Assembly: GCA_037142075.1 (NCBI GenBank)
Contig: JBAXBJ010000013.1
Location: 6,228 to 70,227, forward strand
Origin: Bacteroidota bacterium
GTDB taxonomy: Bacteria > Bacteroidota > Bacteroidia > Bacteroidales > UBA4417
DNA length: 64,000 bases
Direction: 5' to 3'
Shown: piece after piece, positions 1-64,000 of the stretch
How positions within the stretch are numbered: the first letter of the stretch is position 1
Layout: every line of letters begins with the position of its first letter
Translations under genes and position numbers: made by a program
The notes under the pieces: model-generated
The model's database searches: none
What the model saw: the letters and a program-made list of their open reading frames with translations, nothing else
What the model was told of the DNA's origin: nothing

Positions 1-401
1 GCGATTGGGTAGCGGGGTATCAGGTATTCAAACGAAGCAAATGCGTCGAATCCTAACTGCAAGGTGTTATAACCGGAATGGTAATGATCGTTATTGTACG
101 AATCGTGATGATCGCAGTCGTTGCTTGCGCCTCCTATATGAGCGCCGGCTCCGTAAATAAAGTTCATGTTGAGATCGTTGAACAAGAGGGCTGGCTTTTG
201 CTTTTCGAAGAGAAAAACTACCGATGTTCCGTGGTTTTGCCCCAGCAGCATAACTTCGCCCGCTACATTGGCATCAAATAAGCGGCGGTAGGTAATTCCT
301 CCCGAGCCACCAAGCCGGAAACCGGCGGCCTGTTTGTAGTTCTGGCTCCAGACTTCGGTAACCACCAGCATTAAAAGGATTAGAAGGTAAATGTTTTTTT
401 T
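1..401 (-). CDS. hypothetical exported protein, N-terminal part (gene continues past the left edge)
   Basis: The minus-strand frame is open from 401 to the window edge. It is absent from the ORF track because no stop lies in the window. Translation ..KKNIYLLILLMLVVTEVWSQNYKQAAGFRLGGSGGITYRRLF.. looks like a signal peptide followed by a beta-rich protein. The start is unclear: ATG at 371, or GTG at 405 only if the T9 run at 394-402 were T8. Confidence 0.4.
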
Positions 402-803
402 CACAGTGAGTTGATTTATTGGGTGTAAATATTTTTCAGACGCTCCTTTTGGGTAATTAGTTACATTTATTAATGGATGATTTAATCTGGATGTTTGATT
501 TTTATTCGTCATCAATGAGAAAAAATGATCCTCCCTTATCGTTAATGACTCACATTGATCAACCTTGTTTCTCAGCCGGATGAAGTAAGGATATAGGCAA
601 TAACGGTAAGCAGAATGAAGAGTGCTGTATAGATTATTACCTGTGGTTTTTCTATTGCTTTCATTGCTTTTATATTTTCTTTTTTTATCTAATGACAGCA
701 GAAGATTGGAAAAGTTGGAGTTTTTTTTAAATATTTGAAAATATTTTGCCGAAAAATCATCAGGTATCATCGAAACACCCGTTGAATTGCATTACAGGAA
801 AAC

Positions 804-1913
804 CTACTTGTTCACTACGGTTAAAGAACCCGCTTTGCTTGTTACCGAAACATGCGAAGTGCCGGCTTTCCCTATTGCACCTGTTGCCTGTAAAGTTCCT
901 GCTTTGGCATTCAGCGTTTCTTTCTTGAGCTGGCTGTTGATGGCGGACGAAATATTCAGGTTGGTTTTAGCATCATACATCAGGTCCATGGAATAAGAAT
1001 CGGATGTGCCTAAACCGAGAAACAGATCGGTATATTCCGATTTGATAAAAATAGTGCGGAAATTTCGCGTGATACTGTTCAGTTTTAACTCACCGTATTT
1101 AGTGTTCAGGTTACAAGCGGTTTTCAGCTCGTTTATTTTGATGCGGGAGAATGATGCTTCGCCGCTCAGCGAAGAACACGATTTTACAGTAAGTTTGTCG
1201 CGCGACGAAACCAGTTCGATGGCATCTATTTCTTCAAGTTCGATAGTTGAGGAGCGGCTGTTCAGGTTTAGAGCGTTTGCTTTACGAAGTGTAAAATCGG
1301 AATAATTGATATTGAGTTGGGCGTTATCGGCATCCTGAATACTTGCCGATCCAAATTCGAGTTTCAGTTTCAATGCCCCGCTGAAATCACGTGCCTGTAA
1401 ATCGCCGTTCGCAAGAGTAATATCTACATTCGCTTTGTGGCTGTCCATATACACATTGCCAAATTTGTTCTCAATTTTGATGGCATTGGTAACAGGCATA
1501 TAGACAGTGTAGTTGATTTGCAGGTTGTTACTGGTATTTATTACCTGCCCGGCGTACGAAACCACATCCTTCCAAAAAGTGGCGCTGTTATCGTAAAATA
1601 CGGTGCGGGCACTTATTATATTTGCCGCTGATATCATTTCGCAGTCGATTGACGAAAGAATTTTTACCACTTTAGCTGCTTGTTTCGACTGCGCCGACAT
1701 GCTCACTTCAATACGCACCGAATCTTTTTCCCAGGGTAACACATTGATATTGCCGTATTTATTTGTTATCTGTACTACGGTCCCGCTTTTCAGTTTAAAG
1801 CTTTTACTTTGCTCGCGCTTTTCGGAGTAGGTTTGGGCGGCAAGAAACAGCGGAACCCCGATGATGAGCGCTATGATGTATAAGATTTGCTTTATACTGT
1901 TATTTGTTTCCAT
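804..1913 (-). CDS. DUF4097-like putative adhesin / beta-helix protein, last gene of the ECF sigma operon
   Basis: 369-aa ORF with an N-terminal membrane anchor (ILYIIALIIGVPLFLAA). It has repetitive beta-strand segments (VVQITNKYGNINVLPWEKDSVRIEV, GDLQARDFSGALKLKLEFGSASI) typical of DUF4097 proteins found after sigma/anti-sigma pairs. It lies 33 nt downstream of the anti-sigma candidate. Confidence 0.7.
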   Translation of the reverse strand: METNNSIKQILYIIALIIGVPLFLAAQTYSEKREQSKSFKLKSGTVVQITNKYGNINVLPWEKDSVRIEVSMSAQSKQAAKVVKILSSIDCEMISAANIISARTVFYDNSATFWKDVVSYAGQVINTSNNLQINYTVYMPVTNAIKIENKFGNVYMDSHKANVDITLANGDLQARDFSGALKLKLEFGSASIQDADNAQLNINYSDFTLRKANALNLNSRSSTIELEEIDAIELVSSRDKLTVKSCSSLSGEASFSRIKINELKTACNLNTKYGELKLNSITRNFRTIFIKSEYTDLFLGLGTSDSYSMDLMYDAKTNLNISSAINSQLKKETLNAKAGTLQATGAIGKAGTSHVSVTSKAGSLTVVNK

Positions 1914-1946
1914 GTTCGTTTTTCATTTATAAATGAGGAGTCGCAA

Positions 1947-2513
1947 TTACAGGTTCGTTTCAGCTGGTTTTTGCGACGAAGAACCTGTTGTGCTCTTCCG
2001 TAATTCGGTTAGTATCTGATCAAGAATTTCGAGTTTAACCCTGTACGACAGCATGATAGCCTCAATTACTTTTTCGTCGGCATTGCTCTGGGCGAGGTCT
2101 TTTTTTAATTCTGCATTATTCTTATCCATTTCGATGAATTCCTTTTTCAGGTCTTCGATAATCTCGGGATGTAATTTGGTATAAGTAGCAAGTTCGGTTT
2201 GTTTGTTTCCAATCTGGGAAGTGTAATAAGCTTCGGCATCCGAAAGTTCGCTCAATTCAGGGCTGGAAGCTACAGTTGGCGGGCTTACTGATTTTATTGA
2301 AGATTTATGGTAATCCAGATAGTCGTTCAGCAACCAGGCTGAAGCGAAAATGAGAATCGCTGCTGCCGCTTTCCAGGCGTAAGGTGCTATTCTATAATGT
2401 TTTACTGCTGGAAGTTCTTTTTCAACTTTATTCCAGGCCATCGAAGGTGGTTCGAGGTTGCTGAATGCGTCGGCATTCTCTCTGACGAATAATTCTAATT
2501 TATCTTTATTCAT
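1947..2513 (-). CDS. putative anti-sigma factor (single-pass membrane protein)
   Basis: 188 aa with a central TM segment (AWKAAAAILIFASAWLL). It starts 19 nt after the ECF sigma gene stop. The call rests on position and topology, not a diagnostic motif. Confidence 0.55.
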   Translation of the reverse strand: MNKDKLELFVRENADAFSNLEPPSMAWNKVEKELPAVKHYRIAPYAWKAAAAILIFASAWLLNDYLDYHKSSIKSVSPPTVASSPELSELSDAEAYYTSQIGNKQTELATYTKLHPEIIEDLKKEFIEMDKNNAELKKDLAQSNADEKVIEAIMLSYRVKLEILDQILTELRKSTTGSSSQKPAETNL

Positions 2514-2532
2514 TTTAATTTTCTTCTAAACG

Positions 2533-3093
2533 TTAAAGCAAGGGCATTGCAAGCATCGATTCTTTTACCAGTTGACGGGCACGCATGTACTGCGTTTTGG
2601 AAGTGGATTCCGAAATATGTAAAATCTCCGAAATCTCACTGTGATCGTAGCCTTCGAGGAGATAGAGCGAAAATATTACTCTTGCTCCTTCAGGTAGCAG
2701 GTTCATTGCTTTTTTCACCCTTTCGACACTCAGGTGTAATTCCTCTTCATCGATACTTTCATCAGCGACAGCTGGAACGTATAACTCTGTTATTTCTTCA
2801 TCTACCCAGTTTATCTTCCTCTTTTCGAGTGCATTAATGCATTTGTTGATAACAATTTTCTTCAGCCATGCTCCGAATGTCGATTCGAACCTGAACGATC
2901 CGAGGTGGCCGAAGGCGTCAATAAAACCTTCCTGCAGCATATCCCGGGCTTCTTCGGCATTGTTCATCATCCGGTAGCAGATATTATACATAGCTTTTGA
3001 ATACGAATTGTATAACTCGTTGTATGCCTTCCGGTTACCGGCTTTACATGCCTCAACCAGTTGCCTGTGTATGTCGAAATTCCCCTGGTTCAA
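2533..3093 (-). CDS. RNA polymerase ECF-type sigma-70 family factor
   Basis: 186 aa. Region 2-like segment: YNELYNSYSKAMYNICYRMMNNAEEARDMLQEGFIDAF. Region 4 HTH: GYDHSEISEILHISESTSKTQYMRARQLV. Confidence 0.9.
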   Translation of the reverse strand: MNQGNFDIHRQLVEACKAGNRKAYNELYNSYSKAMYNICYRMMNNAEEARDMLQEGFIDAFGHLGSFRFESTFGAWLKKIVINKCINALEKRKINWVDEEITELYVPAVADESIDEEELHLSVERVKKAMNLLPEGARVIFSLYLLEGYDHSEISEILHISESTSKTQYMRARQLVKESMLAMPLL

Positions 3094-3242
3094 GCTGCCG
3101 GCCCCGCGTTTTTAGTTATAATGACAGAATAAATTTATAAGGGTTGTAAAATTGGATTAAAAATAAATAATAAATCCGGCTCTGCTGATTTACCGGAACT
3201 AAACCGGAAACAACACGGTTATGATACGGTATTCTGGTATTG

Positions 3243-5255
3243 TTAAAATGAAGTTTTAAATCCGCAGGCACCACAAAATTTCGATCCGGGTTTTAAAGGA
3301 TTTCCGCATGAGGGACAGAATTTCGGTGCAGGCATAGGTGGAGGCGTTTGAGCCACAGGCTTTTGCTGGTATACATTTCCGACAGGCGAATCGACCGGCG
3401 AAACCGTGTATGGAGAATTCTGCATTTTTTTAAACCTGGTTTTTTTTCTCCGCCGAACCAACCCGGCAATTATTGCAAGTATGAATACGATACTACCGGC
3501 TAGCATAAATACCTGGCTGTGCAGGAATTTTTTCCAGCCTATCGCATCAGTGCTTCCTTCTTCAGGGATTTCGACAACTTTAACCCCCGGGGTGCTTTCT
3601 GCAATCAGCTGCCATTGCCTGCTCACTGCCTGAACATCAACTTCCGTTGTCGACGTAACGGTATTAAAGTCGGATGAAACCGATTCGCCCTGATGGATAG
3701 CAACCGATTCGCCGCTTTTGTTAAACTTGAGGTCAACATTTCCTTCCAGCAGATCGAGCTTCATGGTTTGTTCGCTGACAAAGAGCGAAAATCGGGTTCC
3801 CTTCAGCACCAGTCCGCAATCTTTCAGCTCAATAATGACCTCGCCTTCGCTGGTACTATGCCCGTTGAAATACAAATTCCCCTTATCAACATGAATCTTC
3901 ATTACTCCTGCATCATCTGACACAATTTTGAATTGTGTGTTCGGACCTGCAGTAAGTATCCCTTTTGGCAACAGGCTTAAGGTAAGGTTGCCTTTTTCGC
4001 GAACTACGTAGGTTGTGCCAATATAACTGGTGCCCAGTCGGGTATACCTGTCGCTATTAACCCGGCTCTGTTCTCCCCAGGGATCGATGTAGTATACAGA
4101 GTCATTAGCTGTAAGCACCTGGCCTAAGTAAGGAATGCTCTTTTTTACCAGACCTGTACCTCCACATTCAACAGTTTGTGCTCCAAGCGGAACAGCTTGT
4201 TTTCCATTAATCAATACTTCCTGATCCCCTTCATTGAGTTCGAAAGTATTGGGCCCGCAACAGGCCGCATGGGAGCCGTTATCCCCAACAACCACAGCTG
4301 GCAAGCCATTGATGTTTACACCTGCACTGCCATTTATATAGCCTACAGTTTTATGAGGACAGGCAGGACAACCATGCGCATCGGCTAAACAAATAGTATA
4401 GCAACCCGTGTGAGCATAAAGAGAGGCCTTTACAACCTCCACCGTAATCTCTTTTCTATATTCATTCCCCTGGGCGTCAATAGCCGTTAAAATAATTTTA
4501 TTCGATCCCGTTTTTTCAAATACGGGACTTGATAGGGGTCCATGGTCAGGTGTAAAACTTGCGGTTCCGCTCCACTTAATATCATTTGAAAGATCGACTT
4601 CGTTCTCGGTACCTTCGTTAAGTATGCAACTGGCTCCAAATTTCCAGCCTTTGTCGAAAACCCTCGGACTTTCCCCCAACGGGTATGTAAGTTGCAAACC
4701 TTCACCCGCCGAAAGCGAAGCTGTATAGGAAAGGAATTCGGTACCTCCGCCCTCTTCACTATTGGTAATAGTCAGTTTACCGGCAATCTGCGAACTGCTT
4801 CCGCTGGAAGTAATCTGGCCGGAAAGCCTGAAACTGACCTGCCCGGTTCCGTTCTGCTTGCCGTCGAGCATAATCAGGGTAGTTGTGCCGGGCGCACTAA
4901 AAGAAGTTCCATGCAATTCCCCATTAAAAGTGCCTGTAAAATGAACATATTCCTCATGTTTCTCTGACGACCCTCCTACAAAATTGAGCTTGCCGCTTAC
5001 TACTCCCGATTTATCAATCGAAATAGTAAGTTGATTTTCATAATAAGCAACACCTTTGGCTGAACCAGGAGGCAGCGAGAATTTCCCTTTGTAAAGACCT
5101 TCCGTCTGCGCTTTTAACTGCAAGCTACAGCACAGGATAATAATAAAAACCGGAATAAGTGATAATCGGATACTGCCTTTACTTTTCGTTTTTGCACAGC
5201 TCATAGCTTTACAGATTGGAAAAGTAAATGTATAAAAAAAACAAATTCGTGACAT
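3243..5255 (-). CDS. single-pass membrane protein: signal peptide, PAAR-like domain, FecR-like domain, TM, C-terminal zinc ribbon
   Basis: 670-aa ORF; the start may be M18 at 5204. The signal peptide ends in ..CCSLQLKAQ. PAAR-like segment at about nt 4140-4425: AHGCPACPHKTVGYINGSAGVNINGLPAVVVGDNGSHAACCGPNTFELNEGDQEVLINGKQAVPLGAQTVECGG. FecR-like segment at about 3696-4013. TM: VFMLAGSIVFILAIIAGLV followed by RRRKK. Zinc ribbon: CPSCGNPLKPGSKFCGACG. Confidence 0.85.
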   Translation of the reverse strand: MSRICFFYTFTFPICKAMSCAKTKSKGSIRLSLIPVFIIILCCSLQLKAQTEGLYKGKFSLPPGSAKGVAYYENQLTISIDKSGVVSGKLNFVGGSSEKHEEYVHFTGTFNGELHGTSFSAPGTTTLIMLDGKQNGTGQVSFRLSGQITSSGSSSQIAGKLTITNSEEGGGTEFLSYTASLSAGEGLQLTYPLGESPRVFDKGWKFGASCILNEGTENEVDLSNDIKWSGTASFTPDHGPLSSPVFEKTGSNKIILTAIDAQGNEYRKEITVEVVKASLYAHTGCYTICLADAHGCPACPHKTVGYINGSAGVNINGLPAVVVGDNGSHAACCGPNTFELNEGDQEVLINGKQAVPLGAQTVECGGTGLVKKSIPYLGQVLTANDSVYYIDPWGEQSRVNSDRYTRLGTSYIGTTYVVREKGNLTLSLLPKGILTAGPNTQFKIVSDDAGVMKIHVDKGNLYFNGHSTSEGEVIIELKDCGLVLKGTRFSLFVSEQTMKLDLLEGNVDLKFNKSGESVAIHQGESVSSDFNTVTSTTEVDVQAVSRQWQLIAESTPGVKVVEIPEEGSTDAIGWKKFLHSQVFMLAGSIVFILAIIAGLVRRRKKTRFKKMQNSPYTVSPVDSPVGNVYQQKPVAQTPPPMPAPKFCPSCGNPLKPGSKFCGACGFKTSF

Positions 5256-5373
5256 GCCGGAACCTGTGTGTATTTGAGCGGTTTAACCAGCTTTTATGTT
5301 ACCCGATATTAACGTATTAAAGTGGGAATGACATTAATTCTTTAGAGACACATTTTGCCTGCCAGGCAGCTTA

Positions 5374-6357
5374 TTAAAACAACCCCTTCACCAACTCATC
5401 AACTGTAAGCTTCGCGAAATAGTCCGGGATGTTAAATGAGGAAACTGCTTTACGGATGGCTGATTCCTCATGAGGAATATTAGCCAGCACATCTTCGATT
5501 TCTTTAGGATCAGCATGTGAAAAATAATCTCCGAAAATACGCGCCTTAGTAATCACCCCATTCTGCACGTCCATGCAAAATTCCATGGTGCCGCTGTGTT
5601 CGGTGCGCACTATCTTGCAGAAATTATACGCGGGCGAATTGCCAAAATTCCAGTCCCAGGTACCGTATTTTGATTGCACCATATCTTCAATTACCTGTTC
5701 ATCCTGCCGGGTAAGTTCATAAAATAGGGCATCAGGATACATGCTAACGATATATCTTTCGATGAGTTCCGAAAATCGTGTCACATCCATCGCCTGATGC
5801 AAATGTTCGCTGATATTGGTAACACGGCTACGGACCGATTTCACGGCTTTATCCTGGAATTTCGCTTCGTTCACTTTCAACGCCTGGCTTAAGTCGGTCA
5901 TGGTTGCAGAAAACAGCAGGGTGCCATGATGTAAAACGCGGTTTTTCCACACCATTTCAGCATTACCGGAGAATTTTTTTCCTTCAATCGTGAGGTCATT
6001 ACGGCCTTCGAAACGGGCATCAATTCCAAGTTCTTTAAGAACATCGAGGATAGGTTCGGTATATTTCCGGAAATCGTTCAGTGTATGATCCTTGCTGGAT
6101 TGAATAAAAGTGAAATTCAGGTTCCCCAGGTCGTGAAACACAGCACCTCCGCCTGTAAGCCTGCGCACCACGCAAATATTGTTTTCCTTAACATAATCGA
6201 TGTTGATTTCTGAAAGGGTATTCTGATGCTTCCCGACAATAATGGCTGGTTCGTTACGCCAAAGCATAAAAATATCCTCTTCCGTTTCTTTCAGAAAATA
6301 TTCTTCAGCGGCGAGATTAAAATAGGGATTGGTATGATGACGCTTAACAATTAACAT
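5374..6357 (-). CDS. lplA: lipoate-protein ligase A
   Basis: 327 aa. The N-terminus (NPYFNLAAEEYFL) and RRLTGGGAVFHDLGNLNF, GRNDLTIEGKKFSGNA are characteristic LplA catalytic-domain motifs. Confidence 0.9.
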   Translation of the reverse strand: MLIVKRHHTNPYFNLAAEEYFLKETEEDIFMLWRNEPAIIVGKHQNTLSEINIDYVKENNICVVRRLTGGGAVFHDLGNLNFTFIQSSKDHTLNDFRKYTEPILDVLKELGIDARFEGRNDLTIEGKKFSGNAEMVWKNRVLHHGTLLFSATMTDLSQALKVNEAKFQDKAVKSVRSRVTNISEHLHQAMDVTRFSELIERYIVSMYPDALFYELTRQDEQVIEDMVQSKYGTWDWNFGNSPAYNFCKIVRTEHSGTMEFCMDVQNGVITKARIFGDYFSHADPKEIEDVLANIPHEESAIRKAVSSFNIPDYFAKLTVDELVKGLF

Positions 6358-6576
6358 GAATTGAATTTTGAGGCGAAATTAATGATTAGTGATGTTTTAA
6401 ATTATCTTTCCGGAAAAGGATTCCGAAAAAGACCTCCATAACTCTGGAGAACAATCTGAATATGCTTAAGGTTCAGCATGTTTGCATATTAATCCGGATG
6501 TTTCATGACGTCTGTCATTTATAGTATATTTACAACTTATTTTAGTGCTTATTTCTAACCTTTAAATCTAAAAAAC

Positions 6577-7473
6577 ATGTTTTTAAGTGTCATTGGAATT
6601 ATTGTAATTGTGATCGGTTTTGTCCTTGTCCGGACGGAATCACCATTCAGACCTTATGCCGGTATAGTCAGGATTATCGGCTTTCTGGCTGTTTTAATCG
6701 GGGCAGGCCTGTCGGCTGTGCAACAAATTGAACCCGGCTACGTGGGTGTTCAGAAACTTTTTGGTAAAGTGAACAACAATACCCTCGAGAGTGGACTTAA
6801 TATTATAAATCCATTGGTAGAAGTTGTAACCTTTGATATCCGCACACAAAACTATACGATGTCGAGTGTGCACGATGAAGGCGACAAAGCCGGCGATGAT
6901 GCCATTCGCGTGCTTTCGGCTGATGGTCTCGAAGTAATCATCGATCTTACCGTTCTTTATAAAGTGGTTTCCAACGAAGCTCCGCGCATTTTGAAAGAAA
7001 TCGGAACTGATTACAGGAATACCATCGTTCGTCCGATTTGCAGAACTAAAATCAGGGACAATGCAGTTTATTACGATGCAGTTGCCCTGTATTCGACCAA
7101 ACGCGATGAATTTCAGGCGAGGATTTTTAAATCCATCGAAGGTGATTTTAAGAGCAGGGGATTAATACTTGAACAACTTTTAGTCCGGAACATCACGCTT
7201 CCTGCTTCGGTGAAAACTACCATTGAATCGAAAATTAACGCCGAACAGGATGCGCAAAAAATGACCTTCGTTTTACAGAAGGAAAAACAGGAAGCCGAAC
7301 GTAAACGCGTTGAAGCACAGGGAATTGCCGATTATCAGAAGATTCTTAGTACCGGGCTGAGCGACAAACAGTTGCAATACGAAATGATAAAGGCTATTGC
7401 GACTTCCCCCAATGCGAAACTGATAATTATGGACAGTAAAAAAAGTGCTCCTTTTATTATTGATGCGAAATAA
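6577..7473 (+). CDS. SPFH/band-7 (prohibitin/HflC-like) membrane protein
   Basis: 298 aa with an N-terminal TM. It has an SPFH core (VQKLFGKV.. LNIINPLVEVVTFDIRTQ) and a C-terminal coiled coil (EKQEAERKRVEAQGIADYQK). Confidence 0.85.
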   Translation: MFLSVIGIIVIVIGFVLVRTESPFRPYAGIVRIIGFLAVLIGAGLSAVQQIEPGYVGVQKLFGKVNNNTLESGLNIINPLVEVVTFDIRTQNYTMSSVHDEGDKAGDDAIRVLSADGLEVIIDLTVLYKVVSNEAPRILKEIGTDYRNTIVRPICRTKIRDNAVYYDAVALYSTKRDEFQARIFKSIEGDFKSRGLILEQLLVRNITLPASVKTTIESKINAEQDAQKMTFVLQKEKQEAERKRVEAQGIADYQKILSTGLSDKQLQYEMIKAIATSPNAKLIIMDSKKSAPFIIDAK

Positions 7474-7510
7474 AGTGGCACTATAAGCGCATTTATAAAA
7501 TTTTGAACAT

Positions 7511-7541
7511 AAAAAAGTCCGGTGGTGAGCCGGACTTTTTT
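7511..7541. terminator. bidirectional intrinsic terminator hairpin
   Basis: AAAAAAGTCCGG-tggtgag-CCGGACTTTTTT lies between convergent genes ending at 7473 (+) and 7639 (-). Confidence 0.75.
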
Positions 7542-7638
7542 GTGTAATTTACTGCTTATCAGCAGGCTATAAGTGATTTCCTGCGGATTCACCTGGTTTA
7601 GATTGGCCTGTAGAACCAATTAAGGCAAAAGCGACCGC

Positions 7639-9981
7639 CTACTTTTTCATCAGTTTAAACGATTGCTGATTTTGTTTGCCGTATAAAATCGAATACATTC
7701 CTGAAGATAACCCCGTAAGGCTGATATTTGCACTTTCGCTGTTAAACGTGCCGGAAAGTACAGTTCTGCCCAATTTATCGACCATAACGTAGCTTGTTCC
7801 CAATAGACCCGGATTTACAACTAGCGTAATTAAGTCGGTAGCTGGATTTGGATATACTTTAATGTCTGTTGACTGTTTGCTTTCATTAATCCCGACATTA
7901 ACAATGTTGAAGCATGCAGACGTATCCGAACAGTTGTTCTGTGTAACAATTACAGCATAAGAGCCGTTTTCGACCGGTGTAAAACTCTGATAAATTGCCC
8001 CGTTAATTATGGCATAATCGGGACAGGTAACCCATTGGTAACCAGCTCCGTTGGCAAGAGCGGTTAGTGTTATCCCTGCTTTTGTGACAAATATATTCAC
8101 TGTTATTAAAGTAACTGTTACCTCAAAACGATCAATACTTTCGATGCCTGAGATGGTTTGAGAAGCAAAATAATGTTTGTTGTTGATCAAAGCCGTTGTG
8201 GGTGCCAATGCAGTACCACCGGTAAGTGTTTCGTACCATTTTATATCTGTTCCGGTGGCTGCAAGGTCAGCAACTGTCGCTCCTTTACAAAGTGTTTGTG
8301 CTGAAGTACCTGTAGGTGCCGGCGTCGGGGCAGTTGTCTGGCTCGAAAGAGTTACAAGCAACGAATCCTTCATAGTATTATCCTGAACAGAAGTAGCTTT
8401 TGCCCAAACTGTTCCATTAACCTGTGCTGTTACCAGGCCGGTTGCACTTATGGTCGCCATCCCGGTTACCGGCAAAAGGCTCCATGTAACAGCCTGGTTG
8501 GCTGTTAGCGGAAAGACCGTTGCCACCATCTGCAATGTTCCTTGGTCGATAACGATCGTAGCAGGTACGCCACCCTGGGTAGCTACATCAATGCCAACAA
8601 GACCGCCAACCGATACACCTTGTGCATAGCCTTTTTCCGACATTCCCCTGTTTTCGGTCCAAACTCCTACACATTTATTCGGACCGTTTGCAGCGAATCC
8701 GAAACGGCCTTTGGGGCTGCCCATAGTAGCCGTTGTAGAACTTATCTCAACACTGTTTCCTGGCCAGACAAAGGCTCCGGTGGCATTCAGCCGCGTGGCC
8801 TTGATTTTATAATTTGAGCTGTAACTCATAAACATGGGTTCGTCGTTTACAAGCGAAATGGAACCCGCCTGAGTATCCATGTTACTGGATATTGGATAAA
8901 CAACTTTCCCCTGGTCAGTAAACTGGCGGGCGCCGGTGGTTTTCCTGAATTTCTGAACATAAACGCCGTATGTGGTTTGATTAGGATTGCTGAATGTACA
9001 CAACGACCACACATAAGGCGATCCAGGTGTGAGGTCGATATTGGTGGTACCCTGGTAATTGTCGGTTCCTGAAACGCTGGTATTAAAATTGGAGCCATTC
9101 ATGCCCCAGGGTATCGTTCCGTCAGGGTTTATTCGTTGAAGAAACGAATTGAACCGGCTTCCGGCGCTGCAGTAATATCCAACATAGGTAGTATCTTTTT
9201 CACCTGCAACCGAATAGTACCTTACACCCATGGTAGTCTGGCTGCAAATCTGCAAAGGAGCGTACTGAGCTATACCTGCATTATTAAACCGTTGAGCATA
9301 TAAGGTAGTATAAACACCGGTGCCGCGTTTTTGAAAAACCATAGTAAAACCGCCGTTGGTATTGGCAACTATTTGACCACGGGTGGTACCGGTAGTACCT
9401 ACTGTTACTGTTACCGGAATGGCCCAGGCAGCGGTGCCGGCGGTAGTTATTTTTTGAATTTTCAAGGTGTTGCTCGCTTCGTCAATCCAGGCTACGGCAA
9501 TTTCACCATTCGATAAAAGAGCGGGATAAGGTGCTAGTCCATTCCCGACAACAATGCCATTTGCTCCCCAAAGCTGGCTTCCGGTCTGCGAAACTTTATA
9601 AAGGCAGGTTGAATAGGAACTTCCGGTTCTCTGATCCTGAAAAGCCACCACAAGATTGTTAGATTGATCGACACAAACGCTGAATACGAAAGTGGCTGTG
9701 CCCGAAGGCTGGCTGCTTACCAATACGCCGTCGGCACCCAGAAGTTTGTACCCTTCAGAATCAAACAACTGTGCCCGCATATTATAATTTCCTGCATTCT
9801 GAGAATAAAACGCGACCCAGGTTTTTCCATCTGTTGTTGAAACCGATTGCATATCGGCTACCGGTAAGCCTGAAATCTCTTCATTTATTGACGTATTACT
9901 ATTCCACTGGGCTTTAAGCATACCTGGCATTAGTAAAACAACCAGCAGAAGTGCCGGTAGGATGAAAGATTTAAAAATCAT
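7639..9981 (-). CDS. T9SS-sorted cell-surface protein with a Big_2 Ig-like domain
   Basis: The ORF runs to 10062, but the signal peptide (MIFKSFILPALLLVVLLMPGMLKAQ) begins at the ATG at 9981. There is a Big_2-like segment (LQMVATVFPLTANQAVTWSL..). The C-terminus carries the T9SS sorting signature KVYPNPATDLITLVV...MYSILY. Confidence 0.85.
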   Translation of the reverse strand: MIFKSFILPALLLVVLLMPGMLKAQWNSNTSINEEISGLPVADMQSVSTTDGKTWVAFYSQNAGNYNMRAQLFDSEGYKLLGADGVLVSSQPSGTATFVFSVCVDQSNNLVVAFQDQRTGSSYSTCLYKVSQTGSQLWGANGIVVGNGLAPYPALLSNGEIAVAWIDEASNTLKIQKITTAGTAAWAIPVTVTVGTTGTTRGQIVANTNGGFTMVFQKRGTGVYTTLYAQRFNNAGIAQYAPLQICSQTTMGVRYYSVAGEKDTTYVGYYCSAGSRFNSFLQRINPDGTIPWGMNGSNFNTSVSGTDNYQGTTNIDLTPGSPYVWSLCTFSNPNQTTYGVYVQKFRKTTGARQFTDQGKVVYPISSNMDTQAGSISLVNDEPMFMSYSSNYKIKATRLNATGAFVWPGNSVEISSTTATMGSPKGRFGFAANGPNKCVGVWTENRGMSEKGYAQGVSVGGLVGIDVATQGGVPATIVIDQGTLQMVATVFPLTANQAVTWSLLPVTGMATISATGLVTAQVNGTVWAKATSVQDNTMKDSLLVTLSSQTTAPTPAPTGTSAQTLCKGATVADLAATGTDIKWYETLTGGTALAPTTALINNKHYFASQTISGIESIDRFEVTVTLITVNIFVTKAGITLTALANGAGYQWVTCPDYAIINGAIYQSFTPVENGSYAVIVTQNNCSDTSACFNIVNVGINESKQSTDIKVYPNPATDLITLVVNPGLLGTSYVMVDKLGRTVLSGTFNSESANISLTGLSSGMYSILYGKQNQQSFKLMKK

Positions 9982-10220
9982 TTTTGGCAAATAACCCCGC
10001 CGACTGGTTGTGGAAGTTGGCGCAGTTAAGGAATCTTGGTTTGAGGGTAATGAAGTTTTCATGGTGTATAATTTTTAATGGTAAAAGGGAAGCTGAGGGC
10101 TGAATTTTACACAAAACCGAAATGACAGTTAAGGTAAGATACAGAGTGTAAAATTATGCATTTTTTGTTAAAAATATTGATCTAAATTGGAAGAAAGGTT
10201 ATATGACAACTGGTTAGATA

Positions 10221-10256
10221 AAAAAATCCCTCACCGGTTTCCGATGAGGGATTTTT
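10221..10256 (-). terminator. intrinsic terminator
   Basis: AAAAATCCCTCA-(11 nt)-TGAGGGATTTTT with a U-run on the minus strand, 18 nt after the stop of the 10274-10987 gene. Confidence 0.7.
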
Positions 10257-10273
10257 AAAATTCCTGTTTTAAA

Positions 10274-10987
10274 CTACATGTTGGCGAGTAGTTTTGCGTT
10301 TTCTACGATAACTTCGTAAAAGTATCCTGCGCCAAAATCTTTTTTGAGGGTAACAGTGCCTTCAAAAGTTACCACGTCACCTACTTTTGTGACGTCATTG
10401 GTGGTAAAAGTGAGGTCGAAATCGCCTGCATTATTGGTTCCGTCCTGAAGATGTACCCAGTTTTTACTCATTATTTCGGAGCTGTATTTAACAACTTCAC
10501 CCCTGATCTTTACGGTTTTCCCCGCATACTTGTCTTTATTGGCAAATAATTCGGCAATGGTAATGCCTCCCGGAGCCGGATCAACTTTGATACCTTCTTT
10601 GGCCACGGCAGCTTGTTTGCCTTTGAGCGAGTCGGCCATTGATATTTTACCCGCAGTAATAGGTTGATCGCTGAATTTATCGACAAATAAAATTGAAGGG
10701 AAGGTCCTGTTTAACTCTTTGCTCACGAAGTTGGTCATTTCCATGCCGGCTTCATAATAATAAGTTTTCCCTTTTTCAATTTCTGCTTTTCCGATAGCTA
10801 TCCAGTTTTCGTTTCCGTTTTCCGATACCCTTATATAAGTATAACCGCTGGTTTGGATTACTTCTTCGGCAACGGCTTTATGCACGTTTGGGGCAAGATT
10901 CTCGTCGGTGGTACTTTTTGGCTTGCATGATGCTGCAAAAACAATAACGCTGGCCAGAAGGATGAATAAGTTTAACTTCATTTTCAT
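10274..10987 (-). CDS. lipoprotein of unknown function
   Basis: 237 aa with a lipobox-like signal peptide (LLASVIVFAASC). No diagnostic catalytic motif recognised. Confidence 0.75.
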   Translation of the reverse strand: MKMKLNLFILLASVIVFAASCKPKSTTDENLAPNVHKAVAEEVIQTSGYTYIRVSENGNENWIAIGKAEIEKGKTYYYEAGMEMTNFVSKELNRTFPSILFVDKFSDQPITAGKISMADSLKGKQAAVAKEGIKVDPAPGGITIAELFANKDKYAGKTVKIRGEVVKYSSEIMSKNWVHLQDGTNNAGDFDLTFTTNDVTKVGDVVTFEGTVTLKKDFGAGYFYEVIVENAKLLANM

Positions 10988-11232
10988 GATTCAATTTACA
11001 TTATGTGAATAATTTCGTTTTCTGTTGACGCTGCAAAAGTATTCATATTTATACATATTTTAAAAGAATCGACTTAAAAACCTGCATTTATTACGACTTA
11101 ACAGTGAATTCACAAGTTCCGGATTTCGAAAGGCCATATACTCCCGATTTTGTTTTCAAAACCGGGAATGCTGAATTTAAATATGGTACTTTTATCTTAG
11201 CACCCTATCCTTCTCAAATCCTTTAAAAATGC

Positions 11233-11240
11233 TACCTTTG
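11233..11240 (+). promoter_or_regulatory. Bacteroidetes -7 promoter element TAnnTTTG (TACCTTTG) upstream of leuS
   Basis: Exact match to the Bacteroidetes sigma-A -7 consensus, 65 nt upstream of the ATG at 11305. Confidence 0.5.
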
Positions 11241-11304
11241 CACACTTCTTCCAAATCCATAGGAAGTAGCTTAAGTGATTAATCTGAAACAATTTACAAT
11301 TTTC

Positions 11305-14300
11305 ATGGAATATAATTTTAGTGAAGTTGAGAAAAAATGGCAAAAGCAATGGGCTGCCGAAAAAGTGAATAAAACCGAAATCGATACCCGGAAACCAAAA
11401 TTTTATGTGCTCGATATGTTTCCGTATCCTTCGGGCGCCGGTTTGCACGTCGGTCACCCGCTTGGGTATATAGCTTCCGACATTTACGCGCGTTACAAGC
11501 GTTTGAAAGGTTTTAACGTTTTGCACCCCATGGGTTACGATGCATATGGACTTCCTGCCGAACAATACGCAATTCAAACCGGCACGCACCCGGCGGTTAC
11601 CACCGAAATAAACCTGGCGCGTTACCGCGAACAATTGGACAAAATCGGGTTTTCTTTCGATTGGGATCGTGAGGTACGCACCTGTGATCCCGATTATTAC
11701 AAATGGACGCAATGGACTTTCATTCAGTTGTTTAATTCGTGGTACAACAAAAAGACAGATAAAGCAGAGGCAATCAGCCAATTAATTGATATTTTCAATA
11801 CGGAAGGGAATGCCCGGGTTTTGGCGGCCTGTAATCCGACTCCTGCATTTACTTCGGAGGAGTGGGAAGGGATGAGTGAGAAGCAACAACAGGAAATTCT
11901 GCTGAACTACCGCCTGGCTTACCTTGCCGAAACGGCTGTAAACTGGTGCCCTGCATTGGGTACAGTGCTTGCCAACGACGAGGTCAGCGAAGGACGTAGC
12001 GTGCGCGGCGGGCATCCGGTTGAGCGTAAACAAATGAAACAATGGCTGTTGCGTATTACTGCATATTCCGACCGTTTGCTAGGTGGTCTGAATACAATTG
12101 ATTGGACGGAATCGATTAAAGAAATCCAACGTAACTGGATTGGTCGCTCCGAAGGGGGGAGCATGCGTTTTAAAGTTATTGACCTCCCCCTGACCCCCTC
12201 CAAGGGAGGGGGAACCCCAGACATGCTCGTCCTTGCTGAAATCGAAACGCATACAAGCCACAGGTATAATTATATGACTACCGACCCTCATTCCTTTAGC
12301 TTGTTGAACGAAAGAGCAAAAAAAATGAGAAAGCAGCTTACCGAAGCTGAGAAAATTATTTGGGAGAAACTTCGGAAAAAGCAGATCAAATATAAGATTC
12401 GCAGGCAACAGATTATTGACAAATATATAGTTGACTTTGTTTGTCTTCCTAAAAAAACAATTATCGAAATTGATGGTCCAATCCATGATTTTCAAAAAGA
12501 TCTCGATGAAAATAGAACTAAATACCTGAATGCTTTAGGATATGAAGTATTGAGGTATAAAAACGAGGATGTTTTTGCTGATGCCGAAAAAATTGCGCAA
12601 GAAATTGCTGACTTTCTCGATGGTAAAGTCCTCCCCTCCGGGGAGGATTTAGGAGGGGTTTTACCCCAACTTGAAATCGAGGTTTTTACAACCCGCCCCG
12701 ATACCATTTTTGGTGCCACTTTTATGGTACTTGCACCCGAACACGAGCTGGTTTCGAAAATTACGACTCCTGATTTCCGCGAAAAGATTGAAACCTACGT
12801 AAATTGGGCTAAAAACCGTACCGAACGCGAACGCATGACCGAAGTGAAAAAAGTCAGCGGCGAGTTTACAGGTTCCTACGCTGTAAATCCGTTCACGGGT
12901 GCGCCCATTCCCATCTGGATTGCCGATTATGTGCTGATGGGATACGGAACCGGTGCCATCATGGCTGTTCCGGCGCACGACAGCCGCGATTTTGCTTTTG
13001 CACGCTATTATAATTTGCCCATCGTACAGGTCGTAAATAAACCCGGTCACGAGGCTACCGATCCATCAACCTGGGAAGAATCCTACGATTCTAAGGATGG
13101 CATAATGATCAATTCGGGATTTATTGATGGAATGCAGGTGAAGGAAGCCATCAGCACCGTGATCCGGGAAACCGAAAAACTTGGAATCGGACAAGGGAAA
13201 ATAAATTTCCGTCTTCGTGATGCCATTTTCAGCCGTCAGCGCTATTGGGGTGAGCCTTTTCCTGTATATTACAAAGAGGGAATGCCCTATACCTTGCCCG
13301 AAGATCAGCTGCCACTGCTTTTACCTGAGGTGGATGCATACCTCCCGACTGAAAATGGAGAACCTCCGTTAGCCAGGGCTAAAAACTGGGTGACAACCGA
13401 TGGTTACCCGCTTGAAACCAATACTATGCCTGGATTTGCCGGTTCGAGCGGGTATTACCTGCGGTACATGGATCCGCGCAACGACCATGAATATTTCTCG
13501 AAAGAAGCCGTAAACTACTGGCAAAATGTGGATTTGTATATCGGTGGAGCCGAACATGCCACAGGCCATTTGCTTTATGCCCGTTTTTGGAATAAATTTC
13601 TTTTCGACCTTGGCTATTCCGTTATGGATGAGCCTTTTAAAAGATTGATTAACCAGGGCATGATTCAGGGTCGTTCGAGCTTTGTGTATAGGGTGAATCC
13701 TGAAAAGATGGCCGAATATATTCTTTGGGAAAAGATCAAAGATAATAAACTGGGTGTGAGTTTCGAACGCGATTTTAAGGACGGAACTCGTAAATTCGAT
13801 TTTTTCAGCCTTGAGGCGAAGCTATTAATTGAAATTAAAAGACAAAAATCGCTCGAAAAACTTGTTGACCCTTACGAAGCCTATGCCGCCGAAAAGGGCT
13901 ATAAATTAATTCTCATCCCGATGATTGACTTTGTTGACGGAGGTGTTGATAAAGTTGTTGAGCGTATTGCGTCAGCTATTAAAGGAGACGATGTACCTGC
14001 ATTTGTTGAGAAGGAGGGCTGGGAAAATATTCCGATTTTTGTTTCAAAGAATTATCCCGGGCGCGAACATTATTCCGATCCCCTGCACGTTGATATAAGC
14101 TTGGTTCGAAACGATATTCTTGATATTGAAGCTTATAAGAACTGGCAGTCACACCTGGCAGATTCTTATTTCATTCTCGAAGATGGCAAATACATCTGCG
14201 GAAGCGAAGTCGAAAAAATGTCGAAATCGAAGTACAATGTGCAGAATCCTGACGATCTGATCGAACGTTACGGGGCCGATACCCTTCGTTTGTACGAAAT

Positions 14301-14898
14301 GTTCCTTGGTCCGTTGGAACAATCAAAGCCATGGGATACCAGTGGAATCGAAGGCGTTTTTCGTTTTATACGTAAATTCTGGCGCTTATTCCACGATTAC
14401 GATGTTAACTTTATAGTCTCTGACGAAGCTCCCAGCGCAGCTGAATTAAAGGTTCTGCACAAGACGATCAAAAGAATACAGGATGACACCGAACGTATTT
14501 CATTCAACACGGCGGTCAGCAGTTTTATGATTTGTGTAAACGAGCTTACCGAACTGAAGTGCAACAAGCGAGCTATTCTCAGCGAACTGGTCATTCTTAT
14601 ATCCCCTTATGCACCTCATATTGCGGAAGAGCTATGGCAACTTCTGGGCAACAAAGAGAATGTCTGCAAAGCCAGTTTTCCCGAATTTAATGCTGCTTTT
14701 ACCATCGACAATACGTATGCTTATCCCGTATCCTTTAACGGGAAAACACGTTTCACACTTGAATTGCCGAAAGATATGCCGGCTGCTGAAGTAGAGAAAG
14801 CCGCATTGAACGCTCCCGAAGCACAGAAATGGCTGAATGGCGCGCCACCTAAAAAGGTAATTGTTGTGCCGGGGAAGATTGTGAATGTAGTGGTGTAA
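11305..14898 (+). CDS. leuS: leucine--tRNA ligase carrying two in-frame nuclease-like insertions
   Basis: The canonical N-terminus [16 protein letters not shown] starts at the ATG at 11305; the track start GTG at 11275 is less likely. LeuRS motifs present: HIGH-type [14 protein letters not shown], editing-domain [32 protein letters not shown], and KMSKSK. Length is 1197 aa versus 860 aa for E. coli LeuRS. Confidence 0.95.
12175..12669 (+). mobile_element. in-frame DUF559 (Vsr-like PD-(D/E)xK endonuclease) cassette inside leuS
   Basis: The core [75 protein letters not shown] matches the DUF559 pattern. It is bounded by 8-bp GC hairpins at 12194-12212 (CCCCCTCC-aag-GGAGGGGG) and 12629-12647 (TCCTCCCC-tcc-GGGGAGGA). 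An internal in-frame ATG lies at 12274 (MTTDPHSF). Confidence 0.6.
13696..14030 (+). other. second leuS insertion, degenerate PD-(D/E)xK-like module before the KMSKS loop
   Basis: The segment [45 protein letters not shown].. repeats the D-F..(L/I)IEI(D/K) and GY.(V/L) pattern of the first insert. It lies between the conserved [14 protein letters not shown] and [21 protein letters not shown]. Confidence 0.4.
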
Positions 14899-14902
14899 TT
14901 CC

Positions 14903-14951
14903 GGGAGAAGTGAGGGGTGACAGGGCGAGGGATGAGGAGCGATAGGGCCTG
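14903..14951 (+). repeat. purine-rich heptad-phased element (class GTGACAG/GCGAGGG) directly after the leuS stop
   Basis: GGGAGAA GTGAGGG GTGACAG GGCGAGG GATGAGG AGCGATA GGGCCTG. Related elements lie at 24834-24903 and 63479-63520. Confidence 0.7.
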
Positions 14952-15253
14952 TGAAAAAGCAAAAACTGCAAGGTCTGTCAATCAATCACTAAGTCCAGTT
15001 TATCAATAGTTTATGAAGATTGATAATCGGGATAGGAAATTAGGGTCTTATCTTTTAATTTGATGTTTTTTCGAGTATACCATTCGTTAAGGAATTAAAA
15101 ACATTAAACATTGAACACAAAATGTAAAAGTATTGTAAGCCCTTTACTTTTTCATTCTTAATTTAGTGTTTTATGTTTTGAGTTCTTTTTTGGGCCTGGC
15201 TAGTCCAGGTTAGGACCTTTCTAATTCGAAAATGTATCCCTTTTTGGTTAAAG

Positions 15254-16126
15254 CTAAAACAGGGATAACTGGCTTACTACTTCTTTACTTTCTACTGGTT
15301 CGTACATAGCAGGTAACTGGTATTTTTCTCTGAGTTTTTTAATTTTCAGATTTATCTTCTGTGCGTAAGCTGCATCTAACGAAGACGATGCGTAAAGTTT
15401 TGAAAATTCAGGAAATATTTCAGGGAAATGGAGTTTTAGCAGTTCCAGGAATTTCGCTTTTACTTCTCCTCTCAAAAATAAGAAGCTGGTAACAACATGA
15501 TCAATGCCATATTCCCTGGCTAGTCTGAAAGTCGTTTCTAAATTTTCATCCGTGTCAGATAACATGGGAATGATCGGCATAAACCCCAAGATTGTACTGC
15601 GGCTTATCCCTTTAAATTTGGCAAGCATTTCTACCCTTTCCATGGTTGATGAGGCGCCGGGCTCAATTACTTTGCGTATAGATTCGTCGAAAGTGGAAAT
15701 GCTGGTGGCTATATCGACCGTTGTGACCCCAGCAAGGCCTTTTAAAAGTTCAAAATCCCGCAATAGTAAAGTTGATTTCGTCTGAATGAAAACTGGGTTT
15801 TTATGTTTTTTTATTACAGCATAAATCTCAGGCAATAATTCGTACTTTTTCTCTGCATGCTGGTATAAATCGGCGATGCCTCCGATTTTGATTTGTGCAT
15901 GTTTCCATTTCTTTGTGCTCAATTCCTGCTCGAGGCATTCGGGTGTATTAGTTTTGACCAGTATATCTTTAGTAAAATCAGTGAGTGCCAGGTATTTGTG
16001 CGAATATTGTGCAAAGCAATATTTGCACCCAATGCTGCATCCCCGGTAAGGGTTTAAATCCCAATGAGTTGGAAATGCATCCGGGTGGTAGGTTAATACC
16101 TTTTTTGATTGAATCTCTTTTACCAA
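15254..16126 (-). CDS. radical SAM protein (SPL / DNA-repair photolyase-like family)
   Basis: 290 aa. Has the CxxxCxxC cluster motif RGCSIGCKYCFA near the N-terminus; overall layout resembles SplB-like radical SAM proteins. Confidence 0.8.
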   Translation of the reverse strand: MVKEIQSKKVLTYHPDAFPTHWDLNPYRGCSIGCKYCFAQYSHKYLALTDFTKDILVKTNTPECLEQELSTKKWKHAQIKIGGIADLYQHAEKKYELLPEIYAVIKKHKNPVFIQTKSTLLLRDFELLKGLAGVTTVDIATSISTFDESIRKVIEPGASSTMERVEMLAKFKGISRSTILGFMPIIPMLSDTDENLETTFRLAREYGIDHVVTSFLFLRGEVKAKFLELLKLHFPEIFPEFSKLYASSSLDAAYAQKINLKIKKLREKYQLPAMYEPVESKEVVSQLSLF

Positions 16127-16141
16127 AATAACTGTTTGAAA

Positions 16142-16171
16142 AAAATGAGCTGAAATAAATCAGCTCATTTT
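16142..16171 (-). terminator. intrinsic terminator
   Basis: AAAATGAGCTG-aaataaat-CAGCTCATTTT with an A-run at 16138-16145 (U-run on the minus strand), just after the stop of the 16191-16694 gene. Confidence 0.65.
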
Positions 16172-16190
16172 GCGATCGGATTATAAAAAC

Positions 16191-16694
16191 TTATTTGCCT
16201 TGTGGTGAAGGTATTACGCCCAATTGAACCATCAAGCCATACATATTTGTTGTTTGCCATTCGGCTACGACCTTGCCATCTTTGATCTGACGGATAAACT
16301 GGCCTGTTCCCATCACTCTTTTATTTGTTGCCGGTATTCCAAAGAAAGGTCCCGAGTTGGTCATTTCGTTGATATAATCAACCGATACCATATCTCCTTC
16401 CGCAATTACCCTGGGAAATTTCATATCCATATTTGTCATGGCAGTACAAAGCATTTCTTTCATGAAATAAATGTATGCCTGTTTGCCTATCGGAGCCTGT
16501 CCGTCGCCGATGTATTGAAAATTTTCGTCCAATAAGGCATCTACCTTATCCCATTGACCGTTCATAATGGCTTTCGATAAGCCTAACGTGATTTCTTTGT
16601 TTGCCGAGGTTTCCATTGTTTTTGTTGCTTTTGTTTGTGAATAAATTGTTGTTGTAGCCGCAATCAGCATCAGACTTAAAATTACTTTTTTCAT
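16191..16694 (-). CDS. exported SnoaL-like ester cyclase / NTF2-fold protein
   Basis: 167 aa with a signal peptide. The C-terminal segment GPFFGIPATNKRVMGTGQFIRQIKDGKVVAEWQTTNMYGLMVQLG matches the ester-cyclase family pattern. Confidence 0.75.
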   Translation of the reverse strand: MKKVILSLMLIAATTTIYSQTKATKTMETSANKEITLGLSKAIMNGQWDKVDALLDENFQYIGDGQAPIGKQAYIYFMKEMLCTAMTNMDMKFPRVIAEGDMVSVDYINEMTNSGPFFGIPATNKRVMGTGQFIRQIKDGKVVAEWQTTNMYGLMVQLGVIPSPQGK

Positions 16695-16804
16695 TTTTGT
16701 TTTAAATTATTTGTGTTAGCAAAGGTGAAACTATCACTTTATATACACAATATACTACCCAAAATGAAAGTACTATACATTAGGTAAGTGACGAGAAAGA
16801 ATTT

Positions 16805-16812
16805 TACCTTTG
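16805..16812 (+). promoter_or_regulatory. TAnnTTTG -7 element (TACCTTTG) upstream of the HxlR-family gene
   Basis: Exact consensus 15 nt upstream of the ATG at 16827. This argues against the GTG at 16788 as the start. Confidence 0.5.
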
Positions 16813-16826
16813 CAAAAACAAAGAAC

Positions 16827-17153
16827 ATGAAACGATACGAATTAGACGGCACTTTTTACTATTGCCCGGTCGACTTAACTCTTTCAATAATTGGGGGGAG
16901 ATGGAAAAGCCTGGTATTCTGGAACCTGCGGAACGGCACCCTGCGTTTTGGTGAAATCAAGAAAATATTGGTAGGGATAAATGATAAAATGCTGACCCAG
17001 GTTTTGCGGGAACTTGAAAAGAGCGGCGTGGTCAACCGGAAGGTTTATGAAGTAATCCCACCCAAGGTGGAATATTCCTTAACCGATGAAGGGAAGAAAT
17101 TACTGCCTGTGATGCAGCTAATGTCCGATTGGGGCGAAAAATTTGAAGTTTAA
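16827..17153 (+). CDS. HxlR-family winged-helix transcriptional regulator
   Basis: CPVDLTLSIIGGRWKSLVFWNL..GTLRFGEIKK...LTQVLRELEKSGVVNRKVYEVIPPKVEYSLTDEG is the classic HxlR/DUF24 pattern. It is divergent from the ester-cyclase gene. Confidence 0.9.
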   Translation: MKRYELDGTFYYCPVDLTLSIIGGRWKSLVFWNLRNGTLRFGEIKKILVGINDKMLTQVLRELEKSGVVNRKVYEVIPPKVEYSLTDEGKKLLPVMQLMSDWGEKFEV

Positions 17154-17159
17154 TACGGA

Positions 17160-19124
17160 TCACTTTACCAGCCATGGCGCAACATAGTCGGCTGGTCGTG
17201 CTTTAACGACGGGTGTTTTGGGGATAAATACGATATCAATTTTTTCAATTTTACCCTTTTCAATTTTATACAGCAATGATTGATACGGATCAAAAATGAG
17301 ATTGAGTTTGTATTTTATCCCGCCGAAATTTAGTTCTACGGGCAATATTTTTGTTTCTGATTCCAACGCTTGTCCATATTCCAGCGGAAACTTAATCCGG
17401 TCCGCCTTTGGATTCGGGAAGAAAGCATAAAGGGCTTCACCTTCTATGCGGCACCAATGGCGGGGTATTATACTCCCGGTTACGAAAGGGCTAAGGTTTT
17501 TCGGCAGACCGGTCGTTACATTTTTCGATTTTTTTAGTTTATCAACCCATTTTGAATAATCCTTATGGGGAACAGCTCCGGGTTCTTTCGGCTCATTTTT
17601 CAAAATAATTTTCAAACCCTTATCGGCAAGTTCATTCAGCCGTTTAACAACTTTATAATCAAGATATTCTGCTTTTATATACAACGCCTTGAAGTTGGCA
17701 TCACCTGTTTTCAAAACACCGTTTTCAACCACAGCCTGATGCAGGAATTCGCCGTTTATCCAGGTTGGGTTGTACCCGGCCAATTCATCGGGAAAATAGA
17801 CATATCGCATTTCGTAGTAGCCCCAGGCCCAGATAAACTGCTTCTCTTTAGGCATCACCCCGGCAGTCCAGGCATCTTCAGTCGGCAGGTAAACGGCTAT
17901 ATCGGAATAAGTTTTCCCTTTTTTCATATACCCTGAAACAGTTTCCAGGTAATGGTTAAATGGCTTGATTTCGGGCGCCATTTCGCTATTATCGCCGATA
18001 TGAGTCGTGGCATAAAAATTGACCGTATCCTGGCCTTTAGGGTTGTGTGCCTTGCCGTGCCATATTATTTGATTGATGCCGTTAGCCAGCAGTGCATCGG
18101 CCACCAGTTTCAAATCGGCGGCTTGTTCTTTGCGCATATAATCGCGTGGCCAGCCATAAAGGCAGGTAAATGTTTCGGAAGAAACGGTCTTTTTACCTGT
18201 CAGCAAAGCCGCTGATGCGGGAATGCTGCAAAACTCAGGCTCGAAAAGCATGGATTCGCCTTCAGGAATATCCAGCAGCGAATATCCCGAAATTAAATCA
18301 CAGGGAGCACCCGAAACCTGGCCCCTCGAAATTATCCCTGCCGAGTTTAAAGTGGAATCATAATCGTGATAAAATTTCAGAACCTTTTCGGAAATCAAAC
18401 TCATGTAGTCGTAGAGATGATTTTGATTGCGTGGCAGATAAATTGAATCCATAAAAGGGATAAGGTCGTAGCCGAATTTTTGTTTGAAATCTATATCAAA
18501 GCCGGCACACCATAATTTTTCTGTTTCTACTTCCCAACTGTCGATAAAATAAGCGGTCGGAATTTTTGTTTCCGGTCGTGGAAATGCTTTCAGCAACCTG
18601 TCGAAGTAAGGTTGATAGTTTTTTTGCGTCAGGTGGTCGATTACATATCCCGTTTTCGGGTGCTGCCAGGAGCGGGTAATTTCCTGTCGCCACGTTGAGT
18701 CGCCATATTTCCGGGTGGCTTGGTCAAAAGTAACTTCTGTATCACCAAAAGGCCAGAGCGTACCAAACGTTAAATCACATCCTAAACCGATGGAATCGGC
18801 ATATTCTTTTGTGAAATTTACGATTTTAGTCCATTCCTGGCTGAGCCATTCCTGGCGTGGTGTGTAGGTTGTATCTTTTTTATTAAACCTGTTCAGCGGG
18901 TAAACCCACGCCACCTCCACGCCACCAAAGCCATGCGCTTTAAGCCAGTCGAGGTTGTATCGTACATCCTGTTCTTTTATCATGGAGGCAAACCACCAGT
19001 ACCTAGCGTAGGGTCTTGAGTTATTTCCGGGCAGTTGGCTTTTGGTTATTACTTCGCTTTGAGCTGACAAATATACAGGAAAAGTAAGTATCAGAAGGAG
19101 GAGGAGAAGTTTAAGTGATTTCAT
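17160..19124 (-). CDS. exported glycoside hydrolase-like protein (family uncertain, GH106-like N-terminal signature)
   Basis: 654 aa with a signal peptide. PYARYWWFASMIKEQDVRYNLDWLKAHGFGGVEVAWVYPL resembles the N-terminal TIM-barrel signature of Bacteroidetes rhamnosidase-like hydrolases. The family call is from memory only. Confidence 0.5.
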   Translation of the reverse strand: MKSLKLLLLLLILTFPVYLSAQSEVITKSQLPGNNSRPYARYWWFASMIKEQDVRYNLDWLKAHGFGGVEVAWVYPLNRFNKKDTTYTPRQEWLSQEWTKIVNFTKEYADSIGLGCDLTFGTLWPFGDTEVTFDQATRKYGDSTWRQEITRSWQHPKTGYVIDHLTQKNYQPYFDRLLKAFPRPETKIPTAYFIDSWEVETEKLWCAGFDIDFKQKFGYDLIPFMDSIYLPRNQNHLYDYMSLISEKVLKFYHDYDSTLNSAGIISRGQVSGAPCDLISGYSLLDIPEGESMLFEPEFCSIPASAALLTGKKTVSSETFTCLYGWPRDYMRKEQAADLKLVADALLANGINQIIWHGKAHNPKGQDTVNFYATTHIGDNSEMAPEIKPFNHYLETVSGYMKKGKTYSDIAVYLPTEDAWTAGVMPKEKQFIWAWGYYEMRYVYFPDELAGYNPTWINGEFLHQAVVENGVLKTGDANFKALYIKAEYLDYKVVKRLNELADKGLKIILKNEPKEPGAVPHKDYSKWVDKLKKSKNVTTGLPKNLSPFVTGSIIPRHWCRIEGEALYAFFPNPKADRIKFPLEYGQALESETKILPVELNFGGIKYKLNLIFDPYQSLLYKIEKGKIEKIDIVFIPKTPVVKARPADYVAPWLVK

Positions 19125-19218
19125 AAATATCTTTATTTGATCAACAACTATAATTTGATTGTGAAGATTCTTGTCAAAAATAAAAATTATACTGCTAATC
19201 GGTGGGTAAAATTAGATT

Positions 19219-19380
19219 GTCGGAAGTCAGAAGACGGGAGTCGGAAGATACCCTGCAAACTATTTTGACCAGTATAAGTGTCAGATTGTAGGCAATTAAT
19301 ATTCTTCGACTTATTTTCCATTGGCAGAATGTAATATCATTCAGCAGGCACTTCGGTCTCCCGACTTCTGTCTTCTGACC
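19219..19380. repeat. MITE-like element: heptad-phased inverted arms around an AT-rich ~100-nt core (copy 1)
   Basis: Left arm at 19219-19248: GTCGGAAGTCAGAAGACGGGAGTCGGAAGA. Right arm at 19351-19380: CTTCGGTCTCCCGACTTCTGTCTTCTGACC. The arms are 25/26 and 26/29 identical to those of the copy at 41451-41612, in opposite orientation. Confidence 0.75.
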
Positions 19381-19553
19381 AAAAAACAGCAATTCCATTC
19401 AATCCGTTGCAGAACCAAAGTAAAAGATAAAGCCTCACATTCCCCGAACCAGGAACTTTGCAGCAGTCTTTCCTGCGATTTGAGTCCTGGAAATTTGGAG
19501 TTTGGGGGTTACCGGGTGCAGAAAGTTATTGTCTTTGGGAATAACAGGAAGTA

Positions 19554-21329
19554 CTAAATATCGTCACAAAAACGAATGTCTTTGATATTTAATTGAATAT
19601 TCCGTATGCCATTCCATTCATTTTCTTCGATGTGGTAACAGATATTCATGCTTTTCCCTTTCTGTATAGCATCGTATTTATCGCCTTGTTGAAATGCGAT
19701 CCCCGAATATGGTGCACTGCGCACTGATTCCTGGTAAACCGTGAGTTTAACATGGTTTTTGCCAACTATACGGGCATGTCCAGAATCTACAGTTCCGCAG
19801 GTCATAAATACGGGCGACATATTACCCGGGCCAAAAGGGGCAAACTGTTTGAGAATGCGCAGAAATTTAGGTGTGATCTGGTTCAGGTTTATTTCGAGGT
19901 CAACCTCAACTTCAGGAATCAGCATTTCATCGGTTATACTTGCCGAAACTATTGAATTGAACCTTTTCCTGAAAGGCTCCAGGTTTTCGGGCTTCAACGA
20001 TAAACCTGCCGCGTACATATGCCCGCCAAAATGTTCCAGCAGATCGCTGCAGGCATCAATGGCATCGTAAACATCGAAATCTTTAACTGAACGGGCCGAA
20101 CCTGTGATCAATCCGTTCGATTGTGTTAACACAACCGTGGGGCGATAATATGATTCGGTAAGCCGCGATGCAACAATCCCAATTACGCCTTTGTGCCAGT
20201 TAGGGTTAAAAACCACGGTCGCCTTTGCCTTGCGGAGTATTTTATCGTTATCAATAAGATCAAGGGCTTCGAGCGTGATTTGTGTGTCGAGCGTGCGGCG
20301 TTCGTTATTAAAATCGTTAATTTGCAGGGCTATGGTTCCGGCTGTTTCCATATCAGGTGAAACCAGGAGTTTAACCGAATTTCGCCCACTTTCGACGCGT
20401 CCTGCGGCATTGATCCGGGGACCAACCACAAAAACCATATCACTGATGGTGAGTTCGCGCGAAAACAATAAGCCTTTATCCTCACCCTCTTTGCTGATTT
20501 CATCTTCCTGTTTGCGGACAATGTTTGCTACATTTAAAATGGACTCGATTCCCGGGCGTGGATTGGTATTGATGAGTTTCAGGCCGAAATGTGCAAGTAT
20601 CCGGTTTTCGCCAACAATGGGAACAATATCGGATGCAATGCTGATGGTAACCAGATCCAGGTATTTATAAAGGCTTTCGAAAGAGATGTCATGGGTTTGT
20701 GCATAGGCCTGAATCAATTTAAAGCCTACACCACAGCCCGAAAGTTCGTCGAAGGGATACGTGGAATCAGCTCTTTTTGCATCAAGCACGGCCACTGCAT
20801 CGGGCAATTCGTCACCCGGCCGGTGATGGTCGCAGATAATGAAATCAATGCCGCGATCCTTTGCATATTTAACTTTGTCAACAGCTTTGATACCACAATC
20901 GAGGGCAATTATAAGGGAGAAACCCTGTTCCTTTGCGTAATCAATTCCATTAAAGGATATCCCATACCCTTCACGGTACCTGTCGGGAATATAATAATCG
21001 AGATTCTGAAAGCCATTTTCTTTAAAAAAAGCATATACGAGTGAAACGGCAGTTGTGCCATCCACGTCGTAATCGCCATAAACCATAATTTTCTGACCGT
21101 TGTTCCGGGTTGCTTCAATACGGTCAATGGCTTTGTCCATATCGTTTAACAGGAAAGGATCGTGCAATTGCGACAGGTCAGGCCTGAAAAAAGCTTTTGC
21201 TTCTTCAAAATTTTTAATATCCCTTTGAACGAGCAGTTCGGCTAATGCAACTTCAATCCCCAATGCCCCGGCAATTTCCGCAATGAGGGATTCATTTCCT
21301 TTTTGTTTTAGTACCCAGCGTTTTTCCAT
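19554..21329 (-). CDS. recJ: single-stranded-DNA-specific exonuclease RecJ
   Basis: 591 aa. DHH-family motifs present: VYGDYDVDGTT, ALDCG, DFIICDHHRP. A DHHA1 segment contains GGHMYAAG. Confidence 0.92.
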   Translation of the reverse strand: MEKRWVLKQKGNESLIAEIAGALGIEVALAELLVQRDIKNFEEAKAFFRPDLSQLHDPFLLNDMDKAIDRIEATRNNGQKIMVYGDYDVDGTTAVSLVYAFFKENGFQNLDYYIPDRYREGYGISFNGIDYAKEQGFSLIIALDCGIKAVDKVKYAKDRGIDFIICDHHRPGDELPDAVAVLDAKRADSTYPFDELSGCGVGFKLIQAYAQTHDISFESLYKYLDLVTISIASDIVPIVGENRILAHFGLKLINTNPRPGIESILNVANIVRKQEDEISKEGEDKGLLFSRELTISDMVFVVGPRINAAGRVESGRNSVKLLVSPDMETAGTIALQINDFNNERRTLDTQITLEALDLIDNDKILRKAKATVVFNPNWHKGVIGIVASRLTESYYRPTVVLTQSNGLITGSARSVKDFDVYDAIDACSDLLEHFGGHMYAAGLSLKPENLEPFRKRFNSIVSASITDEMLIPEVEVDLEINLNQITPKFLRILKQFAPFGPGNMSPVFMTCGTVDSGHARIVGKNHVKLTVYQESVRSAPYSGIAFQQGDKYDAIQKGKSMNICYHIEENEWNGIRNIQLNIKDIRFCDDI

Positions 21330-21447
21330 AGTATAAGCCCTCCGGCAAAAATAGCGTTTTTGCCGTACAATTGCATTGCTTTTTTACGTTCCGGCAGACA
21401 GTTTTCGAAATTGCCTTTAACTGTGACGAATCGGGTATGTGTTTTTA

Positions 21448-22698
21448 TTAAAAAGTGGAACGCATGGCATCAACCGGGTCGAGGCGCGAAGCCGACCATG
21501 CAGGAAATAAGCCCGAAAACAACCCGATAAAAGCGGATACTGAAAGTCCGAGCACTATGTTTTTAAGGCTGAGTACCAGTTCCATTCCCGCAAATTTGGT
21601 TACAAGCACGGTTCCTATGTATATGATCAGCAAACCAAACAGACCGCCCAACATCGACAGGAATACAGCTTCGAACAGGAATTGTTGCAGCACAAAGGAA
21701 TTGCGGGCACCGAGCGATTTCTGAATGCCTATCTGCCCTGTACGTTCCTTAACGGAAACAAACATGATGTTGGCAATACCAAAACCACCCACCAGCAACG
21801 AGAAACCGCCTATTACCCAGCCGACAATGGCTATGACACCGAATACCTGGTCGAAACCCTGTGTTATAACACTCGTTTCGTTGATAGCAAAATTATCCTT
21901 GGCAGTCGGCTTCAGTTTTCGGATGGACCGCATAATACCGGTCATTTCATCACGCAGTGCTTCGTTTGTAACATTCTTCTTACCTCGGACCATAATGGAT
22001 GAACCAATTTCGTGGTTGTTCAGATCAATAAAATTACGGGCAAAGTTTACAGGCATCATTACCCATGTGTCATTCGATTTGCCAAATGTATTATCACCTT
22101 CTTTTTTGAAAGTTCCGATTATCTGAACCTTACGGCCGAAAACGAGGATATCTTTGCCAAGCGGATCGGAATCCCCCAAAAGTTCTTTAATGATTTTATC
22201 TCCGACAACAGCTACCGGGCTTCCGCTTTGCGATTCCGACAACGAGAAATACCGTCCTGCCGATAAGTTGATAGCTTCCACCTTTTCGTAGTCGTGCGAA
22301 GCCCCGATTACGGCAGCACCTTCGAAAGTGACCCCGCCCTGCTTTACATTTCGTTCGGTAGCTACATAATATGCCACAGCATCACAGAGGTTACTGCGTT
22401 TTTGTATTTCTTCCATTTCCTGAAGGCGGGTTTCGGGGCGCTTCATATATTCCCACCAGGCATAGTTTTCGCCACCCATCGCCCATGGCCATTTCTGAAT
22501 AAAAAGAACATTGCTGCCCAGTTCTTCAATGTTTTTCCTCAACTTATTCTCGATACTGTCGAAAACAGTCAGCACCGATATAACGGAAAAGATACCAATC
22601 GTTATGCCTAGTAACGACAAAAAGGTTCGGACTTTATTGGCAACAATTGCCCGCATGGCAAAAGCAAATGACTCACCTATCAACCTCAGATAAAGCAT
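21448..22698 (-). CDS. ABC transporter permease (MacB-like periplasmic domain + FtsX domain)
   Basis: 416 aa. It has an N-terminal TM, a large periplasmic domain, and three C-terminal TMs with the FtsX-type loop VSVKERTGQIGIQKSLGA. Confidence 0.85.
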   Translation of the reverse strand: MLYLRLIGESFAFAMRAIVANKVRTFLSLLGITIGIFSVISVLTVFDSIENKLRKNIEELGSNVLFIQKWPWAMGGENYAWWEYMKRPETRLQEMEEIQKRSNLCDAVAYYVATERNVKQGGVTFEGAAVIGASHDYEKVEAINLSAGRYFSLSESQSGSPVAVVGDKIIKELLGDSDPLGKDILVFGRKVQIIGTFKKEGDNTFGKSNDTWVMMPVNFARNFIDLNNHEIGSSIMVRGKKNVTNEALRDEMTGIMRSIRKLKPTAKDNFAINETSVITQGFDQVFGVIAIVGWVIGGFSLLVGGFGIANIMFVSVKERTGQIGIQKSLGARNSFVLQQFLFEAVFLSMLGGLFGLLIIYIGTVLVTKFAGMELVLSLKNIVLGLSVSAFIGLFSGLFPAWSASRLDPVDAMRSTF

Positions 22699-22735
22699 GG
22701 ATGTATTTTGTTGAATTTGTTAATTACATTATTTT

Positions 22736-22855
22736 GTTTCAGAGTTTCGGGTTTCAGAGTTTCATGTTTCAGAGTTTCATGTTTCAGAGTTTCATGTTTC
22801 CGAGTTTCATGTTTCAGAATTTCTGGTTTCAGAATTTCTGGTTTTCGAATTCCTG
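22736..22855 (+). repeat. tandem 15-mer array (GTTTCAGAGTTTCAT) x8
   Basis: Eight consecutive units degenerating to GTTTCAGAATTTCTG. The array is complementary in motif to the CTGAAAC-rich array at 22890-23080. Confidence 0.9.
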
Positions 22856-22889
22856 TTAGAACTGAGCTATAAGTTGAAGCAAGTCATTA

Positions 22890-23080
22890 CTGAAAGCAAG
22901 TTTCTCTTGATAACCAACCCTGAAACCTGAAACCCTGAAACTTTTTTCAACCCTGAAAGCAAGTTTCTCTCGATAACCACCCCTGAAACCTGAAACCCTG
23001 AAACTTTTTCAATCCTGAAAGCAAGTTTCTCTTGATAACCAACTCTGAAACCCTGAAACTTGAAACCCTGAAATTTTTAA
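22890..23080 (+). repeat. three tandem ~62-nt units, each CTGAAAGCAAGTTTCTCTTGATAACCA + (CCTGAAAC)n
   Basis: Units start at about 22890, 22952 and 23014. The CTGAAAC tracts are the reverse complement of the GTTTCAG array at 22736-22855. Confidence 0.85.
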
Positions 23081-23280
23081 GCTTCAATTTCGATATTTCA
23101 CTACATATTGCTGATCGTAAAAAGAACCCCTTAATCCTGATGTAAAATTACATACAATTCCGTTGTTATTCACTATCTTGCTGCACATTCAATAATTATT
23201 GACTTTTTTTGACTTTTTATAAAAATCCTGCCCCGAAAATCGATAAAATTGCAAACTTAATCTGAAAAGTTAGATAGCCC

Positions 23281-24807
23281 ATGAATACTACAAAAGTCAT
23301 ACATTCTGCCTTGATTTCGGTATACAACAAAGACCACATCGACGAAATTGTACACAAACTGGATGCATTAGGCGTAACCATTTATTCCACCGGCGGCACG
23401 TACGATTATATCCGCAGCCTTGGCGTTGAAGCAATAACCGTTGAGAGTCTGACATCCTATCCTTCTATTTTCGGCGGTCGTGTTAAAACGCTGCATCCCA
23501 AAGTATTCGGTGGTATTTTATACAGGCGTGGGGAGGAAGAGGACGTAAAACAGGCCGAAACTTTCGAAATACCTCCCATCGACCTGGTAATTGTTGACCT
23601 ATATCCTTTCGAGGCGACAGTTGCCTCAAACGCCAGCGAAGATGAAATAATCGAAAAGATTGACATTGGTGGTATTTCACTCATCAGAGCTGCCGCAAAA
23701 AACTACAACGATGTCATTATTGTTCCTTCATCCGGGCAATATATGGAATTGATAAAACTGCTGGAAATAAAAAACGGGTCCAGCGATTTAGATGACAGGT
23801 ATTACTTTGCCGCCCAGGCATTTAACGTATCCTCTCATTACGATACCGCTATTTTCAATTATTTCAACAGGAAAGCGGGTATAGAAACATTCAAGCAAAG
23901 TATTTCCAAAAGCGAAGTGCTGCGGTATGGCGAAAATCCGCATCAGGAAGGAGTTTTTTACGGTGAAATGAGCGAAATATTCGAACAACTGAATGGCAAA
24001 GCCATATCGTATAATAACCTGGTGGATCTGGAGGCTGCGCTGGCATTGATCCGTGAATTTTCCGAACCTACTTTTGCCATCATTAAACATACCAATGCCT
24101 GCGGCCTTGCCAGCCGGTCTACGCTGAAACAAGCCTGGCTTGATGCCCTTGCCGGCGACCCTGTTTCGGCATTTGGCGGGGTAGTGTCTGGCAACAGAAT
24201 CATCGACCTCGAAACAGCCGTAGAAATGAATAAACTGTTCTTCGAAATACTAATTGCACCCGGTTTTGAAAAAAATGCACTGGAACTCCTAAAGTCAAAG
24301 AAAAATAGAATAATTTTGCAGATTAAACCGATTGATTTTCAGGCTAAACAATTTAAGTCAGTACTCAATGGAGTTATTGAGCAGTTAAAGGATTCGCATT
24401 CCGAAACAGCCACTGATCTTCAGGCAGTTACGCTTTCTCATCCTGATGAACAGCAGGTTAAAGATTTGCTTTTTGCCAATATCATTGTTAAACATCTGAA
24501 AAGCAATGCTATTGTGCTGGCTAAAAACGGGCAGCTTCTGGGTGCGGGATGTGGAATGACTTCGAGAGTGGATGCACTGAAACATGCTGTTTCAAAAGCC
24601 GGTGAGTTTGGATTCGACCTGCATGGGGCTGTAATGGCTTCCGATGCATTTTTCCCTTTTGCCGATTCGGTTGAACTGGCGCATAAAGCGGGAATTACCG
24701 GAGTGATACAACCCGGAGGTTCGGTCCGCGATGAGGATTCGATAAACTATTGTAACCAACATGGTGTCGCAATGGTTTTCACAGGTGTAAGGCATTTTAA
24801 GCATTAG
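23281..24807 (+). CDS. purH: bifunctional AICAR transformylase / IMP cyclohydrolase
   Basis: 508 aa. MGS-like N-terminal domain (ALISVYNKD..STGGT..GGRVKTLHPK.. DLVIVDLYPF). AICARFT C-terminal domain (YGENPHQ, ISYNNLVD, IIKHTNACG, GGSVRD). Confidence 0.95.
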   Translation: MNTTKVIHSALISVYNKDHIDEIVHKLDALGVTIYSTGGTYDYIRSLGVEAITVESLTSYPSIFGGRVKTLHPKVFGGILYRRGEEEDVKQAETFEIPPIDLVIVDLYPFEATVASNASEDEIIEKIDIGGISLIRAAAKNYNDVIIVPSSGQYMELIKLLEIKNGSSDLDDRYYFAAQAFNVSSHYDTAIFNYFNRKAGIETFKQSISKSEVLRYGENPHQEGVFYGEMSEIFEQLNGKAISYNNLVDLEAALALIREFSEPTFAIIKHTNACGLASRSTLKQAWLDALAGDPVSAFGGVVSGNRIIDLETAVEMNKLFFEILIAPGFEKNALELLKSKKNRIILQIKPIDFQAKQFKSVLNGVIEQLKDSHSETATDLQAVTLSHPDEQQVKDLLFANIIVKHLKSNAIVLAKNGQLLGAGCGMTSRVDALKHAVSKAGEFGFDLHGAVMASDAFFPFADSVELAHKAGITGVIQPGGSVRDEDSINYCNQHGVAMVFTGVRHFKH

Positions 24808-24833
24808 GTCTTTTAATGTTTGTTAATACTTAA

Positions 24834-24903
24834 GGAGGGTGACTGGTTGAGGAGTGACAAGGCGAGGGGCGACAAGGGGATGGGAGAATGGGCGAAATGG
24901 AAT
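24834..24903 (+). repeat. purine-rich heptad-phased element after the purH stop
   Basis: GGAGGGT GACTGGT TGAGGAG TGACAAG GCGAGGG GCGACAA GGGGATG GGAGAAT GGGCGAA ATGGAAT. Same class as 14903-14951 and 63479-63520. Confidence 0.7.
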
Positions 24904-24982
24904 AACCTTCTAAAATTCAGAATAGATTTCAGATCAGAATTTGATTACCATCACATTTTAAAAAAAGGAAGAATACACAGAC

Positions 24983-26005
24983 ATGGGACTTTTTTCATTT
25001 CTTACCAAAGAAATAGCGATGGATCTTGGCACGGCCAATACTATCATCATATATAACGACAAAGTAGTTGTTGACGAACCTTCGATAATAGCCATCGAAC
25101 GTAACACCGGCAAAGTACTTGCCGTGGGCAAACGCGCGCAGATGATGCACGGTAAAACCCATGAAAATATTAAAACCATCCGGCCTCTCAGGGATGGCGT
25201 AATTGCCGATTTTCAGTCGGCAGAATATATGATCCGCGAGTTTATTAAAATGACCGGCCCTAACCGTAGTCTTTTTCCGCCGGCATTACGCATGGTTATT
25301 TGCATCCCTTCGGGTATTACCGAGGTGGAAGAACGAGCCGTAAAAGATTCGGCCGAACAAGCCGGAGCCAAGGAAGTTCGCCTCATACACGAACCTATGG
25401 CTGCCGCTATCGGAATCGGGTTTGATGTACTGGAACCTGTTGGAAATATGGTTATCGACATTGGCGGCGGTACCAGCGAAATTGCAGTTATTGCGCTCGG
25501 TGGCATTGTAAATAACAAGTCCATCCGTATTGCCGGCGACGATTTTAACGCCGACATTGAGGAATATATGCGCAAACAGCACAACATCAATATCGGTGAA
25601 CGCACTTCGGAACTTATTAAAATTGAAGTGGGAGCCGCCCTGACCGAAATTGACAACCCGCCCCCTGATTATGCCGTTCATGGCCGCGATATGCTCACTG
25701 GTATTCCGAAAGAGGTTTATGTTAATTATGCCGAGATAGCTCACGCACTCGATAAATCGATCTCGAAAATTGAAGCTGCTGTGTTGAATGCTCTCGAAAT
25801 GACGCCTCCCGAACTTGCCGCCGATATTTTTAAAACCGGTATTTACCTTGCCGGTGGAGGTTCGTTGCTGCGCGGACTGGATAAACGTATTCACATGAAA
25901 ACCAAGTTGCCTGTGCATGTTGCCGATGATCCTTTGCATGCCGTGGCCCGCGGAACGGGCATTGCGCTTAAGAATTTTGATAAGTTTACTTTCCTTATAA
26001 AATAA
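24983..26005 (+). CDS. mreB: rod shape-determining protein MreB
   Basis: 340 aa. Actin-fold motifs present: IAMDLGTANT, VIDIGGGTSEIAVI, GIYLAGGGSLLRGLD. Confidence 0.95.
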   Translation: MGLFSFLTKEIAMDLGTANTIIIYNDKVVVDEPSIIAIERNTGKVLAVGKRAQMMHGKTHENIKTIRPLRDGVIADFQSAEYMIREFIKMTGPNRSLFPPALRMVICIPSGITEVEERAVKDSAEQAGAKEVRLIHEPMAAAIGIGFDVLEPVGNMVIDIGGGTSEIAVIALGGIVNNKSIRIAGDDFNADIEEYMRKQHNINIGERTSELIKIEVGAALTEIDNPPPDYAVHGRDMLTGIPKEVYVNYAEIAHALDKSISKIEAAVLNALEMTPPELAADIFKTGIYLAGGGSLLRGLDKRIHMKTKLPVHVADDPLHAVARGTGIALKNFDKFTFLIK

Positions 26006-26011
26006 AAACCG

Positions 26012-26060
26012 CCGGATTCCGGATTCCAGATTCCAAAATCTAGGATCCAGATTCCGCAGC
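26012..26060 (+). repeat. heptad array CCGGATT/CCAGATT x7 in the mreB-mreC spacer
   Basis: CCGGATT CCGGATT CCAGATT CCAAAAT CTAGGAT CCAGATT CCGCAGC, starting 7 nt after the mreB stop. Confidence 0.8.
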
Positions 26061-26117
26061 CACCCGGCACCCAAGTTTGCAAAATACCACTTAATCAAAA
26101 CGATACCGTAACTGATT

Positions 26118-26957
26118 ATGCGTAATATCCTGGTTTTTATCGTCCGGTATCACTTTGTGCTGTTATTTCTGCTGCTTGAAATTTTCTCGATCACCTTGCT
26201 GGTAAATTCGACTTATTACCAGAGTTCTGTCCTGCTAAAGGAAGGAAGCCGCATTACCGGCCGCTTCTATACCAGTATCAGCGATGCCACCGATTACCTT
26301 AAACTTCGAACAACCAATGAACACCTGGCACGTGAAAATGCCATGCTCCGGCAAATGAAGGGGGTTTCTTTCCTGAAAAATGATACCAACAGTTTCTGGG
26401 TCAACGATACAGTTTATAAGCAGCAATACAAATACATTGTGTCCAAAGTGGTATTAAATACGGTTGGCAAGCGTAATAATTACATCATGCTCGACAAGGG
26501 GAGCCGCAGCGGGATTCAGAAAGATATGGCTGTGATTACGTCCAACGGAATTGTGGGTACAGTGGTAAACGTATCCGAGAACTTCAGCTGGGTGATGAGC
26601 CTGTTGAATAAGCACACACGAATCAGTGGCCGGATTACGAAAAATAACCAGATGGGAACCATCGTCTGGAATGGTATCGATCACCTGTACGGCACGCTGA
26701 CCGATATTCCCGCCCATGTCAAGATCGCGAAAGGCGATACCATTGTAAGCAGCGGTTATTCCTATATCTTCCCGGCGGGTTTAATGATTGGGACTATTAC
26801 TGATTTCAGGGTTGAACAGGGCGAACATTTTTACACCATTCCTTTCCGGTTTAGTGTCGATTTCAATGCGTTACAATATGTATATGTGGTAAATAACCTG
26901 ATGAAGGATGAGCAGCAAGCGCTCGAAAAAAGTATGGAAGGGTTGAAAGATGAATAG
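26118..26957 (+). CDS. mreC: rod shape-determining protein MreC
   Basis: 279 aa with an N-terminal TM, a coiled-coil segment (NEHLARENAMLRQ) and a beta-rich C-terminal domain. It sits between mreB and mreD. Confidence 0.85.
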   Translation: MRNILVFIVRYHFVLLFLLLEIFSITLLVNSTYYQSSVLLKEGSRITGRFYTSISDATDYLKLRTTNEHLARENAMLRQMKGVSFLKNDTNSFWVNDTVYKQQYKYIVSKVVLNTVGKRNNYIMLDKGSRSGIQKDMAVITSNGIVGTVVNVSENFSWVMSLLNKHTRISGRITKNNQMGTIVWNGIDHLYGTLTDIPAHVKIAKGDTIVSSGYSYIFPAGLMIGTITDFRVEQGEHFYTIPFRFSVDFNALQYVYVVNNLMKDEQQALEKSMEGLKDE

Positions 26958-27465
26958 GCTGGTAATTAATAGTATATTCCGATTTATCGCGCTTGTCCTT
27001 ATACAGGTTCTTATCATGAATAAGATCAATTTCTACGGATTCCTGAATCCTTATGTTTATATTTTATTTATCCTGCTTCTGCCTTTCGAAACGTCGGGAT
27101 GGCTTTTGTTACTCTTGTCATTTACGATGGGGTTGACAGTCGATCTTTTCAGCGCAACACTGGGCCTTCATGCGGCAAGCAGCGTTTTCGCAGGTTTTAT
27201 GAGGCCGCTGATAATTAAAATGGTAGGCGAAAAACCCGAATACGATATAACAACCCAACCCAAATTGCAGCAAATGGGGTTAAAATGGTTTATGGCTTAC
27301 GCCATGCTGATGGTGTTTGCACACCACCTCTTCCTGAACATGCTTGATGTTTTTAGCTTTGACGAATTCTGGCAAACCCTCCTTCGTGTTGTTATAAGTA
27401 CACTTGCTACTTTCCTTTTCATTATGCTGTTCGAGTACATCTTTGCCGCGAAAAAGGAAAAATAA
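26950..27465 (+). CDS. mreD: rod shape-determining protein MreD
   Basis: 171-aa polytopic membrane protein. Its start overlaps the mreC stop by 8 nt. Confidence 0.75.
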   Translation: MNRLVINSIFRFIALVLIQVLIMNKINFYGFLNPYVYILFILLLPFETSGWLLLLLSFTMGLTVDLFSATLGLHAASSVFAGFMRPLIIKMVGEKPEYDITTQPKLQQMGLKWFMAYAMLMVFAHHLFLNMLDVFSFDEFWQTLLRVVISTLATFLFIMLFEYIFAAKKEK

Positions 27466-27592
27466 CCGGATCCCACCTTTCCAATGCTTTTTTTATGATT
27501 TTTCTCCCCAAAGGAAAAGGAGTCATTTCATGTATGTTTTTTGTAAAAGAAAAAAGTCTACTTTTAATAATTAATTATGTAGATAATTAGAT

Positions 27593-28069
27593 ATGAGAAA
27601 ACTCTTTTTTCTTCAGATTGCATTTGTGATCCTGTTTGCTTCAGTAACCACTTCACTGTCGGCGCAAAAACCATCTGAAGAGGATAAAATTGCCATCACC
27701 GGGGCGTTGAAAACCTGGAATGCTGCTGCCAAAAGTGCAAATGTTGATCAATGCATGGCTCTGTTTGATGATTCTGAAAATATTATGCTTATTGGCTCCG
27801 ACAAAGGCGAGGTTAAGAAAGGTAAAGCCCAGATAAGGGATTGGCTTACAAAAATTTTTGGAGTTGCGAGTTTCTCGTGGGAAATGGACAGTATCAATAT
27901 TGATTCCAACGGCAAGACCGCCTGGGTTTTTGTTGAAGGCTCCATGATAGTAGAATTCCATAAGGGAGGAATAAATAGAACGCCTTATCGCTTTACCGGT
28001 ATACTGGTAAAGAAAAAGGGCGAATGGAAATGGCGGTTATTCGATGGTTCGATACCAAAGGGGGAGTAG
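27593..28069 (+). CDS. exported NTF2-fold (SnoaL/DUF4440-like) protein
   Basis: 158 aa with a signal peptide. The KTWNAAAKSANVDQCMALFDD.. WKWRLFDGS layout is typical of DUF4440/SnoaL-like proteins. Confidence 0.65.
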   Translation: MRKLFFLQIAFVILFASVTTSLSAQKPSEEDKIAITGALKTWNAAAKSANVDQCMALFDDSENIMLIGSDKGEVKKGKAQIRDWLTKIFGVASFSWEMDSINIDSNGKTAWVFVEGSMIVEFHKGGINRTPYRFTGILVKKKGEWKWRLFDGSIPKGE

Positions 28070-28073
28070 CAGA

Positions 28074-28448
28074 TTAAATTAAATCGGCTATTTTCTGAAA
28101 AGCATCTTCATCCTTAATTATATAATACTCAGCGCCTTTCTGGATGGTCTGCGCCGCAATGCCATAACTTTCCTGGCTCGAAAGCATAATAAACCGGGTG
28201 TCGGGAAGGTATTTGCGGATAGCTTCCAAAACCTCCAGGCCATTGGCGGCATCCTTTTTCACGCTATTCATGTAATAGTCGAGAATAACAACATCCGGAT
28301 TCTTCGAAAGATGCTGCATGCATTCTTCGCCCGTACTGTATATACTGATGTGGTGAGCAACTTTCCTGGTTAAAAAATCCGATAAAGCTTCTGTTAACAT
28401 CTGGTCATCGTCAACAATAAATATTTTTTTTGGTTTTGCGAATTCCAT
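28074..28448 (-). CDS. stand-alone response regulator receiver (CheY-like)
   Basis: 124 aa with an N-terminal acidic pair (IVDDD), the phospho-acceptor context VVILDYYMN, and a conserved Lys region. It lies 30 nt downstream of the hybrid kinase. Confidence 0.85.
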   Translation of the reverse strand: MEFAKPKKIFIVDDDQMLTEALSDFLTRKVAHHISIYSTGEECMQHLSKNPDVVILDYYMNSVKKDAANGLEVLEAIRKYLPDTRFIMLSSQESYGIAAQTIQKGAEYYIIKDEDAFQKIADLI

Positions 28449-28478
28449 AGCGTTTCTTGTTTAGGCAAAAGTACTGAT

Positions 28479-31400
28479 TTATTTATTTGTTTGCTCGCTT
28501 AGTTCGGTTAGTGCCAGCTCTATTTTGCTCTTCAGAAGTTCGATTGTGCTGATAATTATTTCCTCCTGGGATCCTTCCCTGCATAAGTGTTCCAGTTTTA
28601 ACGCAATATCCTTAGTTTCGGTCATTCCCATCATAATCCACCTTGTCTTAAAACTGTGCACCTGGTTGGCTATCTCTTCGAAATCCCCGGATGCAAGAGC
28701 TGAGTTTATTCTTTCGACCAGGTCCGGTGCAGTCGAAGTGAACATGAAAATGTACTTGCTCATACGGGTTTTATCGCCTTCGCAGAACTTCTCAAGGTAA
28801 GCCATATCCGTAACTCCTGGTGTTGCTTTTGTCAACGATGATGAATCGGTTTCCTTTTTTGCTTTCAATGTAATGTTTAAAACCTGTGTAATTCCTGTTA
28901 TCAGTTGTTGCGCTTTGAAGGGTTTGGGGATATAAGAGTCCATTCCGGCGGTCTTGCATTTGTCCAGGTCGGTGCGCAACACGCTGGCTGTTAAGGCTAT
29001 GATGGGCGTATCTTTTGCGGGACTGCCGAAATGTGTCCTTATATATCGCGTAGCATCAAACCCATTCATCAAAGGCATCTGGACATCCATAAGTATGATA
29101 TCAAACTGCATTTTGGCCACTAAATCAATGGCTTCCTGCCCGTTGGTTGCTTCGTATATTTCGATGTTTGCGACTGATTTCAAGGTATCGCGGGCAACAA
29201 TACGGTTGTATTCGTTGTCGTCGGTTACTAAAATTTTTAAACCATCCAGGATGCTTCCGTCGACACTTTGTTCCAGAGCCATAGTTTGTTCCAATCGTTC
29301 AGCGGAACCTTTTTCAAATTTGACGATGAAGGAAAATGTGGTTCCGAAACTCTCCTTGCTTTCAATGGCAATGCTACTTCCCATCATTCCGACCAGTTGT
29401 CGTGAGATACTCAGCCCTAATCCTGTACCACCATATTTTCGCGTATCTGAAGCGTTGGCTTGAGAGAAACTCTCAAAAACCGTCTGCAATTTATCCATCG
29501 GGATCCCAATTCCGGTATCAACGATTGCGAAACGTATTCCTTCATTTTCATTTGTAACCTCAATTGCAATACTACCCTTTTCGGTAAATTTGATGGCGTT
29601 GCCGGCCAAATTGATAAGAACCTGGTTCAAACGTGCAGGATCACCTATCACAACATCCGGAACATCCGGTTTTATCATGGTTAAGAGTTCCAGCCCTTTT
29701 TCATCGGCCCGGTGGCGAAGCGTTTGCTTCACCTGTTCAACCAGGTCGTGGATTGAAAAATCAATATTTTCCAATTCCATTTTACCGGCTTCGATCTTGG
29801 AAAGATCCAGAATATCGTTTATAATATGAAGCAGGTTATCGCTCGATTTTTTGATTCCTTCGAGGTAAAATCTTTGTTTTTCCTCAAGTGGAGTGCCTAA
29901 AACAAGGCTTGTCATTCCCATCACGGCATTCATAGGTGTCCGTATCTCATGGCTCATATTAGCCAGGAACTGCTGTTTGAACTGCTCCGATTTTTCGGCT
30001 TTTGCCCTTTGAGTTTCAGCTTCGTCTTTCTGCTTGCGAATTTCAACAGTAGCAACTTCAATTTCGGCTTCTAATTCTTTATGCTTTTGTTTGAACCGCG
30101 CAACACGGTAGCGGTTATAAGCCACTAGTAGCAGCAAAACAAATATTCCGTACCCGGTGCGGGCCCACCAGGTTTGCCACCAGGGCGGTGTAATTGTAAA
30201 ACTGTAGGTACTGATTTTCCCAAAGCCACCATTCAATAGTTTCGCTTTAACCTGGAATGTATAATTGCCCGGATCGAGTTTTCGGTAGACAGCCACCCTT
30301 TCTTCGGCCGGAATCGACCATGTTTTATCATACCCAAGCAGTTGGTAGCTGAAGAGTACATTGCCTTGTATATTAAGGTCGGAGGTGCCAAAAACCAGCG
30401 AAAGTTGATTGACATTATACGGGAAAACCAGGTTTTGCGGCAGCAGAGAGAAGTTCTGTAAGGAATCAAATTTAAGTTTTGCCAGGTTAATATTTAATCC
30501 GGGTAACACCCAGTTTTTCCTTTTGCTGATAGAATCCTGTAAACTCCGGTAATCAATATCCTGTTGAAATATGTTCAGTTTTTTAACCGCAACAAGCGGC
30601 GTTTCTTTTATTTTGAGCAGGTAGTCTACGTTTACCGAGCCAGTCATTTCTTCGTTGCTGAACCACATGGTTCCATCGTCATCGAAGGAATACGAAACCG
30701 GGGTAAATAGGAGGCCGTCACTTGGGCCAATTTGAGTTCGTTTCCCATTTTCAATACAGGTTAATTTTCCGTTGAGTATCGCCCATATCCTGCCTTTCCT
30801 GTCTGTTTTCATGAATTCCTGCAGTCCTGTTTCTGTTAGATCGGCACCCGTACCGATTTTCAGGTCGCCATCATTGTGAAATTTGAAATGTTTTCCATCG
30901 TAAGTAACTATTCCGGCTCCCAAATAGGAAATGAATATGGTTCCGTTTGCATCGGCTACTATCGCATTAATTCCTATTGCGCCATGTTCGCGCAGAATAC
31001 TATCCAGTACCGGGAACCTGTAGAAACGCTTTCCGTCATATTTCAGCAGGCCGCTGTTGCTCGCCCCAATCCATATGTTTCCCTTTGGATCGCAGAAGGT
31101 TGTGTTTATTCCTCCCAAATCTGTCAACGCCGGATTTCCCCCGTAACCAATCAGTTTATCCTTTGTTAGCCGGAGCAAGGAATAAGTCCAGGATGAAAAC
31201 CAGATATCTCCGTTTACGCCATTTCCTACATAACCAAAACACCCCCAACTCGATTTGCCGTCAATAAGCACTGATTTTATTTTGCCCCGTTCAATAACCC
31301 CAATCCCTTCGCACCAGTTGGAAAACCACATCCGTCCCTGATCATCTTTGGCAACACCATTCGTTTTAAAACCAATCCCGGTATAGGTTACGGCCTTGTC

Positions 31401-32780
31401 TTTTTCGAGGTACGTGTATTTTTCAAGATTTAAAATGAGCCGGTTATCCTTGTCAATCGGGAAAACCCCTTGTGTACCGGGTATGGGAATATACTTAAAT
31501 TCTTTCAGCCTCAGCCGGTTCATTTGTGAGCCCATTGCCCATATGTTGCTATCCGGATCGCGTGCCAGTTTCATTATCATCGTTTCATTCAAACCTGCTT
31601 CCTTATCTATCTTTTCGAACTTATTACCATCATAAAGCAATAAACCTGAACCTACTGTTCCGATCAACAGCTTATTCCCTTCGGTTCCCATCAGGCTGTA
31701 AATTGGTGAACCCATTTCTGCCCCAAAATCAAAAGTGGTTAAAGTATCATGGTTTAACATGCTGATCCCGGCCAGGTAATGTCCTAACCATATTTTCCCA
31801 TCCGGAGCCGCATAAATGGCGTAAACATAAGTGGATGGCAGCCCGTCTTTGACCGAGTAGTTTACAAAGGTTTGTCCGTCGAATTTGAATAATCCGCCAC
31901 CCTCAGTGCCGAACCACATATTCCCGTTTTTATCTTCCTCAATGGAAGCTACTCCGATTGCTTTTATGCCTTGTTCCTTCCCATAATGAATAAAGCCATT
32001 TCCATTGTAGCAGTAAATGCCATCCCCGCGAGTCCCGAACCAAATTTGCCCTTTCGAATCCTTAAAAATGGTATAAACGCCGTGGTTAGTAAATCCCTGC
32101 TTCTCTGAAAAAGTATAGAAATATTTTCCGTCGAAATAAGAAGCCCCATCGTATGCCGACCAAATATTTCCCTGGTTGTCAATTTCAATGCTTGTGGCCG
32201 ATGTTAATGCCCCCTGGGCGGCACTATACGATTCCATATAATCGCCTTGTATGTGAGAAATCTCCAATCCGCTGGCAATCCAGGCCGATCCATCCTTGCT
32301 CCAGCAGATATCCTGGGCACGCTGGGCAATATGCTGAATATCATACATACCGTTTCCGGAAAGTTGTAAGGGCGCAATCTTTTTAAAGGTAGGATATCCG
32401 GCAAGTTTAATTGCCGGTTTGGCTTCAGTGAAGACTGGTTTTTTGAAATTCTCCATTTTCCTTCCAAATACGCCTGCTTTGCTGCTTGCTTTTACGTTGC
32501 TCAGAAAGCGTTTTCCGGGCGATTGGATTTCGCTGATTTTTTTTAGCGGGACGTCTTTCGTTTTCAAGGAAAGTTCGACATGCGATGTGTCAGGGTATTG
32601 GATAACCGAATCCGGGATAAGAATAGGGTTGGGTGTTAATTGCATTGCACTGGCACTGTCGGTGCATATTACGGTACCGCTTGCTTCTTTCACACAGATT
32701 GTTTTTGACTCGTCTGTATTCTGCCGTGTGCAGGAAATAACGAAAATGTACAAAAACAGGATCAGATATATGGGTTTCAT
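28479..32780 (-). CDS. hybrid sensor histidine kinase: periplasmic two-component propeller repeats + Y_Y_Y, TM, HisKA, HATPase_c, REC, HPt
   Basis: 1433 aa. Repeated G.IW.G / NG.MWFGT propeller motifs. H-box FLANMSHEIRTPMNAV. N/G boxes NLAGNAIKFT, VDTGIGI, GGTGLGLSI. REC domain DIILMDVQMPLMNG. C-terminal HPt domain (QVHSFKTRWIMMGM). Confidence 0.9.
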   Translation of the reverse strand: MKPIYLILFLYIFVISCTRQNTDESKTICVKEASGTVICTDSASAMQLTPNPILIPDSVIQYPDTSHVELSLKTKDVPLKKISEIQSPGKRFLSNVKASSKAGVFGRKMENFKKPVFTEAKPAIKLAGYPTFKKIAPLQLSGNGMYDIQHIAQRAQDICWSKDGSAWIASGLEISHIQGDYMESYSAAQGALTSATSIEIDNQGNIWSAYDGASYFDGKYFYTFSEKQGFTNHGVYTIFKDSKGQIWFGTRGDGIYCYNGNGFIHYGKEQGIKAIGVASIEEDKNGNMWFGTEGGGLFKFDGQTFVNYSVKDGLPSTYVYAIYAAPDGKIWLGHYLAGISMLNHDTLTTFDFGAEMGSPIYSLMGTEGNKLLIGTVGSGLLLYDGNKFEKIDKEAGLNETMIMKLARDPDSNIWAMGSQMNRLRLKEFKYIPIPGTQGVFPIDKDNRLILNLEKYTYLEKDKAVTYTGIGFKTNGVAKDDQGRMWFSNWCEGIGVIERGKIKSVLIDGKSSWGCFGYVGNGVNGDIWFSSWTYSLLRLTKDKLIGYGGNPALTDLGGINTTFCDPKGNIWIGASNSGLLKYDGKRFYRFPVLDSILREHGAIGINAIVADANGTIFISYLGAGIVTYDGKHFKFHNDGDLKIGTGADLTETGLQEFMKTDRKGRIWAILNGKLTCIENGKRTQIGPSDGLLFTPVSYSFDDDGTMWFSNEEMTGSVNVDYLLKIKETPLVAVKKLNIFQQDIDYRSLQDSISKRKNWVLPGLNINLAKLKFDSLQNFSLLPQNLVFPYNVNQLSLVFGTSDLNIQGNVLFSYQLLGYDKTWSIPAEERVAVYRKLDPGNYTFQVKAKLLNGGFGKISTYSFTITPPWWQTWWARTGYGIFVLLLLVAYNRYRVARFKQKHKELEAEIEVATVEIRKQKDEAETQRAKAEKSEQFKQQFLANMSHEIRTPMNAVMGMTSLVLGTPLEEKQRFYLEGIKKSSDNLLHIINDILDLSKIEAGKMELENIDFSIHDLVEQVKQTLRHRADEKGLELLTMIKPDVPDVVIGDPARLNQVLINLAGNAIKFTEKGSIAIEVTNENEGIRFAIVDTGIGIPMDKLQTVFESFSQANASDTRKYGGTGLGLSISRQLVGMMGSSIAIESKESFGTTFSFIVKFEKGSAERLEQTMALEQSVDGSILDGLKILVTDDNEYNRIVARDTLKSVANIEIYEATNGQEAIDLVAKMQFDIILMDVQMPLMNGFDATRYIRTHFGSPAKDTPIIALTASVLRTDLDKCKTAGMDSYIPKPFKAQQLITGITQVLNITLKAKKETDSSSLTKATPGVTDMAYLEKFCEGDKTRMSKYIFMFTSTAPDLVERINSALASGDFEEIANQVHSFKTRWIMMGMTETKDIALKLEHLCREGSQEEIIISTIELLKSKIELALTELSEQTNK

Positions 32781-33035
32781 AAAATGAGTCTTTTATTTAA
32801 CTAAAGTACGTTAGTGAATTCCAATTGTAACATTTACTGCCACTTACCAGAATATAACCTGCATCCTGTTTTTAATAACCTGTACCTCAAATCCTTGTTG
32901 CTTCGGGGGGATACAGAAATTGCAGGAAGCTGACCTTTCATGCCATCTTAATTTGCATGGTAAATATATGTAATATTTTAATTATATGTTTTAATTTCTG
33001 CCATGGATAGTTGTATTGGGTTAAGTGATACTTTA

Positions 33036-33043
33036 TATCTTTG
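33036..33043 (+). promoter_or_regulatory. TAnnTTTG -7 element (TATCTTTG)
   Basis: Consensus match 75 nt upstream of the ATG at 33118. Confidence 0.4.
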
Positions 33044-33117
33044 CACGGATAAGGTGCGCTTTTAAGTTTTTACTGATCATTTTAAGCCGCGACTACTAAC
33101 GATTCAGATTTAAAAGT

Positions 33118-33789
33118 ATGGAAACAAAAAAAATAAGAGCGATTGTAACCGGAGCCACAGGAATGGTTGGGGAAGGTGTACTTCACCAATGCCTGGATCA
33201 TCCGGATGTAGAATCGGTATTAGTGATAAACAGAAAACCCTGCGGCCTTATTCATCCTAAACTGAAAGAGATAATCCACAGCGATTTTTTTGATATTTCG
33301 CCTGTTGAGAGTCAGCTTTCCAGCTACAACGCCTGTTATTTCTGCCTGGGGGTTTCGGCAGTCGGCATGAAAGAACCTGAATATCATAACCTGACATACA
33401 CTTTAACGATGCATTTCGCCCAAACCCTGAGCAAACTGAATAGGGGCATGGTGTTTTGCTACGTCTCCGGCTCCGGAACCGACAGTACCGAAAAGGGCAG
33501 GATGATGTGGGCACGCGTTAAAGGTAAAACCGAAAACGACCTGATGAAGCTGCCATTTAAATCGGTTTATGCATTCAGGCCTGCTTTTATGTTGCCAACC
33601 AATGGGTTAAAAAATGTACTGCCTTACTACAAATATGTTACATGGATGTACCCGGCGGCAAGGAAACTGTTCCCGGATTATTTCGGCACACTAAGCGAAG
33701 TCGGAATGGCCATGATTAATGTCGTTAAATACGGATATACTAAGCAGGTGCTGGAATTGAAGGATATCAGGGTGTTGGCCGGGAAATAA
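33118..33789 (+). CDS. NAD(P)H-binding Rossmann protein (atypical SDR / NmrA-like)
   Basis: 223 aa with the N-terminal dinucleotide motif IVTGATGMVGEGV. Confidence 0.75.
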   Translation: METKKIRAIVTGATGMVGEGVLHQCLDHPDVESVLVINRKPCGLIHPKLKEIIHSDFFDISPVESQLSSYNACYFCLGVSAVGMKEPEYHNLTYTLTMHFAQTLSKLNRGMVFCYVSGSGTDSTEKGRMMWARVKGKTENDLMKLPFKSVYAFRPAFMLPTNGLKNVLPYYKYVTWMYPAARKLFPDYFGTLSEVGMAMINVVKYGYTKQVLELKDIRVLAGK

Positions 33790-33873
33790 CTCCATTCTTT
33801 TCTTAAGGCACTATGGCATCCTGTTTCAGATTGTAACTACGCTATAAAAATAACGGCAGAACGAAAAAAAATA

Positions 33874-33881
33874 TACTTTTG
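33874..33881 (+). promoter_or_regulatory. TAnnTTTG -7 element (TACTTTTG)
   Basis: Consensus match 28 nt upstream of the ATG at 33909. This supports the MKKLFTFSLLL start over the ORF-track start at 33879. Confidence 0.5.
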
Positions 33882-33908
33882 CACGGAATTAAATCCAAAC
33901 AAAACAAC

Positions 33909-35018
33909 ATGAAAAAATTATTTACCTTCAGCCTGCTTTTGGCTGTATTAGTATCAGTTACATCCTGTAATACAAAAAAAACAGATGGTTTTACTATTAA
34001 TGGAACTGTTTCAGGAGCAGATACCGGATGGGTGCTGCTGAAAAAACGCGACGAAGGTAAAATGATAACCGCCGACTCAGTGCAAATGAAAGACGGTAAA
34101 TTTATGTTCACGGGTAAAGTTGAACTTCCTGAAATGTACTATGTGAGAATGAACGGCAACTATGATGCTTTTTCGTTCTTTATCGAAAATTCGACCATCT
34201 CCCTTAAAATTTATGCCGATAGTATCGATAAATCAGAGGCCACCGGTTCGGTAACGCAGGATCTGTATACCACATACCTCAAAAAGGACGCAGCTTCCGA
34301 GAAGAAGATGGAGGAATTATACAGCAAATACATGAAGGCCAGGGAAACAAAGGATACTGTTACCATGAAAACCCTGAATGATGCCATGGATGCGGAACAG
34401 AATGCGTTGCCTGTATTTATCAAGGAATTCGCCACGAAAAACGGAAAGAGTGTTGTAGCTCCATATCTGGTGCTCAGCAATGCATGGGCATTTTCGCTCG
34501 ACGAAATAAAAACTGTCAATAAAGCAATGGATCCTTCCATCGCCAATTCGGACTATGTAAAAAAATTAATCGAACGTGAAGCCATACTCAACAGCGTGCA
34601 GGCGGGGCAGCCTGCTCCTGAATTTACTATGAACGACACCACCGGAAAACCTGTCAGCCTGGGCAGTTTCAAAGGCAGAGTGGTTTTGGTCGACTTCTGG
34701 GCATCGTGGTGTGGCCCTTGCCGGGCCGAAAACCCGAATGTTTTAGCGGCCTATAAAAAATACAGCAACAAAGGATTTACGGTTCTGGGAGTATCTCTCG
34801 ATGACAATAAAGCCAAGTGGCTCGCTGCAATTGCAAAAGACGGTCTTACCTGGACACATGTAAGCGACCTGGTCCGCTGGGAAAATGCTGCGGCAAAGCA
34901 ATACGGAGTCCGGTCGATACCGGCTAATTTTTTAATCAGCAAAGAAGGAAAAATTATTGCAAGCAGCCTTCGTGGCGAAGATCTGATGAAGAAACTGGAA
35001 GAAGTGTTAGGGAAATAA
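33909..35018 (+). CDS. TlpA-family thiol:disulfide oxidoreductase lipoprotein (DUF4369 N-domain + thioredoxin fold)
   Basis: Signal/lipobox LLAVLVSVTSC. Thioredoxin active site FWASWCGPCRAENP. Downstream segment GVSLDD..W..AI.KDGLTWTHVSDL. Confidence 0.9.
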   Translation: MKKLFTFSLLLAVLVSVTSCNTKKTDGFTINGTVSGADTGWVLLKKRDEGKMITADSVQMKDGKFMFTGKVELPEMYYVRMNGNYDAFSFFIENSTISLKIYADSIDKSEATGSVTQDLYTTYLKKDAASEKKMEELYSKYMKARETKDTVTMKTLNDAMDAEQNALPVFIKEFATKNGKSVVAPYLVLSNAWAFSLDEIKTVNKAMDPSIANSDYVKKLIEREAILNSVQAGQPAPEFTMNDTTGKPVSLGSFKGRVVLVDFWASWCGPCRAENPNVLAAYKKYSNKGFTVLGVSLDDNKAKWLAAIAKDGLTWTHVSDLVRWENAAAKQYGVRSIPANFLISKEGKIIASSLRGEDLMKKLEEVLGK

Positions 35019-35038
35019 CTGAAATACTTGTTATTGAT

Positions 35039-35070
35039 AAAGCCCTGAAATCATTCGAATTCAGGGCTTT
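35039..35070. terminator. bidirectional intrinsic terminator
   Basis: AAAGCCCTGAA-atcattcga-TTCAGGGCTTT lies between convergent genes ending at 35018 (+) and 35100 (-). Confidence 0.75.
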
Positions 35071-35099
35071 ATAATTTATAACAAGTAACAACAAACCAC

Positions 35100-35930
35100 C
35101 TATTTTATCTTTTCTTCCTTTATGATAATAACTTGTTTTGGCTGTTTTACTTCCTGTTTACCCGGGTCTGTATGATCAACCTCTTTATCAATAACTGTTT
35201 TTTGATCCGGATTGTCCAAAACTATCACGCGCACTTCCTTATGAGGTGAACTCCGGTTGTCGTCGTTTTTGTATATCATCACCCTTTCTTCGTCTTTATT
35301 TCCGTGTTCACAAGCAGCCTCGTCCCGGTCTTCGAAAGTAATGATCACCTTTTTGCCATGGCGTTTCTTTTTTACCACAACCTTTTTCATTTCGCCGAAG
35401 GGCATCACATCTCCGAGGCCAAATGACCTGGACATTCCCTCAATGATAGCTTCCACCGGTGGGCCTTGTTTTTGTGAAAATCCCGGATGCATGCGGAATT
35501 CAGGGTCAAATGGCATCCCCATATGCGGTGGGGGAGGAGCCGGGAGGTCAAATTCATCGTCATTCTGTAAAATAATTACCCGTTCGTCATTAACCATTAT
35601 TGTATCGGCGTGTTCTGTCCTGTGTAGTGAAGAATCTTCCCCGGGATGGCGGATTATAATATTTTTTTCGATGTTTTGGCCTTCCTGCGGCATGTCTTTC
35701 GTTATCCCTTTTCCTTCGAGGAATACATCTGTATCAAAATCTCCATCGGTAACTATTGTAGTATCAATAACTACCGTGTTTCCATCCACTTCTTTGGTAA
35801 CATGAATGGTGATGGTTTTTTTAGCTTTGGCCTGTTCGTCTGATTTCTGCTGAGCAAAACTGTAGCCCGGCAACAGGATAAATCCTGTGATTGCAAATGA
35901 AACTAAGAAGAAAGAAACTCTGGTTTTCAT
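35100..35930 (-). CDS. hypothetical exported protein
   Basis: The signal peptide MKTRVSFFLVSFAITGFILLPGYSFAQ starts at the ATG at 35930; the ORF track extends to 35972. The protein is charged and Pro-rich with no recognisable domain. Confidence 0.65.
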   Translation of the reverse strand: MKTRVSFFLVSFAITGFILLPGYSFAQQKSDEQAKAKKTITIHVTKEVDGNTVVIDTTIVTDGDFDTDVFLEGKGITKDMPQEGQNIEKNIIIRHPGEDSSLHRTEHADTIMVNDERVIILQNDDEFDLPAPPPPHMGMPFDPEFRMHPGFSQKQGPPVEAIIEGMSRSFGLGDVMPFGEMKKVVVKKKRHGKKVIITFEDRDEAACEHGNKDEERVMIYKNDDNRSSPHKEVRVIVLDNPDQKTVIDKEVDHTDPGKQEVKQPKQVIIIKEEKIK

Positions 35931-36188
35931 AATGAAAGTTTGCTGTTTGAATTTGTGAAAAAGTCCTTTCAAAAATAGAGAATATATTCATGAAAGTCAG
36001 CATCTACCTGTAAATTATACTGCAAACGGAATAAATTTCAGTATTCAGGTAGACTCCAAATCCAAATCTCATTTTCAAGGATGCATTTCTCTGCAGGCCA
36101 TGGTTTTTGGAATTTGGGTACTGGGACTTGAGCCTTTGATTAATGGGTGATTTTATTCCACCCAAAGTAAAATCTGAAGCAGAATTAC

Positions 36189-36196
36189 TATATTTG
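36189..36196 (+). promoter_or_regulatory. TAnnTTTG -7 element (TATATTTG)
   Basis: Consensus match 26 nt upstream of the ATG at 36222. Confidence 0.45.
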
Positions 36197-36221
36197 ACGA
36201 ATACAATTAGCTCTAATTCCC

Positions 36222-36785
36222 ATGACAGAAAAGAAAAACGGAAATCCGGCCGTAGTCGGACTTGCAGGCTTTGGTATGACTACCCTGCTATTACAGTTTC
36301 ATAACATTGGTTTGATGGGTTTAGGCCCGGTGGTAGCCATGGGATTTGTTTTCGGGGGTCTCGCACAGATGATCGCCGGGTTTCAGGAACAGAAAATGGG
36401 CAACAACTTTGGCTATAGTGCCTTTGTGGCCTATGGCTCTTTTTGGATTGGGCTGGGAATTATATGGCTGCTGAATTTTTTCAAAATTTATGAAGCATCC
36501 AAAACCGATGTGGGTTTTTACCTTGTAGCATGGACGCTGTACACGGCAGTAATGTTTATTGCTTCGTTGCGCGTTCACACAGCAATGGCAGTCACTTTCG
36601 GAACCTTATTGCTGGGCTTTATCCTTCTTGATATCGGTCATTTTAGCGATCCCGTGTTCAATGTGATTGCCGGGTACGAACTTATAATTTGTGCAGGTTC
36701 CGCCTGGTATATGATGGCCGCAATTATTATCAATGACCTGGCAGGAAAAACGGTTTTGAAGATGGGCTATCCTTTCATCAAATAG
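36222..36785 (+). CDS. acetate/succinate uptake transporter family protein (GPR1/FUN34/YaaH)
   Basis: 187 aa with six TMs and the family signature NPAVVGLAGFGMTTLLLQFHN at the N-terminus. Confidence 0.85.
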   Translation: MTEKKNGNPAVVGLAGFGMTTLLLQFHNIGLMGLGPVVAMGFVFGGLAQMIAGFQEQKMGNNFGYSAFVAYGSFWIGLGIIWLLNFFKIYEASKTDVGFYLVAWTLYTAVMFIASLRVHTAMAVTFGTLLLGFILLDIGHFSDPVFNVIAGYELIICAGSAWYMMAAIIINDLAGKTVLKMGYPFIK

Positions 36786-36807
36786 TCGGGAACAGATTCA
36801 TAAATAT

Positions 36808-36840
36808 AAAAACCTGCCGGATTCAGTCTGGCAGGTTTTT
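36808..36840. terminator. bidirectional intrinsic terminator
   Basis: AAAAACCTGCC-ggattcagtct-GGCAGGTTTTT lies between convergent genes ending at 36785 (+) and 36890 (-). Confidence 0.8.
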
Positions 36841-36889
36841 AAATTATGTGCTGATTTCAGATTGTTAAATCCAAATTATCATTTTATAA

Positions 36890-37474
36890 TTACATGATTT
36901 CCAGTAATTCAACTTCAAAAATGAGTGTAGCGTAAGGCCCTATAACTTTACCAGCACCCTGGGCTCCGTAAGCCAGGTTGGAAGGAATAAAGAACTTATA
37001 TTTTGCACCTTTCGACATAAGTTGCAATCCTTCGACCCATCCTGAAATAACCTGGGTTACGCCAAATGTGGCCGGTTCGCCGCGGTTTACCGAACTGTCG
37101 AAAACCGTTCCATCAATCAAAGTGCCCGTATAGTGAACTTTTACCTGGTCTTTTGCTGAAGCTTTTACACCGCTTCCTTCAGTTATTACCGAATACTGCA
37201 GGCCGCTTGGTAAAACGACTACGCCGGGTTTATTTTTATTTTCAGCCAGAAATAAAATTCCTGCTTCGCTGTTGTTTCCTTCGGCTTTTTCCTTCATACC
37301 TTCGAAAAACTCGCTTAGGATATGGTTCACTTCATCGGGTGACATGGAAATTTCCTCATCTTTTAAAATGGCATTAAGCCCTTTTGTAAAATGCTCAATA
37401 TCAAGTGCTTCAACACCTGAATTTTTTAAATTGCTGGCAATACTCAGGCCTAAAGCGTAACTGATGTCTTTCAT
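36890..37474 (-). CDS. FKBP-type peptidyl-prolyl cis-trans isomerase
   Basis: 194 aa. FKBP core: VHYTGTLIDGTVFDSS...PATFGVTQVISGWVEGLQLM..G.KYKFFIPSNLAYG. Confidence 0.9.
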   Translation of the reverse strand: MKDISYALGLSIASNLKNSGVEALDIEHFTKGLNAILKDEEISMSPDEVNHILSEFFEGMKEKAEGNNSEAGILFLAENKNKPGVVVLPSGLQYSVITEGSGVKASAKDQVKVHYTGTLIDGTVFDSSVNRGEPATFGVTQVISGWVEGLQLMSKGAKYKFFIPSNLAYGAQGAGKVIGPYATLIFEVELLEIM

Positions 37475-37734
37475 AAAATATTCTCTTTTTGGTTTTTTTT
37501 GAGCCGCAAAGGTAGAACTTTTATGGCTGAGAATAAAAACCCGACATCAAGTAAAATGGAAGTTGAGCTTTGAAATCCAATCGCTGAGTGGTTTAATATC
37601 AGATTGATTCCGTGTGGTTTGATGCAAAACAGTACAGTAAAATCAGCATTCTGGCTATTGATTGGCTTTTTTGTCCTGCATTTTTGTTGCTTGTCAGCAG
37701 TTCATTATCGCCGGTAATTTGAGGAATAAATACT

Positions 37735-37742
37735 TACCTTTG
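37735..37742 (+). promoter_or_regulatory. TAnnTTTG -7 element (TACCTTTG) upstream of asnS
   Basis: Consensus match 49 nt upstream of the ATG at 37791. It lies inside the longer track ORF, which argues for the shorter start. Confidence 0.5.
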
Positions 37743-37790
37743 CACATTGGCTTGATAATACAATTGCAAACGCCTAATTACAAATCATTT

Positions 37791-39197
37791 ATGTCGGAAT
37801 CGAAAAGAATTAAGATTGTTAATCTGCTTAAAACACCCGAAAATACTGGCATCGGGAACAATGTTGCCATAAAAGGATGGGTACGAACCAAGCGTGGCAA
37901 CAAAAATGTTGCTTTTATTGCACTGAATGATGGCTCAACAATTCACAGCATCCAGGTTGTGGTTGATTTAGCCAATTTTGATGAGGAAGTTTTGAAACAG
38001 GTTAATACCGGTGCATGTATTGCTGTGACAGGCACTCTGGTTGAATCGCCTGGTGCAGGTCAGTCGGTGGAAGTTCATGCCACGCAGATTGAAGTTTACG
38101 GCAGTGCCGATCCTGAAATTTATCCTTTACAGAAAAAAGGGCATACTCTCGAGTTTTTGCGCGAAATCGCCCATCTCCGTCCCCGTACCAATACCTTCGG
38201 AGCCGTATTACGTATCAGGCACAATATGGCCTATGCCATTCATAAGTATTTCAATGACAAAGGTTTTTTCTACATACATACACCTATAATTACGGGTTCC
38301 GATGCCGAAGGTGCCGGAGCCATGTTCAGGGTTACTACACTGGATATGAACAATTTGCCAAAGAATGAAGCGGATGAAATAGACTATTCGCAGGACTTTT
38401 TTGGTAAAAGTACCAACCTTACCGTGTCGGGTCAGTTGAATGGCGAACTGGCAGCCCTTGCCCTCTCGGAAATTTATACTTTCGGACCTACTTTCAGGGC
38501 CGAAAACAGCAATACGCCCCGTCACCTGGCCGAATTCTGGATGATTGAACCCGAAATGGCTTTTTACGATATTACCGATAACATGGATCTGGCGGAAGAT
38601 TTCCTGAAATACCTGATCAGGTATGCTTTGGATCATTGTTATGATGATCTCGAGTTTCTCCAGAAAATGTACGACAACGAACTGATTGAAAGGCTCAACT
38701 TTGTGACTAACAACGATTTCGAACGGCTTGCTTACACCAGGGCAATCGAAATCCTGGTCGCATCGGGTCAGAAATTTGAATTCCCGGTACAATGGGGTGT
38801 CGATCTGCAATCGGAGCACGAACGTTACCTGGTTGAAAAAGTGTTTAAAAAACCTGTTATCCTTATCGATTACCCGAAAGAGATCAAGGCCTTTTATATG
38901 AAACAGAACGAAGATGGAAAAACAGTAAGAGCCATGGACGTTCTCTTTCCCCGGATCGGTGAAATTATCGGCGGGTCGCAACGCGAGGAAAATTACGATA
39001 AACTGCTTGCACGCATCCATGAACTCGGAATTCCTGAAAAGGATATGTGGTGGTACCTCGAAACGCGAAAATTCGGCACCGCACCGCATGCAGGTTTTGG
39101 TCTTGGATTTGAAAGACTTATACTTTTTGTGACCGGAATGTTAAATATTCGCGACGTGATCCCATTCCCACGCACGCCTCAATCGGCTGATTTTTAA
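37791..39197 (+). CDS. asnS: asparagine--tRNA ligase
   Basis: 468 aa from [11 protein letters not shown] anticodon-binding domain ([21 protein letters not shown]). Class II motifs: [21 protein letters not shown], and motif 3 [12 protein letters not shown]. Confidence 0.93.
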
Positions 39198-39255
39198 TCC
39201 CGGATCAAATCCAATCTGCTTTTTCGAGATAAGCGCATAATTTAAGAATTTGAAT

Positions 39256-39263
39256 TACCTTTG
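39256..39263 (+). promoter_or_regulatory. TAnnTTTG -7 element (TACCTTTG) upstream of rpoN
   Basis: Consensus match 33 nt upstream of the ATG at 39296. Confidence 0.5.
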
Positions 39264-39295
39264 GATTAGTCATTATATCCAAAACACAAACAAGT

Positions 39296-40762
39296 ATGCT
39301 CAACCAAAGCCTTCAACAGAAATTATTACAAAAGCTATCGCCTCAGCAGATCCTGCTTATGAAGCTTTTGCAAATCCCGTCGATGGCACTCGAACAACGC
39401 ATCAAGCAAGAGATTGAAGAAAATCCGGTTCTTGAAATTGATGAAGAATACGACGGAAAAGAAGATGATAATTCGGATGAGTATGATGATACTCCCCAGG
39501 AAAAGAATGAGGATTCTCAAAACGATGTAGACATTCATGATTACCTGGATGATGATGATGTGCCTTCGTATCGGTTGAATGCAGGAAATACCTCGGCAAG
39601 CGACGAGCACAGAGACATGCCCATGGTGGCTGATACCGGGTTTATAGAATTGCTGCTTTCGCAACTGGAAATTAAAAATCTTCCTGCACAGAAACTCACC
39701 ATTGGGAAAACCATCATCGGCAATCTCGACGAAGCTGGCTACCTCCAGCGTGATTTGACTGCAATGGTCGACGACCTGGCTTTTACACAGGGCGTATCTT
39801 CAAACCTGGAAGAAATAGAGCAGATGCTCAGGGTTGTACAGGGTTTTGAACCGGCGGGAGTAGGGGCCCGAACCTTGCAGGAATGCCTGATCCTTCAATT
39901 AAAAAGGTTGGATATTTCGCCTTCGGTAAAACTGGCTATCACCATACTCGACAGATGTTTCGAAGATTTTTCGAAGAAACACTATGATAAAATCATGAAA
40001 CGGACGCATTCCGATGAAGAAGAACTCAGGAATGCCATAAGCGAAATCTTAAAACTTAACCCGAAACCTGGGAGTGCCTTTAGCCCATCGACCGCAGGAA
40101 ATCAATATGTTATCCCCGATTTTATAATCGAAATCAAAGATGGAATTCTCGAATTGTCTCTCAATCAACGTAATATGCCCGAACTCAGGCTGAGCAGGAC
40201 TTATACCGAGATGCTGGAAACCTATGGAGAAAACAAAAACAGGAAAGAAAAAAATGACTCGCAACGCGATGCCGTTATTTTTATAAAACAGAAAATTGAT
40301 TCAGCGCGTTGGTTTATTGAGGCCATTAAGCAACGCCAGGATACGCTGTACCTGACTATGAAAGCCATTATGGATTACCAGCAGAAATATTTCCTCGAAG
40401 GGGATGAAACCAGGCTGCGACCCATGATCCTGAAGGATATTGCCGAAATAGTAAACCTCGATATTTCAACCATTTCGCGTGTTGCCAACAGCAAATATGT
40501 TCAAACGCCCTATGGAACTTTTCTTTTAAAAAGTTTTTTCTCCGAATCTTTACAAAATGACCAGGGGGAAGAAGTTTCGACACGGGAGATTAAAAAAATA
40601 CTTTCGGACTGTATTGCCGCTGAAGACAAGAGTAAGCCTCTGACTGACGAAGAACTCACCGCTATCCTAAAGCAGAAAGGCTACCCGATCGCCCGCCGTA
40701 CAGTAGCCAAATACCGCGAGTTGCTGAATATAGCCGTAGCCCGCCTTCGCAAAGTGATGTAA
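39296..40762 (+). CDS. rpoN: RNA polymerase sigma-54 factor
   Basis: 488 aa. Gln/Leu-rich region I (LQQKLLQKLSPQQILLMKLLQ), an acidic region II, and the C-terminal RpoN box ARRTVAKYRE. Confidence 0.95.
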   Translation: MLNQSLQQKLLQKLSPQQILLMKLLQIPSMALEQRIKQEIEENPVLEIDEEYDGKEDDNSDEYDDTPQEKNEDSQNDVDIHDYLDDDDVPSYRLNAGNTSASDEHRDMPMVADTGFIELLLSQLEIKNLPAQKLTIGKTIIGNLDEAGYLQRDLTAMVDDLAFTQGVSSNLEEIEQMLRVVQGFEPAGVGARTLQECLILQLKRLDISPSVKLAITILDRCFEDFSKKHYDKIMKRTHSDEEELRNAISEILKLNPKPGSAFSPSTAGNQYVIPDFIIEIKDGILELSLNQRNMPELRLSRTYTEMLETYGENKNRKEKNDSQRDAVIFIKQKIDSARWFIEAIKQRQDTLYLTMKAIMDYQQKYFLEGDETRLRPMILKDIAEIVNLDISTISRVANSKYVQTPYGTFLLKSFFSESLQNDQGEEVSTREIKKILSDCIAAEDKSKPLTDEELTAILKQKGYPIARRTVAKYRELLNIAVARLRKVM

Positions 40763-40787
40763 GATTCATTTCAACCCTAAGAACACT

Positions 40788-41408
40788 ATGCCGGCAAAAA
40801 AAATTGAGCTTTCACAATTCCTTTCGTATATACTTCATCCTATTTTAATACCATCTCTTGCCACTTCGGTTTTGCTGATGAGGCCGGACCTTTATACAAT
40901 ACTAATTCCGGATGCATTAAAAATATGGTACTTATCTGTGGTCATCATTTTTACTTTGCTGATACCGGTGGCTGGAGTATTGATTTTGCTGAAATTCAAT
41001 GCAATACAATCTATAGAATTAGAGCAACGAGGTGAACGCACATTCCCTTTGCTGATCGCATGCAGTTCGTTTGTGGCTTTGCTTTACTTGTTGACGGGCA
41101 CTAATATTCCAGCGGTTTTCCTGTATGTAATCTATTCTGCTGCTTTCGCTTTGTTAGCCGGGTTATTTATAAACTTGGCTTATAAAATCAGTCTTCATAC
41201 CTTAGGTTGGGGTGCCTTGGTAGCAACTTTAATAGGAATTGCGCTGCGGATTGGAGATCCCTTGCCTGGATTAATAATTGCGTCGGTGTTATTATCCGGA
41301 ATCGTGGGTTATGCCCGATTAAAGCAAAACACCCACAACGAAGCCCAGGTTTATGCCGGCTATGTTGTGGGTGCTGGAATTATTACTTTTATTTCTTACC
41401 TTCTGTAA
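40788..41408 (+). CDS. polytopic membrane protein (weak PAP2-like motifs)
   Basis: 206 aa with about six TMs. KISLHTLGWG and ARLKQNTHNEAQV loosely resemble PAP2 motifs 2 and 3. The function call is weak. Confidence 0.6.
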   Translation: MPAKKIELSQFLSYILHPILIPSLATSVLLMRPDLYTILIPDALKIWYLSVVIIFTLLIPVAGVLILLKFNAIQSIELEQRGERTFPLLIACSSFVALLYLLTGTNIPAVFLYVIYSAAFALLAGLFINLAYKISLHTLGWGALVATLIGIALRIGDPLPGLIIASVLLSGIVGYARLKQNTHNEAQVYAGYVVGAGIITFISYLL

Positions 41409-41450
41409 TCATTTCTACCCTGAATTGAATGGAATTGGTTTTTTGGGGCT

Positions 41451-41612
41451 AGAAGACCGAAGTCGGGAGACCGAAGAAGGTGCTAACCCAACTTATGAAT
41501 CATCAATAAAAATTAAATCGTAAAAAATTGATCGTCAAACACAATGTGCTACTTGTACTGGATAAACTATTCTTTAGTGTATACTTCCATCTCCCGTCTT
41601 CCGACTTCCGAC
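41451..41612. repeat. MITE-like element copy 2 (inverted relative to copy 1)
   Basis: Left arm at 41451-41480: AGAAGACCGAAGTCGGGAGACCGAAGAAGG. Right arm at 41584-41612: CTTCCATCTCCCGTCTTCCGACTTCCGAC. The core shares diverged stretches with copy 1 (CCAGTACAAGTAGCACATTGT versus CCAGTATAAGTGTCAGATTGT). Confidence 0.75.
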
Positions 41613-41653
41613 AATTTGAATTTACTCACTAAATTAAAAATAGAACTCTTTGA

Positions 41654-42382
41654 TTAGTAGGGTTTAAAAACCAATCCTATAGAAAGAGGATGAATCTGAG
41701 GGCCAAGGTCTTTGTCGAAAACCGAAGATAACTGGTAAAATACGGAAGCGCCAATCCATTTGTAGCCAATTACAGCAAATGGTCCATAATGAAAGTTGTC
41801 GATATTGCGCACCTTATACGACCTTTCATCTACCTCTGTTCCGCTTCCTGCCAGGTCGCTTCCTTTGTATTTGGTGTGTGCATCAATACTCCAGCCTACT
41901 TTAAAGCCGATAGTTCCGTGGACTTTGCTGCTCGCTTTATACTGGAAACCAAACGGAATGTCCAGGTAGGTAATTGAAAGCTTGCTCTTTTTAACATCTA
42001 TTGTTTTCCCGTTAAATTTTTTGGGAACATTGTATAAAAAAGACTCATTAACACCTACATTAGGAAAATCCTTTTCATAAATGTTATATTCACCCACACC
42101 CAGCAGTGACTGATGATAAAAGTTATGAGCCCCTATTCCGCCGCCGATAAAAAAAGTTACATGCCCTTTTTTATCCATTGGAAAGGTATAGTGAATAAAA
42201 GCATCCACTCCCTGGTGGATTGCCCTGGGGTTGATAGAATCAGGTACATTCATCCAGATATCAGTAAATACGCCAAAACCAAGACTTAACCGCTTGGTGA
42301 TGGATTCGGCTGAAGGTTTCTGTGCAAAGGAAGAGGTAGCCAGTGCCAAAAGGGTGATAATTAAAAACAGGTTGCGTTTCAT
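41654..42382 (-). CDS. outer-membrane beta-barrel (porin-family) protein
   Basis: 242 aa with a signal peptide (LALATSSFAQ), alternating beta-strand pattern and a C-terminal aromatic residue (..GLVFKPY). Confidence 0.75.
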   Translation of the reverse strand: MKRNLFLIITLLALATSSFAQKPSAESITKRLSLGFGVFTDIWMNVPDSINPRAIHQGVDAFIHYTFPMDKKGHVTFFIGGGIGAHNFYHQSLLGVGEYNIYEKDFPNVGVNESFLYNVPKKFNGKTIDVKKSKLSITYLDIPFGFQYKASSKVHGTIGFKVGWSIDAHTKYKGSDLAGSGTEVDERSYKVRNIDNFHYGPFAVIGYKWIGASVFYQLSSVFDKDLGPQIHPLSIGLVFKPY

Positions 42383-42751
42383 TTGCTGTTATTTGTTATT
42401 AGGAGCTGCGTGGTAATGGATTCATTTAGTACTTGCCGATTTTATGATGTATTCATGAGCCTGGGAATTTCCGGATCAATCTGTGAATATTCAACATCAG
42501 CTGATTTTACTGCTATCCCTATTGTTCAGATTATTTTTTCAGGAAGCAAAGATAAAGTAAAAACCGGATAAGAGGCAGCAAAGGATTAAAATGTGAATGT
42601 TAAGAAATGCTAATTGCCTTTGCCGGACAATATACCTGCTTGTTGTTTTATATTTGATCATTTGTCAACCGGTGATGGCACAAAAACAGGAATATCCGTG
42701 TTTAGAAATATGCACTTTTGATATCAGGTCGATATTGTTGCGGCCAGGCTC

Positions 42752-45100
42752 TCAGTATTTATCCTGATCGTCAGTTCCTGTGCTCTCGCCGGGGTTGTTT
42801 GCATCGAAGGAAGTACAGTTAAAATAGTCTTCCTTCAGACCTTCGGGTCTTTCGAAATCACCACGGTTCAACTGCAATAAATTATCGTTATAAATCCGTT
42901 TCATATACAACGCCCAGATCGGCAAAGCCATATTGGCACCTTGCCCCAGCGATGTGCTGCGGAATCGTATGGTGCGGTCGTCGCCACCCACCCAAACACC
43001 GGTAACCAGGTCGGGAGTTAACCCCATAAACCAACCGTCCGAATTGCTTTGCGTGGTCCCTGTTTTACCTGCAATAGGATTGGTCAGGCCATATTTGCCC
43101 CTGAGGCGCGAACCCGTACCGCTTTCGACCACGCCTTTCATCAATCCTATCATCATGTAGGCAGTTTCTTCGTTCATGGCTTCATCCTGGTGAGGCACAA
43201 ACGATTGGATCACATTCCCGTTTTTGTCTTCGATACGGGTTATGAAAAGTGGCTGTATGAAAATTCCCTTGTTTGCAAAAGTACTCATCGCCCCGGTCAT
43301 TTCGTAAAGCGATATGTCGGGAGTGCCGAGGCATATGGACGGAACTGCCGGCAGATAGCTGAAAATACCCATTTTCCGGGCCACTTTAATCACCGCCTCC
43401 GGTGAAAACCGTTTGATCAGGTATGCCGATATCCAGTTGATTGAATTTGCAAGTGCTTCTTTGAGCGTGACCATTTGCCCTTCTTTATAGTCGCTCGAAT
43501 TGGACGGCGACCAAGGCACACCATTTGCCATGATGGTATACTGCACGTTCGGCACCTGCGAACAAGGGTACATTTGCCCGTCCTGCATGGCAACTGTGTA
43601 AACGAAAGGTTTAAACGTGGATCCAACCTGGCGGCGGGCCACAACAACATGGTCGTATTTGAAAAACCGGAAGTTTATGCCACCTACATACGCCCGTACG
43701 TAGCCTGTTTGCGGTTCCATCGACATCAGCCCGGCGTGTAAAAACCATTTGTGGTATTTTATTGAATCCATCGGGCTCATAACAGTATCAATATCACCTT
43801 TCCACGAAAAAACACGCATCGGAATAGGTGTCGAAAAGGCCAGTTCGATGGAGTCGTTCGAGATGCCGGCTTTTTTCATGCTCCTGTATCTGTCCGATCT
43901 CTTTTTGGAGGCGACCAGCATTTTATTGATTTCTTTCTTATCCGAAAGGTCGTACGGAGCATGAGAATTTCCTTTCCAGTGCTTATAAAAGGCCGGCTGT
44001 AAATCGTTGGCCATGTGCTCGGTAACGGCTTCTTCGGCATATTTCTGCATATGCGAATTGATGGTAGTATATATCTTCAGGCCATCCTTGTACAGATTGT
44101 AGTAAGTACCATCCGCCTTTTTATTTTTGGCTACCCAGCCAAAAGCCGGATCGCGGAGCCAGCGCACGGAATCGGCCATAAAATCGTCAGGACTGTCATA
44201 ATTTTCCTTTTCTGGCTTATCGGCCATCATAGATTCGCGCAGATATTCCCTGAAATAAGTACCCGGACCGCTATTATGATCCTGAAGTGTATAGAGCGAC
44301 ATGTCGAGCGGCAGAACACGTACCGAGTCGTATTGTCTATCTGTAATATACCCGTTTTCAACCATTTGGCTTAATACCACTTCTCGGCGTTTTTTCGAGC
44401 GCTCCGTATTGCGCACCGGGCTGTAATACGAAGGTGCTCTCAACAAACCAATCAGCACGGCTGATTCCTGGAGGTTAAGTTCGGCAGGAGATTTGTCGAA
44501 ATATGTTTTGGATGCTGATTTTACACCGTAAGCCAGGCTGCCGAAATCGACTGTATTGAGATACAAGGCAAGAATTTCTTCCTTGGTATAGTTGCGTTCG
44601 AGTTTTATGGCCGTGATCCATTCCTTGAGTTTTGCAAAGCCTGTACCAAAAAGGGTATGGTGTTCCTCGCGAGGGAAGAGGTTTTTAGCCAATTGCTGGG
44701 TGATGGTGCTTCCCCCTCCTTTATTTGTGCCGGTTACCATTCCTATTAAAACTCTTACAAGTGCCCTGCCATCGATGCCCGAATGTTGTTCGAAACGAAA
44801 ATCTTCGGTTGCGATAAGGGCTTTTATCAGCCAGGGCGACAACTCGGAATAATGAACATTCGAACGGTTCTCCAGGTAAAAAGAGCCCAGCACTTTCTGA
44901 TCGGCCGAAATAACTTCAGAAGCAAGTTTGCTTTTAGGATTTTCGAGTTCTTCGAACGAAGGCATAAATCCTAACCATCCAACGGTAAGGGCTGCAAAAA
45001 ACAAAGCAATAAACAACAGTGCGATGAAATACCATTTCCAGTACCACTTAACCCATTGGGCTTCATTCAGGTTTTTTTTCATCTGTTTGATAAATTTCAA
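42752..45100 (-). CDS. mrcA: penicillin-binding protein 1A (GT51 transglycosylase + transpeptidase)
   Basis: 782 aa. GT51 motifs: ATEDFRFEQHSGID, GGSTITQQLAKN. Transpeptidase motifs: SxxK (GSTFKP), SxN region, and KTGTT. Confidence 0.92.
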   Translation of the reverse strand: MKFIKQMKKNLNEAQWVKWYWKWYFIALLFIALFFAALTVGWLGFMPSFEELENPKSKLASEVISADQKVLGSFYLENRSNVHYSELSPWLIKALIATEDFRFEQHSGIDGRALVRVLIGMVTGTNKGGGSTITQQLAKNLFPREEHHTLFGTGFAKLKEWITAIKLERNYTKEEILALYLNTVDFGSLAYGVKSASKTYFDKSPAELNLQESAVLIGLLRAPSYYSPVRNTERSKKRREVVLSQMVENGYITDRQYDSVRVLPLDMSLYTLQDHNSGPGTYFREYLRESMMADKPEKENYDSPDDFMADSVRWLRDPAFGWVAKNKKADGTYYNLYKDGLKIYTTINSHMQKYAEEAVTEHMANDLQPAFYKHWKGNSHAPYDLSDKKEINKMLVASKKRSDRYRSMKKAGISNDSIELAFSTPIPMRVFSWKGDIDTVMSPMDSIKYHKWFLHAGLMSMEPQTGYVRAYVGGINFRFFKYDHVVVARRQVGSTFKPFVYTVAMQDGQMYPCSQVPNVQYTIMANGVPWSPSNSSDYKEGQMVTLKEALANSINWISAYLIKRFSPEAVIKVARKMGIFSYLPAVPSICLGTPDISLYEMTGAMSTFANKGIFIQPLFITRIEDKNGNVIQSFVPHQDEAMNEETAYMMIGLMKGVVESGTGSRLRGKYGLTNPIAGKTGTTQSNSDGWFMGLTPDLVTGVWVGGDDRTIRFRSTSLGQGANMALPIWALYMKRIYNDNLLQLNRGDFERPEGLKEDYFNCTSFDANNPGESTGTDDQDKY

Positions 45101-45115
45101 TGCATTGTTTAATCC

Positions 45116-45616
45116 TTAATCCCCTTGTTTTTTAATCAAAATGCCCACATCCGAAATACCTTTCAGGGTTTCTTTACGCATAGCCTGGTTTACGGCAATG
45201 ATGTAATTTCCCGCTTTACGGAATCGCACGCCTTTGCGGAACAGAAACCGGTTATCCTTATGTTTGCCCATGCCTTTTCCATACCATTTGCCATCGGGAG
45301 CTGCCAGTATGCACTCGGCCGTATCGCACGAAAAAGTATTATCCGGATAATACGCTGTGATAAACAAATAGAGGTTTTGCATGTCGTAATCCGTGGTGTT
45401 GCGCACCTCGAAATAAAAATCATACGACGTCAATGTATCTTTGGAGTTAAAAGTATAAAACAAAGTGTCGCCGGCTTTCCATTCATCATTTTTCAAATGC
45501 GCCGACTCATTATGGAATACCCCGTTTTCACAGGATGTTGCAATGAATGATACAACGATAAGAAAAGCAAAAAACCGTAAAACCGAAAATCCGGTTATGA
45601 TATGTTTGAAACCCAT
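45116..45616 (-). CDS. gldH: gliding motility lipoprotein GldH
   Basis: From the ATG at 45616: MGFKHII..FIATSC lipobox. Then W..GDTLFYTF, YDFYFEVRNTTDYDMQNLYLFI, DGKWYGKGMG and AGNYIIAVNQAMR..LKGISDVGILI match the GldH pattern. The longer track ORF would overlap the upstream gene. Confidence 0.8.
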   Translation of the reverse strand: MGFKHIITGFSVLRFFAFLIVVSFIATSCENGVFHNESAHLKNDEWKAGDTLFYTFNSKDTLTSYDFYFEVRNTTDYDMQNLYLFITAYYPDNTFSCDTAECILAAPDGKWYGKGMGKHKDNRFLFRKGVRFRKAGNYIIAVNQAMRKETLKGISDVGILIKKQGD

Positions 45617-45623
45617 GGGAATT

Positions 45624-46796
45624 CTATCTGTTATCCGGTTTGTGAGGGGATTGTTTCTTTTTATCAAAGCGGAACAGGTCATCGCTGGCCACCACCAGGC
45701 CGATTGCCGGTTTTTTGTCCTGCTTGATAGTGAAATCTTCAATTTTTTCCGGAATCTTTCCTGATTTATTCAATGCAATAACTTCTTTTACCCGTTCGAC
45801 AGTGAGAGAGAACATTTCGTGCTCTTTTCCTTTATAGCCGAACCACATGGTTCCACCAAAAACATCAATTTTTTGTAAAAGCACATCCCCCTTTTTGGTT
45901 TTGAGTACCGAATTCTCGTCGGGAAAATCCTTCAGTGCATCGTTATACGCTTCCACTTCGTAGTTGAGGCAACATTTAAGTTTCGAGCACTGCCCGGCGA
46001 GTTTCTGCGGGTTAGGCGAAAGTTGCTGAACCCTGGCAGATGCAGTGGATACCGAATGAAAACCACTGATCCAGGTCGAGCAACATAATTCGCGGCCACA
46101 GGAGCCAAGTCCGCCTAATCTGCTGGCTTCCTGTCGCATTCCTATCTGTCGCATTTCGATCCTGATCTTTAATTCATCGGCAAGTATTTTAATAAGGTCC
46201 CTGAAGTCAACCCTGTCTTCGGCCGTGTAATAGAAAATAGCTTTGGTCCCATCTCCCTGGTACTCAATGTCATTTACTTTCATCTTAAGGCCAAGCTTTA
46301 AGGCCGCTACCCTGGTTTTATATAGGGCGTCGTGCTCGTGTGCAATCGCAGTAATCCATTTATCCACATCAGCCTGTTTGGCTTTACGGTATAATTTCCG
46401 GATATCTTCTTTTGTCGGATTTGCATTTTTACGTATCATCTGCAACCTGGCAGCTTCACCGGTAAGTGTAACTATACCTATATCGTGACCGGGTGATGCT
46501 TCAACTGCAACAATATCCCCATTATGAATCGAAAGTCCGGATGGTATGCGGAAAAAATCTTTATGATTGTTTTTAAACCTGACCTCGGCACAATCGAATT
46601 TGCCGGTACTGCCGGGTAAGGGTAACTGACTTAACCAATCGTAAGTAGCTAATTTGGCGCATTTCTGTTCGGCACCCGCGCGGCCAATGAGTGGATTACT
46701 GTTTGAACAGCAACCCCTGGTCCCGAAAAGCTCCTTGTTTGGTATATTAATTTGTATATTTTCTTCCATGTTGATTAAAAATGTTTTCTCCACCAT
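45624..46796 (-). CDS. PSP1 domain protein (RicT/YaaT-like)
   Basis: 390 aa. The segment GGLGSCGRELCCSTW...QCSKLKCCLNYE is the PSP1 C-terminal Cys-rich signature. The start could be an internal Met. Confidence 0.85.
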   Translation of the reverse strand: MVEKTFLINMEENIQINIPNKELFGTRGCCSNSNPLIGRAGAEQKCAKLATYDWLSQLPLPGSTGKFDCAEVRFKNNHKDFFRIPSGLSIHNGDIVAVEASPGHDIGIVTLTGEAARLQMIRKNANPTKEDIRKLYRKAKQADVDKWITAIAHEHDALYKTRVAALKLGLKMKVNDIEYQGDGTKAIFYYTAEDRVDFRDLIKILADELKIRIEMRQIGMRQEASRLGGLGSCGRELCCSTWISGFHSVSTASARVQQLSPNPQKLAGQCSKLKCCLNYEVEAYNDALKDFPDENSVLKTKKGDVLLQKIDVFGGTMWFGYKGKEHEMFSLTVERVKEVIALNKSGKIPEKIEDFTIKQDKKPAIGLVVASDDLFRFDKKKQSPHKPDNR

Positions 46797-46895
46797 CTTA
46801 AGCGAAAGAGTAACGGAGCGACTGATGTATTAGTATAAACCCGCAGGAAGGTAAAGCTAAAAAAGAATTCACCGTTGCAGTATGAAGTGACAAAT

Positions 46896-48095
46896 TTACA
46901 CTTTTTTGAGTTGAATTGCTGCCGGAATTTTCAATATCCTGGCAATGAGGTGCGAGAGGTCGGTTAAAACGATCTGTGCATTGGCATTGCGCTCGATGTG
47001 AAAGATGGCCCGGTTAAACTCTTCGTCGAATTTTTCGATGTTTTGCGGATGGATATAGGCAGAAAATTTTTTCACAAAATCGAGTTCCTCGCCATCCAGT
47101 TTTACCAGGTGGTGGTTGCCAACATGGTATTGCAGGCAGATGCGGAACATTTCGAGGCTGTATGCCAGCAGTTCCTTCTGTTTTTCGCGGCTTCCGTCGC
47201 CAATAAGCAGGGGAATCGTTTCCTGCAGTTTATCGTATTCCTTCAGATCCCTGGCAATGGTAAAACAGCGCCGCATCCATTCTCGAAAAGTAACAAAGCG
47301 ATCGAGTTCGGCATTGAGCGATACAGATCCCGAGCCGGTTTTCCCAGCAAGCATCAATGCAACGGTGTAATTGCCATCAGCAAGACGGGCTATTTTCAGT
47401 GCATCAGTTTGGTTTACCTGGTGCTGGATTTCTAAAGCCTGTTGTATTTCCGAATCCAATAAACGGGGAAACTTAATCAGTTGAGCCCGCGACTGAATGG
47501 TAGCAATTATTTGTTCCAGGTTCTCGGAAATCAGGATAAAGAGCGTCTTATCGGGTGGTTCTTCCAGGTTTTTGAGCAGCTTGTTGGCAGCGGTGGGGTT
47601 CATTTTTTCCACCATCCAGATAATCATCACTTTATACTCAGCCTCGTAAGCCTTGTAAGCGAGGGTGCGGTTTATACCATCGGCATCTTCGGCATTAATG
47701 AATCCCTGTTTTTTTTCGATCCCAATCTTTTCGTACCAATCGGGCAACGAAATATAATAATTATTCTGAAGCACAAATTCGCGCCAGGGGGCGATAAACT
47801 CTTTACTCAGTACTTTTCCGCTGGCAACATCTTTTGTGCTGTTGATCGGATACAGGAAATGGAGGTCAGGGTGAATAAGTTTGCTGTATTTTCTGCACGA
47901 AGGGCATTCGCCGCAGGAATCTTCGGAAGTGCGCTTACGGCAGTTGATATATTGTGCGTAGGCCAAAGCAAGTGCCAGTTTGCCCGAACCTTCAGGGCCA
48001 AGAAAAAGCTGTGCATGGCTCACACGGTTATCGGATACAGTGCGTTTAAGTCGCTGTTTGAGAGGCTCCTGCCCAACGATATCACTAAATTTCAT
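46896..48095 (-). CDS. holB: DNA polymerase III subunit delta'
   Basis: 399 aa. AAA+ clamp-loader N-domain: RVSHAQLFLGPEGSGKLALALAYAQYINC. Zinc module CGECPSCRK. Sensor-1 region LLKNLEEPP. Confidence 0.9.
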   Translation of the reverse strand: MKFSDIVGQEPLKQRLKRTVSDNRVSHAQLFLGPEGSGKLALALAYAQYINCRKRTSEDSCGECPSCRKYSKLIHPDLHFLYPINSTKDVASGKVLSKEFIAPWREFVLQNNYYISLPDWYEKIGIEKKQGFINAEDADGINRTLAYKAYEAEYKVMIIWMVEKMNPTAANKLLKNLEEPPDKTLFILISENLEQIIATIQSRAQLIKFPRLLDSEIQQALEIQHQVNQTDALKIARLADGNYTVALMLAGKTGSGSVSLNAELDRFVTFREWMRRCFTIARDLKEYDKLQETIPLLIGDGSREKQKELLAYSLEMFRICLQYHVGNHHLVKLDGEELDFVKKFSAYIHPQNIEKFDEEFNRAIFHIERNANAQIVLTDLSHLIARILKIPAAIQLKKV

Positions 48096-48147
48096 AGGTT
48101 GATGTGTGGTGAAAATGTACAGGCAAAGATAAGGGTTTTGGGCAAGT

Positions 48148-48252
48148 GATAATGGATAATGGACAATGGATAATGGACAATTGAAAATGGTTAATCGTTA
48201 ATTGAAAATGGTTAATCGTTAATTGAAAATGGTTAATTATAAATCGAAATCC
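48148..48252 (+). repeat. 15 phased heptads G-N-N-A-A-T-N (GATAATG GACAATG ... GAAAATG GTTAATC GTTAATT x3)
   Basis: Read directly from the sequence. It includes three copies of the 21-mer GAAAATGGTTAATCGTTAATT. It lies between holB and the PIN gene, at the left island junction. Confidence 0.9.
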
Positions 48253-48352
48253 CGAATTAGCAGTGCCATGCGAAAGGATGCGCGCAGTAGCAAGGTAGGT
48301 TAGCGAATGGAATAGGTAAATCAACTTTTATCCGAAACATGAATAATCGGAT

Positions 48353-48898
48353 TCAGGCTACAAATGATATTATCTCTAAATTGTGATTCGTATACTTTAT
48401 AAAATCCTGGTCATCAGTCACTATTTTCCATTTATTGATAGTTGCTAATTCAATATAGTAACCGTCATTGAAATCAACGTCTCCAAAATGATTTAGAATA
48501 TTATCTATTGTTATTGAATTGAAATTATCAGTTTGTTTTTCGCAAAGGGCTATTATTTTTCGCAACGAATCTTTAACCTCAGCCACTGTATCCAGATATC
48601 GTTTAGTGCCCACATAATCATCTTTAAATTTCGCATCAGGAAAGCCGCTTGACTTAAGCCATAAAGCAAAATCCATCCGTAAATAGCGGTTAGCAAATTC
48701 CGACAGAATTAAACTTGAAGTAAAAATAGTGCTCTTTGCAGTATCAACACTTTTTAATAAAGCTGAGTAGTGTTTCTGTCTTGACTTATTATACTCTCCT
48801 AATGGACAGAATAAGTACATCCAGATATTATTATCAAAAAAGAAAATATCTAATCCCTTTGCTGTATAGGTTTTTACATCAATAACTCTAGCTGCCAT
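48353..48898 (-). CDS. PIN-domain nuclease
   Basis: 181 aa. The four acidic PIN positions are D22 (IFFFDNN), E67 (SLILSEF), D145 (DFNDGYYIELA) and D163 (IVTDDQDF). Its start overlaps the upstream stop (ATGGCAGCTAG). Confidence 0.75.
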   Translation of the reverse strand: MAARVIDVKTYTAKGLDIFFFDNNIWMYLFCPLGEYNKSRQKHYSALLKSVDTAKSTIFTSSLILSEFANRYLRMDFALWLKSSGFPDAKFKDDYVGTKRYLDTVAEVKDSLRKIIALCEKQTDNFNSITIDNILNHFGDVDFNDGYYIELATINKWKIVTDDQDFIKYTNHNLEIISFVA

Positions 48899-49244
48899 AT
48901 ATTATTTCATTTGCAGTATCCTCAAAATCGGTATGATGGCTAAAAAAATCTTTTGCTCTTTCAATAACTTTAATAAATAGTCTGGTATCCTCAGGTTTGA
49001 TATTTTTAAGTTCTAACTTCTGATTCAAGTCATCACTGGAATATTTACTATACAATTGACCGATAGCTGCATTAAGGAATGCTGTAATTATAAGATCAAT
49101 GTTTTGGAAATCTAGTTGAACAGATAGCCCTTGTGATATCGCTGCATCTATTTTGCGGAAAATATTCGTCCCATCTTCAACGCTGATGGCTGAATTTCCT
49201 CCGACTTCTTCAAAAATTGTGATAATGAATTTATCGTTGCCCAT
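48888..49244 (-). CDS. STAS-like DUF4325 protein (SpoIIAA/RsbV-fold)
   Basis: About 118 aa from MGNDKFIITIFEE; the track ORF starts at 49277 and would overlap the upstream gene. The core SVQLDFQNIDLIITAFLNAAIGQLY matches the DUF4325 pattern. Confidence 0.7.
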   Translation of the reverse strand: MGNDKFIITIFEEVGGNSAISVEDGTNIFRKIDAAISQGLSVQLDFQNIDLIITAFLNAAIGQLYSKYSSDDLNQKLELKNIKPEDTRLFIKVIERAKDFFSHHTDFEDTANEIIYGS

Positions 49245-49257
49245 GCTGCAAAAGTAA

Positions 49258-50163
49258 TTAAAATTTAATTTCTTCAATAACCTCTTCTTTCAAATAATAA
49301 AAGGATGCATCATCAAGGTTGAATTCTATATTAACAATTGTACCAGGAAATTCATTTTGCATCGTTTTCGACATAATGTTACCTTTATTCGATTCCCAGT
49401 ATCCATCAGAAGAAACAATCTGCAGTTTGCCATTGTTCAGGCGTACAAACTCAGTTATGATTTTTAATCCTAAACCACCAGGTATATTGCCGGTTATGGG
49501 TTTTGTGGAATGATTCTCTTCAACTGCCCATTCAACTGCTTCTTGCCCTGTATAGGATACGTTTAAAAACGTGTTAACATTATTTTTAATGGTATTTCCC
49601 AGATCAACAATTGTAAAATCAATTCTGGGTGGAACCATTCTAGGGAAATATTGTCCGCAGCTATAAACAAATTCGCAACTTCCATGAAGAATAGCATTGC
49701 TAAAAATTTCAAAAATGCTTCGTTCAATTTCTTTATGAGCCAAAGGGCTGAGTTTAGGGAATTCCTGTTTTCCCAGGAGATCGTTCGATAAGAAATGATG
49801 TATCAGCTTTTCATCCGTTAACCTGTTTTTCCGGTATTTTATCGTTGTATTATTAAAGTCTTCTATCTTTTCGCCTCCAAAAGATGCCAGAAAATGATTT
49901 CTGCTTAGGATATCCCGCTGTTTGCCCGGGACGTTTTCGAACTTAATATTATTGAAGTTATCCTGTGCTTTGCTAAACAATGCTCCAAGAATGGCACATA
50001 GATTAGCTTCGAACCACGTATTGTCTTTAAAATCAAGGATAATAACGTCGAATAATAATTCTGATGACAACTTATTCAGGCTGGCCAAATAACTGTATCC
50101 TTCAAAATCACTACATACACGGTAGGGCAATTCAAAACGCATTTTTCTAAATATTTTGATCAA
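49258..50163 (-). CDS. GHKL-superfamily ATPase / putative Ser-Thr kinase (RsbW/SpoIIAB-like) with an N-terminal STAS-like segment
   Basis: 301 aa. N-box ERSIFEIFSNAILHG, G1-like IVDLGNT, G2 GNIPGGLGLKII. The N-terminal VIILDFKDNTWFEANLCAILGALF resembles the DUF4325 core. A possible own promoter CAAATGTA (reverse complement TACATTTG) lies at 50165-50172, which would favour the start at M8 (50142). Confidence 0.7.
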   Translation of the reverse strand: MIKIFRKMRFELPYRVCSDFEGYSYLASLNKLSSELLFDVIILDFKDNTWFEANLCAILGALFSKAQDNFNNIKFENVPGKQRDILSRNHFLASFGGEKIEDFNNTTIKYRKNRLTDEKLIHHFLSNDLLGKQEFPKLSPLAHKEIERSIFEIFSNAILHGSCEFVYSCGQYFPRMVPPRIDFTIVDLGNTIKNNVNTFLNVSYTGQEAVEWAVEENHSTKPITGNIPGGLGLKIITEFVRLNNGKLQIVSSDGYWESNKGNIMSKTMQNEFPGTIVNIEFNLDDASFYYLKEEVIEEIKF

Positions 50164-50251
50164 TCAAATGTAGTTATTTTTACCTGATTCGTTCTTATTA
50201 TAGACAATTAAGCAATATCAGTATGGTAATGCATTTGTCTTATTCCCAATT

Positions 50252-53200
50252 TCAAAGATACTTCTTCATTACCGCTTGTTTCTGTTCTGTGGCGCCACTA
50301 ATAACTACCTCGCAATCCACAATTTTTTGCTCTAAAATTTCTATCTTTTTAACCAATTGAGCTTGTTCTTTTTGCGAGGGTACAGGGATTTTATAGCTTT
50401 CATAAAATGATGCGGGAACTCTTCTGTGACCGCTTGCTCCTGTAAAGTTCTGTTCTGCCTCTTTTCTCACTTTCTCACGGTTTAACATAGAAAACAGGTA
50501 TTTGCTTAAGACCTCTCCCTTTGTTCTGATAACATGAAACTCGGAACTTCCCATCGCAATACCATTTGTCAAACCTATTGCCAGAGCACACTTTCCGTTT
50601 TCCATGCACGGAGTTATCTTCGCAATAATAATATCATTATCAGCAAAATAAGTGTAACTGCCTTTTTTTAATTCTTTTAATGGTCTGTCTGTTTTAAAAA
50701 CTATATATCCCCTTTCGCTTACTGAAGCCATTTCAACAAATGAAACAATAGTATCTTCATCTACCTTTCTGATTTCGGTTTTAGAAGGATTAATAAAGGC
50801 TATCTCCGAAATTTTCTTTTCAGGAGCGTTTTCAAATTCGGCTTCAACCAATTCCTCAATTTTCCTTTTTGAATCATCAATTTCCTTTTTTGCATCAATT
50901 GCGGTATTATAAATTGTCTCACATTCAGAGACGATTTGTTGCTGAACTGATGGAGGTGGTAATGGAATCCGAAAGTTTGAAAGTTCAGTTTTTGATACTT
51001 CTTTAAACGTCATTCCTCCTGCTAATGCAGCAATATCCTCAGAATAATATTTAAGAGCTTCGTACAGAAATTCATGTTTTATTTTTGACTCATCACAAAT
51101 AAAGTTTTTATATCCTTGATTCGTTGATGTTTCAACTTTTGCAATGGAAACTTCTCCAATAGTAGCACGGCTCGAAAAAATCACAGTATTGACCGGCAAT
51201 AATTTTGCACTACTGTTTTTTAAACCGTCACTCGTTATCTTTCTTTGAGTTGAGTAGAGATATCGTTCTTTTGTATCAACTAAGGTTGCCCAGTTTATTT
51301 CCCCATCCCAAAATTTTGGCTCAACTGAACTTGGCGTTCCTCCTGATTGAATTTCAGCTATTTCTCCCAATTTCACAAGGTCCCATTTAGATTCAATGAC
51401 AAAATTTTTCTTTGGTGTTAGCGAAATTGCCTTGTTGATATCCTTACGCGAAAAATCAAGAAGATCTTCCAATTTTGCAATTGTAACAAAGGCTTGTAAT
51501 TCATCCGGAATATTTGAGAGCAAACCTTGATAATTCTGTTGAATAAGGAAGTTTATTTTATTGGCATTGCTACGGTTTAGGGGATCGAACATGGGTGTTA
51601 CAATATCATATATGGTTTCGCCGCCATTGTATTTAATGCCCTCGCTGCCCTTTGCACCGCTCCACTCATAACCCAAAAACTGCTTTTGTTCTTTATTTTC
51701 TGATGGGCTTTTCACAATCAGCACTTTTTGCGAATTGCTATCTGCCAGCATAAAGTAATAGAGCTTGCTTTTTTCGATATCAAGCAAGTATTTTAAGAAT
51801 CGTTTATCCAGCTCAACTTGCTGTTCGGTTTGCAACCTAATTCGTCGTCCTGCTATGTCGGACTGCACTAACCGTTGCAAATCAGCTTCTGAATACTGTG
51901 TTTTATCCTCCTTTTGCTTTTTTCGCAATTCCGTTAAAATGGTCTTAGGCAAGTCAACTAATTTCTTTCTAAAGCTGTCTTTAAGGTTGATTATTTCGGT
52001 GCTTTTGTCAAAATCATGGGTATAGTCCTTAAACATTTCATACTGTAGCAATACCGTTAACTTGCTTATAGGTTGTGTATTGGCAACAAGCAGCAACCTG
52101 TAATCATCAAACGGAATATCAATATGCTTACAATATCTTTTCACCACATCTATGTCTAAGTATGCTCCCCCTCCCGATTTCTCTTCATCAGCCCAATTAT
52201 CAAAGAAATCTAGAGTCCGGTTCCAGAAATGAACGGCAGGTTCCGGGAGTTGGGCTTTTCTCTTGAGAAACAAAATAACAGTATTGGTTCCGGTTTTACC
52301 AAACGTACCACTTCCCAGTTCAACAATACTTACAAAGTCAAAATACTTTAAGAGTATTTCACGTGTTGCAATATGCATGGTATCCGAATTGGATAGTATT
52401 GAGCTAGGCACTATAATTCCGGCCACTCCATTACCGGCTAAAAGCTGTTTTGCCCGCTCCAGAAAGAAACATTGTATATTCTTATTGCCAAGATCCGAGA
52501 CGGTATCTAGAAGTTCGTATTTTTCCCGTTCTGTATCTTCCAGAGTCATTAAAAAATCCTCAACCGCGAAAGGAGGATTGGCTATCAGCACATCGAAATT
52601 GTCATTTTTTATTTTTGGATGGGTTGCTAAAGCATCGGAGTCAATGATGTTAATTTCTTCATGCCCATACATAAATGCCGAAACTTTAGCCACTTTGGCT
52701 AAGCGGTCTTCTTTTTCAATTCCATAAATGTTTTTATAATACTCCGAAGGTTCAACTTGTTTGTACTGCTTAACCAAAGGCTTTATTTGCAAGGCATATT
52801 CGGTAAGGAAATGGCCTGCGCCGCATGCATAGTCAATCACTTTTAGTGTTTCGTTGCTTTTTTCGAGCTGGCTTTCCAAAGGAAGCGACATAACGATAAA
52901 TTTACAAATCGGAATTGGAGTGAAGAATTGCCCTTCTGTTTGTTTTATGCCGTTATCTAAAAAGTATTCAAACATATCGCCCAGTATCTGGTGTTGCTCA
53001 TTTGTTTTCAGGCGTAAGCCCTGCCACATTTGAATAATCTCCAGAAGGACTTTGGCATTTTTATTAAAATACTCTTTGTTATGCACCTTTATAAAATCAA
53101 AATCAAGTCCTTTATAAAATTTCAACTCCCTGAAAATCTCCTTAATCCTTTGTTTGGTTGCATTCCGTTTTTGCTTTACCGCCCAGAATGCGTCGTCAAT

Positions 53201-54202
53201 CTCCTTAGTGCTTACATATACGATGTCCTGGTGCAAAAACTTACCCATTCCAATTTTGTAGAGTTCCTGTAACCTGTCGACAAGGTCAAAATAATTATCA
53301 TAGGCAATACCCTTCCAATAAAACTTGAGCTCAGCTGAATTTTCAATTTCATCTACAATCTTGCAAAGAAACAGGTTCACTAATACTTCAAAGGCATTTT
53401 CGCGTCGTGAAACATTATATTTTCTGAGTATGGTGCGAAATTGGTGATACTTGCCTTTAATGTTCAGGGTATCCAACACTTTTGTATCGATGGCAAGCGT
53501 ATACTTATTCTTACCAATCTGGTATGCCTGTATGTTTTCCTCGAAAATTCCCTGTTCTGTTGATTCCAGTTGATATGTATCTTTCCAAGCTTTAAACCGT
53601 TCCTTTACATTCTTAGCATCTTTGAAACTTTTAAGTTTGGGATCATCCGTTAATATTATTTCGTTGTCCTTATGCGAAATAATCCGGTGTTCAATATTTA
53701 TTGTGTTTGTCTTCTCATCAAAATCAGAGGCATAGAGACATACAAATTCAATATCTTTTTCCTGTTCAATATAGGAGAATACCTGAGCACCATCCACCTG
53801 GGTATCTTTCCAGGCATTTTCAAACTCACGTCCTGCCGTTTTGCACTCAATTATCAAAAGAGGTTTGTTTTGTTGGTCTCTTACAAAAATATCAGCACGC
53901 CCACCACTTGGTCCATGTCCAACTTTCCATTTAGGTTCAAGTTCTATATGTTCAGGCTTATATCCTTTACTAAATAAACGATGAACGCATTCGAAAACAA
54001 CAAAATTTTCAAAAGAAGCAAAGTTGCAGGTTTGCCGTTCATTTATTTTAAACCCTTTATCTTCAGGATAGATAAGCTCATTCGTATTGTAATCGGCTTT
54101 CAAATAAAAATCTCCCTTAGGAAAATGCTTAGTATAAACATTACTTTCTAACTCAAAACCGAGTGATATCAATAGTTGTTTAAAAATCTCTTTGTTTATC
54201 AT
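50252..54202 (-). CDS. single-chain Type IIB-like restriction-modification-specificity enzyme (PD-(D/E)xK nuclease + gamma-class N6-adenine MTase + two HsdS-type TRDs)
   Basis: 1316 aa. Nuclease motif D104...E119-C-K121 (GGRADIFVRDQQNKPLLIIECKTAG, nt 53840-53893). MTase motifs: QFFTP (aa 425), motif I VIDYACGAGHF (aa 455), motif IV NPPF (nt 52568-52579). Two HsdS-like target-recognition domains with conserved spacers lie at aa ~935-1316 (WDLVKLGEIAEIQSGGTP...; ISEIAFINPSK...). Confidence 0.85.
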   Translation of the reverse strand: MINKEIFKQLLISLGFELESNVYTKHFPKGDFYLKADYNTNELIYPEDKGFKINERQTCNFASFENFVVFECVHRLFSKGYKPEHIELEPKWKVGHGPSGGRADIFVRDQQNKPLLIIECKTAGREFENAWKDTQVDGAQVFSYIEQEKDIEFVCLYASDFDEKTNTINIEHRIISHKDNEIILTDDPKLKSFKDAKNVKERFKAWKDTYQLESTEQGIFEENIQAYQIGKNKYTLAIDTKVLDTLNIKGKYHQFRTILRKYNVSRRENAFEVLVNLFLCKIVDEIENSAELKFYWKGIAYDNYFDLVDRLQELYKIGMGKFLHQDIVYVSTKEIDDAFWAVKQKRNATKQRIKEIFRELKFYKGLDFDFIKVHNKEYFNKNAKVLLEIIQMWQGLRLKTNEQHQILGDMFEYFLDNGIKQTEGQFFTPIPICKFIVMSLPLESQLEKSNETLKVIDYACGAGHFLTEYALQIKPLVKQYKQVEPSEYYKNIYGIEKEDRLAKVAKVSAFMYGHEEINIIDSDALATHPKIKNDNFDVLIANPPFAVEDFLMTLEDTEREKYELLDTVSDLGNKNIQCFFLERAKQLLAGNGVAGIIVPSSILSNSDTMHIATREILLKYFDFVSIVELGSGTFGKTGTNTVILFLKRKAQLPEPAVHFWNRTLDFFDNWADEEKSGGGAYLDIDVVKRYCKHIDIPFDDYRLLLVANTQPISKLTVLLQYEMFKDYTHDFDKSTEIINLKDSFRKKLVDLPKTILTELRKKQKEDKTQYSEADLQRLVQSDIAGRRIRLQTEQQVELDKRFLKYLLDIEKSKLYYFMLADSNSQKVLIVKSPSENKEQKQFLGYEWSGAKGSEGIKYNGGETIYDIVTPMFDPLNRSNANKINFLIQQNYQGLLSNIPDELQAFVTIAKLEDLLDFSRKDINKAISLTPKKNFVIESKWDLVKLGEIAEIQSGGTPSSVEPKFWDGEINWATLVDTKERYLYSTQRKITSDGLKNSSAKLLPVNTVIFSSRATIGEVSIAKVETSTNQGYKNFICDESKIKHEFLYEALKYYSEDIAALAGGMTFKEVSKTELSNFRIPLPPPSVQQQIVSECETIYNTAIDAKKEIDDSKRKIEELVEAEFENAPEKKISEIAFINPSKTEIRKVDEDTIVSFVEMASVSERGYIVFKTDRPLKELKKGSYTYFADNDIIIAKITPCMENGKCALAIGLTNGIAMGSSEFHVIRTKGEVLSKYLFSMLNREKVRKEAEQNFTGASGHRRVPASFYESYKIPVPSQKEQAQLVKKIEILEQKIVDCEVVISGATEQKQAVMKKYL

Positions 54203-54232
54203 AATCCTTAAATATTCAGATCCCTAGGTTCG

Positions 54233-54240
54233 CAAAGATA
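54233..54240 (-). promoter_or_regulatory. TAnnTTTG -7 element (TATCTTTG on the minus strand) upstream of the R-M-S gene
   Basis: The plus strand reads CAAAGATA, 31 nt upstream of the ATG at 54202. Confidence 0.45.
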
Positions 54241-54320
54241 GCTAAACAAGATGTTTGGGAACTCTTATTTTTAATGCCTATCAACAAAAAATCCCCGCCA
54301 CCTCTCAGCCGCAGGGATTT

Positions 54321-54411
54321 CTCCTTTCTCCTTACTCCTTACTCATCTCTCATAACTCCTTACTCATCTCTCACAACTCATCACTCATCTCTCAAAACTC
54401 CTTACTCACTC
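54321..54411 (+). repeat. 13 phased heptads CTC-N4 (CTCCTTA CTCATCT CTCATAA ...)
   Basis: Read directly from the sequence as 21-mer super-units CTCCTTACTCATCTCTCA[TC]AA. The stop codon of the 54402-55334 gene lies inside the array. Confidence 0.9.
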
Positions 54412-55334
54412 ACCAAATCAACCACCACGTTACACAATTCGCCGTCAACCACATTTATCGTTTTAACCTGTGTAACATACCCAAGTTTACTAATGGTAAG
54501 TTTGTAATTACCTTCGGGCAATGTTTTAAGGGTGAAATTGCCTTTGGCAGCAGTGCGTTTCATAAGTTTAGCTAATTCGGAGCCGGTTTTTATCCTGCCG
54601 TCGTCCGCTAATATTATCAGCACATCCGCGTTCGGTATGCCTTCGCCTGTGGCAGCATCTTTAACCAGGCCTTTCAGTGCAAGCGTGCCTTTTCCTGTAA
54701 CAACAACTTTACGCAGGTTTTTATACGATTGGAAGAATACAGGGGTGCCGACTTTTTCAAGTTCAACCAGTGCATCCATCTTATGTAAAATAAGGTCGTT
54801 TTTCTTAAAAAAACCTTCAAGTGCAGCCGTAACCTGCTTTGTTTCGTCAATACCCAACTTGGGTTGTGGCACGGCTGCGGCATAGGCCGTTATGGCATCG
54901 CCCAATTTTGTAGTTAATTCAGCCGTAACGCCATAATCAACCAAATTTGCTGCATGAGTAGTGGCAAGTGTAACCACAGCCATAAGTTTAGGTGCTAGTT
55001 TGGTGTCGGCAAGCCTGCGGAGTTCCGTTTCAGTCACCTTTGCTTCCTTTATAAGCGTAGGGCTTTCCTCAATGGTAGCGTAAGCCACAATCCGCTTTGC
55101 CATATCAAGCCCGGCAACAATGGCTGCCTCACGCTTTATTTCCTTGGTGTCTGCCAGGCCACTTTTATCAACACCCTGCCTGGCAGCAAGGGAGACAATT
55201 TCAGTGCAGTTTTCCCTGAATTCGCAAACGTGCCGGTCGCCACCTGGCAAAGCCGTTACCGTGGCCGAGTTAGCGGTAAATAGTTCATCCAGTGTTTTGT
55301 ACGTGCTGTTTTTGCTTTCTTGTAGCTGGTTCAT
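54402..55334 (-). CDS. hypothetical protein with a C-terminal carboxypeptidase-regulatory-like (CarboxypepD_reg) beta-sandwich
   Basis: 310 aa with no signal peptide and a helical N-terminal ~220 aa. The C-terminal segment LKGLVKDAATGEGIPNADVLII...GNFTLKTLPEGNYKLTISKLGYVTQ is the typical CarboxypepD_reg pattern. Confidence 0.7.
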   Translation of the reverse strand: MNQLQESKNSTYKTLDELFTANSATVTALPGGDRHVCEFRENCTEIVSLAARQGVDKSGLADTKEIKREAAIVAGLDMAKRIVAYATIEESPTLIKEAKVTETELRRLADTKLAPKLMAVVTLATTHAANLVDYGVTAELTTKLGDAITAYAAAVPQPKLGIDETKQVTAALEGFFKKNDLILHKMDALVELEKVGTPVFFQSYKNLRKVVVTGKGTLALKGLVKDAATGEGIPNADVLIILADDGRIKTGSELAKLMKRTAAKGNFTLKTLPEGNYKLTISKLGYVTQVKTINVVDGELCNVVVDLVSE

Positions 55335-55562
55335 AGTCCGATTTTTTAAAAATGAATTAGTATATGAATTGGTATTTATTAAAAAGCGAAATAGAGTAAT
55401 ACAAATATAAAAATATTTCAGATGTTGAAAATAGCAGACGAATATTTTTTTTAAAATGTCAAAATATCAACAGTAAACAGAGCTTGCTCCCAGCCAAACC
55501 GTGATAGATTTTTATAAAAGGAGCTTAACTGAATTTAGGCTGCACCCGCTTTCAGATAAAAG

Positions 55563-55772
55563 GCGTTTGCTTGCTTGTAATCGGTGTTTGCTTGCTTGTG
55601 ATCGGCGTTTGCTTGCTTGTAATCGGCGTTTGCTTGCTTGCAATCGTCGTTCGCTTGCTTGCAATCGTCGTTCGCTTGCTTGTAATCGGCGATTGCTTGC
55701 TTGTAATCAGCGTCTGCCTGAATGTAATCGGCGTTCGCTTGTCCGCAATCCCCAATCCCCAATCCGCAATCT
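55563..55772 (+). repeat. 30 phased heptads = ~8 copies of the 21-mer GCGTTTGCTTGCTTGTAATCG decaying into CCAATCC heptads
   Basis: Read directly from the sequence. The array ends 16 nt before the stop codon of the GH3 gene at 55788. Confidence 0.92.
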
Positions 55773-55787
55773 CCTTGCGGCGCTTTG

Positions 55788-57932
55788 CTATAGTTCAATC
55801 TGTTCTTTTAGCAAGATATTGTCGGAAGATGAACCAATAAGTATTTCGAATTTGCCGGGTTCGAGCACCCATTGTTTCTTTGCCGGGTCGTAATACTGGA
55901 AGGCTCTTTTATCCAGGGTAACTTTCAGGGTTTTTGATTCACCTGCTTTCAGACTGGCTTTTGCAAAGCCTTTCAGTTCTTTCGTCGGGCGGGGTAATGC
56001 CGATTCCAAATCCCTTACGTAAACCTGTGCAATTTCTTTTCCTTCAAGGTTCCCGGTGTTTTTAATCTCGAATGAAACCACACAACTCAGTGGATCCGTT
56101 TTCTGTATTAAATCAACTTTGCAATTTGTGTATGCAAATGTGGTGTACGACAATCCGAAACCGAAGGGAAACAATGGTTTTACGTTTTTTGTATCAAAAT
56201 AGCGGTATCCCACCCAAATATCATCCTTATAATTAACAACACCATCTTTCCCGGGGTATTCGCCCAGTACAAAGGAAGGTGAATCTTCGAGTTTAAACGG
56301 CAAGGTATAAGAGAGTTTTCCCGAAGGATTTACATCACCAAAAAGCACTTCGGCCAGAGCCGTTCCTGTTTCCATTCCCAGGTAACTGGTATAAAGCAAG
56401 CCTTTCACATCCGATATCCAGGATCCCATTTCAACCTGGCTACCGGCAATCATAATCACAATTGTATTTGGATTGGCTTTTATCACGGCTTTTATGAGTT
56501 CATCCTGTCCAAAAGGAAGCTTCATATCGGGTTTGTCGTCACCTTCGCAATCGAGGCCAGGCTGGTGGTTCAAGCCTCCGAAAATCAGCACGGCATCAGC
56601 CAAAGCTGCCGTTTTTACCGCTTCTGCGATCAGTGACTTGTCTACGGATTTGAAGTTTTTGGATGCATTATACCCTTGCACAAAGTTGATTTTTACCGAA
56701 TTACCCAACCTGCTCTGTAATCCTTCGAGCGGGGTGATTTCGTATTTCGCCTTGATGATGGTGCTTCCACCGCCACGGGCATGTTTGCGCGTTGCATTAT
56801 CGCCAATTACAGCAAGGGTTTTGATGTTTTTCAAATTGAGGGGAAGAGCCTGCTTGTTTTTGAGCAGAATAACAGATTCCTCGGCAATTTTCAGGGCTGT
56901 TTTTGCCCGATCGGGTGTACCCAGCAGGGATGCCATACCGGTGGTGTCGGGTTCTGCTTTACCCATGATATTCAGCTTTAGCATTACATACAGAATTCGT
57001 CTTACTTTATCATCAATCGCTTTTTCGTCAACAGTTCCGGCTTTTATTTCTTCAAGCAGGGCCTGCCCCATGTAATAATCCTTTTTACCATCTATCGGGT
57101 ACATTTCAAGATCAAGTCCGCTGTTAGCTGCCTCCAAGGTGTTGTGAACGGCTCCCCAATCGGACATAACCAGGCCGCGAAAGCCCCATTCGCCTTTTAA
57201 AATATCCTGCAAAAGATAGGGATTCTGGCAGGCAAACCTGCCCCTGAATTTATTGTATGCACCCATTACACTCAGTACTTCGCCCTCTTTTACCGAAGCC
57301 TCGAAAGCAGGCAGGTAGATTTCGCGCAAGGCTCTTTCCGAAGCTTCAACATTGATGGTTCCCCTTTCGAATTCCTGGTTGTTCAAAGCATAGTGCTTGG
57401 CGCAAACTGCAATTCCTTTCGACTGTACCGCTTTTATATAATTCACTGCTATGCGCGAAGTTAAATACGGATCTTCGCTCATATATTCCCAGTTTCTGCC
57501 GTTGAGCGGCGTCCGGTTAATATTTAAGCCGGGAGCAAGCATAATATCTTTACCCCTCACAACTGCTTCTTCGCCGTACGCATTCCCGAATTCGGTCGCA
57601 AGCTCCGTATTCCAGGTGGATGCCAGCGATGTGAGCGATGGGAAATAAGCTGTGGCATCGTTTGTCCAGTTAGCTGACCCCCATCTGTCGGGCGCATTCT
57701 CCTCCCTTACGCCGCATGGGCCATCCGAAAGATGGAGTGCAGGAATGCCTAATCGTGGAATAGCCGGTGTTGTAAAATAGGTGTTCCCGTGAATAAGCGA
57801 AATCTTCTCCTGCAGCGTGAGTTGCGATAAAAGCTTTTCCACTTTTTGGTCAGTGGACTCTGTAGCTGTAAATGAATTAAGCATGACGACTGAAAATACT
57901 GCGAGCAGAAGAAGGTTGTGCCTGGTTTTCAT
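55788..57932 (-). CDS. bglX: GH3 family beta-glucosidase
   Basis: 714 aa with a signal peptide. GH3 N-domain motifs are present, including the nucleophile context GLVMSDWGAV. There is a C-terminal Fn3-like domain (EIAQVYV...P.KELKGFAK). Confidence 0.9.
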   Translation of the reverse strand: MKTRHNLLLLAVFSVVMLNSFTATESTDQKVEKLLSQLTLQEKISLIHGNTYFTTPAIPRLGIPALHLSDGPCGVREENAPDRWGSANWTNDATAYFPSLTSLASTWNTELATEFGNAYGEEAVVRGKDIMLAPGLNINRTPLNGRNWEYMSEDPYLTSRIAVNYIKAVQSKGIAVCAKHYALNNQEFERGTINVEASERALREIYLPAFEASVKEGEVLSVMGAYNKFRGRFACQNPYLLQDILKGEWGFRGLVMSDWGAVHNTLEAANSGLDLEMYPIDGKKDYYMGQALLEEIKAGTVDEKAIDDKVRRILYVMLKLNIMGKAEPDTTGMASLLGTPDRAKTALKIAEESVILLKNKQALPLNLKNIKTLAVIGDNATRKHARGGGSTIIKAKYEITPLEGLQSRLGNSVKINFVQGYNASKNFKSVDKSLIAEAVKTAALADAVLIFGGLNHQPGLDCEGDDKPDMKLPFGQDELIKAVIKANPNTIVIMIAGSQVEMGSWISDVKGLLYTSYLGMETGTALAEVLFGDVNPSGKLSYTLPFKLEDSPSFVLGEYPGKDGVVNYKDDIWVGYRYFDTKNVKPLFPFGFGLSYTTFAYTNCKVDLIQKTDPLSCVVSFEIKNTGNLEGKEIAQVYVRDLESALPRPTKELKGFAKASLKAGESKTLKVTLDKRAFQYYDPAKKQWVLEPGKFEILIGSSSDNILLKEQIEL

Positions 57933-58111
57933 AAAGATTTAGTTGTTGATTCTCCGATGATTATGTATGATAAGTTCGCTCATAAATGGACAAACAGATT
58001 ATGCTCAAAGTTAAAATATATTCTATTGACAGATTACGGAAAAGGAAACTTAGAGAGTATAGATATGCCAAATATTTTAATGTATTGATATTCAATAGAA
58101 TGCTGCTTCTT

Positions 58112-58816
58112 TCAGAGATTGGAGATGATAATATTTCTTACTTTGTCGGAGAGTTCATTCGAGTCCATTTTTTTAAATTCTTCCGGCATCAGCGGTGGAG
58201 AGATAATAACATTCACCCTGGCCGATTTGATCATCGAACTGCCTTTAGGCATAATATCCTTTGATCCGTTAAAGGTTACCGGCACAATGGGCACATTTGC
58301 CTTTAATGCTAACTTGAGGCCTCCGGCCTTAAACGCACCAACATTTCCGTCAGCACTGCGGGTTCCCTCGGGAAATATTACCAGCGAATGTCCTTCCTTC
58401 AAACGTTCGGCAGCCTGGTTTATGGCTGTAAGTGCCTGGCGGGGATCGTTCCTGTCGATAAAAATGCAGCCGAGGTACTTCATCCAACGGCTGAAAGTGG
58501 GAACTTTTAACAACTCCAGTTTAGCAATAAAACCCTTATCACGCGGAACATGCCCGATCAGGATAGGAATATCGAAATTACTCTGGTGATTGGAAACAAA
58601 AAGCACTCCGCCGGATTTTGGCACATTTTCGGTTCCGATAACTTGTATCGAGGAGCCATTCATAGCAAGACCCGATTGTGCCCATTTCCGGGCAATTTCG
58701 TGCGCACAGGCATCTCTTTCGGCTATTTTTCCCTGCCTGTTCAGTTTCTTCAGTTTGAATCTTGGTATTAACATACTTAACCACAGGTATGTAAACCAAT
58801 TAATTGTTTTTAGCAC
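58112..58816 (-). CDS. plsC: 1-acyl-sn-glycerol-3-phosphate acyltransferase
   Basis: 234 aa. Acyltransferase HX4D motif VSNHQSNFDIP and the FPEGTRS motif. Confidence 0.85.
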   Translation of the reverse strand: MLKTINWFTYLWLSMLIPRFKLKKLNRQGKIAERDACAHEIARKWAQSGLAMNGSSIQVIGTENVPKSGGVLFVSNHQSNFDIPILIGHVPRDKGFIAKLELLKVPTFSRWMKYLGCIFIDRNDPRQALTAINQAAERLKEGHSLVIFPEGTRSADGNVGAFKAGGLKLALKANVPIVPVTFNGSKDIMPKGSSMIKSARVNVIISPPLMPEEFKKMDSNELSDKVRNIIISNL

Positions 58817-59176
58817 AAGTTTCGGCTTTTATTAAATGTATGTGATTGTTTCATTTGCTTAAGTTAGAATCCTTCTAACACAACCGTACAAAAATACGTT
58901 AATTCTATCAGTAATAGAAGATGTCTCTTTTCACCATGGCATGTCATTGAAGTGTTTTATTCATTTGTCTTTGCATCAAATAACTAACTTATCGTGATAT
59001 CCTATTACTCACTCCTCCTTGTTACCAAATTCGAAAATTCTCATTGATAAGCGAATCAACTAAAGAGAGTCTTTGTATTTTATATTTTCGTATTATATTG
59101 ACATTAAGTATTTTAAGCCAGTAAATACATTTTGAAATAAATTAAATAAATGTACTACACTTGAATATTATGTCAT

Positions 59177-59184
59177 TACCTTTG
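59177..59184 (+). promoter_or_regulatory. TAnnTTTG -7 element (TACCTTTG)
   Basis: Consensus match 21 nt upstream of the ATG at 59205. Confidence 0.5.
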
Positions 59185-59204
59185 ATTGATTTTATATATA
59201 TGTT

Positions 59205-60668
59205 ATGAAACGATTTTTAGTAAGCATTAATGCTATTTTTAGAGGATTTCTTTTCACAGGTGTATTAATTCTCTCCACAAGTATCAACAACAATGGATTT
59301 TGCCAGCCCACTTTCCAGCGACTTTATGGATCAATGGATAATGATGAAGGGTATTCAGTCACCCGATGCTCTTCGGGTGGGTATCTTGTAAGTGGTTCTA
59401 CCTCCAACTTTTATACCACTTATCCTGACTTATACCTTCTCCGTCTTACCGAAAACGGTGACACGATCTGGACACGGTCGTATCTTAGCCCGGAAATCTC
59501 CGATTGGGGCACCATTGGCATCGAAGCCTTAGATCATTCATTTGTTGTTGGATTTAATTGCTCATGCGACACTTCATACATTTCATTACATAAATATGAT
59601 GATAATGGTAAGAGGTTGTGGGCAAAGAACTATAATCTGAATATTGATCCTTATATACGATCTGTTATCAATACTCCGGATTCCGGAATTGTCTTTTGTG
59701 GTATTTCAGGCTGGCCCGTGGAAAATATCTTTATTATCAGAACTGATAAAACCGGCAATGAAATTTGGCGAAGGTCCTACGGCGGAAATTATTATTTTGA
59801 TGATTATCGTAGCCAAAAGATTATGAGAACATCAGACAATGGGTATATGGTTTGTGGAAACAATTATGTTGATGGCGGAATAGATTTTGTTCATGGTATT
59901 CTAATAAAAACTGATACTAGCGGAGTAGCAACCTGGATAAAAGAATACCCAAGTACTGATTATACCCGGAGACATTTCACTGATGTTTTGCAAAACCCCG
60001 ACAACAGCTACATTATTGCAGGCTATGATGCTTATTCCGACTTTATGAACCGTGATTTTTATCCATTCCTCATGAAAACTGATCAAAACGGGAATATTGC
60101 CTGGACTCAGTTCTATGATTTTGCTAAGGGTATATATTCGGTTTTCCGCACCAACTCAAACCAATACACTATTACCGGCGGTATTTACACCGACACGGCC
60201 GTCGTTGCAAAAACCGACCTCGACGGTAACCTGTTTTGGTCAGCATTTATTACTTCGAAGTATCAGAACTCGATTTTTAATGCATCAATACCGGCCTCCG
60301 ACAGTGGGTACATTTTCACCGGAAGTGCTGCATCAAATTACGGTTATGGCGGAAAGGATGTATTGGTACTTAAAGCTAACCAGGAGGGTATTATTACCTC
60401 GTTACAGGATGATAATTCTTCAGTTAATAACAACGAACTTACAGTGTGGCCAAACCCTTGCACCGAAAAGATTGAAGTAAAAAGCGAATGCACCATTAAT
60501 TTATTATCCATTTTCGACTCACAAGGAATCTGTTTATATAAAAGTAGCAGCGGGACCGACTTTAGGAACGGTCACATCATTCAAACAGGAACTTTCCCAA
60601 AAGGTTTGTTATTTATACAAAGTATTACAAATCAAGGTATTTATTCACAGAAGTTCATAAGGCTTTAA
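59205..60668 (+). CDS. T9SS-sorted secreted protein with beta-propeller-like repeats
   Basis: 487 aa with a signal peptide. Repeated G..I..T.D.GY...G / D..G...W motifs. C-terminal sorting signature LTVWPNPCTEKIEVK. Confidence 0.8.
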   Translation: MKRFLVSINAIFRGFLFTGVLILSTSINNNGFCQPTFQRLYGSMDNDEGYSVTRCSSGGYLVSGSTSNFYTTYPDLYLLRLTENGDTIWTRSYLSPEISDWGTIGIEALDHSFVVGFNCSCDTSYISLHKYDDNGKRLWAKNYNLNIDPYIRSVINTPDSGIVFCGISGWPVENIFIIRTDKTGNEIWRRSYGGNYYFDDYRSQKIMRTSDNGYMVCGNNYVDGGIDFVHGILIKTDTSGVATWIKEYPSTDYTRRHFTDVLQNPDNSYIIAGYDAYSDFMNRDFYPFLMKTDQNGNIAWTQFYDFAKGIYSVFRTNSNQYTITGGIYTDTAVVAKTDLDGNLFWSAFITSKYQNSIFNASIPASDSGYIFTGSAASNYGYGGKDVLVLKANQEGIITSLQDDNSSVNNNELTVWPNPCTEKIEVKSECTINLLSIFDSQGICLYKSSSGTDFRNGHIIQTGTFPKGLLFIQSITNQGIYSQKFIRL

Positions 60669-60679
60669 TCTATGATTGT

Positions 60680-62812
60680 ATGAAAAACGCAAAATTTATT
60701 ATCTTATTCATTGTCTTTACCAATGTGATTCTTTTATCAGCGAAAGCACTTGCGCAGGATTGGAAATGGGCATTTGGGGGTTCAGGCATCAATCAATCGA
60801 CCCGATTATTGGGCACAGATAAATTTGGAAATAACTATTTCGCAATTTTGTATAGCGATAGTCTTACTGTTGGCGGTCAATCCTATTATCATCAGCAATA
60901 TTATGCTCATAATAGTTTGGTGGTAAAACTGGGCAAGCAGGGTAAGTTGCTTAACCAGATAGATTTTTACTCGCCGATGTCTACCGGTAGTTCGATGTGG
61001 GGAATGAAACTGGTTACGGATTCAATCGGGAACATTTATATTGGTGGAGAGTTTTCCGTTCGTGTTTTTATCGGTGATACGGTTATCAATCATTTGCCTT
61101 TACCCTATTATGAAGGGCCTTCGACTTTCCTGGTTAAATTTGATTCCGGTTTAAAAATGAAATGGGCGAAAGTGATGGGTTGCGAGCATTATGTGACTTT
61201 CCAGAATATAATCATGCGCAACGGCCATATTTCATATACAGTCTACCCCCAATCATGGGCATCACCTAATCCAACCACACTGTATTGTTTTGGCCAGGAT
61301 ACATTGTATTTCCCTAAAGACCAGGAAAATTTTGTCTTCTTTAATATTGATCTCGATGGGAAAATACTATCGCACAATACTATTCATGCAAATCAAGCTT
61401 ATGTGGATGAGGAGATAATAGCAGAAAATAACCACAGGTATTTGACGGGAATCACTTATGATAGTTTATATGTCGATAATAAACCCGTTTATATCCCACA
61501 AACCTCGAATTACGATTATTATTTTCTGCATTACGATAGCAACGATTCTTTAGTTGATGCATCAACTGTAAATATAACCAATAATACGGCGGCCTTATTT
61601 ATTACCGGTGTCAATTCGGAGAATGAACTTTTCTTCCGGATTACAGCTTCTGACGGACTTACAATTGGCAATACGACAATCCCTGCTAAGTATTCCGGCA
61701 ACTGCATCATCGGCAAACTCGATGCACAACGAAATGTTGCATGGTACGAAAGCGTCGGCGGACTTAGTAATCTTTGGGATTTGAATATGAAACCCTTGCA
61801 TGATACTCTTTTTGCCGCCTTCGATTTTTCATACCAGTTGAAACTAAAAGATACCACTTTTACCAATTATACCGGAGTTTTTCAGAGTTATATTCTGAGT
61901 TTTGCTCCTGATGGAACCTTGCTGAACCAGTATCCGGCCATTGCTTCGGGCGATGTGCATTCAACCAACATCGACTTCGATAATTGCGATAACATTTTGC
62001 TTTCGGGTAATTACAGAGGAACAGCATATTTTGGTAACGATACCCTTGTTTCAAAAAGTGCACCGGCCTGGCAAGGCATTTTTATTGCATATCTGGCAAA
62101 TGCTAAACAAGAATTTGATCTTGGCAATGATACCACCGTATGCGGGCAGTTTGAAATCCTTGGTCCGACAGGCTTTGATCATTATTTGTGGAACGGGGGT
62201 GAAGGAAATCAAAAAAACCTGTTGGTTACTAAAACCGGGAAATACAAACTTACGGCTTGGACTGACGCATGTTGCTTTATGGAAGATTCGCTGAATGTAG
62301 TCATCCTTTCCTTCCCTTTCGTTGATTTGGGAAAGGATACAACCTTGAAACAAAGCCTTACACTGCAACTTTCGGTTGCGTCCGGATATGATAAATACAC
62401 ATGGTCGAACGGAGCCGAAACCAATTCTTTATTACTCGAAGGTTCTCTGCTCTCATTGGGTATGCATACCTTCTGGTGTGAAGTGATAAACAATAATTGT
62501 GTCAATACCGACACGCTTTTGGTAGAAGTAATTGATGATTACGGTATTACTGAACAACAGGGAATTGATATTCAGGTAAAGCCAAATCCTTTTTCTGACA
62601 AGTTTTCGGTTTCATGTGAAAAACCAATAAAAAATGTGCAGGTACTTGATTACTCAGGAAAGCTAATAGCCAGTTTTAATACAGCACAGTCATTTATGCA
62701 ACCCGTCCTGATAACACTCCCAACTATGGGAAATGGATTATTGATTCTGAAAATCAAAACCGAGAACGGAATTTATTATAGAAAAGTGCTACAATTAAAC
62801 AATCAACATTGA
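60680..62812 (+). CDS. T9SS-sorted secreted protein
   Basis: 710 aa with a signal peptide (ILLSAKALAQ). C-terminal sorting signature IQVKPNPFSDKFSVS ... GIYYRKV. Confidence 0.8.
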   Translation: MKNAKFIILFIVFTNVILLSAKALAQDWKWAFGGSGINQSTRLLGTDKFGNNYFAILYSDSLTVGGQSYYHQQYYAHNSLVVKLGKQGKLLNQIDFYSPMSTGSSMWGMKLVTDSIGNIYIGGEFSVRVFIGDTVINHLPLPYYEGPSTFLVKFDSGLKMKWAKVMGCEHYVTFQNIIMRNGHISYTVYPQSWASPNPTTLYCFGQDTLYFPKDQENFVFFNIDLDGKILSHNTIHANQAYVDEEIIAENNHRYLTGITYDSLYVDNKPVYIPQTSNYDYYFLHYDSNDSLVDASTVNITNNTAALFITGVNSENELFFRITASDGLTIGNTTIPAKYSGNCIIGKLDAQRNVAWYESVGGLSNLWDLNMKPLHDTLFAAFDFSYQLKLKDTTFTNYTGVFQSYILSFAPDGTLLNQYPAIASGDVHSTNIDFDNCDNILLSGNYRGTAYFGNDTLVSKSAPAWQGIFIAYLANAKQEFDLGNDTTVCGQFEILGPTGFDHYLWNGGEGNQKNLLVTKTGKYKLTAWTDACCFMEDSLNVVILSFPFVDLGKDTTLKQSLTLQLSVASGYDKYTWSNGAETNSLLLEGSLLSLGMHTFWCEVINNNCVNTDTLLVEVIDDYGITEQQGIDIQVKPNPFSDKFSVSCEKPIKNVQVLDYSGKLIASFNTAQSFMQPVLITLPTMGNGLLILKIKTENGIYYRKVLQLNNQH

Positions 62813-63097
62813 AGGTGCCTAAAAAAGCTATAATCTTATCTTAGGCAAATTTCTAATTGTTAGAGACTTGCATTGTGCATGACCGAAACAATACAAGGAT
62901 TATATTGATTATGATTCATTCATAAGGAAATGAAAATATTCCAGATTGATGTAAATTAATTTGCAATGAAAATTCTTTCGGATTTCAGGAAAAACAATCA
63001 GGAGATGCTTTGATGGTGTAAAATAGTTTTAAACAACTACCCCGGCAAATCTTTTTTTATCCTATTTTCGCACTATCAAAATCAGAAAAACAGAGAT

Positions 63098-63466
63098 ATG
63101 GAAATTATTGGAAAAATAGCCCAGTTGTTGCCACTGGTGACCGGGCAAGGCAAAAATGGCGAATGGCGTAAGCAGGAATTTATCATCGAAATTGCTGACG
63201 GACAGTTCCCTAAGAAAATTTGTTTCTCCCTTTGGGGTGACAAAATCGACCAGGCTGGATTAGCTGTGAATGAAACGGTGAAAGTATTTTTTGATATCGA
63301 AAGCAAGGAATACAATGCCCGCTGGTACACTGAAGCAAGGGCCTGGAAAGTCGAAAAACAAGGTTCGGTTGCACCTGCAACAACCTATACAACGTCGCCC
63401 CAGATACCTACAGAACCATCGTCCTCTTTCAACGCCAGTCCTGTTGAAGACGATTTGCCTTTCTAG
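63098..63466 (+). CDS. DUF3127 OB-fold protein with an SSB-like acidic C-terminal tip
   Basis: 122 aa. The segment GKNGEWRKQEFIIEIADGQFPKKICFSLWGDKIDQ...ESKEYNARWYTEARAWKVE matches the DUF3127 pattern. A low-complexity linker precedes the terminal EDDLPF. Confidence 0.8.
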   Translation: MEIIGKIAQLLPLVTGQGKNGEWRKQEFIIEIADGQFPKKICFSLWGDKIDQAGLAVNETVKVFFDIESKEYNARWYTEARAWKVEKQGSVAPATTYTTSPQIPTEPSSSFNASPVEDDLPF

Positions 63467-63478
63467 TCCTGGGATTTT

Positions 63479-63520
63479 AGAAGAGGCGACAGGGAGAAGG
63501 GTGACAAGGTGATGATGAAA
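63479..63520 (+). repeat. purine-rich heptad-phased element after the DUF3127 stop
   Basis: AGAAGAG GCGACAG GGAGAAG GGTGACA AGGTGAT GATGAAA. Same class as 14903-14951 and 24834-24903. Confidence 0.65.
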
Positions 63521-63660
63521 ACGCAGTTTTTTCAAAATCATGATTTTGTTTGATGGCTGTCTCCTTTAAATGGGTGATACCCGGAGGACAAAGAATACAA
63601 AAAAAGAGGTAAGAAGTTCACATGAATGAGTGAGCACTTTTTCTGCCACCTATTAACAAA

Positions 63661-64000
63661 TTATTTAGTGCTGATCCCTGATTCCAGAGTCAGGGATTTT
63701 GCTTTTCTGAATCCGCGTATTTTTATTGTTTCAGCTGATACCGTTACAATTGCATAGCTGCTGCCCCAGGGATATCTGCCTCTTACAAGACTGCGCAGGG
63801 TATAGTAGGGTATGCCGTTATTTTCCGAATAGTTGCCTTCGTGATAGTGTCCCTGGAAAACACATTTCACCTTTCCGCTGTTTTCGAGTACGGCACGCAC
63901 CTGCGCAGCGTTTTTTACCTGGTAAGATGCAGCCCCGTCGAGCAACTGGTGAATAAAAATAATAACAGACTCGTTCGATTCTTTCAAATCATCTTCCAGC
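63661..64000 (-). CDS. metallophosphoesterase, C-terminal part (gene continues past the right edge)
   Basis: VIIFIHQLLDG and CVFQGHYHEGNY are calcineurin-like phosphoesterase motifs (GH.H). The frame stays open up to position 64000. Confidence 0.7.
   Translation of the reverse strand, partial: LEDDLKESNESVIIFIHQLLDGAASYQVKNAAQVRAVLENSGKVKCVFQGHYHEGNYSENNGIPYYTLRSLVRGRYPWGSSYAIVTVSAETIKIRGFRKAKSLTLESGISTK

Follow-up and report, generated by a model that had tools for sequence, protein, structure and literature searches.

The prevailing view is that essential genes can harbor homing endonuclease genes only by way of self-splicing introns or inteins. At the junctions of an intein, a Cys or Ser stands at the N-terminal end and a His-Asn pair followed by Cys, Ser or Thr at the C-terminal end, and the intein itself carries Hint blocks A, B, F and G. 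In REPIN-RAYT systems, REP hairpins flank the gene of a tyrosine (HUH/Y1) transposase. We know of no member of the DUF559 family with a characterized substrate. Rickettsia palindromic elements, as described in a review, are ~150 bp long and encode no enzyme (Ogata et al. 2000; review, PMC10969869). The homing endonuclease I-Bth0305I, which is of the EDxHD type, resides in a group I intron and has N-terminal NUMOD/HTH DNA-binding modules (PMC3239194), and Vsr, DUF559 and DUF2726 have been placed in one PD-(D/E)xK clade (PMC3424549).

The window, by which we mean the whole 64-kb stretch of DNA that was analyzed, carries a leucyl-tRNA synthetase (LeuRS) gene, leuS, as a single open frame encoding 1207 aa (11275..14898, + strand; ORF list and homologue alignment). 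Its product matches TIGR00396 (leuS_bact) with 917 bits, and the true start is probably the ATG at 11305, judging from homologues that begin with M(E/D)YNF at this position. The host sequence upstream of an in-frame insert (12127..12183, + strand) comprises a LeuRS motif that is highly conserved in an alignment with 80 relatives and then a beta-strand, and it could be aligned up to residue 236 of T. thermophilus LeuRS. The alignment resumed at residue 240 in the downstream flank (12670..12714, + strand), which contains the conserved TTRPDT motif, presumably the threonine-rich motif of the editing site. Comparison of filled and empty alleles places between these flanks a cassette of 486 nt, or 162 codons (~12184..12669, + strand), consisting of a left linker, a DUF559 domain and a right linker. 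At this position, which we call site 1, the cassette replaces a turn of ~3 residues after RFKVID (T. thermophilus residues 237-239). This is a beta-turn on the protein surface, at the N-terminal margin of the editing domain, and it is flanked by two of the most conserved motifs in LeuRS.

The original prediction, made from the letters of the window alone, was that 12175-12669 keeps the leuS frame without a stop codon, and the segment is indeed open in that frame. Its estimate that the conserved LeuRS segments on either side lie ~20 aa apart was too high, as insert-free relatives show only ~3-7 residues there. In its setting the cassette is like an intein with a homing endonuclease domain, that is, a nuclease-bearing insert kept in frame between conserved motifs of an essential gene. 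Unlike an intein, it has neither a Hint domain nor splice residues, and it would evidently be retained in the protein by means of flexible linkers.

The central part of the cassette (12274..12630, + strand) encodes a DUF559/Vsr-like PD-(D/E)xK nuclease domain, as had been proposed. It matches Pfam PF04480 with 119.6 bits (E=7.2e-35, cut-off 20.6) over model positions 4-108 of 109, with an HMM envelope at aa 334-452, and the insert also gave a domain match to NF007294. Twelve family-invariant residues were scored (T, E, W, R, Q, D, E-x-D-G, H, R, R). The window copy has every one of the 12, including the D of VDF, the E-x-D-G and the H of EIDGPIH, and 36 of the 37 LeuRS-resident copies keep all of them. 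The DUF559 profile matched PDB 3HRL, a free-standing DUF559 structure (E=4e-38), as well as 3R3P, the catalytic domain of I-Bth0305I (E=6.7e-5); a Vsr-like alpha/beta fold is supported by the 3HRL match and by an AlphaFold2 model of the domain (pLDDT 82-90). The GC content of the cassette core is 36%, compared to 45% in the remainder of leuS. There is an ATG at 12274, as had been noted; however, the suggestion that it is a former start codon did not hold, as it aligns with the Ile/Met in GY(I/M)TTDP, a conserved motif that lies downstream of the start in those free-standing homologues that we examined.

The cassette resembles the EDxHD homing endonucleases and Vsr in its fold and in its conserved D, E-x-D and H residues. 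It differs from I-Bth0305I in that its domain is only ~120 aa long, with ~30 residues N-terminal to the core (a short helical extension), and in that there is no intron. Pfam detected no NUMOD/HTH DNA-binding region in the LeuRS insert. For so small a domain, without the N-terminal DNA-binding modules of I-Bth0305I, site specificity is a difficulty for homing. The free-standing DUF559 proteins, such as NGO0050 of N. gonorrhoeae (PDB 3HRL) and the E. coli YcjD type (NF007294), belong to the same family and share its invariant residues; they are, in contrast, products of separate genes (~100-170 aa), while the LeuRS domain is nested in the frame of another protein.

On either side of the nuclease is a segment predicted to be disordered. 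The left linker (12184..12273, + strand; pLDDT 25-48 at model residues 295-325) varies among relatives and is poorly conserved in the alignment. The right linker (12625..12669, + strand; pLDDT ~35 at model residues 442-454) occurs as the same module in relatives and in one deletion remnant (L047). The AlphaFold2 model, a check put forward with the original prediction, thus consists of a folded domain on predicted disordered, hairpin-encoded linkers; these tether the domain, which is not packed onto the enzyme.

The two hairpins had been described as GC-rich elements with 8-bp stems and 3-nt loops that delimit the insert, and we confirmed their coordinates and translations. The left hairpin (12194..12212) has the sequence CCCCCTCC-AAG-GGAGGGGG and is read as PLTPSKGGG, and the right hairpin (12629..12647) has the sequence TCCTCCCC-TCC-GGGGAGGA and is read as LPSGEDLGG; in each, all eight pairs are perfect. 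An alternative pairing exists at the right hairpin, between GGAGGGG at 12652-12658 and CCCCTCC at 12633-12639. The 64-kb window has no other GC-rich hairpin with 7 bp or more in the stem and 3-6 nt in the loop; 20 shuffled versions of it contained 0-1 apiece, with a mean of 0.2, and we therefore rejected a chance origin. Among the loci of 79 relatives, C/T-rich hairpins lie within site-1 DUF559 inserts or form mini-inserts without an ORF, with a sole exception (L036), and 32 of 34 DUF559 copies are flanked by a hairpin on one side or both. Five cassettes have left and right hairpins that are exact inverted copies of each other, loop included. Compensatory changes were found at five of the eight stem pairs (25 cells, compared to 7.1 +/- 2.1 in shuffles), in a set that was chosen for being hairpins, so that its 99% pairing is partly by construction. 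The hairpins belong to the cassette.

The hairpin modules contain very few stop codons: 4 of 912 codons over six frames, where ~43 would be expected. The type of hairpin is the same between lineages while the reading frame differs (PLSKGEG in one, PSPQERGE in another), and the linkers remain open although the hairpins are read in differing frames.

Cassettes of the same build, with a DUF559 ORF between hairpins, are nested in-frame in other genes, encoding MetH (L081, L092, and L096), IleRS (L095), a TsaB-like protein (L093), and a Type ISP restriction-modification enzyme (L090). The full-length nested copies examined are open and in frame in all LeuRS, IleRS, and TsaB-like cases and in two of the three MetH cases. 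Free-standing copies bear the same hairpin modules, and many such proteins start or end with a hairpin peptide; one of these cassettes lies within a dcw operon (L083), and some loci of other genomes hold more than one copy (L082, L083, and L090). That a mobile endonuclease cassette had landed in the synthetase was the central claim of the original prediction. This claim is supported, and it is strengthened because the same cassette is found free-standing and in other host genes. We found no description of DUF559 insertions that are in-frame and intein-less in the searchable literature, which covers few subscription journals.

The prediction had also raised the possibility of sibling copies elsewhere in the genome. 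By tblastn and hairpin searches there are none in the 64-kb window, except for a diverged domain within leuS itself, a second DUF559-derived insert that had been missed. This site-2 insert (13696..14037, + strand; aa 808-921) is in-frame, lacks hairpins, and lies just before KMSKS, in what we take to be the leucine-specific domain of LeuRS. Its domain has a DUF559 fold and is similar to the site-1 domain (hhalign probability 98%, E=1.4e-13), and 15 of 16 members of the site-2 subtype match PF04480; its motif is FDF...IEIK (D...ExK) where site 1 has VDF...EIDG..H. The site-2 model (pLDDT 89) has no disordered linkers. Its best Foldseek matches are 3HRL (TM 0.73 on target) and 3R3P, and its structural neighbors include Vsr-like folds in RNA-binding roles (mitoribosomal proteins). 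Among 1.84 billion representatives, no free-standing relatives of the site-2 subtype were found, and the close matches were LeuRS fragments only. Like site 1, site 2 is patchily occupied across relatives, with deletion remnants.

The explanation that we favor, at a probability of roughly 0.6, is that the site-1 insert is a selfish DUF559 cassette of the homing-endonuclease type, with hairpin ends, that is tolerated without splicing. We infer that the nuclease is active, that it has a target to cut, that the cassette homes or is otherwise mobile, and that the mature protein retains the insert. According to this explanation, the cassette would be spliced at neither the RNA nor the protein level; it would be transcribed and translated as part of LeuRS and would borrow the expression signals of the host gene. 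The hairpin modules, being nearly free of stop codons in any frame, would encode disordered linkers rich in Pro, Ser, and Gly, so that the nuclease may fold as a separate lobe tethered to a synthetase that keeps working. The cassette would persist through its nuclease driving copying into empty alleles, by gene conversion induced by a break or nick, with occasional copying into further sites that are permissive or already bear hairpins. A copy that no longer spreads would decay, by loss of hairpins or catalytic residues or by internal deletions that leave short, hairpin-only remnants in-frame; alternatively, it may settle permanently as a domain of its host, for which site 2 would be the example. 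The LeuRS cassette appears to have taken a third survival route, in frame in a surface loop and with its own flexible linkers from the nearly stop-free hairpin ends. If true, this would be a new way for selfish DNA to inhabit core genes, and it would give the large, uncharacterized DUF559 family a testable biological role.

As a landed cassette would imply, the insert is not universally present in the phylum. In the majority of related LeuRS, including proteins that are 86-88% identical to that of the window, the loop is short and empty (15 residues over the compared stretch), and LeuRS that share at least 85% identity with it show all four combinations of presence and absence at sites 1 and 2. 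Site 1 was filled at no fewer than six separate places on the host tree. Where loci were gathered with single-sequence seeds, the sample is biased towards close relatives. One insert-free allele (L005) has the empty site around GTTGAAAACAAACCTTCACTGGAGCCA. At empty sites we saw no target-site duplication or recognizable target sequence, and this and the lack of a sibling cassette in the 64-kb window speak against the explanation that we favor. The empty alleles of the window's own clade show no hairpin trace either. Deletion remnants of inserts were found in four relatives (L043, L044, L047, and L076), one of which (L047) retains the 3'-terminal part of a DUF559 ORF, and in two decayed copies (L011 and L096) the motif residues and the hairpins are both gone. 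Patchy distribution and decayed copies of the LeuRS cassette are shared with inteins, and they fit a homing cycle.

The site-1 insert is under purifying selection, with a dN/dS of 0.06-0.18. Strong purifying selection and intact catalytic residues would also be expected of a domain that benefits its host. The divergence of the insert parallels that of the host, and dS is saturated in all pairs of carriers, which precluded dating of the insertion by dS. Because synonymous sites are saturated between carriers and divergence tracks the host, the insertion at site 1 is, as judged from sequence divergence, not recent, and much of the patchiness could stem from long vertical inheritance and repeated loss, with no homing in recent times. 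The tree of the domain is weakly resolved (group A was monophyletic in 23 of 100 bootstrap replicates). The LeuRS copies were monophyletic in 0 of 100 bootstraps and we rejected a single origin for them, although support at the deep nodes falls short of proving that there were several captures. A phage origin was also rejected, as a search of 50,697 phage records gave just two distant matches.

These selection data bear on a different explanation, namely that a DUF559 domain was captured long ago and now serves LeuRS as a nucleic-acid- or tRNA-binding or regulatory lobe, or in moonlighting DNA repair, and is no longer selfish. The low dN/dS, the conserved residues that are intact in 36 of 37 copies, and the long residence suggested by divergence that tracks the host over saturated dS would all be consistent with this. 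So would the location of both insert sites, near parts of LeuRS that approach the tRNA, and the RNA-binding roles of some Vsr-like folds among the structural neighbors. The site-2 insert also fits such a history: no free-standing members of its subtype were found, hairpins and disordered linkers are both missing from it, and the catalytic motif is altered. On the other hand, the site-1 insert is missing from most relatives, even among close ones; the same cassette occurs free-standing and in unrelated hosts (MetH, IleRS, TsaB-like, and Type ISP proteins); and decayed and internally deleted copies exist. Moreover, the domain hangs on predicted disordered linkers rather than packing onto the enzyme, and the residues that are conserved are those of a nuclease active site and not of a new surface. 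We consider it unlikely that the site-1 domain has been domesticated.

Forms of the element without an enzyme raise the question of which part is mobile. Pairs of hairpins without an ORF, 95-100 nt in total, are inserted in-frame in two further LeuRS loops (L016, L017, and L018), and their spacers resemble one another. The free-standing copy in the dcw operon is surrounded by dispersed, ORF-less hairpins of this type, and the free-standing tandem triplet (L082) consists of four two-hairpin modules that alternate with three DUF559 ORFs. These arrangements, together with the exactly inverted hairpins of five cassettes and the hairpin peptides at the ends of many free-standing DUF559 proteins, could be read to mean that the mobile unit is a REP/MITE-like hairpin pair and that DUF559 mobilizes or targets these repeats, by analogy with REPIN-RAYT. 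A pair would then have landed in a permissive LeuRS loop and the nuclease ORF would have homed in later. We regard this as doubtful. The short L047 form, with its 3' end of the ORF, is a deletion remnant and not a virgin target, and Vsr-like nucleases are not, to our knowledge, known to act as transposases. In addition, this scenario overlaps with the selfish cassette rather than excluding it.

Like REPIN-RAYT, the cassette has one small enzyme gene between inverted, short, GC-rich hairpins that are also dispersed singly; unlike it, the enzyme is a Vsr-like PD-(D/E)xK nuclease rather than an HUH/Y1 transposase, and copies lie inside coding sequences. Rickettsia palindromic elements and other in-frame MITEs are similar in being palindromic DNA that is inserted in-frame in unrelated housekeeping genes, is open in the host frame, and is translated into additional stretches of peptide where the protein tolerates them; the mini-inserts are directly comparable with the Rickettsia elements. 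The long cassette differs from these elements in its nuclease ORF under purifying selection, in the phylum in which it occurs, and in its repeat family. Short forms without the enzyme are limited to L016, L017, L018, and L047, while the window element is 486 nt long and has a conserved nuclease ORF.

The original prediction described the insert as intein-like in position but without the residues needed for splicing, and this description stands. At E<=1, neither the whole LeuRS protein nor the insert matched any Hint or intein family of Pfam, and the junctions, KVID/LPLT and VLPQ/LEIE, lack intein splice residues (D/L and Q/L in place of the Cys/Ser and the His-Asn/Cys/Ser/Thr of inteins). Outside the nuclease domain there are only ~45 residues, too few for a splicing domain, and the insert is therefore not an intein. 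An Rfam scan of 11000-15200 in E-value mode found no intron covariance model; its sole match was to an sRNA, below threshold (17 bits, gathering score 37). This, and the frame kept in nested copies, led us to reject an intron as well. It is thus highly improbable that the insert is removed before the enzyme matures, as an unrecognized intein-like, intron-like or ribosome-bypass element whose hairpins would mark the boundaries of excision or bypass: its place between highly conserved motifs of an essential gene is typical of inteins and introns, structured GC hairpins stand at both ends, and DUF559/EDxHD-type nucleases are known within both (PMC3239194, PMC9403480), but an element excised or bypassed at the RNA level needs no frame, yet the full-length nested copies are open in frame, apart from one MetH copy.

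Returning to the tolerated selfish cassette, we tentatively suggest a broader possibility, which we hold with less than even confidence. The cassette may belong to a new class of selfish, autonomous elements: homing cassettes that are read through and colonize essential genes with no need of an intron or intein, because their palindromic ends double as stop-free linker code. Its nuclease might also mobilize a REP/MITE-like hairpin family of Bacteroidota, and such cassettes might be a recurrent source of domains for core enzymes, with site 2 as a fixed example. If true, this could connect DUF559 with a family of GC-hairpin repeats and would outline a direct path from a selfish element to a new domain in aminoacyl-tRNA synthetases and other housekeeping enzymes. 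The cassette sites also reveal loops in LeuRS, IleRS, and MetH that are naturally permissive for insertion, and they flag over-long genes for these enzymes in Bacteroidota assemblies as real and not mis-assembled. For the window, an assembly artefact was rejected because the same protein is found in other, independent assemblies: one such protein (P0121) is 97% identical, and the LeuRS of a further locus (L086) is 96% identical over the site-1 insert.

The host gene, leuS, occupies 11275-14898 on the plus strand as a single open frame of 1207 aa, and it is identified as bacterial leuS by NCBIfam (917 bits). Its listed GTG start (window 11275-11304) is probably 10 codons early; homologues start at the ATG at 11305 (MEYNF...). 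The encoded LeuRS is ~270 aa longer than the shortest related Bacteroidales LeuRS (~915-940 aa). The original prediction placed a DUF559 endonuclease within it, and the insert alone matches Pfam PF04480 with 119.6 bits (E=7.2e-35, cut-off 20.6). The DUF559 domain lies at aa 345-448 of LeuRS in Pfam, and NCBIfam concurs with a match to its DUF559 model NF007294. GC content is 36% in the insert core compared to 45% in the rest of leuS.

The ends of the cassette were set using an alignment of 80 leuS loci from related genomes. Insert-free relatives have a short turn at this position (site 1), e.g. VENKPSLEPIEV in locus L005, and the cassette therefore spans ~12184-12669, or 162 codons. As predicted, the insert keeps the host frame: leuS is one open frame through 12184-12669. 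Alignment to Thermus thermophilus LeuRS (1H3N) breaks off at residue 236 and resumes at 240, which places site 1 in a beta-hairpin turn that shortly precedes the TTRPDT motif, on the N-terminal edge of the editing domain (from aa 467 in Pfam). Site 1 is flanked on both sides by LeuRS motifs that are among the most conserved in the enzyme.

Both hairpins proposed to delimit the cassette are exactly as described, the left at 12194-12212 (CCCCCTCC-AAG-GGAGGGGG) and the right at 12629-12647 (TCCTCCCC-TCC-GGGGAGGA). A scan of the whole window found these two as its sole GC-rich hairpins (stem of at least 7 bp, loop of 3-6 nt), while shuffled windows average 0.2. In the relatives' loci, C/T-rich hairpins (CCCCTCC, CCCTCCCC, CCCCTCTCC) lie inside site-1 inserts or form mini-inserts, the sole exception being a single hairpin in L036. 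Of 34 DUF559 copies from all contexts, 32 are flanked on one or both sides by a hairpin of 6 bp or more. In L017, L021, L027, L091, and L092, reverse-complementing the left hairpin with its loop gives exactly the right one. The stems vary among lineages yet remain paired, with compensatory C:G to T:A changes at 5 of the 8 stem pairs (25 cells compared to 7.1 +/- 2.1 in shuffles, a value reached in 0 of 500). The set was picked for being hairpins and its 99% pairing is thus partly circular; what is informative is that both bases of a pair have changed and that stems at homologous positions are perfect even though dS is saturated.

The hairpin modules contain 4 stops in 912 codons over all six frames (~43 expected), and the same hairpin type is read in differing frames by lineage, as PLSKGEG or PSPQERGE. 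When the full protein was modeled with AlphaFold2 (mean pLDDT 73), both flanks coded by the hairpins were predicted to be disordered (pLDDT 25-48, residues 295-325 and 442-454), and confidence was high for the intervening nuclease domain (pLDDT 82-90). The hairpins are an integral part of the element.

The insert is not universal, in agreement with its being an insertion rather than an ancestral domain: of the 79 aligned relatives, 13 have an occupied site 1, and in most of the rest the loop is empty and short (15 residues over the stretch compared). L039, which was left out of the alignment for a frameshift, likewise has a site-1 DUF559 copy. The frame change in its leuS lies near the 3' end (nt ~6070-6100 of a 1.68-Mb contig, query aa 1122-1207 in frame 2) and may be an error of assembly or sequencing. 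LeuRS with 85% or more identity to that of the window over host columns show all four states of site 1 and of a second insertion site, site 2: +/+ in the window, +/- in L002 and L004, -/+ in L005-L008, and -/- in L038. Site-1 carriers occupy at least 6 separate places on a neighbor-joining tree of the host. In a public protein collection, 23 of the 120 closest LeuRS have a site-1 DUF559 domain, and their annotated names, where given, are plainly leucyl-tRNA synthetase or leucine--tRNA ligase. The same protein was independently observed in P0121 from that collection (97% identical) and in locus L086 (96% identical over the insert).

Synonymous sites are saturated (dS>1 in all pairs), dN/dS is 0.06-0.18 in the DUF559 core compared to 0.03-0.07 in the host gene, and insert identity declines in parallel with host identity. 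The insert has thus long been resident and is maintained as a protein. Of 37 LeuRS-resident copies, 36 retain the complete set of 12 family-invariant residues, among them the predicted catalytic D, E-x-D, and H; in the exception, L011, the domain is N-terminally truncated, D is replaced by I, and both hairpins are gone.

Reduced forms were also observed. Site 1 of L047 is reduced to half of the left hairpin, ADDFK, and the right-hand module VLSSGEDLGEV, which makes it a cassette with its core deleted. In-frame, ORF-less mini-inserts are found between FILE and DGKY, just before KMSKS, in L016 (nt ~5597-5680) and L017 (nt ~5573-5645), and a similar one lies between AKNWV and YPLE in L018 (nt ~3145-3230). 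Hairpin pairs therefore occur in at least two further LeuRS loops. Each of these mini-elements consists of two hairpins and a spacer (~95-100 nt, read as 29-33 extra aa), and the spacers of L016 and L018 resemble each other.

Site 2 of the window leuS holds another in-frame insert (13696-14037, aa 808-921) directly before KMSKS, in what we take to be the leucine-specific domain. Its likeness to the site-1 insert is weak (27% identity). Its relation to DUF559 is clear from profile comparison (hhalign probability 98%, E=1.4e-13), and PF04480 matches 15 of 16 members. Modeled alone (pLDDT 89), its top structural matches are 3HRL, a free-standing DUF559 protein, followed by 3R3P, the catalytic domain of homing endonuclease I-Bth0305I (PMC3239194). 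The DUF559 profile also matches 3HRL (E=4e-38) and 3R3P (E=7e-5) in the PDB, and Vsr, DUF559, and DUF2726 have been classed in a single PD-(D/E)xK clade (PMC3424549). The site-2 motif is FDF...IEIK (D...ExK) in place of the DUF559 VDF...EIDG..H, and neither hairpins (hairpin scan) nor disordered linkers (AlphaFold2 model) were found. Searched exhaustively, 1.84 billion representatives yielded no member of this subtype outside LeuRS fragments, the other matches being canonical DUF559 proteins (E ~1e-4). The insert is patchily distributed, occurring at 9 or more places on the host tree, and internally deleted remnants of it are present in L043, L044, and L076. We read it as an older colonization that has become a resident, altered domain, and its domestication is plausible. 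Structural neighbors of the model include several mitoribosomal proteins of Toxoplasma and Tetrahymena, so Vsr-like folds occur in RNA-associated roles too.

Nested copies are not confined to LeuRS, and the hairpin-DUF559-hairpin cassette also sits in frame in other host proteins. Two small scans of genomes, with the insert and a free-standing homologue as seeds, gave 20 distinct DUF559 loci, from which no frequencies can be drawn as matching of the seeds by exact words biases the sampling. By ORF inspection and Pfam, nested copies were recognized at LeuRS site 1 (L086, L087 on the same contig as L002, L003, L088, L089, and L094 from Flavobacteriales), in IleRS (L095), in full-length MetH with its activation domain split by the insert (L092, L096), in a TsaB/TsaD-family protein (L093), and in a Type ISP restriction-modification enzyme (L090). 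L090 also has several tandem SPNPSKGGGQD hairpin modules, and in L096 the catalytic motif is decayed and hairpins are absent. MetH is the host for a third time in a metagenomic fragment, L081, where both ends of the insert have hairpins. The MetH frame of L081 has a stop (nt ~818-823, GIRPAPG*PAQPDH) where E. coli MetH presumably has Tyr, which may reflect a sequencing error or mark a pseudogene. Seven of the nine remaining loci are free-standing genes: L091 (Paludibacter), L106 (Bacteroidetes), and five outside Bacteroidota (L107, L109-L111, L113). L108 and L112 look disrupted.

Outside LeuRS, the closest homologues are free-standing proteins of ~100-170 aa with no more than 53% identity, many of which bear similar hairpin peptides at a terminus (SPNPSKGG, PSPEERG, PPSPARGEG). 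L082 (nt 2287-4358) has, flanked by genes for an asparaginase and an amidohydrolase, a tandem array of three free-standing DUF559 genes (130 aa each) that alternate with four copies of a two-hairpin intergenic module. In L083 (nt 1500-5160), a DUF559 gene lies between rsmH and ftsL of the dcw operon, and CCCTCCCC-TCAA-GGGGAGGG hairpins occur also within rsmH and, ORF-less, in the spacers ftsL-ftsI and ftsI-murE. In phage genomes, relatives are nearly absent (2 distant matches in 50,697 records).

Taken together, the evidence fits a selfish cassette living in frame, with an intact putative nuclease under selection and structured palindromic ends doubling as linker-coding sequence. This reading would also fit the patchiness of gain and loss, the decay products, and the occurrence of free-standing and nested copies in several unrelated core enzymes. 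A serious alternative is long vertical residence with many losses, in place of frequent homing; insert divergence tracks host divergence, and the domain tree is weak. The site-1 domain, too, may have been domesticated. An intein is rejected: the predicted absence of splicing residues is borne out by site-1 junctions (D|L and Q|L) that are not intein-type, a Pfam search to E<=1 gives neither a Hint nor an intein family, and only ~45 residues of the cassette lie outside the nuclease domain. An intron is rejected as well, since Rfam (E-value mode) gives no intron model in 11000-15200 and the host frame is open in all nested copies examined, which counts against removal at the RNA level, a process that needs no frame.

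Each component of the proposed selfish cassette is known: nucleases of the DUF559/Vsr-like kind, homing endonucleases residing in essential genes, and palindromic repeats inserted in frame, as in Rickettsia (PMC10969869). We found no description in the literature of an in-frame nuclease cassette, lacking intein or intron and with linker-coding hairpins, in aminoacyl-tRNA synthetases or other housekeeping enzymes, and there is a substantial chance that it is a distinct class of element. The nested domain architecture is already visible in precomputed database annotations.

Two further arrangements were observed. In the public protein P0104 (286 aa), a DUF559 ORF continues via a hairpin-coded peptide (PLPNPPHKGEGI) into a second protein within one called gene, and the GFTLIELL motif of the downstream part looks like a prepilin-type N-terminus. 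Downstream of the insert-free leuS of L041 lie three copies (nt 6708, 6933, and 7127) of a different hairpin repeat, CTCCGCCC-TGAA-GGGCGGAG, which is an unrelated REP-like family.

Follow-up and report, generated by a model that had tools for sequence, protein, structure and literature searches.

The three minus-strand genes at positions 48353–50142 of the window (the whole 64,000-nt stretch of DNA analyzed, from an uncultured Bacteroidota) very probably constitute a vapKSC operon, a kinase-controlled toxin-antitoxin (TA) system with an anti-phage role. Judged by its sequence, the trio is an ordinary, intact member of VapKSC, a system already named and characterized (Chambers, Rani, Min, Villa and Corbett; bioRxiv 10.64898/2026.02.02.703251, February 2026; EMBO J, June 2026, PMC13373217). 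A first-pass annotation of this DNA had read the genes as coding for a GHKL, a STAS-like and a PIN protein, and Pfam (DUF4325 and PIN), AlphaFold models and Foldseek bear out the three folds. It had also proposed a kinase-STAS switch in control of the PIN nuclease, working as an abortive-infection or toxin-control system, and this is the published model for the homologous Escherichia operon (PMC13373217). The same annotation recognized no named anti-phage system in the trio, and had listed prior cataloguing as a ground for rejecting its proposal; the trio was published as VapKSC in 2026 (PMC13373217), so the claim of novelty fails on the annotation's own terms.

Layout of the vapKSC locus

The vapK gene (49258–50142, minus strand) encodes a STAS-GHKL kinase of 294 aa, vapS (48888–49244, minus strand) a STAS-like (DUF4325) antitoxin of 118 aa from its ATG with a short C-terminal helical tail, and vapC (48353–48898, minus strand) a PIN-domain toxin of 181 aa. 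Independent gene calls for the source contigs gave the same lengths (294, 118 and 181 aa). The three ORFs, closely spaced on the minus strand, lie where the first-pass annotation had placed its genes 1 to 3. A spacing of 13 nt separates vapK from vapS, and the overlap reported between vapS and vapC is present (11 nt, ATGGCAGCTAG).

The start of vapK needs correction. The gene had been opened at a TTG at 50163 (301 aa), but the ATG at 50142 (294 aa) is more likely to be the start, because vapK homologs are 290–296 aa long and the source-contig call is 294 aa. The restriction-modification (R-M) gene does adjoin the trio upstream, as described; measured from ATG 50142, however, the gap to vapK is 109 nt rather than 88 nt.

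A candidate vapK promoter, TACATTTG (50165–50172, minus strand), sits 23 nt upstream of this ATG and matches the Bacteroidota -7 consensus TAnnTTTG. Across the whole window this motif shows no enrichment (73 observed vs. 69.5 expected), and it is by its position that TACATTTG weakly suggests a promoter of vapK's own. A scan of the island for sigma-70 promoters and terminators returned counts that did not exceed those expected from shuffling, an uninformative result in a Bacteroidota genome, and an Rfam scan of the 47.5–56.5 kb region gave zero matches.

VapS and VapC match the Escherichia antitoxin and toxin

As the first-pass annotation proposed, gene 2 belongs to the DUF4325/STAS-like family (Pfam, E=2.2e-14). 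The domain spans VapS residues 24–86 in the 118-aa numbering (35–97 in the 129-aa ORF submitted to Pfam). With phmmer, residues 12–115 matched chain A ("Escherichia VapS") of PDB 9Z7O (E=2.4e-11), with no match to any of the three PDB structures of CapS. Pfam found DUF4325 only, followed by a short tail, and no winged-helix or other DNA-binding domain. The Thr noted earlier at the phospho-Ser position is T54 (codon 49083–49085), which aligns to S48 of Escherichia VapS, the putative phospho-acceptor; this column is Ser in 48 and Thr in 26 relatives, that is, Ser or Thr in 74 of 74.

Gene 3 matched Pfam PIN (E=1.6e-6), exceeding the curated cut-off. When its family profile was searched against the whole PDB, the sole match was chain C ("Escherichia VapC") of 9Z7O (E=2.9e-15); the single sequence had given a marginal match to Escherichia VapC (E=0.033), and the profile search resolves the similarity. 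The acidic residues of VapC are D22, E67, D142, D145, D163 and D165. The four singled out in the earlier reading (D22, E67, D145 and D163) are kept in 72–74 of 74 relatives, and D22 aligns to the catalytic D28 of Escherichia VapC.

In Escherichia, VapC is toxic and its D28A mutant is not; VapS is the VapC antitoxin and neutralizes it alone, the phosphomimetic VapS S48E releases VapC and fails to neutralize it, and neutralization is lost when the VapS C-terminus is deleted (PMC13373217). The crystal structure, PDB 9Z7O, is of a 2:2 VapS-VapC complex (PMC13373217). The operon confers ∼2-log protection against Bas42, the one phage with protection, and the D28A, S48A and F54A mutants abolish it (PMC13373217). 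The proposed phosphorylation of VapS by VapK rests on AlphaFold 3 models and on the loss of protection with S48A and F54A, and the proposed ssDNA activation of VapK on an AlphaFold 3 model and the F54A phenotype; Escherichia VapK protein was insoluble (PMC13373217). Coupling of PIN and DUF4325 genes had been noted in 2017, as group PIN.4 (Matelska et al., PMC5499597).

VapK combines a STAS domain with a GHKL kinase

Pfam, NCBIfam and PADLOC searches with gene 1 gave no family match. The one match was weak, to a model of the DISARM protein DrmA (E=1.6e-4); the shared GHKL domain explains it, and membership in DISARM was rejected. With the AlphaFold2 model of gene 1 (pLDDT 89.7, pTM 0.90), Foldseek returned exclusively GHKL folds, SpoIIAB among them (TM 0.53–0.60, probability 0.97–0.99). 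BLASTP against VapK of Escherichia sp. E4736, whose sequence was taken from an AlphaFold 3 file of PMC13373217, aligned 247 aa at 28% identity (E=1e-26).

The GHKL (Bergerat-fold) kinase domain (49258–49767, minus strand) carries the N-box (N149, codon 49696–49698), G1 (D180-x-G182) and G2 (G222-G223-L224-G225) motifs that the first-pass annotation had listed. N149, which aligns to N160 of Escherichia VapK, the conserved Asn of the kinase active site (N218 in CapK), is invariant in the 74 aligned sequences, and D180, G182, G223 and G225 are each kept in 73 of 74. In the G1 box (DxGxG) the second glycine is Thr, suggesting that nucleotide handling could differ; across the family this position is Thr in 35, Gly in 32 and Ser in 6 sequences.

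The N-terminal STAS domain (residues 1–125; 49768–50142, minus strand) was assigned by Foldseek. Modeled alone, it gave RsbV, SpoIIAA and SulP STAS domains as best matches (TM up to 0.75, rmsd 1.7 Å, probability 1.00). The annotation had stated that this N-terminus mirrors gene 2. The domain model upholds the shared STAS fold, but the likeness does not hold at the level of sequence profiles: hhalign against the VapS family gave E=0.044, not significant next to a control domain at 0.075, and the only PDB match of the VapK profile to a STAS domain was weak (TM1442, E=0.2). Within this domain W43 (codon 50014–50016) aligns to F54 of Escherichia VapK (W68 of CapK), the proposed ssDNA-contact position, and is Trp in 67 of 74 relatives. 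Thus the residues found functionally important in the published work (PMC13373217) are all present here, as N149, W43, T54 and D22.

Relation to known kinase-STAS and toxin-antitoxin systems

Gene content and gene order are those of Escherichia VapKSC, as is the domain architecture (STAS plus GHKL, STAS plus short tail, PIN), all three proteins are homologous, and the mutationally validated positions are all kept. The trio differs in that its VapK is only 28% identical to the characterized one and has a DxGxT G1 box, the phospho-acceptor is Thr rather than Ser, the aromatic residue at the ssDNA site is Trp (as in CapK) rather than Phe, and the host is an uncultured Bacteroidota. These differences touch no defining feature of VapKSC.

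Classical partner switching of the RsbW/RsbV or SpoIIAB/SpoIIAA kind would have the GHKL protein sequester the PIN nuclease until unphosphorylated STAS protein displaces it. The GHKL and STAS folds do resemble SpoIIAB/SpoIIAA and RsbV, and the STAS protein has a conserved phospho-acceptor; indeed, a Bergerat-fold Ser kinase and a single-domain STAS substrate phosphorylated on its second helix are common to both systems. However, the kinase here has a fused STAS domain, and in Escherichia the PIN protein is bound by the STAS protein, not by the kinase (2:2 crystal structure; VapS alone neutralizes). Moreover, the island encodes neither a PP2C phosphatase nor a sigma factor, the latter as reported before: it consists of just four genes, those of the trio and the R-M gene. 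We therefore consider this mode of control very improbable. What stands of the partner-switching module proposed earlier is a kinase-STAS switch gating a PIN protein; its RsbW/SpoIIAB topology does not, as it is the effector-holding role that falls to the STAS protein in Escherichia.

CapK/CapS pairs control the transcription of immune operons, among them CBASS, Bil and Bub (PMC13373217). A switch of this type, with the STAS protein acting as a DNA-binding repressor of its neighbors (the R-M or the PIN gene), would fit the homology of the CapKS and VapKS kinase-substrate pairs. Both combine a GHKL kinase that contains a STAS domain with a STAS substrate whose phospho-Ser/Thr is conserved, and for both an ssDNA trigger is proposed. 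CapKS pairs also lie frequently just downstream of R-M genes: ∼20% of capKS loci follow an R-M operon directly, as the trio does here (PMC13373217). In CapKS, though, a winged-helix domain of CapS represses transcription and CapK has an extra N-terminal HTH, and neither domain is encoded here: the 118-aa gene 2 product consists of DUF4325 and a short tail and has its PDB match in VapS, not in CapS (three structures), and VapK opens with STAS at residue 1 (AlphaFold2 and domain models). Nor does an immune operon follow, since the gene after the PIN gene is holB. The domain content largely refutes a CapK/CapS-type switch, which we regard as exceedingly improbable; the output of the present system would instead be release of a toxin from a protein-protein complex.

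With VapBC type II TA modules and group PIN.4 the trio shares a PIN toxin preceded by a small, translationally coupled neutralizing protein. The antitoxin here is a DUF4325/STAS protein, in contrast, and has no AbrB-, RHH- or Phd-like DNA-binding domain for operon autoregulation. VapS also leaves the active-site Mg2+ in place, and in the published VapKSC model the toxin is released through phosphorylation, as opposed to antitoxin proteolysis in VapBC (PMC13373217).

The trio is conserved as a cassette

A survey of other genomes, suggested in the first-pass annotation, shows that the trio is co-conserved. A single-protein pattern scan of genome contigs was too specific and gave zero matches, but an alignment-based repeat found 158 relatives in GTDB species genomes, of which 80 loci, from 80 genomes in many phyla, were retained. 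The K-S-C order on one strand was found in 74 of these. Four of the other six are cut by contig ends; the remaining two (L051 and L072) are decayed copies rather than variants with an alternative effector, as truncated vapC fragments remain in both, and in L072 vapS is shortened too. The median K-S gap is +12 nt and the median S-C distance -11 nt in the family, compared with 13 nt and an 11-nt overlap at the present locus; across 72 loci, vapS and vapC most commonly overlap by 8 or 11 nt.

Two relatives are themselves vapKSC entries in Dataset EV3 of PMC13373217: Bacteroidetes GWA2_30_7 (L020), with a VapK 61% identical to the one described here, and Nitrosomonas nitrosa Nm90 (L073), with 37% identity.

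The locus lies in a low-GC island with a Type IIG enzyme

Together with the upstream R-M gene, vapKSC makes up a 5.85-kb island (48353–54202) of low GC (0.32–0.37 in the four island genes vs. 0.44–0.47 in the flanking ones). It is inserted between housekeeping genes, with holB next downstream of vapC and a CarboxypepD_reg gene on the other side. The flanking genes of the locus were found in none of 83 other loci (3 metagenome contigs and 80 genome loci).

The R-M gene (50252–54202, minus strand; PADLOC and Pfam) encodes a single-chain Type IIG enzyme and is not part of the trio system. It matched PADLOC REase_MTase_IIG over its full length (E=0), and Pfam N6_Mtase, Eco57I, two Methylase_S and HSDR_N_2, corresponding to a nuclease N-terminus, an N6-methylase and two specificity domains; the single-chain R-M-S gene reported beside the trio is thus a complete Type IIG enzyme. 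Homologs of it occur near only a few other loci and at low identity, so that it was rejected as a conserved partner of vapKSC; the two share one acquired island. In the catalog of PMC13373217 a Type IIG neighbor is recorded for 5 of 289 vapKSC loci, and ∼10% of the loci are near an R-M system.

The R-M enzyme and vapKSC, which seem to have been gained as one island, might form a coupled two-layer defense, as proposed for capKS (PMC13373217). If so, restriction and end processing of incoming DNA would yield ssDNA and switch VapK on, and the PIN toxin would fire only once first-line restriction was engaged yet failing. We think such coupling unlikely.

The surroundings also bear on whether the trio serves chiefly as a TA module for addiction or stress response, stabilizing the island or responding to endogenous DNA damage, with no significant anti-phage role. 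VapS and VapC do act as a TA pair, 64% of the catalogued vapKSC loci have no defense gene nearby, and protection in E. coli extends to one phage only (PMC13373217); in related genomes, too, the cassette is found among housekeeping genes. Against this, the present locus shares its low-GC island with an adjoining Type IIG R-M gene, 36% of the catalogued loci have defense genes within 10 kb (PMC13373217), one cassette adjoins the integrase of a Streptococcus prophage, and a PHROG family exists for VapK. A module with no significant anti-phage role seems rather improbable, and the two roles are mutually compatible. The 64% of loci with no defense neighbor suggest that the physiological role of vapKSC may be broader than phage defense.

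Proposed mechanism

Under the VapKSC reading, VapS, with its STAS domain and short C-terminal helix, would form a 2:2 complex with the PIN RNase VapC in unstressed cells and block the active site of VapC. Phage infection or DNA damage would generate ssDNA, whose binding to VapK near W43, where the STAS and GHKL domains meet, would activate the kinase. VapK would then phosphorylate T54, predicted to lie in the VapS-VapC interface; VapS would dissociate, and free VapC would cleave RNA, leading to growth arrest (abortive infection). We infer the VapS-VapC complex and the toxicity of VapC at this locus by homology with the Escherichia experiments. Phosphorylation of VapS and triggering by ssDNA are likewise proposed by homology, from steps that are modeled even in Escherichia.

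Implications

The architecture, key residues and working mechanism of this system were already published in 2026, so little novelty remains and the locus is a correct rediscovery; a reading from sequence only had recovered a real defense system with the correct class of mechanism. VapK goes unrecognized by PADLOC-DB v2 (2023), Pfam and NCBIfam, and pipelines consequently label these genes as hypothetical, "ATP-binding" or "STAS-like". With 158 relatives in GTDB species genomes, the Bacteroidota VapKSC clade extends further than one would expect from the 289 IMG instances. VapK from a Bacteroidota bacterium might prove soluble, unlike Escherichia VapK, which would make ssDNA-activated phosphorylation biochemically accessible.

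Gene Order and Genomic Setting of the Operon

The three minus-strand ORFs were all found as the first-pass annotation had described them, including the 11-nt overlap (ATGGCAGCTAG) between gene 2 (vapS, 48888–49244, 118 aa) and gene 3 (vapC, 48353–48898, 181 aa). Gene 1 (vapK) ends at 49258, 13 nt from gene 2. It had been extended to a TTG at 50163, 88 nt from the restriction-modification (R-M) gene. The start is most likely the ATG at 50142 (49258–50142, 294 aa), because the homologues, almost all of 290–296 aa among 120 listed, agree with gene calling on three independent metagenome contigs with exactly the window's sequence (294, 118 and 181 aa). The R-M gene thus lies 109 nt upstream of vapK, on the same strand. 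It encodes a 1316-aa single-chain Type IIG enzyme that matches PADLOC REase_MTase_IIG over its full length and contains the Pfam domains HSDR_N_2, N6_Mtase, Eco57I and two Methylase_S.

The R-M gene and the trio form a 5.85-kb island with a GC content of 0.32–0.37, flanked by housekeeping genes at 0.44–0.47 (holB, PSP1, PBP1A, a CarboxypepD_reg protein and GH3). The low GC of both suggests joint acquisition of the R-M gene and vapKSC.

TAnnTTTG is the Bacteroidota −7 promoter consensus. On the minus strand it precedes, by 23–31 nt, the start codons of the R-M gene (54233–54240), vapK (50165–50172, 23 nt from the ATG) and holB (48124–48131). The copy at 50165–50172 could be a separate Bacteroidota-type vapK promoter, with the motif being common by chance and not enriched window-wide (73 observed vs. 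69.5 expected). A hairpin with a T-run after it (aatccctgcggctgagaggtggcggggatttttt, 54285–54320, minus strand), downstream of the CarboxypepD_reg gene, is likely a terminator at the upstream edge of the island; it was absent from the output of a consensus terminator scan.

This hairpin lies just after one of three tandem arrays in intergenic DNA that have a period of 21 nt and a sub-period of 7 nt (48148–48237, 54334–54408 and 55562–55741), whose units, TAATCGTTAATTGAAAATGGT, ACTCCTTACTCATCTCTCAAA and GGCGTTTGCTTGCTTGTAATC (8.6 copies), are unrelated in sequence. A further array (15/30/63 nt) is found at 22735–23066. Two arrays bracket the island, and because others lie away from it the arrays seem to be a feature of intergenic regions across the genome. 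An Rfam search of 47.5–56.5 kb gave no match.

The Encoded Proteins Are a GHKL Kinase, a STAS Protein and a PIN Nuclease

The GHKL, STAS-like and PIN folds proposed from the sequence were borne out. Gene 2 matched Pfam DUF4325 (STAS-like, E = 2.2e-14) and gene 3 scored above the Pfam PIN threshold (E = 1.6e-6). Gene 1 had no match in Pfam or NCBIfam, and was modelled with AlphaFold2 from a 30-sequence alignment. The confident two-domain model (pLDDT 89.7, pTM 0.90) retrieved only Bergerat/GHKL folds from the PDB with Foldseek (Hsp90 N-domain, RetS, CheA, GyrB and SpoIIAB), the anti-sigma kinase SpoIIAB aligning with a target-normalised TM of 0.53–0.60 (probability 0.97–0.99). When residues 1–125 were modelled separately (pLDDT 80), STAS domains filled nearly all top ranks (RsbV, SpoIIAA, SulP STAS and MlaB, probability ∼1.00), with RsbV at TM 0.74–0.75 and an rmsd of 1.7 Å. 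The suggested likeness between the gene 1 N-terminus and gene 2 therefore holds for the fold and not for the sequence profile, where hhalign gave no significance (E = 0.044, control 0.075).

The PADLOC DrmA model PDLC02567 matched the VapK GHKL domain weakly (49258–49767, E = 1.6e-4, model positions 140–274 of 1750). The match does not point to DISARM here; it implies that some DISARM DrmA proteins within this model have an N-terminal GHKL-like segment.

The Operon Is a VapKSC System

Searched against PDB sequences with phmmer, gene 2 matched chain A of 9Z7O, "Escherichia VapS" (E = 2.4e-11). As a single sequence, gene 3 gave a marginal match (E = 0.033) to chain C, "Escherichia VapC", which was the sole PDB match of a profile built from 18 relatives of gene 3 (E = 2.9e-15). 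This structure stems from a study (preprint February 2026) that named the three-gene operon vapKSC, in which VapK is a CapK-like kinase that has both STAS and GHKL domains, VapS is a STAS protein that has a short stretch at its C-terminus, and VapC is a PIN nuclease (Chambers et al., EMBO J 2026, PMC13373217). With Escherichia VapK (residues 1–286, taken from the AlphaFold 3 source file of that paper), gene 1 shared 28% identity over 247 residues covering both domains (BLASTP, E = 1e-26). Membership of the trio in VapKSC is highly probable. The first-pass annotation recognised no named system, a view that fails: VapKSC is already characterised structurally and genetically, and the window copy has no feature departing from it. 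PADLOC-DB v2 (2023), Pfam and NCBIfam contain no VapK model as yet, which is why standard tools leave the operon looking unclassified.

Four positions are functionally defined by mutagenesis and conservation in the published work (PMC13373217). All four are present in the window proteins in an alignment of 74 sequences (72 related operons, the window and the Escherichia proteins). The VapK kinase Asn (CapK N218, VapK N160) is N149, conserved in 74/74; the aromatic residue of the predicted ssDNA site (F54, CapK W68) is W43, with Trp in 67/74; and the catalytic VapC D28 is D22, conserved in 73/74. The Thr noticed in gene 2 at the position of the SpoIIAA phospho-Ser is T54, equivalent to the phospho-acceptor S48 of VapS, a position held by Ser (48) or Thr (26) without exception. 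The further PIN acidic residues picked out earlier with D22 (E67, D145 and D163) are likewise kept in 72–74 of the 74. The sole deviation from motif is the VapK G1 box (49591–49605, residues 180–184), DLGNT where the textbook GHKL form is DxGxG. D180 and G182 each occur in 73/74, and because the family splits at the second glycine (T 35, G 32, S 6; Thr in the window), DLGNT is, as judged from the alignment, clade variation and not decay.

VapKSC Is Co-Conserved and Mobile

A VapK alignment, run against a single genome for each GTDB species, picked up 158 relatives. The 80 loci retrieved came from members of Bacteroidota, Planctomycetota, Poribacteria, Chloroflexota, Nitrospirota, Proteobacteria, Spirochaetota and others. 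By tblastn with the window's three proteins, the K-S-C order on one strand was kept in 74 loci, which answers whether the trio is co-conserved elsewhere. Spacing is also conserved (median K-S gap +12 nt, S-C overlap mode 8 or 11 nt). Four of the six exceptions are cut off by the end of their contig. The remaining two contain truncated vapC remnants beside an intact vapK: L051 (10001–11370, a Latescibacterota MAG) has a 70-aa C-terminal VapC fragment, and L072 (10001–11591, a Spirochaetia MAG) a 142-aa VapC fragment and VapS cut to 88 aa. They show decayed vapKSC, with the toxin-antitoxin part lost and the kinase retained.

Dataset EV3 (PMC13373217) includes two of the retrieved loci as vapKSC, those of Bacteroidetes bacterium GWA2_30_7 (61% VapK identity) and of Nitrosomonas nitrosa Nm90 (37%), along with a Deinococcus gobiensis plasmid copy. 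Because these relatives are in the catalogue, the window operon belongs to the published family by a chain of direct sequence homology, beyond mere resemblance.

The cassette is mobile. The window's flanking genes are common to none of the other loci compared, and in other genomes it lies among unrelated housekeeping genes. In Streptococcus prophage Javan172 (MK448860.1) a complete vapK-vapS-vapC (locus 2893–4680) adjoins the integrase. In its GenBank record vapK carries only the label "ATPase-like protein" and the vapC ORF (locus ∼4155–4680; family HMM E = 8e-32) is missing. Phage or prophage copies exist under "unknown function" labels, since window VapK (49258–50142) has a near full-length match to phrog_3364 ("unknown function", E = 5.9e-37) and VapS a match to phrog_9989 (E = 9.5e-6).

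The pairing with the R-M gene is not conserved, even a distant homologue of the window enzyme being near only a handful of related loci. R-M systems lie near ∼10% of the vapKSC loci in Dataset EV3, five of them Type IIG, and it was suggested that DNA damage made by restriction could feed CapK-type sensors (PMC13373217). A putative functional coupling of the two is a possibility. A role mainly in addiction or stress, as a toxin-antitoxin system, is also possible and non-exclusive, with 64% of the catalogued loci having no defence neighbour (PMC13373217).

Predicted Mechanism

Escherichia VapC is toxic, and a D28 mutation removes toxicity. VapS neutralises it in a 2:2 complex with S48 buried in the interface and the VapS C-terminal helix within ∼6 Å of the VapC active site; VapS no longer neutralises VapC once it carries S48E or lacks its C-terminal tail (PMC13373217). 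Both this VapS-VapC structure and the lack of a sigma factor or phosphatase in the island contradict a strict partner switch of the RsbW/SpoIIAB type, in which the kinase would itself sequester the effector. A transcriptional switch of the CapKS type is excluded: VapS has no winged helix, VapK no N-terminal HTH, and no immune operon lies downstream. The earlier interpretation, a kinase-STAS switch gating the PIN nuclease, matches the published VapKSC model and is supported.

The Escherichia operon gives ∼2-log protection against phage Bas42, which is gone in VapC D28A, VapS S48A and VapK F54A; that ssDNA at the VapK STAS/GHKL interface leads to VapS phosphorylation is proposed only, VapK being insoluble (PMC13373217). 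The full mechanism, transferred by homology, is somewhat less certain for the window organism than membership, since in Escherichia too the kinase step is a proposal. By this homology, (i) VapS (T54) would keep VapC (D22) inactive; (ii) ssDNA from infection or damage would activate VapK via W43 and N149; (iii) phospho-VapS would come off VapC; and (iv) VapC would degrade RNA, leading to growth arrest.
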